Below are positions 1-51,279 of a DNA stretch of 51,279 nucleotides, one piece after another. The stretch comes from Chiloscyllium plagiosum. Taxonomy: Eukaryota. The DNA lies in NCBI RefSeq assembly GCF_004010195.1, contig NC_057753.1, positions 4,570,900 through 4,622,178 of the forward strand, given 5' to 3'. The notes under the pieces were generated by a model. It saw only the letters and a list, made by a program, of their open reading frames with translations, had not been told where the DNA came from and made no database searches. Positions within the stretch are counted from its first letter, which is position 1, and each line of letters begins with the position of its first letter. A program made the position numbers and the translations under genes.

Positions 1-135
1 GAACAACACAGCAGATGGGGTGCCAGACTCAACCACATTCAAAAGGCAGTAGCTCCAGAAGAACAACTCATAAATGTATCAGCTTGGACTGAACTCCTGA
101 ATGACTCCGGGTTGGAAACAAACCCACTGTCATGT

Positions 136-300
136 GAGGAGAAAGTGAGGACTGCAGACACTGGAGATCAGAGCTGAAAATGTGTTGCTGGAAAAGCGCA
201 GCAGGTCAGGCAGCATCCAAGGAGCAGGTGAATCGACGTTACGGGCATGAGCCCTTCTTCAGGGCTTATGAAGAATGGCTCATGCCCGAAACATCGACTC
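136..300. mobile_element. Penelope terminal-repeat fragment with two back-to-back degenerate hammerhead cores
   Basis: Same motif as the 3' ends of the Penelope fragments at 8520 and 25225; inverted repeat centred near 265. Confidence 0.7.
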
Positions 301-1379
301 TGGATGACAGTGGGGTATGTAGGGGGGGGGTGTCAATGCAGGTGAGTGGCATTGGTGGGGGTTGAAGTGGTAAACATGACAGTTGGGGGTGGAAGTCACT
401 GAGCACATGACCTCAGTGAGGGGCAGAAGTGATGTCACGTGTGGTGCATGAGGAATTAAGGGGTGGAAGTGGCTGTGGGAGCAGAAGTGACATCAATCAG
501 CGTGGGGATGGTGGCTGCACAAGCCACATGGCTAATGGTGTCCGAATAGTTCCAGAAGCTGGGGGGAATCTACTGGCATGTTTGAGTGCTGGTTATGGAG
601 GTGAGTAGATAAGTTTGTTGTACTTAGTTTTTGATGTTTGAGATGGTATTGAAATACTGTGGAGACTGAACTCTCCTGAGAATGTAGTACAGAAGGGGTC
701 CTTTGCAGTTCTGTGTGGCTCTCAGCTGAGGCAGGGCTGACTGTAGCAGTGTTTAATGAAGCTGGAAACCAAGGGGTTTGGTGAGAGCCACAGGGCTGTA
801 GACACTAACTCAGTCACTTCAAAGTGAGCAGTTGCTGGAAGTCTGCTATTGCAACTTTAGCATATTTTCCTTGCCTACCTTTTTACCAATGTGGTTATTG
901 AGAACCAGAACAAGAGGTCCACTCTCCAAGGAGATGGGTAATTCTTTAACTCTTACAGATAGTGTACAACATGGGGGGGCGGAAATGTTAGCTCAATCAC
1001 TTTCTCCAGGGGGATCCAACATTTAGGGTTTGGGGGGGGGGGGGGATATGGGCCAGGTGCTGACAGGTGGTACGAGTTTGCTTGCATTGGGTTATCTGGT
1101 CAGCATAGACAAATTGGACCAAAGGGTTTGTTTCTGGGCTGTCCATCTCCAGCCCTTAAACTGGGTAAGTGGGAGAGGGTGGTGAGTGTCCTGGAACAGG
1201 AATTAAATTGAAGTGATTTAAGGCAATGGAATGTTGTCCACCTAAAAGGTGGATCAGACCACAACGGTGCGTGCGCGCAAGTCTAAAAGTTGGGGGGAAA
1301 AAATCCTGTGAAATTTAAACAGGATGCATAGCCTCAGAATGAAGGGGTGCAATGTGAAGACTGAAATGGGGAATTTGAG

Positions 1380-1807
1380 GGTTGAGTCTTAGATGTCATT
1401 GTTAGAGAGCTGTGGGGTGTAGACCCTCTTGTGGATATAAGGCTGCAATAGGTAAATTGTTGACCAGGGGAATGAAGGGTTATACAGCACAGCTCCTTTT
1501 GGCCCATTGTTGCGCTGACCTGTGAAACCAATCCGAAGCCCACCTAACCTACCCTAATCCATTCTTGTCCACATGCCTATCCAATGACCATTTGGTTGAG
1601 TTTTAGATGTCATTGTTAGAGAGCTGTGGGGTGAAGACCCTCTTGTGGATATAAGGCTGCAATAGGTAAATTGTTGACGAGGGGAATGAAGGGTTATACA
1701 GCACAGGTCCTTTTGGCCCATTGTTGTGCTGACCTGTGAAACCAATCCGAAGCCCACCTAACCTACCCTAATCCATTCTTGTCCACATGCCTATCCAATG
1801 ACCATTT
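1380..1807. repeat. 214-bp tandem duplication (2 copies)
   Basis: 1380-1593 is near-identical to 1594-1807; paired ORFs are offset by 214. Confidence 0.95.
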
Positions 1808-2500
1808 AAATGCCCTTCAAGTTGGCATGTCCAGTGTGTTGCAGGCAGGGTGTTCCACACCCCTAATGAGGAAAGAAACTACCCTCTGACATCTGTCCTA
1901 TATCTATCACCCTGCCCCAATTTAAAGCTGTCCCCTCATGCTAGCCATCACCATCTAAGGAAAAAGGCTCACCGTCCAACCTATCTAACCCTCTGATTAT
2001 CTTTTGTCTCAATTGAGTCGCCTCTCAATCTCTCTAACAAAAACAGCCTCCAGTGGATGGCACAGTGGTTAGCACTGCTGCCTCACAGCACCAGAGACCT
2101 GGGTTCAATTCCCGCCTCAGGCAACTGACTGGAGTTTGCACGTTCTCCGTGTTTGCGTGGGTTTGCTCCGGTTTCTTCCCACAGTCCAAAGATGTGCAGG
2201 TCAGGTGAATTGGCTGTGCTAAATTGCCCATAGTGTTAGGTAAGGGGTAAATGTAGGTGGATGGGTGGGTTGCGCTTCGGCGGGTCGGTGTGGACTGGTT
2301 GGGCCGAAGGGCCTGTTTCCACACTAATGTAATCTAATCTAATCCCCTCAGCCTTTCCTCTAACCTCTTCCTGCCATATCCCCTAGTAAATCTCCTCTGA
2401 ACCCTTTCCAAAGCTTCCACATCCTTCCTATAATGCAGTGACCAGAACAAAATACTATAATCCAAGGCTGGCTGCACCAGGGCTTCATACAGCTGCAGCA
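1480..2500 (-). mobile_element. CR1 LINE 3' fragment, split by the SINE and partly duplicated
   Basis: Minus-strand peptide LDYSILFWSLHYRKDVEALERVQRRFTR. Confidence 0.8.
2057..2343 (+). mobile_element. HE1-type V-SINE inserted in a CR1 fragment
   Basis: tRNA-like A/B boxes (tggcacagtggttagc, gggttcaattccc), V core ggagtttgcac...ccaaagatgtgcagg and (aatct)n tail. Confidence 0.9.
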
Positions 2501-2604
2501 TTTGCTGAATCTGGTGCATGTCTCCAAGGAAGGCAATGGTGTAGTGGTCTTGTCACTGCCTTGGTCATCCAGCAGCCTTGAGCATGTTTTGAAAGCTGAG
2601 GTAC

Positions 2605-3232
2605 TGTTATGAAGATGTGGGTGTACTCTACCTTTGAAGAGCTTAGAAGCTAGCAGAACTACCTGACACCAAGTGTTAAGGTAACAATGTAGCATGTGGC
2701 TGAAAACTAGATTAGCTGGGAATTACAACAGATTTGAATTAGGCCAATCAGTTTAAATTATACACTGAAATACCAAACTCTCAAGTTTAGCTTTTAAGTT
2801 TGTTAATATACTCAATTCAATGACTAAATTTGCTTTGGGGGGGTGGGGTATAAGACCAGGAAAATTGAACAATTGGGAGGAGATCTGCCAAGCCACCAGC
2901 ATGTAGACAACCTGAAAAGTGACTCTCAAAGGTACCTTTATCAATCAGTAACCCCTCAAATAAAATCTCCAAGACAGGAATAGAGGAACTGAAACCTGTC
3001 CAGTTGAGAAGTTACATTATGAAAATCTTAAACCCCCAGCTGCCAAATTCTTGGACAAGTATTATAGAAGGGAAGGTTAGAGGAAGTTGTAAATAGTTGG
3101 TTATTCTCTATACTTTAAGAAAATTAGTTTTTGCTTTTTAAAGTTCTTGGCCTGTTGAGTTCAGATCACTGCACAAGATCAATCTTGTGTTGCTGGCTCA
3201 AGCTAAGAAGGAGGGTTGACCCTGTCATAACA
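2605..3232 (+). mobile_element. Probable solo LTR
   Basis: 8-bp inverted termini TGTTATGA...TCATAACA, TATA-like motif near 2849, AATAAA near 2958. No clear TSD. Confidence 0.5.
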
Positions 3233-3854
3233 CTAGCAGGGTAGGCATTCAATTCATACAGGAATGAGGGTGGCTGAATTGCAAAGTGACCACTTAACTG
3301 TCATTCAAAAACCCATTTGCTTCACCATTGTGGAGAACAAGAAGCAGTAATATCTATTTTCTGCCAAATACCTGTTTGTTCTCGGTTGCAATTTTTGTAA
3401 ACTTCTTCTCTACCCTGCAAGGGTAGTGCAGGGATGAAGACTTCAGTTTGAGGCTAGATCAGCTCTCTGACTCTTGTTGGACAGGAGGTGGAGATCTGAG
3501 ATGCCCAAACAGTGGGCTGGATGGTGGGGTTAACAAATATTGGAGAAACTCCAGTGTCTACTGAGGGTGAAGAGTTAATTGAGTACTGTGACCCTTCAGA
3601 ATTAGCCTTTTCCTTTCTAAGGAACAAGAGGGCATAGATTGTACAAGCAAATGGGAAGGTGATGTGATGCATGAGGTCTATAATGTATTGGAGGGAGATT
3701 CACTTGAGGGACACTGGCTTTTACTGGCCAAAACCTGTACTGTTCAGGGATATAGGAAAGGCCCAATTAGCATGGTGGCATTCCGGACTGACTCTATGGC
3801 TGAGTGGCCTCTTGCATTGCAATGGATAATTCCCTAGTGGGGATAATTCCCTAG

Positions 3855-4128
3855 TGGGGAAACAGGACCTTCAGCCCAACCAGTCCACACCAACCCTCCA
3901 AAGAGTAACCCACCCAGTCCCATTTCCCTCTGACTAATACACCTAACACTGGATAATTTAGCATGGCCAATTCACCCTAACCACCATCTTTGGACTGTGG
4001 GAGGAAACCAGAACCAACTCACCCAGACACTGGGAGAATGTGCAAACTCCAGTCTCCCAAGACTGGAATTGAACCTGGGACCCTGGTACTGAGGCAGCAG
4101 TGCTAACCACTGAGCCAGCGTGCTGCCC
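3855..4128 (-). mobile_element. HE1-type V-SINE
   Basis: Reverse complement of the SINE head and V core. Confidence 0.9.
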
Positions 4129-4359
4129 TGATGGTGGCTGTGGTTAGCATTGCTGCTTCTCAGCACCAGGTTCACATTTGTGGTAAATGTTAGAAATGAA
4201 GCTTGCTAAATGGTAACTGCAACTACAGTCTATAGTCAATCACTGATTTCCTCTTTTTGGAAAAGTGTCAATTTCCTTCCTACTTGTGCATGTTCCTCTG
4301 GAGTTGAGGTTTTTAAACTACACTCCTGAAGTTCAGACTGCTAGTACCTTTATTTGACA

Positions 4360-4528
4360 AGTGGGGACTGTAGATGTTGGAGACCAGTCTGAGGGGTTGC
4401 TGGAAAAGCACAGCAGGTCAGGCAGTGTCTGAGGTGCAGGAGAATTCCTGTTGAAGGGCTTTTGCCTGAAATGTCACTTCTCTTGCTCCTTGGATGCAGC
4501 TTGACCTGCGCTCTTCAGCAACACTATC
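4360..4528. mobile_element. Palindromic Penelope terminal-repeat derivative
   Basis: Arms gttgctggaaaagcacagcaggtcaggcag and its degenerate reverse complement flank one mutated hammerhead core (4448-4475). Confidence 0.7.
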
Positions 4529-5070
4529 TCATTTATTCGGTGTGCCAAATCACTGGTCAGTGTTGGGTGGATGTCTTGAAATTCAAATGATTGAGCTTGT
4601 CAAGAACAGGAAGGAGTGCTTCTACACATCTGTAGATGCCCACAGGTGGTATATACTGGCATTTCTCTCTTTTTTTCAAGAAAAGTGCTGGCTAGATGAG
4701 TATTAGCAGCTCAGTGGTTGGCACTGCTGCCTCAAGTGCCAGGTACCTGAGTTCGATTCCAGCCACTGGGTGACTGTGCAAACTCCACACAGGCATTCTG
4801 TGTCTGTGGGGGTTTCCTCTAGGCAGAATGGGACAATCTGGCACTGGCCTTTTGGTGCCAATCACTTGGCCCTGTTTTGGTGCTCATTACTTTGGTGCTG
4901 AGCTGTTGGTGCCAATTCAGAACAAGTCTTGTAGAGCCTGTAAGAAATCTAATCCTTTTTCATTTGTTTTATAATGAATAAGGTAAAAATGTCTACACTT
5001 ATCTATATTATGGTTTGCGATATTTATCAAATGTGAAAATTTTGGTTTCTCTCTTGCTTAATGTTTTCAG

Positions 5071-5109
5071 AAAATTGGAAAGCTGTAATACAATGTGAAG
5101 GAAGACCGG
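5071..5109 (+). CDS. Candidate upstream exon of the TPX2-like gene (ENWKAVIQCEGRP)
   Basis: Good acceptor (ctctcttgcttaatgttttcag), weak donor G|gttaag, phase 1-1. Confidence 0.3.
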
Positions 5110-5606
5110 GTTAAGTATCAAAGCAGTAGATGACTAAACAATTGTTAAACAAGAAAATGATTACAAAACAAGATTTGAATCTACAGCAGGTCATTACAGC
5201 TTTGACTATCAACTCTTGCTCGTTGAGAAAATTACATCAGGTCATTAGACATCCCCTCCTTTAGCCAAACAAGACTTTTATTCTGAATTGGCACCAAAGT
5301 AATGAGTCAAAACTGTTTAGAGCCAAAACAGTGGGGCCAATTGATCGGTGCCAAAGTCTGACCCTCCTAGGTGCTCTGGTTTCTTCCCACAGTCCAAAGA
5401 TGTACAGGTCAGGGTGAATTGGCTGTGCCAAGTTCCCCATGGTGTTCAGGGAAGTGCAGGTTAGGTGCATTTAGTGTGGAATGGGTCTGCAGGGGATACT
5501 CTTGAAAGGGTTGGTGTGGACTTGCTCAGCCGAAGTGCCTGTTTCCCCACTGATTTGGATTCTAATTCAGACTTATTGATTATCCTCTCCCTCTTTTTTT
5601 TTTTAG

Positions 5607-5660
5607 AAAGTGACCTTCTACATGGAAACAAGTGTAGTCTGAGGTGTCTATGCACTCTCA
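5607..5660 (+). CDS. Candidate upstream exon of the TPX2-like gene (ESDLLHGNKCSLRCLCTL); 3' end uncertain
   Basis: Very strong acceptor (cctctccctc, long T run, ag). Donor A|gtactt is weak but gives phase 1, matching the 6194 exon. Confidence 0.3.
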
Positions 5661-6193
5661 GTACTTTCAGGAGGGAGCTCTAAGCTTTCCACCCATTGAC
5701 ATGGAAGGAATGTGTTTCCCAAGTCCAGCTGGGGAGGGACACTTGCTGGTGTCACCATGTATCTGCTGACCTACCCTTTGTGGATGGAAGTAGTCATGCA
5801 TTTGGAAGCTGTCCAAGGAGCATTGGTGACCTACTGTAATGACCATGGAGATAGTGTACACTTGTTACTGACACCACTTCCATCAGTGTCAACCAATCAG
5901 CTAGCTTTGGCCTGGCATTGAGCTTCACTTCACTGAGGCCCATGGGGAGTATCTCATCACACTCCTGACATCCACCTTCAGGAGATGGTGGACAGCATCT
6001 GGAATCTGGTTACTCGCTGTGGTAATCCTTGTCTCTAACTTGCTCTGGCCCTGTTACAGCTAGTCCAATGCCATTTCTGGCCAATGTTTGGGATTCTGAT
6101 TGAAATGCCCTGGAGTATCAGTAGATAGATCCGTGTCAATGCTGGACGTGGTCAGGCTGACTTTTTAAAATTTGTTTTGGCTTCTTTCCACAG

Positions 6194-6348
6194 GCTGCCA
6201 GCACAGGCAGAGGAACTCCTCATCCAGGAGACTGACCACCAACCAGCCAAATGGAAGAACCCTCTCCAGAGAGCACAGGAGGCCCAGGTTAGACCCAGCT
6301 TATAAAGAGTTCAACTTTGCCCAGGAGCTCCGCAAATACCCACCTTCA
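6194..6348 (+). CDS. Internal coding exon of a TPX2-like gene (CQHRQRNSS...LDPAYKEFNFAQELRKYPPS)
   Basis: Acceptor cttctttccacag|G, donor TCA|gtaagt, open frame, phase 1 to 0. YKEFNFAQELRKYPPS matches recalled human TPX2 [16 protein letters not shown]. Confidence 0.85.
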
Positions 6349-6595
6349 GTAAGTGATGCAGCATTTCTTTGGTTCCTCTTGATTCAATGCACTGCATTCA
6401 AGATGAGGGACAATCTATCTCCCTCTTTAAGATTGATTTGGATTAATCTCTAGCAGACTACATAATCAAGTCATTTGCCACGTCACTTTTCATACAATGA
6501 CCAGCCCAGTCTGACTATCACTAAGACTACAGTGACCCTCTAAGGTCCCCTCTCCCACCACCTCCTTGCATTTCCCATCTACCTAGCCTGCACAT

Positions 6596-7052
6596 AGTCA
6601 GATGTACAGCACAGAAACAGACCCTTCAGTCCAACCCGTCCACACCAACCAGATATCCCAACCCAATGTAGTCCCACCTGCCAGCACCTGGCCCATATCC
6701 CTCCAAACTCTTCTATTCATATATCCTTCAAATGCCTTTAGATGTTGTAATTGTACCAGCCTCCACCACTTCCTCTGCAGCTCATTCCATACACCTACCA
6801 CCCTCTGTTTGGAAAAAGTTGCCCCTTGGGTCTTATCTTCCCCTCTGACCCTAAACCTATGCCCTCTAGTTCTGGACTCCCTGACCCCAGGGAAAAGACC
6901 TTACCTATTTATCCTATCCATGCCCCTCATAATTTTGTAAACTGCTATAAAGGTCACCCCTCAGCCTCTGATGCTCCAGGGAAAACAGCCCCAGCCTGTT
7001 CAGCCTCTCCCTATAGCACAGGTCCTCCAACCCTGGTAACACCCTTGTAAAT
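6596..7052 (-). mobile_element. CR1 (HER1-like) LINE 3' end
   Basis: Minus-strand VWNEL...EGYMNR peptide and the 3' UTR shared with other copies. Confidence 0.9.
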
Positions 7053-7127
7053 TGAGGAACCCCACACAGACAATGGACTGGCATTTCTTGATTTGCCCCT
7101 CAAGAAACAAGTGCTGGCTTGACCAGT

Positions 7128-7385
7128 ATTGGTAGCACAGTGGCTGTGGTTGGCATATAGCCTCAGTGCCAGGGACCCAGGTTCAATTCCAGCTTCAGGT
7201 AACTGTGTGGAGTTTGCACATTCTGTCTGTGGGTTTCCTCTGGGTGCTCCAGTTTCCTCCCACAGTCCAAAGATGTGCAAGTTAGGGTGGATTGGCTGTT
7301 AAATTGCCCCATCGTGTTAGGTGCATTAGTCAGAGGGAAATGGGTCTGGGTGGACATATTGGGCCAAAGGGCCTGTTTAAACCCT
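7128..7385 (+). mobile_element. HE1-type V-SINE
   Basis: B box ggttcaattcc plus V core. Confidence 0.85.
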
Positions 7386-7874
7386 GTGTCGAGAATCTTT
7401 TCTTAAAAGAAACCAGATCTCTGAGCAATCTCCACACCAATCACCCAAAGGTGGAATTGAACCCAAATCCCTGGGTAACAGATCTTCTTTGCTAAAGAAT
7501 ATCTAGCTAGATAGTCACATAAATAGGCTGCAAAAACCTACAGTGAAGAAAACACTACCCCATTAAAATGGGGTCTTGACAGGAGCAAGGGTCAATACCA
7601 TCTGGGTTTTCTGTGATAGTATATGTATAGTGATTTGAGTAGATAAATATTAAGTTGTATGGGTACAAGTGAGGCCACACTTTCAGCACATTCCTGGACA
7701 CCAGGCAGGAGACTTTAAAATGGATATGATGTTTTCTACCAGATGGTTATGGCCACTGAGGTATCCTGCCACCAAGTTAAGAACTCTGCATTACATATCC
7801 ATCTCCTGATGGATGTTTCTCTATCGGACCTTGGCTCTTTCCTACAACAGAAACAACCCAACTTTCCTTCCACA

Positions 7875-8420
7875 GGGTGTTGAGTAAGAGTTAGCAGGTC
7901 ATCTTACTCCTGTAAGACTTTGGTTCAGCCATGTTTGGAATACTGTGTACAGTTCTGGTCACTACAATTCCCCAAAGGATGTGGATGCTTTGGTGAGGGT
8001 GCAGAGCAGGTTCACCAGGATGTTGCCTGGTGTGGAGGGTGCTAGCTACAAGGAGAGGTTGAGTAGATAAGCATTCCTTTCTTCCTTAGAAAGATGGGAG
8101 GGGGAAGAACCTGATTAAGGTCTACAAAATCAAGGTATAAACCGGGTGGATAGCAAGCAGCTTTTGCACAGTGGGGGACTTAATTACTAGGAACTGAGGG
8201 GAAGTTTAGGGGAGATAGGCAAGGCCTTTACGCAGAGGGTGGTGGTGGCCTGGAATGCATTTGCATTAGAGGTGGGCACTAGTGTCATTTTAAGATCTAA
8301 CTAGATAGATACATGAATAGGCAGGGAGCAAAGGGATACAGACCCTTAAATAGGGCAGGTTTGGATAGAGGACCTGGATCGACAGGCTTGAGGGCTGAAG
8401 GGCCTGTTCCTATGCTGTAA
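7875..8420 (+). mobile_element. Degenerate CR1 3' fragment
   Basis: LEYCVQFWS and RFTRMLPG-like coding remnants. Confidence 0.85.
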
Positions 8421-8519
8421 CTTATCCAGCCTATCTGCAGGGGCAAACTTCAATTTTGAAAACATTCCTGGATAAAATTGTAGATGCTGGAAATCCAATT
8501 GGAGGGGATCAGGATCCAG

Positions 8520-9158
8520 GCCTGATTAGAGTTGAAAAATGTTGCTGGAAAAGCACAGCAGGTCAGGCAGCATCCAAGGAGCAGGAGAATAGATGTTTCA
8601 GGCATAATTCCTTCAGGAATGAGCAAGGTGTGCCCAGCAGGCTAAGATAAAAGGTATGGAGGAGGGACTTGGAGGGGCATTGGGAATGCAATAGGTGGAA
8701 GGAGGTTAAGGTGAGGGTGATAGGCCAGTGGGGGTGGAGGGGTCAGGAAGAAGATCACAGGTCAAGGTGGTGCTGAGTCTGAGGGTTGGGACTGAAGGTG
8801 AAATGAGGAAGCTGGAGAAATGAGTTCATCCCTTGTGGTTGGAGGGTTCCCAGGCAGAAGATGAGGTGCTCTTCCTCCAGGTGTCGTGTTGCCATGTAGG
8901 CGGAAGATGAGGCGCTCTTCCTCCAGGCGTCATGTTGCCTTGGTCTGGCGATGGAGGGGACCAAGGTCCTGCATGTCCTTGGCGGAGTGGGAGGGGAAGT
9001 TAAAGTGTTCTGCCACGGGGCAGTTGGGTTTGTTGGTGTGGGTGTCCCAGAGGTGTTCTCTGAAACATTCCGCAAGTAGGCGGCCTGTCTCCCCAATGTA
9101 GAGGAGGCCACATCGGGTGCAGCGAATGCAATAAATGATGTGTGTGGAGGTGCAGGTG
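8520..9158 (-). mobile_element. Penelope-like element 3' part: GIY-YIG endonuclease remnant plus terminal repeat
   Basis: Minus-strand IIYCIRCTRCGLLYIGETGRLL...VAEHFN...LEEERLIF. Confidence 0.9.
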
Positions 9159-9230
9159 NNNNNNNNNNNNNNNNNNNNNNNNNNNNNNNNNNNNNNNNNN
9201 NNNNNNNNNNNNNNNNNNNNNNNNNNNNNN

Positions 9231-9920
9231 TTGGAAGTGAACTAAGATACTGGTAGGGAGACTTGCTCTAACTGCTCAAGTTGACTTTGACCAGTAAAAG
9301 GGCAGGGTGGGGACCCAGGGAGATCGAGGAAAGGTCTGTTTGAGACTGGTACAGTCAGGAAAGGAGTGAGGGCAGGCAGGGGCAAGGTCAAACAAGAGCT
9401 CTGATAGATTGAACTGTATTCTCTTCAATCGAAGAGGCCTACCAGGGAAGGCAGCTGAACTCTAGTCATGGTTAGGAACATGGGACTGAGATTTCCTAGC
9501 AATTAAATGTGCCTTGGGGAAGGACAGGACTGGCAGCTTAATGTTTCAATTTCCTTCCTATAGGAAGGATGAAGGGGGCAAGAGGGGAGGAGCACTTGTG
9601 ATTAGGGATAACATTACAGCTGCACTTTGGGAGGATATTCACAGGAACACATTCATGCAAATTAGTTGGGTGGAACTGAGAAATAAGGGATCACTTTATT
9701 GGGATTGTATTATAGACCCCTTATAGTCAGTGGGGAAATTCAAACAAATTTGTAACGAGAATTCTTATCTGTAAGAATAACATGGCTATGGAGTAGGATT
9801 TAACCTTCCAAATGTGTTCTAGGACAGCCAGTGTTAAGGGATTGGATGAATTGAAGTGTACAAATTTTGTTTCAGTATATGGATGTGCTTAGTAGAGAAG
9901 TCAATCTTCCTTGGGCAGGG
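9231..9920 (+). mobile_element. Degenerate CR1 ORF2 endonuclease region
   Basis: YRKDEGGKRGGALVIRDNITA...WVELRNKG. Confidence 0.8.
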
Positions 9921-10765
9921 CAATATAAATACTTGGTCAGTCACATCAACAGAGACAAACACCAGCGCTTTCTTCCATCAAACTTTCCTTTCTGGGATGG
10001 GGACATCACCAGCAAGGTAGTGTTTGACTGTTAGACACGAGTGGAAGTAATGCCATTCAGCCCAGCAAGTCCATTCCAACACTTAATCATAGCTGGGCAT
10101 TTCAACTCCACTCTCCCCATAGCCCTTAATTCTTCAAGAATGTATCTATCTCTGCCATGAAGACATGTCCCAGCCTCCCCTGCACTCTATGGCCGTGAAT
10201 TCCACAGGTCTACCACTCCCTGGCTGAAGAAAGGTCTCCTCCTCATTTCCGTTCTAAAATGACCCCCTCTAATTCCAAAGCTCTGCCCATTGATCCCAGC
10301 CTAATGGAAACAACTTCCCAGCATCCAGCTCTCAGCCAGTGTCTATCCCTTTCAGCTGTAATGTGGGGTGGGATGAGCTATTCTATATCACTGCAGTCAT
10401 CCACGAATAACCACCATGCTGTTAACAAGTTCCAGGAATTTGTAACCTCAGTGCCACTGAGTCAGCTTTAAGTCATGATGGTGAGGAGCTTTCTCTTATT
10501 TGGAAGATCCTATCAAACTTTGAGTTAGTGAATTCCTCATCGTCAAACTTCAGAGGCCATCTCCATCTCCAGGAGTTAATATTTGGTCACCTTTGTCTGT
10601 GTCTCTTGACATTGTTTGCCTTGGGTGTAAGTCACCTGAGGCTGAACTCTAAGTGTGGCTATCAAATGGGCATGTCTTCCAGGCAGAAGACTGCTTCAAT
10701 CACTAAGTGCAAACTGCTCCTGCTCTCTCCTGATGTGTGCCTTCCCTCTTGCCTCCCTGCTGTAG

Positions 10766-10924
10766 ACTTACATTTTCCAGGGTTGCACTGTGCCAAAGCC
10801 ATTCAAACTATCTGGGCAATGGATCCAAAGGAAAGACATGGGGACACCATTCGTGCCAATGGCTGAATTCATTAACAGATTCGAGTATCGAACTAGAGGA
10901 GGCAGAGCACAGTACAAGCACTGA
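10766..10924 (+). CDS. Last coding exon of the TPX2-like gene (TYIFQGCTVPKPFKLSGQWIQRKDMGTPFVPMAEFINRFEYRTRGGRAQYKH*)
   Basis: Long pyrimidine tract ending ctgtag|A; phase 0 matches the previous exon. GCTVPKPFKLS and FVPMAEFINRFEYRT match recalled TPX2 [11 protein letters not shown] and [15 protein letters not shown]. TGA at 10922-10924, donor CAG|gtacaa after 10932. Confidence 0.85.
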   Translation, partial: TYIFQGCTVPKPFKLSGQWIQRKDMGTPFVPMAEFINRFEYRTRGGRAQYKH

Positions 10925-10996
10925 GGTTCCAGGTACAACATCACTTCGCTTCACTTGTATCCACCTCCCAAGTAACTAGATGGATTGCCCCTTTTG

Positions 10997-11187
10997 GGTG
11001 GCCTGGTAGCTCAGTGGTTAGCACTGCTGCCTCAGCCCCAGGGACCTGGGTTCAATTCCAGCCTCTGTGGAATTTGCACATTCAGTATGGCCATAGTGTT
11101 AGGTGCAATAGTCAGAGGGAAATAGGGTCTGGGTGGGTTACCCTTCAGAGTGTGTGGACTGGTTGGGCCAAAGGGCTGTTTCCACAC
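10997..11187 (+). mobile_element. Internally deleted HE1-type SINE
   Basis: Head and tail present, much of the core missing. Confidence 0.8.
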
Positions 11188-11459
11188 CAGGGCGCGCTCG
11201 CTCGCTCTCGACAGCAAAGCCACTTTCTGACCAGCACATGGATGGTTGTGGCAACCTGGGAGGGGGGGAGGAGAGAAGAGAGTTTAGAATGAGGGAAAGC
11301 AGTTGAGTGACCTGTCACAGGTTACCAGCATGATTCAGGCGCTGGTCAGATTGCATTTGATCATTGTATCTCTTGCAAACTAGAGAAAAATGTGGCTGGC
11401 TCACTTAACAGGTCTGACATGTAGATTAGTCAAAGCGCACAACAGTTGCACACGAGGTT

Positions 11460-11640
11460 TAAGTGTTGCTGGAAAAGCGCAGCACGTCAGGTAGCATCCG
11501 AGGAGCAGGAGAATCAATGTTTTGAGCAATAAGGCCTTCGGGAATCTCTTGATTCTCCCGCTCGGATGCTGCCTGACCTGCTGAGCTTTTCCAGCACAAG
11601 TGTTGCCTCTGATCTCCATCTGCAGTCCCTGCTTTCTCTG
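11460..11640. mobile_element. Palindromic Penelope terminal-repeat derivative
   Basis: Inverted arms at about 11463-11515 and 11550-11597. Confidence 0.75.
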
Positions 11641-12309
11641 ACAAAATTTAAGTTGCCTTCAGGTTTAAAGTGGGTTTTGATTGCAGCGAAGTCAGCCTCT
11701 GAGCTGGTAGTTAAATCTCTACCATGTTAACCCCAAGCTAGAAACTGACCACATGGAGGGCAGGCAGAAGGAACATGTCTTGCTGATCATTAGTGTATCC
11801 ATGTCTGAATGCCAGCTTGAGTGTCTGTGCCACCTTGACTCCAATGTATCTTGAACAACTCTTAATGTTCAATTACATGTCATGAGTATCATTTTAAAAA
11901 CACTTTTTTTTTGTTCTGTCTGCACTTACAGGACACAGAATCTCTGCTGTTCAGTGGGTTTTGAACCCATTTCCCCAAAACACTAGCCTGTCTTGGGACG
12001 GTCAATCCTGTAGCATTACCAAACTGTCACCATCTCCCCATGAGCACTTCAAGGTATTGAGGCCCTCAGACCTCTAAGACTTGTGGGCAAGGGTTCACAA
12101 TAAGTGATGTCATGCCTAAGGACAATAAATAGGATCACTGTATCTGTCCTTGTGTGGACAACATCTCTATTCAGATTTGTTTAATGCCCAACCACCATTG
12201 TCATGAGATCATTGAGTCCCACTTAGATTCAGACCAAGTAAGACTGGAAGATTTAAAGGACAGTGGGCCAAATGGATGTATACGATAATTGGTTAAACAG
12301 TTAGTCAGC

Positions 12310-12775
12310 ACAGCACAGAAACAGACCCTTTGGTTCATGCCGACCAGATATCCCAACCCAATCTAGTCCCAACTGCCAGCACCCGGCCCATATCCCTCCA
12401 AACCCTTCCTATTCATATACCCATCCAGATGCCTCTTAAATGCTGCAATTGTACCAGCCTCCACCACTTCCTCTGGCAGCTCATTCCATACACGTACCAC
12501 CCTCTGTGTGGAAAAAGTTGCCCCTTAGGTCTCATCTTCCCCCCCCTCACCCTAAACCTATGCCCTCCAGTTCTGTACTCCCCACCCCAGGGAAAAGACT
12601 TTGCCTATTTACCCTATCCACACCCCTCATGACCTTATAAACCTCTAAGGTCTCCCCTAAGCCTCCGATGCTCCAGGGAAAACAGCCCCAGCCTGTTTAG
12701 CCTCTCCCTATAGCTCAAACCCTCCAACCCTGGCGACACACTTGTAAATCTTTTCTGAACTCTTAAGTTTGACAA
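12310..12775 (-). mobile_element. CR1 LINE 3' end
   Basis: Same sequence family as 6596-7052. Confidence 0.9.
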
Positions 12776-13482
12776 GTTTCATGACTAAGCTGTTTGATTC
12801 CCAGATCAGAAATGCAAATGTTGCTATCAGTTATCAGGATTTGATCCCATGTCCTTCAAAAGCCAAGCTTTTATTAGTCATGACATTATCACTGTAGCAT
12901 TACATCACCACATGGTAGGCAATGGGACCACTCCCATGATCCTCTATTCCCTTGGCTTTTAATAAAAGCCTGGCTTTGCTTTGAACATGTAATGACCCAG
13001 TCTCAACAGTTCTGTGGTAAAGAATTTGACAAACCCTGGGTGAAGATGTTCTCATCTGTCTGACCCCTTTTATTCTGAGATAATGTGCTCTGTCCCAGAC
13101 TCAATGGGGAAATGGTCTTCCCAGATTGTTGGAGACTTGACGTGGCCAATTTTTTTGCATGTTTAAAGGTTCCATCATTCTATACTCCAAGTACAGAGGT
13201 TCACCAGGATGTTGCCTGGTATGGAGGGCACTCTCTATGAAGAGGCTGTGTAGATTCTGATTACTTTCATCACAAAGCCAGAGGTTGAGGGGAGGCACCT
13301 GATTGAGGCCTACAAAATGAGTTAGGATGGATAGTAAGAAGTTTGTCAGGACAGCCTCCAGTCTGGACATCTTTGGCTTTTAAGGAGCTCCAATGTTCTG
13401 TATTCTATCCAATGTGTTACACAAGCAAACCTTTACTGAACACCTTTGTTTTGTTTCCCCCCCCCCTCTCTGGCACTCACAG

Positions 13483-13800
13483 GAGCAAAATGGCTTCCGA
13501 AATGACAAGATTGGAAAATGCTGGACAGTCCAAAGATGTTTTTAGCCAGTTGTGATCAGTTACTGATTCTCTTTCTCTTGCATTGCCTGACTAGTGTGGG
13601 GGGGGGGGGGAGAAACCCCCCTAACTTGTTACAGCATGCCTCTCCCTGACATTTTGCGCTCGAGCTCAAATTCAAATGGTTTGATGCTGATTCTGTTTCT
13701 CCTCTTCCATTTCCCCCCTCCCCTAAGTTGTTGTAAATTACCTACAAATTTAAATGTTTGGAATTATTTTTATATCAATAAAAGTTTGGCATTAGCTCTG
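13483..13800 (+). other. Probable terminal (3' UTR) exon of the TPX2-like gene
   Basis: Strong acceptor (ttgttttgtttccccccccctctctggcactcacag), non-repetitive sequence, AATAAA at 13777-13782 and a downstream GU/U-rich tract at about 13799-13818. Confidence 0.65.
13767..13782 (+). terminator. Polyadenylation hexamer AATAAA with an adjacent CPE-like TTTTTAT
   Basis: Sequence attatttttatatcaataaaag followed by tgtcctttgttgctttttg. Confidence 0.6.
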
Positions 13801-14902
13801 TCCTTTGTTGCTTTTTGACCAGAGAAACTTGGCCACTTGGAGCACAGTCTCCATTTTAAACACCAGCTCTGGGTGGCTGCAGTTACCAGCATTTCTTAGC
13901 CATGGGCTCCCCTTTCCACACTGACCTCCACTCTCACCCCAGTTGCTTTGTGCCAGTGAACACTAGTTGCCACAGACTCCGCCAACTCCATCACCCAGGG
14001 GATATGGGCATCTCTAACCTGCTCTGCCATGTAAATGCGGTTGGTGCACCTTGGTTTTTTTACTGCGCCCTTTAGCCTGTAAACACACTGAAGGTAGAAC
14101 ATTCCAGTGTAGTATCAGGGCCTTCAGGCCTCTGTTCACTGATGTGTGAAACCAATCTGAAGCCCGTCTAACCTACACTATGTCCATCCAATGACCGTGT
14201 AAATGCCCTTAAGGAATAGACTCACCAACTGTTGCAGGCAGTGAATTCCACACCCTACCACAAAGTAAAGAAACTACCTCTGACATCTATCCTATGTCTA
14301 TCAGCCCTCCAGTTAAATCTGTCCCCTCATGCTCACCATCTGAAAGCTCTCATTGTCCACCCTACCTAACACGGATTATCTTGTTTCAATTCGGTCACCT
14401 TTCAACATTCTCTCAAAACAACCTCGAGTCCCTCAGCCTTTCCTCGTAAGGCCTTCCCTTCACACCAGGCAACGTCCTAGTCAATCTACTCTGAACCCTT
14501 TCTAAAGCTTCAATGTCCTTCCTATGTGTGAATATTCAACGTTTTATCTTTAACTGCTTTGTCAGCATTTTACAGGCTCCCCATACAAGATGTGGAAATT
14601 CTCCTCCCCACCCTCAAATGGCTGACCCTGCATTCAGGGATTGCCCAGACTATGGATTTCCGCACTCAGAATAAACACATTAATGATCTGTCTAATGCTG
14701 ACAAAGGATTTGAAGTTGGAGGTATTGTCAATTCTTTAACTTGTGAATGGCCTGACAGAGAGGAAGGTTGAATCCACATGGGTGGAAATTAGAATTTCTA
14801 AGAGGGAAAAGTCACTGACCAGTGTAGTCTATAGGCCACCAAATATAAATTAGGGCAGTCGATAAACAAAAATAACTCATGCCTGTCAAAATGGTAAGGC
14901 TA

Positions 14903-15160
14903 TGGTACAGCAGCACAGTGGTTAGCACTGCTGCCTCACAGCACCAGGGTCCCAGGTTCGATTCTAGCCTCTGACTGTGGAGTTTGCACACTCTCCTGTG
15001 TCTGTGGGTTTCCTCCCACAATCCAAGGATGTGCAGGTCAGGGTGGATTGGCCATGCTAAATTGCCCCATAGTGTTAGGTGCATTAGTCTGGGAAATGGG
15101 TCACTGTGGACTTGTTAGGCCGAAGGGCCTGTTTCCACACTGTAGGGGGATCTAATCTAT
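14903..15160 (+). mobile_element. HE1-type V-SINE
   Basis: Head, V core and tail. Confidence 0.9.
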
Positions 15161-16537
15161 TGAGGGGGCAGATTTTAATCTGCATGTCAATCAGTCAAAC
15201 CAGCTCAGTCAGGGTAGCCTTGTGTATCTGCAATAGTTGAAGAGCTTGGGGAGGCGATAGCCTAGTGGTATTATCGCTAGACTGTTAACCCAGAGACCTA
15301 GGTAATGCTCTGTGGACTCAGGTTCAAGTCATGCCAGAGATTGTCTTCATACTCTGTGCATGTGTGTTGTATCTAGTAACTATAGGCGGTGAGTCTCACT
15401 TCTGTTGTGGGCAAAGTCTTAGAGAATTGTAAGGGATAGGATTTATGAACATCTGGATAGGAATAATGTGATCAAGGATAGTCAGCATGGTTTTGTGAAG
15501 GGCAGGTCGTGCCTCACAAACCTTATTGAATTCTTTGAAAAGGTGACGAAGGAGGTTGATGAGGGGAAAGCGGTAGATGTGGTATATATGGATTTTAGGA
15601 AGGCGTTTGATAAGAATGAGACAGGAATGATTAATGACCTTTGTTAGGGATCCTCTTGGAAGGAGTGACCAGAGTATGGTTTAATTTATGGCTGAATCCA
15701 CTTATGGGTTCTAGGACATCCAGCACCACCACCTCTGATACTCCTGCTGTGGTTGTAAAGACCCTATAGAACTGTAGTAAGCCCTTCCTGCTTATCTGCT
15801 CCAAGCCTCTGACATGCAGTGTACTGCCTTTACCACCTGCATCATTGGCTTGACCTGTTTACTGTTCACTGCAAATTCACCTTGAAGGTGGGAGCTGCAG
15901 ACTTGAACGGCTACAATTCTTGGCCCACTGGTTAGGGAGGGTCTCCTCCGACTTACCCAATGAAAGAATGTGGGTTTATCGCAGAGTCACAATGGTGACT
16001 GGCTTGGAGAACAGACAGGAAGATCCCACTATCTGCTGCCTGTCCTTTTTTTTTAGATAGCAGTTTGGAAGAGGTCAAAGGGGGTTTATGGTGGGTGCTG
16101 TGTAAGGAAGTGGCAGGGAATTATCCCCATCAGTTTGAGGGGGTCATGGGTCACAGGTGACCACTTTTCCATCTAGATGTTGGTGGAAATCTGGAACTGT
16201 CTATAAGTTTGATTTTAGAAGCTGAAATCCTCAATGTTGAAGAATTACTTAGATGTGCACTTCTGATTTCCCAAAAGCCAAACACTGGAAAATGGGATTA
16301 GAAGTTTGGTTTTGACCAGCAGGGATAATGGGCTGAAGGGCCTCCTGAGTCAAACCTGCAGCATAGGCAGCTCAGTGGTTAGCACTGTTCTCCGTATCAG
16401 GGACACCAGTTGAATTCCAGATTGATCTTCTCCCCACATGTGCACTGGCTTCCCTCTGGGTGCTCGAGTTTCCTTCCATAGTCCAAAGATATGCAGGCTG
16501 GGTGGATTCTAACCTTAGATAACCTTTGCTCACTAAG

Positions 16538-16705
16538 AGTGTGTGGTGCTGGAAAAGCGCAGCAGGTCAGGCAGCATCCAAGGAGCAGGAGAATCAATGT
16601 TTCGGGCATAAGCCCTTCTTCAGGAATGAAGGGCTGATGCCAAAGTGTCTATTCTCCTGCCCCTCAAATGCTGCCTGACCTGTGCTTTTCCAGCACCATG
16701 CTCTA
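16538..16705. mobile_element. Palindromic Penelope terminal-repeat derivative with a hammerhead core on the minus strand
   Basis: Inverted arms; minus strand reads CTGAAGA-AGGGCTTATGCCC-GAAAC. Confidence 0.75.
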
Positions 16706-16849
16706 CCCTGATCCACAATCCTCGCTTTCACCTTTTTTAACATTTGTTCACTATCCGCTATACCGCCACTCCTGGTGTCGTTCACACTTGGTAACCATGC
16801 TTTGTATATTCTCATTAAAATTATCTAAATTAGAGAATAGTGGACCCAG

Positions 16850-17850
16850 CAGTTGATCCTTGTTGAACATTGTGGTAATAGGTTTGGGGAAAGAAATACC
16901 GTCCATGGCTCTTGCTGTGAGGCCAGCTCCCCCTGAACCCCATGTGATCTAACTTTACTCATGAGACTGCCATGTGAACATTGTCAAAGATTTTTTTCTA
17001 AAAGTTAACATCTACCACTCTGCCCTCCCATCATGGTTACCTCCTCAAACTCCAAGTTTGACGGACTCTTTCCCTTCTACGAAAACCCCATTGACCAGCC
17101 CTAATTGTTCCTTGCCTCTCCCACTCTATCTTTGGCAGTGTTTAGGTTGTTGGGAGTGTTTTTTTTTTTAAAAAGACAGACACTCTGGTCTATCGTTCCC
17201 AGGCTGCTTTTTGCATCCCTTTTAAACAAAGGAACAAGATGAGCCGTTCTGTCCATTTGGCAATATTTCTGCAAGGGGCCCCCACAACCTTCTCTCTAAA
17301 CTCCCACAAAGCCCAGGGATTTGCTAGATTAGGTCCTTGGAGATTTATCCACCTTTTTATGTTGGGAGGCCTCCAGAACAATAACTTCTGTAATGTGAAC
17401 TCTTTCCAAAACTGAACATTTCCCTGGGTTCTCTAACCTCTGCTTCATTTCTCACCAGTTTTTAAAAAAAAAACTGCATTGAAGATCTCTTCCCATCTCC
17501 TGAAGTTTAACACAAGAACTTGTTGATCTTTAAGGGGCCCTGTTACTGCCAGTTGCTCTCAATGTACATAGAGAATCTCTTTGGATTATCCTTTAATCTT
17601 ATCTTTCAAGGCTATCTCCCATCCCTCTGCCTTCCCAATCTCCCTCTTAAGAATGCTCCTGTGTCAAAGTTTCTTTTGTTTTAATTCTTGACTAAAACTT
17701 CACATCCTTTGTTCCCTGATACTACCATCCTTGCCTTTCTAACAGGAGTGTGATGACTCTGAACACCTTTTTTTTCGGAAAGCCTCCTGCTTTAGCAAGT
17801 GCCCCTTTACCTGTGAACAGTCTACTCCAATCTACTTTTGAAAGCTAATG
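16850..17850 (-). mobile_element. Old, heavily deleted CR1 ORF2 remnant
   Basis: Colinear but decayed similarity to 28300-29400. Confidence 0.65.
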
Positions 17851-17964
17851 GGATGAAATAAGGAAATTTTCCCTACTCTAAATGCTGGACAAGCAGGAGG
17901 TTGGAGGAACACAGCAAGCCAAGCAGCATCCATTGTAACCCTTCAGAACCGACGAAGAGTTGAG

Positions 17965-18235
17965 TTAGTGGCTGTGGTTCGCACTTCTGCCTCACAGCAC
18001 CAGGGTCCCAAGTTTCATTCCAGCCTCGGGGCGACTGTCTGTGTGGAGTTTGCACATTCTCCCAGTGTCTGGGTTTTCTCCAGGTGTTCCGGTTTCCTCC
18101 CACCGTCCAAAGATGTGCAGTTCAGGTGAATTGGCCAGGCTAAATTGCACTTAGTGTTAGGTGCAGAGGGAACTGGGTCTGGGTGGGTTACTCTTCGGAG
18201 GATCTGTTTCCACACTGTAAGGGAATCTCATCTAC
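17965..18235 (+). mobile_element. HE1-type V-SINE
   Basis: Head, V core and tail. Confidence 0.88.
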
Positions 18236-18607
18236 ACCCAAAAGGTTGACTTCTGCACCTCGTGATGCTGCTTTGGTTTGCTGTGTCCAAGCCTACTGCT
18301 GGTCTACCCAACATCTGCTAGTGTATTACTGTCTCATACTCCAACTTAACTTTCAACTTTTATGAAAGGCTCATCTTTTTCCATAACAATTATAAGCAAA
18401 CAAAAAATTGATCACTTGATCCCAAGTGTTCCCTGACGATCATTTAAGTCCATTCCCTTTGCCTGATCTCCCAAAGGGCAGGTCAAGTTTCGTTCCTTCT
18501 CCTGTAGGCCAGACCACTCGAAACATCCTTCAGGAGGTGACTGAGCCCATAACTTTGCAAGTTGTTTTGGTAAGTGCACAGTGACAACTACCCAGAGTAA
18601 GTTGGAC

Positions 18608-19030
18608 TGGATTCCCTACAGTGTGGAAACAGGCCTTTCGCCCCAACAAGTCCATACTGACCCTCTGAAGAGCAACGCACCGTGATCCCTTCCCCTACCC
18701 TATTATCCTATATTTACCCCTGACTAATGTGGCTAACACTATGGACAATTTAGCACAGCTAATTCACCTGGCCTGCACATCTTTGGGTTGTGGGAGGAAA
18801 CCCATGCAGACACAGGGAGAATGTGCAAACTCCACACAGTTGCCAAGGGAGGGTGGGAATCTGATCTGGGTTCCTGGTGCTGTATCTTTGGGTTGTGGGA
18901 GGAAACCCATGCAGACACAGGGAGAATGTGCAAACTCCACACAGTTGCCAAGGGAGGGTGGGAATCGAATTCGGGTCCTTGTGCTGTGAGGCAGCAGTGC
19001 TAACCACTGAGCTACCGTGCTGCCCACCCC
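18608..19030 (-). mobile_element. HE1-type V-SINE with an internal 105-bp tandem duplication
   Basis: Repeat copies start at 18779 and 18884. Confidence 0.9.
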
Positions 19031-19349
19031 CCCAGCTAGGTTGACTACCAGGTTTTAAAACAGACAAATTTATTCACAAATGTTTACAACATGAAACACA
19101 CAGAACAGAATAAAGAACCCCTACAGAACTGTCTATCCAAATGAGACTTTATTATGCTGTTCTGAATAAATATAGCTGTCCCAATAAGCAAACCCCCTTA
19201 AACAGTAAAAATGGAACAGATGCTAACAGTTTGGAGTTAGAAGGGAAGAAGGGGAGAGAGAGTTTATCAACCTGTTTCCACATAGCTTACTGTTGAACTC
19301 CTAACTGGTTCTGGACTGAACTGCTCAGCGAGAGAGCTGACCACTCCCC

Positions 19350-19700
19350 TGGATTGGATACTCTGGAGGCAGGAAACATGTTTCCGCTGATGGGTGAGTG
19401 CCGAACCAGAGGACACAGCTTAAAAATACGGGGTAGGCCATTTAGGACAGAGATGAGGAGAAACTTCTTCACCCAGAGTGGTGGGTGTGTGGAATGCTCT
19501 GCCCCAGAGGGCAGTGGAGGCCCAGTCTCTGGATTCATTTAAGAAAGAGTTGGTTGGAGCTCTCAAGGATTGTGGAATCAAGGGTTATGGAGATAAGGCA
19601 GGAACAGGATACTGATTAGGAATGATCAGCCATGATCTTATTGAATGGTGGTGCAGACTCGAAGGGCAGAATGGCCTACTCCTGGACCTATTGTCTATTC
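19350..19700 (+). mobile_element. CR1 3' end (different subfamily)
   Basis: MFPLMGECRTRGHSLKIRGRPFRTEMRRNFFTQ. Confidence 0.9.
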
Positions 19701-19835
19701 TTCAGGTCACTTCTAAAACATGACCACTGTGGCCGGAAGTAAAAACAATGACCACAGATGCTGGAAACCAGATTCTGGATTAGTGGTGCTGGAAGAGCAC
19801 AGCAGTTCAGGCAGCATCCAAGGAGCAGCGAAATC

Positions 19836-19863
19836 GACATTTCGGGCAAAAGCCCTTCATCAG
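19836..19863 (-). ncRNA. Minimal hammerhead ribozyme core (Penelope family A)
   Basis: Minus strand CTGATGA-AGGGC-TTTT-GCCC-GAAAT-GTC; helix I and III are weak. Confidence 0.5.
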
Positions 19864-20160
19864 GCCTGAAGTCTCATCTGTTTACATATAAACACAAAAG
19901 CCTCTGTGTCCTTTTCCATCTCTCTACCAAACTAGTCTAATTGGATCCAAGAGAGTTTTATGACCCCTCTGGAAAAAAAACCAAGGACACCGTATCCTTG
20001 AGAAAAGGAACAGCTTTGTGACACTCATGAGAATATTTACAGGAACATATGATAAAGAAAATTTTATGTAATTTTAATATTGTAATACATCAATGATTTG
20101 GAAGCAAATGTAGGTTTGTAGGGAGGAAATCCTGAGAGACACGCATTTGGACAGGCAAGA

Positions 20161-20342
20161 ACCCTTTCTAGTTTCACAACATCTTTCCGATAAGAAGGAG
20201 ACCAGAACTGCATGCGATATTCCAACAGTGGCCTAACCAATGTCCTGTACAGCCGCAACATGACCTCCCAACTCCTGTACTCAATACTCTGACCAATAAA
20301 GGAAAGCATACCAAACGCCGCCTTCACTATCCTATCTACCTG
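20161..20342 (-). mobile_element. Internal CR1 RT fragment
   Basis: VDRIVKAAFGMLSFIGQSIEYRSWEVMLRLYRTLVRPLLEY. Confidence 0.9.
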
Positions 20343-20419
20343 GGTCCTAAAGGAGTCCCGTTCCAGGAGCAGCGATGCCCCAGGAGACCATGGCTCTGCT
20401 GCCGCTGCCTTGCCGATAC

Positions 20420-21013
20420 TACCAAGAGTCCAGGCTCCGGGCCTACTGCCACCACCAAGAGTCCAGGCTCTGGGCCTACTGCCACTGCCAAGCATCCAGG
20501 CTCTGGGCCTACCACCGCTGCCAAGAGTCCAGGCTCCGTGCCTACTGACATCGCCAAGAGTCCAGGCTCTGGGCCTACTGCCACCAACAAGATTCCGGGC
20601 TTACTGCTGCTGCCGCCAAGAGTCCAGGCTCCGAGCCTACCGCCGCCGTCAAGAGTCCAAGCTCCGGGCCTACTGCCGCCGCCCAGCGTCCAGGCTCCGG
20701 GCCTACTGCCGCCGCCAAGCATCCAAGCTCCGGGCCTACTGTCGTCGCCAAGCGTCCAAGCTCCGGGCCTACTGCCACCGCCAAGCGTCCAAGCTCCGGG
20801 CCTACTGCCGCTGCCAAGGACCCTGCTCCAGGCCTACTGACACCGCCAAGAGTCCAGGCTCCGCGCCTACTGACACCGTCAAGAGTTCAGGCTCTGGGCC
20901 TACTGCCACCGCCAAGAGTCCAGGCTCCAGGCCTACTTCCACCGCCAAACGTCCAGGCTCTCAGCCTACTGCCACCGCCAAGCATCCTGGCTCCAGGCCT
21001 ACTGCCACTGCCG
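20420..21013. repeat. GC-rich 33-bp minisatellite, about 18 copies
   Basis: Unit ccaagagtccaggctccgggcctactgccaccg; explains the overlapping repetitive ORFs. Confidence 0.95.
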
Positions 21014-21014
21014 A

Positions 21015-21960
21015 TTCTCGCCTTTAAACAACTGCCGAACCTTAAACAGACCATTGTTCGCAGCAAACTAGCCAGCCATCAGGTCAAATCGACCACAATA
21101 CCAGACAGTGCTGTCACGGCAACCACTGCAAGACCTGTCAGAGTGTCGACACAAATACCACCATTACACATGGGGACACATCCCACCGTGTACACGGCAG
21201 GTACTCATGTGACTCAGCCAACGTTGTCTATCCCATATGTTGCTGGCAAGGATGCCTCGTGGCAAGGTACATTGGTGAGACCGAGCAGATGCTACGGCAA
21301 CGGGTGAATGGACACCACGCAGGAATTGCCAGACAGGAGTGATCTTTCCCGGTCGGAGAACACTTCAGCGGTCTCGGACATTCAGCCTCGAGCCTTCGGG
21401 TGACTATCCTCCAAGGCGGACTGCGGGACAGACAACAACGCAGAGTGGCCGAGCAGAGGCTGATAGCCAAGTTTGGAACCCATAGGGAGGGCCTCAACCG
21501 GGACCTTTGCTTCATGTCACATTACAGGTGACCCCACTGCACTATACACTCTCTCTCACAAACACAGACACAAACACACACACATACATACTCACACATT
21601 TATGCATACACATGTTCTCAGACACACACATGAACACACCCCACACTCACACCCTCTCACAGGCTTATACTCTGTCACACTCACGCACACACCCTACCAA
21701 CCTTGCATACACATAAACACACACACACACACACAAAGTCTGTGGGGTGAATTTGCATTTGCCAAATTTTTTTTGCAGATACATTCCATTTTTGCTCGAA
21801 AAGCACAAACATTTTAACAATTCCTAGAACCAGGCTGACCCAAGGCTGGGAAACAGACAGACTCTGAACTGAGATGGCACTTTTTGTTTTGTAAAACCTT
21901 AAGTCATCCCGAGAATGTGACTTAAAAGAAACTCTGGGATTTAGCTATTTCTGAACCGAG
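21015..21960 (+). mobile_element. Penelope-like element: GIY-YIG endonuclease C-terminus and CA-rich 3' region
   Basis: LAFKQLPNLKQTIVRSKL...SANVVY...YIGETEQMLRQRVNGH...VGEHFS...EQRLIAKFGTHREGLNRD, with an in-frame stop. Confidence 0.88.
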
Positions 21961-22234
21961 CCGAAAAGTCTGGTGCTGGGAAAGCACAGCAGGTCAGGCA
22001 GCATCCGGGGGGGTGGGGGGCAGGAGAGTCCACATTTCGGGATGAGCACTTGCCCAGCAGTGCTCATTTCTCCTGTTAATGAACCGAAACCTGCAAATGA
22101 AAGACTCAAACTTATTGAGTCTTATTGCACGACGTTTGGCACAAAATTCCACGTCCCACAATCCTGCCCCAATCGGCGCTCTGAATTAAACCTGTTGCAC
22201 TTTAACCTGGTGGTGGGTGAAAGTATCATAAGAA

Positions 22235-22526
22235 TTGTGGAAGAAGGCCGTTCAGCCCATTGGGGGCACACTGACCAGACAGAGAGCATCCATCCAGACT
22301 GACCACCACAGGACAGTTCAGCGTGGCCAATCCACCCTAACCTGCACAGGGGGTGGCATGGCCTCAGGTAGCCTTACTAGCCCAACACTGGCTCCCCTGC
22401 TGTGCTGCATACACATCCCTGCGATGGTTTACCCCTAACCTGCGAGAGGACAGTCGCCCGAGACTGGGCTCGAACCCGGGTCCCTGGCATCGCCAGGCAG
22501 CAGCGCTAACCGGCTGAGCCACCGTG
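22235..22526 (-). mobile_element. Rearranged HE1-type SINE at the upstream edge of the CpG island
   Basis: Reverse-complement head (gctcgaacccgggtccctgg...gagccaccgtgc) and tail. Confidence 0.8.
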
Positions 22527-22723
22527 CGGACCCCACAGGCACACTCACACTCACCTCTGTATTGGTTGGGGGGGGGGATTGTATCCGCGAAGCCGCTTGG
22601 CCCCGCCCTCCTTCAGACGCCGCGCGGGGGGGGGGGCCCACCCCCTTCCTTCAGATTCGTCGGTTCTTGTCGATCCAAAGAAGGGGGGGGGGCGGAGCGA
22701 GAAAGAGAGCGCGCGGAGCCTCC

Positions 22724-22737
22724 GTTGCCATGACAAC
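22724..22737. promoter_or_regulatory. RFX X-box motif GTTGCCATGACAAC
   Basis: One mismatch from the palindromic X-box GTTGCCATGGCAAC, about 150 bp upstream of the ATG. Confidence 0.7.
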
Positions 22738-22884
22738 CACCGGCCCTTTGGAGGCGGGGAAAGAGGCCACCACCCGCGCAGGCGTAGACCGCCGGCGGTT
22801 CGTGAGCGAGCGGGCGCGCGGAGGGCAGCGCGCAGGCGCGGGGTGAGGCCCATTGTTGGACGTTGCCCGAGGAGGAGGAGGAGG

Positions 22885-22942
22885 ATGGCGGCGATGGCCG
22901 GGGCCGGGGCTCTGCTTCCTCCTCCCAGTCCCGCCGCGTCAG
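22885..22942 (+). CDS. First coding exon of an unidentified gene (MAAMAGAGALLPPPSPAAS)
   Basis: aggATGG Kozak context inside the CpG island, donor CAG|gtaact, phase 1. Confidence 0.75.
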
Positions 22943-24030
22943 GTAACTCTGGAGGTTAGCGACGCCGCGCGATCGGTTGGAGGCTCGTCGGGGACGCTGG
23001 GGTGGGGGGGGTGTGCGGTGGAGTGGAGTGAGGGGGGTTGCACCATGTANNNNNNNNNNNNNNNNNNNNNNNNNNNNNNNNNNNNNNNNNNNNNNNNNNN
23101 NNNNNNNNNNNNNNNNNNNNNNNNNNNNNNNNNNNNNNNNNNNNNNNNNNNNNNNNNNNNNNNNNNNNNNNNNNNNNNNNNNNNNNNNNNNNNNNNNNNN
23201 NNNNNNNNNNNNNNNNNNNNNNNNNNNNNNNNNNNNNNNNNNNNNNNNNNNNNNNNNNNNNNNNNNNNNNNNNNNNNNNNNNNNNNNNNNNNNNNNNNNN
23301 NNNNNNNNNNNNNNNNNNNNNNNNNNNNNNNNNNNNNNNNNNNNNNNNNNNNNNNNNNNNNNNNNNNNNNNNNNNNNNNNNNNNNNNNNNNNNNNNNNNN
23401 NNNNNNNNNNNNNNNNNNNNNNNNNNNNNNNNNNNNNNNNNNNNNNNNNNNNNNNNNNNNNNNNNNNNNNNNNNNNNNNNNNNNNNNNNNNNNNNNNNNN
23501 NNNNNNNNNNNNNNNNNNNNNNNNNNNNNNNNNNNNNNNNNNNNNNNNNNNNNNNNNNNNNNNNNNNNNNNNNNNNNNNNNNNNNNNNNNNNNNNNNNNN
23601 NNNNNNNNNNNNNNNNNNNNNNNNNNNNNNNNNNNNNNNNNNNNNNNNNNNNNNNNNNNNNNNNNNNNNNNNNNNNNNNNNNNNNNNNNNNNNNNNNNNN
23701 NNNNNNNNNNNNNNNNNNNNNNNNNNNNNNNNNNNNNNNNNNNNNNNNNNNNNNNNNNNNNNNNNNNNNNNNNNNNNNNNNNNNNNNNNNNNNNNNNNNN
23801 NNNNNNNNNNNNNNNNNNNNNNNNNNNNNNNNNNNNNNNNNNNNNNNNNNNNNNNNNNNNNNNNNNNNNNNNNNNNNNNNNNNNNNNNNNNNNNNNNNNN
23901 NNNNNNNNNNNNNNNNNNNNNNNNNNNNNNNNNNNNNNNNNNNNNNNNNNNNNNNNNNNNNNNNNNNNNNNNNNNNNNNNNNNNNNNNNNNNNNNNNNNN
24001 NNNNNNNNNNNNNNNNNNNNNNNNNNNNNN

Positions 24031-24322
24031 CCCCTCACCCAGCCTCCCCCTCCCACTGTCCCAGTGACTCTCCCCTCACCCAGCCTCCCCCTCCCACTGT
24101 CCCTCCCCTCACCAAGCCTCCCCTTCCCACTGTCCCAGTGGCTCTCCCCTCACCAAGCCTACCCCTCACCCAGCCTCCCCCTCCCACTGTCCCAGTGACA
24201 CTCCCCTCACCCAGCCTCCCCCTCCCACTGTCCCAGTGACTCTCCCCTCACCCAGCCTCCCCCTCCCACTGTCCCAGTGGCTCTCCCCTCACCAAGCCTA
24301 CCCCTCACAAAGCCTCCCCCTC
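24031..24322. repeat. C-rich ~41-bp minisatellite abutting an assembly gap
   Basis: Unit cccctcacccagcctccccctcccactgtcccagtgactct. Confidence 0.9.
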
Positions 24323-25224
24323 ATGCCAGTAACCAATGAGGTGGAGGCTTTGTGAGGGGAGAGTCAGGCTGTGAACCCATATAATGGGGGGGGGGCAGTC
24401 CGTGTTGTGTGGAGGTTGGTTGGTCATGGAGCAGAATCAATGTTGGCGGGGATCGTAAATTTGAGTCATTGGTTGTCATGTCGGACAGTTGTTAATGCAG
24501 CGCGTGATAGCAGTTATTGTGGGATGCCTCCGGTGTTGGATGCTTATGACATGGCCGATGCTTAACGCTTCCTAACGGCCAATAATGTAAAGTGTTCAGT
24601 AGTACATTGGCTGAGTAATACTGAATGCCTGAAAATGCCAGGCAGTGGAAAATCTTGACTGTCTGGAGTGCTGCCAGTTTATTGAAGCATTGCTTGATAA
24701 TTCAGAGCAAGAACTTGGCTGAAAGAAGGCAAGCAGTGAAGATTTCTGTCTTGCACTGATCAGGAGTGGACCATACGAAACTTGGGAGTTTGACACAAGA
24801 GCAACAAGTTTGTACAGCAGGAAAACCGTGTACTGATTGGTCAGATCATTGTTGACACGAACATACAACTGGAAATATTACATGTTAATCTTAGTTCTCA
24901 GACCAGGCCAGCTTACTTTGATTGTACGTTGTGTCACGAAGGGGGATGCCAGGCAATACATGCAATTCTCCCGAAAGTAATTATTTCAACACAATGCAAC
25001 TGCACTTTTGCTGAGAGCTTCCTTTCCGTTAACCACATCGCCATCTCGATTCGCTTGCTGGGTATTTTAACAGGAGGGTCAATAATCTCGGATATTCGTT
25101 GGTCAGTAACTATAGACAGTTATCAAACAGGGACAGTCAACAATTCCTGACGTTTATTAATGGAGAGTAGTCGGTCATCGTGGACGGTTGTGATTTGAGG
25201 ACAGTTGGTAATCCTGGATGATTA

Positions 25225-25778
25225 GGTGAAAGTGAGGACGGCGGATGCTGGAGATTAGAGTTGGGAAAGCACAGCAGGTCAGGCAGCACCTAAGGAGTAG
25301 GAGAGTCGGCGTTTCAGGCAAAGGCCCTTCATCAGGAATGAGGCTGAGTCGAGGGGATGGTGAAATAAATGGGAGGGGGGTTGCGCTAGGGGGAGGTAGC
25401 TGAGAGTGTGGTAGGTGGATGGAGGTGGAGGTAATGGTGATAGGTCGGAGACGTGGGAAGGAAGATGGACAGGTGGGGCAGGTCATGAGGGTGGTGCTGA
25501 GCTGGAAGGTTGGAACTGCGATAAGGTGGGGGGAGGGGGAATGCGGAAACAGGTGAAATCCACAATTATACCGTAGGGTTGGAGGGTCCCGAGGCGGAAA
25601 ATGAGGCGTTCTTCCTCCGGCGTCGGGTGGTGATGGCGGAAGCCCCAGGACCTGCATGTCCTTGGCAGAGTAGGAGGGGGGGTTGAAGTGTTCGGCCATG
25701 GGGCGGTGGAGTTGGTTAGTGCAGGTATCCCAGAAATGTTCTGTGAAGTGCTCTGCGGGTAGGTGTCCTGTCTTCCCC
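25225..25778 (-). mobile_element. Penelope-like element 3' part (GIY-YIG remnant plus hammerhead-bearing terminal repeat)
   Basis: GKTGHLPAEHFTEH...MAEHFNPPSYSAKDMQVLG; core at 25308-25335. Confidence 0.88.
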
Positions 25779-26189
25779 CAGTCCTGGATGGTTGTTAATT
25801 CCAGGACAGTCAGTAATCCTGGATGATTATTCATTTAGGACAGATGGTGATCCCAGAAAATTATGACTATGTGATGGTTGATCATCCTAAACAATTATTA
25901 ATGCGAGGTGATTGATAATCATGAACAGTTATTAATATGATTGGGTGGTTGGTAATTCATCGCAGACAGGCAGTAATCCCTGGCAGCCCTTCGTACAGGA
26001 TGAATGTGGATGGTTATTAATAAGGCACAATCGGTAATTCAGGGCAGTCGGTCAGGCTAGCCAGTTCATAGTATGGGATAGTCATTAATCCTGCCAATTG
26101 TGAATGTGGGAAGGTTATTAATCCCAGACAGTCGTGAATACGGGACAATCCAGGATTATCAATCTGGGATTTTAAACTTTGAATGCCTG

Positions 26190-26605
26190 AAGTGTGGAAA
26201 CAGACCTTTCAGCCCAGCAAGTCCACACCGACCCTCTAAAGAGTAACCCACCCAGATTGATTCCTCTGCATTTACCCCTGACTAATCCACCTAACCTGCA
26301 CATCCCTGGGCACTACGGGACAATTTAGCACGGCCAATCCACCCTAACCTGCACATCCCTGGGCACTATGGGACAATTTAGCACGGCCAATCCACCCTAA
26401 CCTACACATCCCTGGGCACTATGGGACAATTTAGCACGGCCAATCCACCCTAACCTGCACATCTTTGGACTGTGGGAGGAAACCGACACAGACACGGGGA
26501 GAATGTGCAAACTCCACACAAACAGTTACCTGAGGCTGGAATCGAACCCAGGTCCCTGGTGCTATGAGGCAGCAGTGCTAACCACTGAGCCACCGTGCTG
26601 CCCCA
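26190..26605 (-). mobile_element. HE1-type V-SINE with a triplicated 53-bp internal segment
   Basis: Repeat starts at 26291, 26344, 26397 and partially 26450. Confidence 0.92.
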
Positions 26606-27270
26606 ATCTGTATGATCGGGATGATGTGTAATGCTGGACAGTGATTAATACTGCACAGTGAGCAATCCTAAATTGTTAATATAAAACAGTCGGTTATCTC
26701 AGACAGCTGGGTAATCCCACATGTTACTTACACAGGTTGGCAGATAATCCCTGGCGGTTATTAATTCCAGGCAATTGATACTCCTGGATGATGATCATAT
26801 GGGAAATTGAGTAACCTGGGGCGATCATTCTCAAAGGACAGTCAGTGATTTTGGAGGTTATTGAACCCACACAGTTACAGTGAACATTGGAGGTAGAGTT
26901 AGTACGTTTGCAGATGACACCAAAATTGGAGGTGGAGTGGATAGCGATCCTCAGTACAATGGGGTCTTGATCAGGTGGGCCAATGGGCTGAGGAGTAGCA
27001 GGTGGAGTCTAATTTAGATAAATGGGAGGTGCTGTATTATATATTGATCCAGGTGGGGATCCCAGGCATTTCTCAGATGGGATAGTCTATAATCCTGCAT
27101 ATTTATTGTTTGTTTTGCTAGTCAGGGGGTTATTAATACAAAGCGACCAATACCAAGTGATCTGTGTGGTTGTTAATCCCAGTCTTTAATGATCCCTGTC
27201 TTTCAATGGGCCACATGTACCAGCTGTTTGTCAGCCTCTCCTGGTGGTCCGTATTGGCAGGGATGATGTC

Positions 27271-29783
27271 AGAGAGATGTACATCACGGAAACACATCCT
27301 TCGGGCAACTTGTCCATGCCGACCAGATATCCTAACTTAATCTAGTCCTATTAGCCAGCATTTTGCCCATATCCCTCCAAACCCTTCCTATTCATGCACC
27401 CAGCCATTTAAATGTTGTAATTGTACCAGCCTCCACCACTTCCTCTGGCAGCTCATTCCATACACGTACCACCCTCTTTGCGAAAAAGTTACCCATTAGG
27501 TCCCTTTTATATCTTTCCCCTCTCATCTTGCACCTATACCCTCTAGTTCTGGGCTCCCCCACCCCAGGGAAAAGACTTTGTCTATTTATCCTATCCATGC
27601 CCCCTCATAATTTTGTAAACCTCTATAAGGTCACCCCTCAGTCTCCGACGCTCCAGGGAAAACAGCCCCAGCCTATTCAGCCTCCCCCTATAGCTCAGAT
27701 CCTCCAACCCTGGCAACATCCTTGTAAATCTTTTCTGAACCCTTTCAAGTTTCATAACATCTTTCCGATAGGAAGGAGACCAGAACTGCATGCAATATTC
27801 CAACAGTGGCCTAACCAATGTCCTGTACAGCCGCAACATGACCTCCCAACCCCTGTACTCAATACTCTGACCAATAAAGGAAAGCATACCAAAAGCCTTC
27901 TTCACTATCCTATCTGCCTGCGACTCCATTTTCAAGGAGATATGAACCTGCACTCCAAGGTCTCTTTGTTCAGCAACACTCCCTAGGACCTTACCATTAA
28001 GTGTAGAAGTCCTGCTAAGATTTTCTTTCCCAAAACCCAGTACCTCACATTTATCTGAATTAAACTCCATCTGCCACTTCTCAGCCCATTGGCCCATCTG
28101 GTCCAGATCCTGTTGTAATCTGAGGTAACCCTCTTCGCTGTCTACCACGCCTCCCATTTTGCTCTCATCTGCAAACTTACTAACTGTACCTCTTATGCTC
28201 ACATCCAAATCATTTATATAAATGACGAAAAGCAGTGGACCCAGCACCGATCCTTGTGACACTCCACTGGTCGCAGGCCTCCAGTCTGAATAACAACCCT
28301 CCACTAACGCCCTCTGTCTTCTACCTTCAAGCCAGTTCTGTATCCAAATGGCTAGTTCTCTCTGTATTCTGTGCGATTCAACCTTGCGAAACAGCCTCCC
28401 ATGGGGAACCTTGTCGAATGCCTTACTGAAGTCCATATAGATCACATCCACCACTCTGCCCTCATCAATCCTTTTTGTGACTTCAAAAAACTCAAATCAA
28501 GTTTGTGAGACATGATTTTCCACTCACAAAGCCATGTTGACTATCCCTAATCAGTCTTTGCCTTTCCAGGTAAGTGTAAATCCTGTCCCTCAGGATTCCC
28601 TCCAACAACCTGCCCACCACCGATGTCAGGCTCATATACACTGATAGACTATGTCACTGGTCTACCGTTCCCTGGCTTGTCCTTACTAGCTTTCTTAAAT
28701 AGTAGCACAACGTCAGCCAACCTCCAACCTTCCGGCACCTTACCTGTGACTATTAATAATCCAAATATCTCAGGAACCACTTCTCTAGCTTCCCACAGAG
28801 TTCTAGAGTATACCTGATCAGGTCCTGGGGATTTATCCACTTTTATGCATTTTAAGACATCCAGCATCACCACCTCTGTGATATGGACATTTTTCAAGAT
28901 GTCACCATCAATTTCCCCAGATTCTATATCTTCCATGTCCTTCTCCACAGTAAACACTGATCAAAATACTCGTTTATATCTCCCCGACTTCTTGCAATTC
29001 GGCACGTAGGCTGCCTTGCTGATCTTTGAGGGGCCCTTTTTTCTCTGTAGTTACCCTTTTGTCTTAATACATTTTTAAAACCCTTTGGATTCTGCTTAAT
29101 TCTATTTGCCAAAGCTGTCTCATGTCCCCTTTTTGCCCTCCTGATTTCCCTCTTAAGTATACTCCTACTGCCTTTATACTCTTCTAAGGATTCACTAATC
29201 TCTGCTGTCTTTGCCTGACATATGCTTCCTTCAATTTCTTGCATCATTCAGCATTCCCTATACCTACCAGCCTTTCCTTTCACCCTAACAGGAATATACT
29301 TTCTCTGGATTCTCGGTATCTCATTTCTGAAGGCTTCCCATTTTCCAGCCGTCCCTTTACCTGCGAACATCTGCCCCCAATCAGCCTTTGAAGGTTCTTG
29401 CCTATCACCGTCAAAATTGGCCTTTCTCCTATTTAGAACTTCAACTTTTAGATCTGGTCTATCCTTTTCCATCACTATTTTAAAACAAATAGAATTATGG
29501 TCACTGGCCCCAAAGAGCTCTCCCACTGACACCTCAGTCACCTGCCCTGCCTTATTTCCCAAGAGTAGGTCAAGTTTTACACCTTCTCTAGTCGGTACAT
29601 CCACATACTGTATCAGAAAATTGTCTTGTACACACTTAACAAATTCCTCTCCACCTAAACCCTTAACACTATGGCAGTCCCAGTCTGTGTTTGGAAAGTT
29701 AAAATCCCCAACCATCACCACACTATTATTCTTACAAATAACTGTCATCTCCTTACAAATTTGTTTCTCAGTTTCGCACTGAC
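27271..29783 (-). mobile_element. 2.5-kb 5'-truncated CR1 LINE (ORF2 endonuclease end, RT, 3' UTR), inactivated
   Basis: ORF pieces MVGDFNFPN, DFSKAFDKVPH, GVSQGSVLGPLLF and KFADES (FADD motif altered); several frameshifts. Confidence 0.95.
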
Positions 29784-29784
29784 T

Positions 29785-29925
29785 AGATTAGATTAGTTTA
29801 GATTACCTACAGTGTTCAAACAGGCCCTTCAGCCCAACCAGTCCACACCGACCCTCCGAAGAGTAACCCACCCAGACCCTTTTTCCTCTGGCTAATGCAC
29901 CTAACACTACGGGCAAGTTAGCTTG
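29785..29925 (-). mobile_element. HE1 SINE 3' fragment
   Basis: (agatt)n tail and 3' sequence. Confidence 0.8.
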
Positions 29926-30056
29926 GGGATGGTAAATTGTGTGGGGATGGAACCCAAAGAGAGAGAAGGAACAATTCGACTGACAAAGGTATGCACAAGG
30001 ATCAGGCTAGGAGAGGGAATGGCTGTTAATTGGGACTGTTAGTGACTAACAATATG

Positions 30057-30283
30057 ACTTGGAGATGCTGGGGTGGACAAAGTTTAAAAATCACACAACA
30101 CCAGGCTACAGTCCAGCAGGTTGATTTGGAAGCACTAGCTTTCGGAACGTCGCTCCTTCCTCAGATGGTTGAGTATGATCTTAACCTGGGCACAACCAGG
30201 TTGAAGGAGCAGCGCTCTAAAAGCTAATGCTTCCAAATAAACCTATTGGACTGTAACCTGGTGTGTGATTTTTTAACTTTGAC
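30057..30283. mobile_element. Palindromic element carrying family-B hammerhead cores
   Basis: Inverted arms at about 30079-30165 and 30200-30281. Confidence 0.75.
30133..30167 (-). ncRNA. Minimal hammerhead ribozyme (family B), core intact
   Basis: Minus strand CAT-CTGAGGA-AGGAGC-GAC-GTTCC-GAAAGCTA-GTG: CUGANGA, helix II, GAAA, UA site, 3-bp helix I. Confidence 0.6.
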
Positions 30284-30374
30284 TAACACTAGGTAGTGTG
30301 TAATGATAGGTTTTCACAATACCAAGGCCTGGTGTATGGAGTAGGGGACTGGGACATGGGATAGTTCAGGCCCT

Positions 30375-30830
30375 TAAAATGATTGTACTCTGTGTTGAGT
30401 CCGGAGGGCTGTAGGGAACCCCAAGTGGAAAATGAATGTTCCCCTCCATTGGAACACTGAGGCAAGCCTGAGACAGAGGTGTTGGCCTGGGACCAGGGTG
30501 GGGGTGTTAAAGTGGCTGGTAACTGGAAGCTCAGAGCCTTCCTTGTGGGCAGAATGTCGATGCTCTGTGAAGCGGTCACCCAGTCTACGCTTCGTTTCCC
30601 CAATGCCGAGAGAACCACATGGTGAGCAGCGAGTGCAATAGGCTCGATTGTGAGAAGTGCAGGTAAAGTGCTGCCCTCACCTGGAAGGTGCGTCGGGCCT
30701 TTGGATATGGGGGACATAAATGGGCAGGTGTTACACCCTTTGGCGGTTGCAGGTAAAGATACCCTGTGGGGGCGTGGGGTGGTGTTGGGAGTGAAGGAAG
30801 AGTAGACCAGGAAAGGCCAGGCGAGTTCCC
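30375..30830 (-). mobile_element. Degenerate Penelope GIY-YIG fragment
   Basis: Minus-strand CNTCP...IGETKRRLGDRFTEH...VTSHFN. Confidence 0.8.
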
Positions 30831-30869
30831 TGAACCTGGGTGGATGGCACTTGTAATGACACGGATTAA

Positions 30870-33800
30870 TCAAGGACACTCAGTGCCGACTGGTCACGTT
30901 TGACAAATTTGTTTGAATCTTTTGAGGAGAGTTTATGAAGGTAATGCATCGATGTGATTACTGGCCCTTTCTGATCAGGTGCCTCATTGCAGAGCGGGCC
31001 CCTTTGAGCAGTTGATTTAGTTTATCCGGGTTTGAGCAAAGCCTTTCGCAAGGTCCCACATGTGAGACTGATGAAGAAACAAAGCCACATAGGATCCAGG
31101 GTAACTTGACAAGTTGGACCCAGAATTAGTTTACTGGCAGGAGACAGGATGGTGGGTAGAAGACTGTGTGTTTTTGTGACTGGAGGCAGGTGTGAAGGAG
31201 TCAGTGCTGTGTCCCTTATTATTTGTGATATATAAAAACGTCATGATACAAGGACAGAAAGCCGAATTAAAGTACACTCGCTACCTCCGTATTCACAGCA
31301 CCACAAAATTAAACCCTTGAAAGACCCCAAAATTGACTTCAGTGGTTCCTAATTGGTCAGAGTATTGAGTACAGGAGTTGGGAGCTCATGTTGCGGCTGT
31401 ACAGGACATTGGTTAGGCCACTGTTGGAATATTGGTATATGAATAGGAAGAGATTGGAGGGATATGGGCCAGGTACTGGCAGGTGGGACTAGATTGGGTT
31501 GGGATATCTGGTCGGCATGGACGGGTCGGGCCGAAGGGTCTGTTTCCGTGCTTTACATCTCTCTGACTCTATAAGCGAACCCAGACTCTTTGAATAATCG
31601 ATTCTAGACACCAGGTTTGCAGCTTAAAGTCTTAACAGTTCATGAACAATGCAGTTATTGTAGCAGAGCAAAACTAACCAGCAAAGTTGATGTCAGAATT
31701 TAAACTCAGTAACCTTTGTTCTCAGCCTGATTCACACAGAAGACAGACAGTCAGACAGACAGTCAGACAGACAGTCAGACAGACAGTCAGACAGTCAGAC
31801 AGTCAGACAGACAGACAGACAGTCAGACAGACAGACAGACAGACAGTCAGACAGACAGACAGTCAGACAGACAGACAGACAGTCAGACAGACAGACAGTC
31901 AGACAGACAGACAGACAGACAGTCAGACAAACACAGTTAAGGATGCATTCAAAAAATCAAAGTGGCAAAACTGGCCAGATTACTTTGGTGGTTTTCATGA
32001 TACTTGATTGCGCCTGTAACCGTCTGTTTTCTTGGCTGATTTTCTTGGAGATATCGGTCAGGGCCACCTTTTGAGTTCACTCTGGGAAGTTTCATTTAGT
32101 TTCTGTTCTCTCAATTCCACTCGCTGATGAATGAAGGTGAGGCTGAAGAACCAGCAGCCAAACTCCTGAAGTGGTGGAGGCTGGTACAATTACAGTATTT
32201 AAAAGGCACCTGGATGGGTATATGAACAGGAAGGGTTTGGGGGGATATGGGCCGGGTGCTGGCAGGTGGGACGAGATTGGGTTGGGATATCTGGTCGGCC
32301 TGGACGGGTTGGACCGAAGGGTCTGTTTCCGTGCTGTACATCTGTCTGACGCTATGACGTGGATGTGGATGTAGCAAGTATAAAGAATAAGTTTGCAAAT
32401 CAGACTAAAGTTGATGTGCGGCTGGTAGTGAGGAGCATAGAACAGTACTGCACAGGAATGGGCCCTTCAACCCATGATGTTGTGCCAAACTAAACTAATC
32501 CTTCTATCTGCCCTTGGTCCATATCCCTCCATTCCTTGCATGTTCATGTCCTTATCTAAAAGTCCCCTAAACACTTCTATCATATCTCCTTCCATCACCA
32601 CCCTGGTAGCGCGTTCCACACTCCTACCATTCTCTGTGTAAAGAAGACTTGCCTCTCACATATTCTTCCAACTTTTCCCCCCCTCTCACCTTAAGTGCAT
32701 GACCCCTCGTATTAGACATTTCAACTCTGGGAAAACTGTCAACCCTATCTGTGCTGCTCATAATTTCGTAGAGTTCGATCAAGTTTCCCCACCGCCTCTG
32801 CCGCTCCTGAGAAAACGGTACAAGTTTTCCTAGCCTGTCCTGATAGCTCATGCAATCAACGTAGCATCTTGATAAACCTCTTCTGCACCCACTCCAAATT
32901 CTTCCTGTGATGTGGCAACCAGAATTGAGTGCAGTGTTCGAAGTGTGGCCTAACCAAAGTCTTACAAAGTTCTTGATTGCTGGGGGATCAAAGGTTATGG
33001 AGAGAAAGTGGGAAAATGGGGTTGAAAAACCTATCAGCCATGATTAATTGGTGGAGCAGACTCAATGGATTGAATGGCCTAATTTCTCCTCTTATGCCTT
33101 ATGGGCTTATAGAAGTGCAGTATGACAGCCTGGCTCTTGTACTCAATTTCCTCAACCATTAAAGGCAAGCGTGCCATACACCTCCTTTACCACCCTTTCT
33201 ACTGGCATGGCCACTATCAGGGAGGTATGGACCCTCAAGATCCCTCCGTACATCAATGCTGTTCAGGAACCTGCCATTATCTCTGTATGTTCCCCTAACA
33301 TTTGGTCTCCCAAAGTGCAGCACCTCAGACTGACTCGGATTCAACTCTCTCTGCCCATGATCTATATCCCGCTGTGACAACCTTCTACACTACCCTCTAC
33401 TCCAGCGATCTTTGTATCATCTGCAAACTTACTAACCCACCCGTTTACATTTTCATCCAAGTCATTTATGTATTTATCACAAACAGCAGAGGTCCCAGTC
33501 CAGATCCCTGCCAACACCATTAATCAGTGCGGCCAGAAAAACAGCCTTCCACCACTACCCTCTGCATTCTGAATCCTAGTGGACAAGTCACCTTGGATCC
33601 CATGCGTGTTAACCTTCTGGATGAGCCTACCATGAGGGACCTCGTCGAAAGCCTTACCAAAATCTGCGTTGTAACAATATGCACTGCTCTACCTCATCGA
33701 TCATCTTCGTCACCTCCTTGAAAAATTCCACCAAGTCAGTAAGACATGACCTGCCCTGCACAGAGCCACGCTGACTGTCCCTAATTGGGCCAAGCTTTTC

Positions 33801-33925
33801 CAAATGTACAGAAATCCTATCCTGAAGACTGGTCTCCAAGTCGCTTCCCACCCACCGACGTGAGACCAGTCTATAGTTTCCTCGATTATCCCTGTATTTC
33901 TCTTCTTGAACAGAGGAAACTGCAT
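30870..33925. mobile_element. Nested cluster of CR1 fragments in both orientations, with an LTR-like insert at about 31239-32002
   Basis: CR1 RT and 3' motifs at 30870-31238(+), 31352-31572(+), 32168-32345(+) and 32435-33925(-). The insert has imperfect termini gtcatga...tcatgat. Confidence 0.75.
31739..31930. repeat. Compound (GACA)n/GTCA microsatellite
   Basis: Seen directly. Confidence 0.95.
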
Positions 33926-33956
33926 TAGCTACTCGTGTTTGGTTCTTTTTCTTGAG

Positions 33957-34182
33957 ATTCTTACCCACGTAATGCAACTCCTGCGAACGGTCCAAATTCA
34001 TTAAGCAAGTACAGGCCTTTGGAGGAACCCTTCACAATGCTTGCGGAGCCGTGTCGAGAGATCTCCCTGAACAAACGGACCAGTTCTTCCTTTATGCAAG
34101 ATTTCACGTCACAGTCAGTAATGCCCACCAGCCAACCCGCGGTCACTCCCCCACAGTCACATGCCATTCCAGAAACAGTGTA
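33957..34182 (+). CDS. Candidate internal exon of gene 2 (DSYPRNATPANGPNSLSKYRPLEEPF...HAIPETV)
   Basis: Unique sequence island among CR1 fragments, open for 74 codons in phase 1 (compatible with exon 1), donor TA|gtgagt. The acceptor is a rare GAG type after a good pyrimidine tract. Confidence 0.5.
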
Positions 34183-34329
34183 GTGAGTTGATTATTTCGA
34201 TCATTCCTTAATGGCAAGATCTGGTGTAAATCGCTTTTTACACCAGGGCCTGTACTGCGCTGTAATGTCCTGTGTTCTGTAACCGGACCCCTGGTGTCCC
34301 TGAAGATATCCGGGCAATGATGAAGGAAG

Positions 34330-35280
34330 ATGGAATACATGTCTTCCTTAGCCAAGGTAACCATACAAGAACAGAGAGCGTATGTTGGAGTTACACAGAA
34401 CCTTGGTGAGGGAACAGCTGGGATATTGTGCAGTTTTGGTCATTGCACTGGACTGGCTACAGGAGGAGTTTTTCCAGCACGTTGTCCAGACAGAGAGACT
34501 AAACTGTGGGAAAACGTTATGCGGCTGGGGTTCTCTCCCTTAGAGCAGTGGAGGTTGAGAGGGGACCTGACAAAGATCTATAAGATTATGAAGTGCCTGG
34601 AAAGGGTGGATGGAAAGGCATCTCTTCCAATAACTGGGGGGCTTAGATTTAAGGGAGCACATAGAAAGCTAAGAAGAGGTAATTCATTTCAGCCAGAGGG
34701 TGGAGGGACTCTGGAACCCGCTGTCTGAAAGGCTGGTTGAGTCAGAATCTCCGGTTATATTTTAGGCAATATTTACATATTCTGTTATAGTGGCAAAGTC
34801 TCCAGGGTTCAGAAAAGATTTACAAGGGTGTTGCCAGGGTTGCCAGGTTTGAGCTATCAGGAGAGGCTGGGGTTGTTTTCCCTGGAGCGTTGGAGGCTGA
34901 GGGGTGACCTTATAGAGGTTTACAAAATTATGAGGGGCACGGATAGGATAAATAGACAAAGTCTTTTCCCTGGGGTCGGGGAGTCCAGAACTAGAGGGCA
35001 TAGGTTTAGGGTGAGAGGGGAAAGATATAAAAGAGACCTAAGGGGCAACTTTTTCGTGCAGAGGGTGGTACGTGTATGGAATGAGCTGCCAGAGGAAGTG
35101 GTGGAGACTGGTACAATTGCAACATTTAAGAGGCATTTGGATGGTTTTATGAATAGGAAGTGTTTGGAGGGATACGGGCCAGGTGCTGGCAGGTGGGACT
35201 AGATTGGGTTGGGATATCTGGTCAGCATGGATGAGTTGGGCCGAAGGGTCTGTTTCCATGCTGTACCTCTCTCTGACTAC
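34330..35280 (+). mobile_element. Two CR1 3' fragments (old 34330-34745, young 34806-35280)
   Basis: LGLFSLERWRLRGDLIEVYKIM...VWNELPEEVV. Confidence 0.92.
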
Positions 35281-35449
35281 AGACCGTGAGCTGGAGAATG
35301 GGACAAGTGTCGTCATATCCTTGTTGGCTGGTGTGCAGGCTGTAAGAGAAAAACCACACTGAGATGGAACAGAGAGAGAGAAAAAGCAGACTAACAAGGG
35401 TAGGAGAAACAGTGAGAGAGAAACTAGACCAACATAGGACAGAGAGAGG

Positions 35450-35575
35450 GAGAAACTGAGGACTGCAGATGCTGGAGATCAAGAGTCGAGAGTGTGGGGC
35501 TGGAAAAGCGCAGCAGGTCAGGCAACATCCGAGGAGCAGGAGAATCGACTTTTCGGGCATTAAGCCCTTCATCAG
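35450..35575 (-). mobile_element. Penelope terminal repeat with hammerhead core (35547-35575)
   Basis: Minus strand CTGATGA-AGGGCTTAATGCCC-GAAAAGTC. Confidence 0.7.
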
Positions 35576-35654
35576 AAAAACAATGAGAAGGACAAAGGAT
35601 TTGGAGAGCAGACCCAGACCAACACTTGAAGGAGAAAGAGAAACGAGACCAATG

Positions 35655-36677
35655 TGGGATTTGAGTACAGGAGCAGGGATGGCTTGCTGCAATTGTGCAG
35701 GGTTTTGGTGAGACCACACCTGGAATGTTGTGTGCAGTTTTGCTCTCCTTATCTGAGCTCTTACTGTGACAGGGGCACAGCGAAGGTTTACCGGCCCGAT
35801 TCCTGTGCTGGCAGGACTGAAGAACGAGGAGGCGTTGAATTGATTAGGATTATGTTTGCTAGAGTTGAAATAACGAGAGGGGATTGTGCAGGAACCTATA
35901 AAGTTCCTACCAGGATGAGGCAGGCTGCATGTAGAAAGGATGTTCCTGATGGCATGGGTGTCTGGAACCAGGGATCATAATCTAAGGATACAGGGTAAAC
36001 CATTTAAAGAAAAGAGTTCAGGAGAAATTTCTTCATTCAGAGCGGTGATCTAGTGGACTTTGCTAGGACAGAGAGCAGTCAAGGCAAAAACATTGTGATT
36101 TCAAGAGGGAGTTGGATATATTACTGAGGCATTAAGGGATCAAAGTGCTTTGGGAATACTGCGTTCAGCTGTATCTCCCTGCTATAAAGAAGGCTGTTGT
36201 GAAACTTGAAAGGGTTTAGCAAAGATTGACAAGGGTGTTGCCAGGGTTGGAGGGTTTGAGTGACATGGGAGAGGCTGAATAGGCTGGGGCTGCTTGTCCC
36301 TGGAGCGTTAGAGGCTGAGGGGGTTACCTTATAATGATCTGTTAGATCATAAGGGACATGGATAGGGTGAATAGCCAAGGTAGGGGAGTCCAAAACTAGA
36401 GGGCATAGGTTTTAAGGTGAGAGGGCAAAGATTTAAAAGGGACCTAAGGGGCAACGTTTTCACACAGAGGGTAGCGCGTGTGTGGAATGAGCTGCCAGAG
36501 GAAGTGGTGAAGGCTGGTACTAATACAGGATTTAAAAGGCATCTGTATGGGTATATGAATAGGAAGGGTTTGGAGGGATATGGCAAATGGGACTAGATTA
36601 GGTTGGGATATCGGATCGGTATGGACAAGTTGGACCAAAAGGTCTGTTTCCGTCCTGTATATCTCAATGACTCTATA
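35655..36677 (+). mobile_element. Two successive CR1 3' fragments
   Basis: VRPHLECCVQFCSPY remnant, then a second copy at 36190-36677 with its tail. Confidence 0.88.
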
Positions 36678-36999
36678 GCTGTATTGGGTCAAAAGCAAAA
36701 CGGACCATTAAATTGGATGTTAATAGACCATAACGGTCATAACGAAGGACAGAATGACCTACTTTGACTTTTCTGTTTCTGTAGAACAGGGGGGGAGAGA
36801 GAGAGAGAGAAAGAAACAAAGAAAGTCAAACAAGACAGAAAGACTAGAGAAATGTTAGACTGACAGAGGATAGAGAGAGAAAGTAAACCGACAGGAGATA
36901 GGAAGAGACCTTCTTTAGTACTGTAAACATCCATGGGATCAAGCTTGGATATTGTTCAGGTCATTTTAATGGGGACTGCTGGTTATCTGAGGAGTCATG

Positions 37000-37305
37000 G
37001 GGGGTGGCACGGTGGCTCAGTGGTTAGCACTGCTGCCTCACAACACCAGGGACCCAGGTTCGATTCCAGCCTCGGGGCGACTGTCTGTGTGGAGTTTGCA
37101 CATTCTCCCCGTGTCTGCATGAGTTTCCTCCTGCAGTCCAAAGATGTGCATGTTAGGGTAGATTGGCCACGCTAAATTGCCCGTAGTGTTAGGTGCTTTA
37201 GTCAGGGGTAAATATAGGGTAGGGGGAATGGGTCTGGCTGGGATACTCTTCGGAGGGTGGGTGTGGACTTGTTCAGCCGAAGGCGCCTGTAGGGAATCTA
37301 ATTCT
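37000..37305 (+). mobile_element. HE1-type V-SINE, near full length
   Basis: ggcacggtggctcagtggttagc head, B box, V core and tail. Confidence 0.93.
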
Positions 37306-37499
37306 AATTCATGATTGTCGTTGAACTTGTCAGCAAGCATCTCTGACCTCCTGGTTTTGAGGCTGGTCCTGATCACATGCAGGCACTAAAATGCTGCCGT
37401 TCCCTCCACCTAACTGTGTCTGCCATGTGGTCCTGTTTTTGGGAGACTCCCTTGTTGTCAAGCCCAGTACAGACAGATGCTGCTACTGTGAGCTCTGTT

Positions 37500-38225
37500 T
37501 ACACTCTGGGCAGGTGGGGCTGAAGGGAAAGGGGGAGGTGGGCCGTCACCATGGCAGCGCGCGGGCTTTCATTGCTTTTACCTGGTTTCCACTTTCTCTC
37601 GATGGCAAGTCTCGCACCTTCCCGGACATTCCTCCTCCTCCACTTTGGGGGGGTCTTTGGCCAGTGATTTCCCAGGTGTCCGCAGGAATGCCACCAGTGA
37701 TGCCTTGAGGGTATCACCGAAGTGCGTTGTGTGTCCGCCAGCCGTTTTGGAGCTGAGGGGGAGAGCACCTGCTTGGGGGCGTCCCGTGTCGGGCATGCGG
37801 ACAACTTGCCCAGCTGTTCGAGGGTGGCCAGTGCCTGGAGGTGTCTGCCGTGGACAGTCCACGTCTCAGAGTCACGTGGGAGGGTCGGCATCACCACGGC
37901 TTCAGTGTGGGATCTGATGTTGTGGGGTTTGTTGAACACCCTTTTCTGCAGGCGGCCCAAGGCTGAGCTAGCGCGCTGGGTCTCATCGTCAACAGCTGCC
38001 TTGGTCAAACGGACACTAGTGAGGGATTGGAAGTGGTCAGCATTCTCTAAGGCCTCCTTTTGGCCCTTGATGAAGTTGCTGGGGGGAGCGGTTTGATCCA
38101 CAATGCCAGGCCGGGTCGAGAGGATCCTTGTCTTGTGAGTGTTCAGAGTGAGACCCACGCTCTCCTATGCCTCCGTGAAAGTGCTGACGATGGCCTAGAG
38201 TACGTCCTCTGAGACTGACCTACAC
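37500..38225 (-). mobile_element. RTE-clade LINE 3' fragment
   Basis: GLTLNTHKT...ASSALGRLQKRVF...AVVMPTL..SETWTV matches the C-terminal region of RTE/BovB-type RTs. Confidence 0.8.
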
Positions 38226-38234
38226 AAGCGTCAT

Positions 38235-39362
38235 CTCCAGCAGAGCTGGGCTGAGAAATGGCAGATGGGGTTCGACCTGGATAAATGCGAAGTGATGCAT
38301 TTTGGAAGGTCGAACTCAAATGCTGGATATAGGATTAAAGACAGGATTCTTGGCAGTGTGGAGGAACAGAGGGATCTGGGTGTGCAAGTACATAGATACC
38401 TCAAAGTTGCCACCCAAGTGGATAGGGTTGTTAAGAAAGCATGTGGTGTTTTGGCTCTCATTAACAGGGGGATTGAGTTTAAGAGCCATGAGGTTTTGCT
38501 GCAGCTCTACAAGTCCCTGGTGAGACCACACTTGGAATATTGTGTCCGGTTCTGGTCACCCTACTATAGGAAAGATACAGAGGCTTTAGAGAGGGTGCAA
38601 AGAAGGTTTACCAGGTTGCTGCCTGGACTGGAGGGCTTGCATTATGAAGAAACATTGAGTAAGCTCGGACTTTTCTCTCTGCAGAGAAGGAGGAAGAGAG
38701 GAGACCTGATCGAGGTGTACAAAATAATGAGAGGAATAGATTGGATTAGATTCCTTACAATGTAGAAACAGGCCCTTCGGCCCAACAAGTCCACACCGAC
38801 CCTCCGAAGAACAACCCACCCAGACCCATTCCCCTACATTTACCCCTTCACCTAATACTGTGGGGCAATTTAGCATGGCCAATTCACCTAACCTGCACAC
38901 CTTTGGACTGTGGGAGGAAACCGGAGCACCCAGAGGAAACCCACACAGACACTGGGAGGATGTGCAAACTCCACACAGATACGGTCACCCCGAGGCTGGA
39001 ATTGAGCCAGGCACCCTGGCGCTGTGAGGCAGCAGTGCTAACCACTGAGCCACCGTGTCGTCCCTTTATAGGAAGGGTTTGGAGGGATATGGGCCAAATA
39101 GAACTAGATTTATTGAGGATATCTGGTTTATTAGGAGGAAAGCTTAGGCTAGACATCAAAGGTAGGTTCTTTACGCAGAGAGTTGTGAATGCATGGAATG
39201 CGTTGCCAGCGATAATGGTGGAAGCAGAGTCACTAGGGACCCTTAAGTGACTGCTGGGCATGCACATGGTTAAATTATTTTCTTTTAGGTTAGGAATAAT
39301 CCTGGGCACAACATCGTAGGCTGAAGGGCCTGTTCTGTGCTGTACTTTTCTATGTTCTATGT
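38235..39362 (+). mobile_element. CR1 3' region interrupted by a minus-strand HE1 SINE (38738-39063)
   Basis: ORF 38265-38765 is CR1 RT C-terminal sequence and breaks at the SINE tail. Confidence 0.92.
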
Positions 39363-39635
39363 TTGTGTGGCGCGATTTATTGTTCCTATAAATCGGACGG
39401 CTATGAGCAAGTCACCTACTGCATAATGTATCCCATCCCCAATTGTTGATGTAGCTGTCAGGTCCTTGATTTCACAAGGTTTTCCAGACTTTGCTCGATT
39501 TTGTCCCTATTTTGTGCAACCTCGCTGAGTCGGTGGATTTGTTTTTTTTTTCGCGACAAGACGGGAGAGTTGTTTTCACCACTGGCGGTGTTTCCTTCAG
39601 CTGCGAGCCAGAGTGGATAGGATTGGGCTGTGGTT

Positions 39636-39711
39636 ATGGACGCCGGCAGTTTTAGTTTGGATCCTGAAAGGATTGGATGTTTACACCTTGAGCCGCTAGC
39701 GAGGCACTGCG
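39636..39711 (+). CDS. Candidate exon of gene 2: alternative first exon (MDAGSFSLDPERIGCLHLEPLARHC) or internal exon from 39656
   Basis: Strong donor G|gtaaga in phase 1, gttATGG context, locally CpG-richer unique DNA. Confidence 0.4.
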
Positions 39712-39977
39712 GTAAGAAAAGTTGAGTTTGGAGACTTCCCCAAATTCCCCCAGTAGTTTGCAACAGTTCCTCCCTGAGCTAAATAGCATCAGTCAGGAGC
39801 TGGTTTCCCTTGTAGCTCCCGGCTGTTGTGATACACTGAGGCAAGATTGGGCTGAAAGAGCCCACGCTGGACTCTGTGATTAATTCGGCAGCATTCACCT
39901 TGAGATGTTGGCTGGGATCCCGAGTCTCTGCTTCTCTGTTGTTTTCTTGTATTTTGCTTTGTTGCCTTGTCTTACTG

Positions 39978-41312
39978 AAAAGAAGAAAGAAACTTTACAG
40001 CCCGGGAACAGGCCCTTCGGCCCTGCAAGCCTGTGCTGATCCAAATCCACCGTCTAAACCTATCGCCCAATTCCTAAGCATCTGTATCCCTCTGCTCCCC
40101 ACCTACTCATGCATCTGTCCAGGCGCACCTTAAATGAATTTACCATGCCTGCCTCTACCACCTCTGGTTCCAAACGCCCACCACACTCTGTGTGAAGTAC
40201 TTGTCGCATGTATTCCCCTTAAAGTTTTCTCCTCTCACCTTGAATCCCTCACCCTAGGAAAAAGCTTACCTGTATCCACCCGGTCTATACTCTTCATGAT
40301 TTTGTACAGCTCAGTCAGGTTCGTCCTCAATCTCCTCTTTTCTAATGAAAACAAACCTAACCTACTCAACCTGTCTTCATAGCTAGCACCTTCCATACCA
40401 GGCAACATCCTCGTAAAAGAAGAAAGAAAATTTACAGCCCGGGAACAGGCCCTTCGGCCCTCCAAGCCTGTGCTGATCCAAATCCACCGTCTAAACCTAT
40501 CGCCCAATTCCTAAGCATCTGTATCCCTCTGCTCCCCACCTACTCCTGCATCTGTCCAGGCGCACCTTAAATGAATTTACCATGCCTGCCTCTACCACCT
40601 CTGCTGGTAACGCGTTCCAGGCACCCACCACCCTCAGTGTGAAGTATTCCCCTTAAAGTTTTCTCCTCTCACCTTGAATCCCTCACCCTAGGAAAAAGCT
40701 TACCTGTATCCACCCGGTCTATCCTCTTCATGATTTTGTACAGCTCAATCAGGTTCGTCCTCAATCTCCTCTTTTCTAATGAAAACAAACCTAACCTACT
40801 CAACCTCTCTTCATAGCTGGCACCTTCCATACCAGGCAACATCCTCGTAAACCATCCCTGCACCCTCTCCAAAACATCCACATCCTTTTGGTAATGTGGC
40901 GACCAGAACTGTACGCAGTAGTCTAAATGCACCCGAATGAAGTATTTTACAATGTTAACATGACTTGCCAGTTCTGATACTCAATACCCCATCCAATGAA
41001 GGCAAGCATACTATATGCCTTCTTGACCACTCTATCCACCTGTGCAGCAACCTTCAGGTTACAATGAGCCTGAACTCCCAGGTCTCTCTGCCCATCAACC
41101 TTTCCCATGGCTCTTCCGTTGACAGTATAGTTCGCTCTTGAATTAGACCTTCCGAAATGCATCACCTCACATTTGCCTGGACTGAACGCCATCTGCCACC
41201 TCTCCACCCAACTCTCCAGTCTGTCTATATCCTCCTGTATTCTTTGACAATCCCCTATGCTTTCTGCTTCTCCACCGATCTTCGTGTCACCTGCAAACTT
41301 GCAGATCGTACC
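39978..41312 (-). mobile_element. CR1 with a tandemly duplicated 3' end
   Basis: 39978-40414 repeats from 40415; KFAGDTK RT motif near 41290. Confidence 0.92.
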
Positions 41313-41339
41313 CACAGTGCACAATAACGTCATATTCCC

Positions 41340-41666
41340 AGGCTAACCAGAGACTTTTCCCCCAGGGCAGGATTGACTGGTACGAGAAGACATAGTTTGA
41401 AGATAGTAGGAGATATTAGGTATAAAGGAGACTGCAGAGGTAGGTTCTTTACACAGAGAGTTGTGAATGCATGGTATGCGTTGCCAGCTGTGATGGTGAA
41501 AGCAGAGTCATTGGGACATTTAAGTGACTGCTGGACAGACACATGGATAGCAGTGAGTTGAGGGGTAGGTTAGGTTATTTTATTTTAGATTAGGATTAAT
41601 CCTTGGCACAACATCGTGGGCCGGAGGGCCTGTTCTGTGCTGTACATTTCCATATCCTTTGTTCTA
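41340..41666 (+). mobile_element. CR1 3' end
   Basis: GRFFTQRVVNAWYALP and tail. Confidence 0.88.
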
Positions 41667-41720
41667 CCTGGTGCTCCGGCTCACTGACACTGGTCGGGGC
41701 TGGGTTTGGTTTTGGCTCAG

Positions 41721-41791
41721 AGGCAGCAGAAGTGGCAGAATTTCCCCCTGGCCTCTGTAGGTCAGCTCCAGTCTGCCAGGGAAGCCCGTCG
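41721..41791 (+). CDS. Candidate exon of gene 2 (EAAEVAEFPPGLCRSAPVCQGSPS)
   Basis: Acceptor tttggttttggctcag, donor TCG|gtgagg. Phase 1 start fits upstream exons, but the phase 0 end conflicts with the preferred downstream frame. Confidence 0.35.
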
Positions 41792-42189
41792 GTGAGGAGG
41801 TGAAGCTTTGCAGCGCGGTAGCTGTTTTGTTGCCCCCACCTCCATGCGGAACGGTTTTGAACGGAGGGTTTCGGTCAGACTGAGCGGGAGTAGGAGAATG
41901 CCAATCAGCCCTTGGGCCTTGTTCAGCAGCATCACGTCAAGTCCACACTCCCACCGACACGCAATAGCCTTTAACCTCCCCCCCCCCCCCCGGCTTAAAA
42001 ATCTATCTACCACTGGCAGAAAAAATATTCGAGGTCTCACGGCCGTCTGAGAGAGAAAGAGACAAATGTTGCAAATGGGCGACTCCAGAGTTTGAAGCTG
42101 TGACCCCCAATTGTAAATTCTCCCACAAACGTCAACCTGCTCTCCGCGTCTGTCCCAAGCCTGGATATCGTCTGGTTCCCGTTGCGTTG

Positions 42190-44700
42190 GAACCAGGGCT
42201 GCCTCAGTATGTGAAGACTCGCGCGAACAGTGCTGAGCGTTGTGTGATCACCAGCGGGCTCCTGACCTTACCATCCAAGGGAGTGTCAGCGATGAAGGAG
42301 CTGGAGATGGTCGGGTCTTGGACAGTGCCCTGAGCAACTCATGCAGCGTTGTCCGAGAGCTGAGACTGATCCATAACCATCCTCCTGCGTGCGCCAGGTC
42401 TGACTCAAACCAGTGGAGAGTTTGCCCCTGAAACCCTTTGCTTCCAGGCACTTTGTTGGCAGACTCGGTCACACGCGACCTTGTCCCTCTCCTCTCCTCT
42501 CCTTTCCCCTCCCCTCTTTTGTCCACATCTAAAGCGAGGCGGGACTGAGACCAGGAGCGGCGTGACCCTGATGGAACCCAAACTGGGTATCACCGAGCAG
42601 CTGCTGTTCGATACCCCTTCCACTCCTTCACCGATGTTCGAATGTAGACCGATAGTTGGCTGGATCGGTTTGGCCCTGTTTTTAGTGTACAGTCCTGCCT
42701 GGGCGATTTTCCACATTGTCGGGTAGGTGCCAGTGTTTTAAGTGTACTGGAAGAGCTCAGCGAGGGCAGCGGCAAGTTCTGGAGTCTTCAGTACTGTCGC
42801 TGGGATGTTGCCAGGTTCCATCGCCTTTGCACTATCCAGCTGTTCCTCGATTCACGTGAATTGGCCAAAGGCTGGTGTCTGTGATGCTGGAGACCTCTGG
42901 ATTTGGCCGAGATGGGTCATCGCAGGACTTACACACTTAATGGTAGGGTCCGAGGGAGTGTTGCTGAACAAACAGACCTCGGAGTGCAGGTTCATAGCTC
43001 CTTGAAAGTGGAGTCACAGGTAGATAGGATAGTGAAGAAGGCGTTTGGTATGCTTTCCTTTATTGGTCAGAATATTGAGTACAGGAGTTGGGAGGTCATG
43101 TTGCGGCTGTACAGGACATTGGTTAGGCCACCGTTGGAATATTGCGTGCAGTTCTGGTCTCCTTCCTATCGGAAAGATGTTGTGAAACTTGAAAGGGTTC
43201 AGAAAGGATTTACAAGTTTGTGGCCAGGGTTGGAGGATTTGAGCGACAGGGAGAGAATGAACAGGCTGGGGCTGTTTTCCCTGGAGTGTCGGAGGCTGAG
43301 GGGTGACCTTATAGAGGTTTATAAAATCATGAGGGACATGGATAGGATAAATAGGCAAAGTCTTTTCCCTGGAGTCGGGGAGTCCAGAACTAAAGGGGCA
43401 TAGGTTTAGGGTGAGAGGGGAAAGATATAAAAGAGATCTAAGGGGCACGTTTTTCACACAGAGGGTGGTACGTGTATGGAATGAGTTGCCAGAGGATGTG
43501 GTGGAGGCTGGTACAATTACAACATTTAAGAGGCATTTGGATGGGTATATGAATAGGAAGGGTTTGGAGGGATATGGGCCGGGTGCTGGCAGGTGGGACT
43601 AGATTGGGTTGGGATATCTGGTCGGCATGGACGGGTTGGACCGAAGGGTCTGTTTCCGTGCTGTACATCTCTATGACTCTATTCACCCAGCACTTCTGGG
43701 TAAAGATTGCTGTGAAAGCTTCAGCCTGACCTTTAGCAATGAAGTGCTGCGCTCCCCCATCGCTGAGGATGGGGAGATATCAGTAGAGCCTCCTCCTTCT
43801 CCAGTGAGTTGTTTAGTGTCCACCACCACCATTCATGAGCGGATGTGGCAGGACTGCAGAGCTTAGGTATGATCCGTTGGCTGTGGGACCGCTTGGTTTG
43901 ATCACTAGCCGCTTATGTTGTGTGGTACACAAGTATTCCCGTTTGGTCGCTTCACCAGATTGATATTGCATGTTTCGGTACGTGTAACATTGCTGCTGGC
44001 ATGCCCTGTTGTACTCTGCAACACCCTGGCTGGACGGTCATGGTGGAGTCTGGGATATGCAAGGCCATCAGGTTGCAGATTGCGCTTGATTGAAACACAA
44101 AAGATTACGGTGGTGAGCAACTCAGCTCTTGACTCCTACCCGTCCACTATCGACAAGGCACAAGTCAGGCGTGTGATGGAGTACTCCCTACTTGCCTGGG
44201 TGGATGCAGCTCCCAAAAACACTCAAGAAGCTTGACACCATCCAAGGGAAAGCAGCCCCGACTTGATTGGCACCACATCGACTCCATCCACAGCTGACGC
44301 TGGGTTACAGCAGTGTGTCCTATCCACACGATTGGCACCACATCGACTCCATCCACAGCTGACGCTGGGTTACAGCAGTGTGTCCTACCTACACTATGCA
44401 CTGCAGGCAATTCTCCACAGACCTTCCGCATCCACAACCACTTCCCTTCTGAAGGAAGGCAGGTGCTGCAGTTACCTCGGGACTGCACCGGCCGAATTTC
44501 CTCTCCAAGCCGCTCCCCAGCCTGACCCGGAAATATATCGCCATTCCTCCGCTGTGGCAAGGAGTCGGAATCCCGGGCTTGCCTCCCCTGGCAGCGTGGG
44601 CTGCCTGACAGCACGGGGGATCGCAGGGGTTCACCCAGCCCCCTTCTCAGGGGCAGCTTGGGGCAGGCAGGAAACATTGGCTATCCAGCGTGACTCTCAG
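42190..44700. mobile_element. Old L2/CR1-group LINE remnants (minus 42190-42900 and 43685-44090; plus 44140-44700)
   Basis: Decayed RT motif DKVACDRVCQQ (cf. KAAFDRVWHQ) and plus-strand KAQVRRVMEYSLLAWVDAAP. Confidence 0.65.
42920..43682 (+). mobile_element. Young CR1 3' fragment nested in the older LINE
   Basis: ORFs 42903-43403 and 43411-43602; tail ctgtacatctctatgactcta. Confidence 0.95.
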
Positions 44701-44937
44701 CGCAGAGAGCAATACCAAAGCCAGTCATACCTTCCCCGATTACAATTCCATTCAACTGCAGCCCAACCCGTCCTCCCATCACAACCTGCCCCTTCCAAAT
44801 ATTCTTCCAGTGAAACACCTCAGTGCATTCATTTCCCTTCCTTGAGTAAATGTGACCAGATTCCAAAGGTAGCCTCACTCAATGGTTTCTCCCTGCGTCG
44901 CTGTTCGAGATGGTAAACTCTGTTTCTTTCCTTGCAG

Positions 44938-44998
44938 ACGTCTGTGCGCGCAAAGCCTCAAAGCCGGATTCCCGGAAGGCAGCCCTGCCTTTACCCAG
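44938..44998 (+). CDS. Internal exon of gene 2 (preferred frame DVCARKASKPDSRKAALPLPR)
   Basis: Textbook acceptor ctctgtttctttccttgcag and donor CAG|gtgagc; phase 1 to 2 joins the acidic frame of the 46491 exon. Confidence 0.7.
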
Positions 44999-46081
44999 GT
45001 GAGCGGCGGTGCCTTGTTGAGTGATGACCGGGACGAAGTAAGGGAATGGGCTGTGGTCACTGGGTTTGGAGAGAGACCAAACATTTGGTGGGAATGCAGG
45101 TGCTGCGAACACAGAGGGGTACAGACAGATCGAGTGAGTTGAGAGAAACCTGTTGGCCAGTGGGGCACAAGGTGGGAAGCTGAGAGGTTATGCACTCTGA
45201 CAGGAGGACTCAAACATGGCTGTTGTGGAAGTGGGGAAGGATTGACAGTTCCGAAAAGCGTGCCTGGTTCCCTCATTTTACTGAGGACGGCATTCTGCTT
45301 TATCGTACCTAGACATTGTTGCTGCAGATCCACACTCCCCGCTTCCCACTGATATGGTGTGGGCAGCCACTCCATTCAAGGGCACTGAGGGCTGGGAACA
45401 ATGTGAATGGGCTCCTCGTGCCCAGTGCAGTGGCACCCTATCCTCAGTGTCACTTGCATTGTGCCTGCAGGTCTGGTTTCTCTCTGTCTGTCTGTGTGTG
45501 TCTCTCTCTCTGTCTCTCTCTGTGTCTCTCTGTCTGTGTCCCCCCTGNNNNNNNNNNNNNNNNNNNNNNNNNNNNNNNNNNNNNNNNNNNNNNNNNNNNN
45601 NNNNNNNNNNNNNNNNNNNNNNNNNNNNNNNNNNNNNNNNNNNNNNNNNNNNNNNNNNNNNNNNNNNNNNNNNNNNNNNNNNNNNNNNNNNNNNNNNNNN
45701 NNNNNNNNNNNNNNNNNNNNNNNNNNNNNNNNNNNNNNNNNNNNNNNNNNNNNNNNNNNNNNNNNNNNNNNNNNNNNNNNNNNNNNNNNNNNNNNNNNNN
45801 NNNNNNNNNNNNNNNNNNNNNNNNNNNNNNNNNNNNNNNNNNNNNNNNNNNNNNNNNNNNNNNNNNNNNNNNNNNNNNNNNNNNNNNNNNNNNNNNNNNN
45901 NNNNNNNNNNNNNNNNNNNNNNNNNNNNNNNNNNNNNNNNNNNNNNNNNNNNNNNNNNNNNNNNNNNNNNNNNNNNNNNNNNNNNNNNNNNNNNNNNNNN
46001 NNNNNNNNNNNNNNNNNNNNNNNNNNNNNNNNNNNNNNNNNNNNNNNNNNNNNNNNNNNNNNNNNNNNNNNNNNNNNNNNN

Positions 46082-46112
<31 letters not shown>

Positions 46113-46490
46113 CACTGTCCCATATTCCTCTGCTTTCTTTCCCATCTTGGTTTACAAAGAACGACTGAGCCCCGATGGGCTACTTCCTGTGAGCGAATCC
46201 TTGTTTTGTATATAGGTGGGGGGAGGGGAAGGTGAGACCCCTCCTGTCTAGTCCTGCCTGGTAGTGCAGCCATTGAGGTTGGAGATAGAAAAGGCGCCTC
46301 TGAAAAGCTCTTGGGAGCTGAAAGCAGAGCAGTTCCTGGAGGGAGCGGTGGGGGATGGGAGTGGGGGAGGAGGGGCAGTTTCCTGCTGCTGCTGCTTCCT
46401 CTCACAATGGACGCAGCTATTAACATGCCTCTACAGGGAGCCGGCACTGGAGCACAAAGCAAACGGGGTTGTTTTGTCTGTCTACCTCAG

Positions 46491-46877
46491 AGCCAGCAAC
46501 CGACCCAGAGCCTCAGCCTGCAAACGGGAGCAGCGAAAGGGCAGGTCGCGAGCAAGCACGCGGCTGGCCAAGTCTGCAAAGGTGGAGAGCAGCGATGAGG
46601 CGCCAAGTGATGAGGAAGCTGCAGGTCCCGAGGCTCTGTCAGCGCCGTCTTCCCCAGAGGCACAGTCCGAGAGCGGCGAGGAGAACGCGGTGGATCCCGA
46701 GTCTCTGTCAGCGCCGTCTTCCCCAGAGGCACAGTCCGAGAGCGGCGAGGACGACGCGGTGGATCCCGACACTCTGTCAGCACCGTCTTCTCCGGAAGCA
46801 GATTCTGACGCTGAGAGTGGCGAGGAGGGTTCGAGTGACAGCACCGAAGATCCAGATCAGACAGAGTCTGAGAACAG
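46491..46877 (+). CDS. Internal exon of gene 2 encoding a basic then acidic Ser/Glu/Asp-rich disordered region with 23-aa repeats
   Basis: Acceptor gttttgtctgtctacctcag, donor CAG|gttagc, 387 bp symmetric phase 2, lies within ORF 46264-46953. Confidence 0.75.
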
Positions 46878-46988
46878 GTTAGCCAGCTGTCAGGAATGGG
46901 ATGTGATATCCAGAGAAGTGGAAAGATGCTGCAAATGTAGTTTCCCAGGGTGATCCGCACAGGCTGTTACAGACAGTCTCTATCCGAC

Positions 46989-49900
46989 ACACAATTACTC
47001 TCTCTCACACGTGTACTGTCTCACTCCCGGACCGTCCGGGGCATGTACAATTACTCTCTCTCACACGTGTACTGTCTCACTCCCGGACCGTCCGGGTCAT
47101 GTACAATTACTCTCTCACACGTGTACTGTCTGACTCCCAGACATGACCAGGACGGTCCAGAAGTCAGACAGTACACGTGTGAGAGGGAGTAATTGTACAT
47201 GACCGCTCGGTCCGGGAGTCAGACAGTACACGTGTGAGAGAGAGTAATTGTACATGACCCGGACGGTCCGGGAGTCAGACAGTACACGTGTGAGAGAGAG
47301 AGAGTACGTGTACATGACCCGGACGGTCCGCAAGTCCGACAGTACAGGTGTGAGAGAGAGTAATTGTACATGACCCGGACGGTCCGGGAGTCAGACAGTA
47401 CACGTGTGACAGAGAGTAATTGTACATGACCCGGACGGTCCGGGAGTCAGACAGTACACGTGTGACAGAGAGTAATTGTACATGACCCGGACGGTCCGGG
47501 AGTCAGACAGTACACGTGTGACAGAGAGTAATTGTACATGACCCGGACGGTCCGGGAGTCAGACAGTACACGTGTGACAGAGAGTAATTGTACATGACCC
47601 GGACGGTCCGGGAGTCAGACAACTGTCTGACTCCCGGACCGTCCGGGTCATGTACAATCACTCTCTCACACCTGTACTGTCTCACTCCCGGACCGTCCGG
47701 GTCATGTATAATTACTCTCTCTTACACGTGTACTGTCTGACTCCTGGACACGTGTGAGAGAGAGTAATTGTACATGAACCAGGCGGTCCTGGAATGAGAC
47801 AGTACACGTGTAAGAGAGAGTAATTGTGCATGACCCGGACGGTCCGGAAGTCAGATAGTACACGTGTGAGCGAGAGTAACTGTACATGAAGCGGACGATC
47901 CGGGAGTGAGACAGTCCACGTGTGAGAGAGAGTAATTGTACATGACCCGGACGGTCCGGGAGTCAGACAGTACACGTGTGAGAGAGAGTAATTGTACATG
48001 ACCCGGACGGTCTGGAAGTCAGACAGTACACGTGTGAGCGAGAGTAATTGTACATGAAGCGGACGATCCGGGAGTGAGACAGTCCACGTGAGAGAGAGAG
48101 AGTAATTGTACATGACCCGGACGGTCTGGGAGTCAGACAGTACACGTGTGAGAGAGAGTAATTGTGCATGACCCGGACAGTCTGGAAGTCAGACAGTACA
48201 CGTGTGAGAGAGAGTAATTGTACATGAACCGGACGGTCCGGGAGTCAGACAGGACCGTCTGGTACAATTACTCTCTCTCATACTTGTACTGTCTGACTCC
48301 CTGACCGTCCGGGTCATGTACAATTACTCTCTATCACACGTGTACTATCTGACTCCCAGACCATCCGGTTCCTGTACAATTACTCTCTCTCACACGTGTA
48401 CTGTCTGACTCCCGGACCGTCCGGGTCATGTACAATTACTCCCTCTCACACGTGTACTGTCGGACTCCCGGACCGTCTGGTTCATTTACAATTACACTCT
48501 CTCTCTCACACGTGTACTGTCTGACTTCCGGATCCGGGTCATGTACAATTACTCTCTCTCACACGTGTACAGTCTGACTCCCGGACCGTCCGGGTCATGT
48601 ACAGTTACTCTCTCTCACACGTGTACTGTCTGACTTCCGGATCCGGGTCATGTACAATTACTCTCTCTCACGCGTGTACTGTCTGACCTCCGGATCCGGG
48701 TCATGTACAATTACTCTCTCTCACACATGTACTGTCTGACTCCCGGACCGTCCGGGTCATGTACAATTACTCTCTCTCACGCGTGTACTGTCTAACTCCC
48801 GGACCGTCCGGGTCGTGTACAATTACTCTCTCACACGTGTACTGTCTGACTCCCGGACCGTCCAGGTCATGTGCAATTACTCTCTCACACATGTATTGTC
48901 TGACGCCGGGACCGCCTGGGGCATGTACAATTACTCTCTCTCACACGTGTACTGTCTGACTCCCGGACCGTCTGGTTCATGTACAATTACTCTCTCTCAC
49001 ATGTGTACTGTCGGACTCCGGACCGTCCGGGTCATGTACAATTACTCTCTCTCACACGTGTGCTGTCTGACTCCCGGACCGTCCGGTTCATGTACAATTA
49101 CTCTCTCTCACATGTGTACAGTCTGACTCCCGACCGTCCAGGTCATGTACAATTACTCTCTCTCACACGTGTACTGTCTGACTCCCAGACCATCCAGGTC
49201 ATGTACAATTACTCTCTCTCACACGTGTACTGTCTGACACCCGGACCGTCCGGTTCATGTACAATTACTCTCTCTCACACGTGTACTGTCTGACTCCCGG
49301 ACCATCTGGTTCATGTACAATTACTCTCTCTCACACGTGTACTGTCTGCCTCCCGGACCGTCCGGGTCATGTACGATTACTCTGTCTCTCACACGTGTAC
49401 TGTCTGACTCCCGGACCGTCCGGGTCATGTACAATTACTCTCTCTCACACGTGTACTGTCTGACTCCCGGACCGTCCGGGTCATGTACAATTACTCTCTC
49501 TCACACGTGTACTGTCTGACTCCCGGACCATCCTGTTCATGTACAATTACTCTCTCTCACACGTGTACTGTCTGACTTCCGGATCCCGGGTCATGTACAA
49601 TTACTCTCTCTCACACGTGTATTGTCTGACTTCCGGACCGTCCGGGTCATGTACAGTTACTCTCTCTCACATGTGTACTGTCTGACTCCCGGACAGTCCG
49701 GGTCATGTACAGTTACTCTCTCTCACACGTGTACTGTCTGACGTCCGGACCGTCTGGGTCATGTATAATTACTCTCTCTCACATGTTGACTGTCTGATTC
49801 CCGGACCGTCCGGGTCATGTACAATTACTCTCTCTGACACGTGTACTGTCTGACTCCCGGACCGTCCGGGTCATGTACAATTACTCTCTCTCACACGTGT

Positions 49901-51279
49901 ACTGTCTGACTCCCGGACCATCCTGTTCATGTACAATTACTCTCTCTCACACGTGTACTGTCTGACTCCCGGAACGTCCGGGTCATGTACAATTATTCTC
50001 TCTCACACGTGCACTCTCTGACTCCCGGATCGTCCGGTTCATGTACAATTGCTCTCTCACACGTGTACTGTCTGACTCCCGGACCGTCCGGTTCATGTAC
50101 AATTATTCTCTCTCACAAGTGTACTCTCTGACTCCCGGACCATCCTCTTCATGTACAATTACTCTCTCTCACACTTGTACTGTCTGACTCCCGATCGTCC
50201 CGGTCATGTACAATTACTCTCTCTCACACGTGTACTGTCTGACTCCCGGACCGTCCGGGTCACGTACAATTACTTTCTCTCACACATGTACTGTCTGACT
50301 CCCGGACCGTCCGGTTCATGTACAATTGCTCTCTCTCACACATGTACTGTCTGACTCCCGGACCGTCCGGGTCATGTACAATTACTCTCTCTCACACGTG
50401 TACTGTCTGACGCCCGGACCGCCTGGGGCATGTACAATTACTGTCTCTCACACTTGTACTGTCTGACGCCCGGACCGCCTGGGGCATGTACAATTACTCT
50501 CTCTCACACGTGTACTGTCTCACGCCCGAACCGTCTGTGTCATGTACAATCACTCTCTCACACATGTGTACTGTCTGACTCCCGGACCGTCCGGGTCATG
50601 TACAATTACTCTCTCTCACACGTGTACTGTCTGACTCCCAGACCGTCTGTGTCATGTACAATTACTCCCTCTCACACATGTACTGTCTGACTCCCGGACC
50701 GTCCGGGTCATGTACAATTACTCTCTCTCACACGTGTACTGTCTGTCTCCCGGACCATCCGGGTCATGTACAATTACTCTCTCACACACGTGTACTGTCT
50801 GACTCCCGGACCGTCCGGGTCATGTACAATTACTCTCTCTCACACATGTATTGTCTGACGCCCGGACCGCCTGGGGCATGTACAATTACTCTCTCTCACA
50901 CGTATACTGTCTGATTCCCGGACCGTCTGGTTCATGTACAATTACTCTCTCACACACGTGTACCGTCTGAATCCCGGACCGTCCGGGTCATGTACAATTA
51001 CTCTCTGTCACACGTGTACTGTCTGACTCCCGGACCGTCTGGTTCATGTACAATTACTCTCTCTCACACGTGTACCGTCTGAATCCCAGACCGTCCGGTT
51101 CATGTACAATTACTCTCTCACACGTGTACTGTCTGACTCCCGGACCGTCCGGGTCATGTACAATTACTCTCTCTCACGCGTGTACTGTCTAACTCCCGAC
51201 CGTCCGGGTCACGTACAATTACTCTCTCACACACGTGTACTGTCTGACTCCCGGACCGTCCAGGTCATGTACAATTACT
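46989..51279. repeat. Satellite/minisatellite array with a ~56-bp unit, about 75 copies, mixed orientation, running off the window end
   Basis: Unit catgtacaattactctctctcacacgtgtactgtctgactcccggaccgtccgggt read directly. Confidence 0.97.

Follow-up and report, generated by a model that had tools for sequence, protein, structure and literature searches.

Animals are regarded as having a single TPX2 gene (PMC7139753). Only engineered fragments have so far allowed the protein's Aurora-A, lattice-binding and branching functions to be separated. One such fragment of the human protein, TPX2-micro (residues 274-370), binds GMPCPP microtubules alone, if weakly; F307 and F334/H335 are required, and the worst binding was seen with the F334E/H335E double mutant, the only construct in the cited part of that study with glutamate at these sites (PMC5679754, from which the residue ranges of the human ridge and wedge are also taken). 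Branching nucleation requires the C-terminal half of TPX2, and Xenopus TPX2 1-480 in extract does not localise to branched microtubules (PMC5379942). The two high-affinity importin-alpha sites of TPX2 are NLS1 and NLS3, and a triple NLS mutant is still bound by importin at 410 nM (PMC8390506). A few natural proteins resemble part of TPX2. Arabidopsis TPXL group A (TPXL2, 3, 4 and 8) consists of TPX2 paralogues without the C-terminal Xklp2 domain (PMC7139753), zebrafish sinup, a short protein located on spindles, contains a TPX2 homology motif (PMC6138333), and FAM161A carries predicted ridge- and wedge-like elements outside TPX2 (PMC7551519). Homology is remote in FAM161A, which has three copies of the ridge, whereas the gene described here is a direct duplicate of TPX2.

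This gene is a single-copy short TPX2 paralogue whose 238 codons are spread over six coding exons with GT-AG ends. Exons 6194-6348 and 10766-10932 form the 3' end of its coding part in the window, the whole stretch of 51,279 nucleotides of Chiloscyllium plagiosum DNA that was analysed; the four further coding exons are located upstream of the window. The features are as follows.

6194..6348, + strand: coding exon 5 of the short TPX2 paralogue, 155 nt, AG/GT ends, phase 1 to 0
6301..6342, + strand: YKEFNFAQELRKYP motif (YKE), aligned to human TPX2 just ahead of the ridge
6349..10765, + strand: predicted GT-AG intron, position and phase (0) as in canonical TPX2
10766..10932, + strand: coding exon 6, AG/GT ends, phase 0 in; ridge, linker, wedge and stop
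10781..10813, + strand: ridge equivalent (human 300-310), 8 of 11 residues identical to human
10817..10825, + strand: QWI replacing the basic KKR (human 313-315, importin-binding NLS1 region) in the alignment
10847..10903, + strand: wedge equivalent (human 323-341), 6 of 17 aligned residues identical to human
10922..10924, + strand: TGA stop, 8 bases upstream of the last splice donor
13483..13782, + strand: last exon, AATAAA at 13777-13782, match to the C. punctatum C-terminus

The preliminary description had proposed two phase-compatible TPX2-like exons, and these are real. Searched separately, each has human TPX2 (6BJC chain T) as its top PDB match, and the two weak matches land on adjacent positions (263-293 with E 0.11 for the first exon, 297-339 with E 0.2 for the second). 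The RefSeq model P0001 (195 aa), which joins both exons, matches TPX2 195-339 with E 6e-14, and with a profile of 8 relatives the match has E 5e-27, so that the membership of the TPX2 family, which had been left to be checked, is established together with the splice ends and phases. The gene is already predicted in RefSeq as 'TPX2-like'; none of the literature matches listed, which cover journals other than subscription ones, dealt with a TPX2 paralogue of sharks, and the ESM Atlas searched with the short protein gave no usable match. The likeness to vertebrate TPX2 (human 6BJC chain T, Xenopus 3KND chain B and the canonical gene of the same genome) extends to colinearity over human 188-347, to F307 and F334, and to the intron phases, which match those of canonical exons 2, 3 and 5-8. 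Coding exons 5 and 6 are the counterparts of canonical exons 7 (158 nt, phase 1 to 0) and 8 (178 nt), and exon lengths in the short and canonical genes are 103/103, 137/137 and 155/158 nt with equal phases. Since intron phases are common to both genes, a retrogene origin is rejected.

That the gene is a paralogue is confirmed by a separate full-length TPX2 on another contig (G000:C20:2425834-2464153). A BCL2-family match lies 30 kb from this TPX2, as in the human gene order BCL2L1-TPX2, while 0 of 13 BCL2-family matches fall on C44, the contig of the short gene. As a test of a whole-genome-duplication ohnologue, we note that C3, C4, C20 and C27 carry the marker genes (XK-related and syndecan), whereas C44 has none. 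Around the short gene, none of the candidate frames compared within 300 kb (the best 103 of 150 ranked frames) had a Pfam match. A split gene with its second half nearby was also rejected: no C-terminal TPX2 match was found in 300 kb around the locus, and PF06886 was matched on C20 alone (lower bounds).

Compared with vertebrate TPX2, the short gene has about one third of the length and is without the Aurora-A domain, PF12214, PF06886, the FKARP-type repeats and the Eg5 tail, and NLS1 is changed in most species. The absence of the C-terminal half, claimed from the two exons, is upheld: PF06886, the C-terminal TPX2/Xklp2 domain, was matched in 0 of 9 short sequences and in the genome only on C20, and FKARP-type repeats in 0 of 8. 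PF12214 (TPX2_importin domain) was likewise matched in 0 of 9 (control E 2.6e-45), and in the genome search on C20 alone, plus one sub-threshold match. PF09041, the N-terminal Aurora-A-binding domain, was matched in 0 of 9 short sequences at E <= 0.1, a search in which ray TPX2, the control, was matched with E 0.0013 and fell narrowly below the curated cut-off; a coding counterpart of canonical exon 1 was not found in the short gene. Thus neither the Aurora-A exon nor any of the C-terminal half has a counterpart, and in C. plagiosum the NLS3 exon is missing too, with no remnant found in the matching intron. The losses of the Aurora-A and NLS3 exons are not visible within the two exons that were first described.

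The possibility that the stop is an assembly error is ruled out because the TGA is present in two DNA runs. Runs X1 (record 2) and X3 (record 8), which belong to the same study and of which X1 is possibly the assembly's own sample, cover exon 10766-10932 with no variant letter and no gap, in agreement with the assembly. The last exon is possibly affected by a deletion allele. The claim that the protein ends immediately after the lattice-binding module holds in part. Exon 10766-10932 has 5 bases in excess of what the C. punctatum frame would need, and in the exon at 13483, 19 of 21 residues agree with the C. punctatum C-terminus but are out of frame. The differing frame makes this exon 3' UTR in C. 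plagiosum, where in the sister species C. punctatum it is coding, and the exact stop is specific to C. plagiosum. Short proteins end 9-42 residues past the wedge (13-42 in the relatives) in unconserved tails, and since the relatives' tails are read in different frames, what is common to all is the loss of everything conserved past the wedge.

Short orthologues of 243-289 aa are found in six other elasmobranch species, including the sevengill shark and a ray, and the core reading frame is open in all seven species. They form one clade (support 100/100) whose inner branching follows the species, on branches about five times as long as those of canonical shark TPX2 (~1.2 vs 0.13-0.22 changes per column). 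Conservation falls on the motifs, with mean pairwise identities of 0.80, 0.72, 0.59 and 0.57, against 0.35 and 0.28 in the linkers, and invariance in the short family is seen at 16 of the 45 columns that long TPX2s conserve, vs 16 of the 88 others (p = 0.033). The gene is conserved, and the neutral decay raised at the outset as a possible objection is not what is found. As proposed, the ridge is kept, and the wedge appears to be: the F307 equivalent (10802-10804) is phenylalanine in 7 of 7 species and the F334 equivalent (10880-10882) in 6 of 7, C. plagiosum among them. At the H335 position, however, glutamate stands in 6 of 7 species, including C. plagiosum, and glutamine in one; none of the 11 long non-human rows has histidine here, and a long TPX2 from a goby also has glutamate. 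Of 19 wedge residues, only 5 are shared with TPX2 of the same genome, as compared with 17 between shark and ray TPX2.

The alteration of the KKR motif is real in C. plagiosum, where it is replaced by QWI, but is not a property of the family. The 238 residues contain no K-K/R-x-K/R, KRK or KRH motif vs three in canonical exons 1-8. In contrast, the short protein of Heptranchias, the sevengill shark, retains KKR, and that of S. canicula has a shifted KRK; since Heptranchias retains KKR, importin escape is not ancestral. Judged by these motifs, the Ran/importin control of the short protein would be altered.

Expression was covered by a single RNA run with reads at the locus, X5, a single-cell run of unnamed tissue that is uninformative on germ-line expression. 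In the part searched (about 2 in 100 of the run), 0 reads fell on exons 6194-6348 and 10766-10932, and the 408 reads around the locus were all on repeats; a second run, X6, yielded no reads. In the whale shark, four isoform models differ in exon use; RefSeq isoform building draws on transcripts, and transcript support is thus inferred.

Taken together, we favour, with modest confidence, an intact intron-containing TPX2 duplicate of sharks and rays that was reduced to the central part and probably binds and stabilises the lattice through ridge and wedge, under weaker importin control than TPX2. Judging from work on human and Xenopus TPX2, the protein would be close to the engineered TPX2-micro, lengthened at the front: both hold the same lattice-binding module with little after it, and the shark gene differs in being natural, in having about 170 more front residues, including a long helix, and in ending earlier. 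Such a protein would be expected neither to activate Aurora A nor to recruit Eg5 or initiate branching nucleation. Its carpet shark form would mostly escape importin-alpha and for this reason be active away from the Ran-GTP gradient. Points we count against this reading are H335E, the diverged wedge, the long branches, the Heptranchias KKR, the lack of RNA reads, the Xenopus 1-480 result, the weak binding of TPX2-micro and the binding of importin to the triple NLS mutant. A natural version with only the central module, kept across sharks and rays, would indicate that the module is worth keeping alone. The graded series from sevengill KKR through catsharks to carpet sharks without it could serve to test whether a protein can bind the lattice independently of importin, given that the importin site overlaps the lattice-binding one. 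The comparison also singles out two conserved elements ahead of the ridge, for which the parts of the literature cited here give no role in TPX2.

A bolder proposal, which we consider possible but rather unlikely, is a Ran-independent microtubule stabiliser made by stepwise stripping of TPX2, first of the Aurora-A exon and C-terminal half, then of NLS3, and then, in carpet sharks, of NLS1. It would serve huge oocytes or early embryos, where the chromatin Ran gradient reaches little, in parallel to teleost sinup, and the helix and YKE motif would be a functional site in TPX2 itself. Use in the germ line or early embryo is our guess, by analogy with sinup.

Alternatively, the gene may have been kept for a job away from the lattice, with the long helix and YKE motif, not the wedge, being functional, e.g. 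as a decoy or adaptor competing with TPX2 for a partner. Within the short family no block is better conserved than the YKEFNFAQELRKYP motif, where 8 of 14 columns do not vary among 7 species, and this motif falls outside the resolved ridge and wedge; at eleven columns, a residue found in 6 or more of the 7 short proteins is nearly missing from long TPX2s; and in a low-confidence structure model (mean pLDDT 59) the helix at 58-89 is the only confident part, the wedge region being modelled as a helix at 175-185 with low confidence. H335E and the diverged wedge point the same way. However, 7 of 13 ridge columns are invariant, F307 is universal, and the truncation always falls just past the wedge, suggesting that the wedge is the last part needed. 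We regard such a job as unlikely.

Still less probable is orthology to sinup, by which the duplicate would be older than the split of sharks and bony fish and already known. Sinup is short, TPX2-related and located on centrosomes and spindles (PMC6138333), it rises together with ovary genes (PMC3488064), and AU tests on a tree without outgroup do not reject a grouping of the short family with teleost (p 0.074), Polypterus (0.115) or salamander (0.053). The free tree, however, sets the family beside shark TPX2 (93/90), and sinup, compared by its published description, carries a bipartite NLS (PMC6138333), a motif missing from the bamboo shark protein. Nor was a sinup-named or short teleost protein among 6 matches from 398 candidates, 8 from 7998 and 16 in 1.84 billion representatives, a blank that weighs little because searches of this kind depend on word sharing or run on clustered sets.

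It is very improbable that a once-functional duplicate is now decaying in bamboo sharks, or is a partial pseudogene: the long Chiloscyllium branch, the frame change near the end, the possible deletion allele and the X5 result would fit, but the 238 codons are open across six exons with GT-AG ends, the frame is kept in 7 species and changes only past the last conserved residue, and X3, which departs from the assembly at three intron positions close by, agrees with it throughout the exon.

A minor observation concerns the first exon, whose motif may be homologous to TPX2 exon 2: with a profile giving no support, the phase agrees and one of six pairwise tests was positive (1 of 1000 shuffles).

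The two phase-compatible exons claimed in the preliminary description are found in the sequence as stated, at 6194-6348 (phase 1 to 0, read from the sequence) and 10766-10932 of the window, the latter containing a TGA at 10922-10924. Searched singly, each had human TPX2 as its top, weak match, and the positions matched adjoin one another. A protein search with the second exon, which has a single match in the C. plagiosum genome, returned two candidates, P0001 from Chiloscyllium plagiosum (195 aa, 100% identical to the query) and P0002 from C. punctatum (268 aa), which both carry the name 'targeting protein for Xklp2-like'. A RefSeq prediction of the short gene therefore already exists, and P0001 aligns to TPX2 195-339 (E 6e-14). 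Among the papers listed by literature searches, none dealt with a shark short TPX2 family. The short gene is a real, old TPX2 variant, predicted in databases and apparently undescribed.

Upstream of the window, at 2.5, 14 and 21 kb, come three further coding exons; the gene's first coding exon is on an unplaced contig:

L045:442-547 (C. plagiosum genome, G000:C29584, a 1266-base unplaced contig): first coding exon of the short gene; its phase lets it precede the first placed exon, close to an assembly gap

The six exons, joined by coordinates, make an open frame of 238 codons that ends in the RefSeq model, which seems to lack 43 N-terminal residues. A separate full-length TPX2 locus, at C20:2425834-2464153 with a BCL2-family gene 30 kb away, makes the short gene a paralogue. 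Its exon lengths and phases match canonical exons 2, 3 and 5-8 (short/canonical lengths 103/103, 57/93, 137/137, 155/158 and 167/178 nt), so the gene originated in a duplication at the DNA level. In an exon-by-exon comparison, the C. plagiosum short gene had no counterpart of canonical exon 1 (Aurora-A binding), of exon 4 (114 nt, phase 2 to 2; its KKAK motif occupies the NLS3 position) or of exons 9 onward, so that the C-terminal half is absent, as had been claimed. Elsewhere in the genome, an intronless, frameshifted copy of canonical exons 1-4 (G000:C18:13712210-13712608, minus strand, 85-91% identical) is a processed pseudogene fragment; a sub-threshold PF12214 match (G000:C98475:15518-15769, E 0.065) contains a stop and gave no TPX2 match by tblastn.

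Short relatives were detected in Rhincodon, two Scyliorhinus species, Heptranchias and the ray Mobula, giving with two Chiloscyllium a family of seven species (243-289 aa, one 5'-incomplete model excepted). No chimaera or short bony-fish member was among the search matches, a weak blank. A tree without outgroup, built from 19 rows and 154 columns, unites the short family in one clade (100/100) whose internal branching tracks species; the clade's neighbour in this unrooted tree is TPX2 of sharks and rays (93/90, not starred), and alternative placements were not rejected by topology tests. The family is at least as old as the divergence of sharks and rays, some 270-300 million years ago. Two Heptranchias models on one scaffold, P0011 and P0023, differ by substitutions plus a gap, which suggests two tandem copies. 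Long models named 'TPX2-like' from two salamanders and Polypterus (P0019/P0026, P0021/P0028, P0006/P0010) had no Aurora-A-binding match and fall outside the shark short family in the free tree; there may be further TPX2 duplicates in vertebrates.

The protein had been described as ending right after the ridge and wedge. The stop is real in C. plagiosum, but its exact position is not shared; what the family shares is an end of conservation at the wedge, with 9-42 residues following the wedge motif versus 409 in ray and goose TPX2. An assembly error was rejected, as two DNA runs from one study (X1 and X3) carry no change in exon 10766-10932; X3 departs from the assembly at three nearby intron positions. 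Since the TGA lies only 8 bases ahead of the last donor, the transcript should escape nonsense-mediated decay under the 50-base rule. In C. punctatum the frame stays open past the donor at 10932 and continues in a last exon, whose C. plagiosum equivalent at 13483 has 19/21 residues alike and is out of frame. One whale-shark isoform reads an apparent equivalent in a third frame, and others run into the intron. At 13342-13690 of the window, one X1 contig links both flanks with 129 letters versus 349 in the assembly, possibly an allele with the last exon's start deleted; depth at 13450-13569 is zero in both DNA runs, which a filter could also explain.

The human ridge and wedge are placed at 300-311 and 323-341 (PMC5679754). 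The short-gene ridge is 8/11 identical to human, with F307 in 7/7 species, and F334 of the wedge is kept in 6/7. H335 is replaced by E in 6/7, making strong microtubule binding less likely, although among long non-human TPX2 rows this position is H in none and E in one. None of nine short sequences matched the three TPX2 Pfam families (PF09041, PF12214, PF06886), all matched by a control ray TPX2. By three domains the short protein stands outside canonical TPX2, yet by sequence it would resemble the TPX2 central fragment in action. NLS1 and NLS3 are described as the high-affinity importin-alpha sites in Xenopus TPX2 (PMC8390506), and a motif check of the full 238-residue protein found no motif of either type. 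The KKR motif, noted earlier as altered, is indeed lost from this protein, but is kept after the ridge in Heptranchias. In a structure prediction P0001 is largely disordered, and its helices span 58-89, 133-138 and 175-185.

On balance we favor, with modest confidence and by analogy with TPX2 of other species, from which the whole mechanism is drawn, a bare lattice-binding protein that would grip and stabilise microtubules as TPX2-micro does. It would be incapable of Aurora A activation, Eg5 binding or starting branching (the last based on PMC5379942), and in carpet sharks importin would hold it weakly. A decoy or adaptor acting via the helix and the YKE motif is rather unlikely. Somewhat less likely still is orthology to zebrafish sinup, functionally reconcilable with the lattice-binder reading. 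Sinup (PMC6138333; PMC3488064) and plant TPXLs (PMC7139753) are precedents of partial TPX2 paralogues; animals possess a single TPX2 gene according to PMC7139753. A decaying copy is improbable. No reads fell on short-gene exons in the one RNA run giving reads (unnamed tissue, 2 in 100 of the run). Family evolution is fast yet patterned, with mean identity of 0.57-0.80 in motifs and 0.28-0.35 in linkers. Columns conserved in long TPX2s are invariant in the short family in 16/45 cases versus 16/88 for other columns (p = 0.033, leaving out columns gapped in any short row).

The window also holds a GC-rich island at 22440-23050, where a short first exon may lie on the plus strand ahead of a gap. 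At 47100-51279, translations show short units repeated in a long array.
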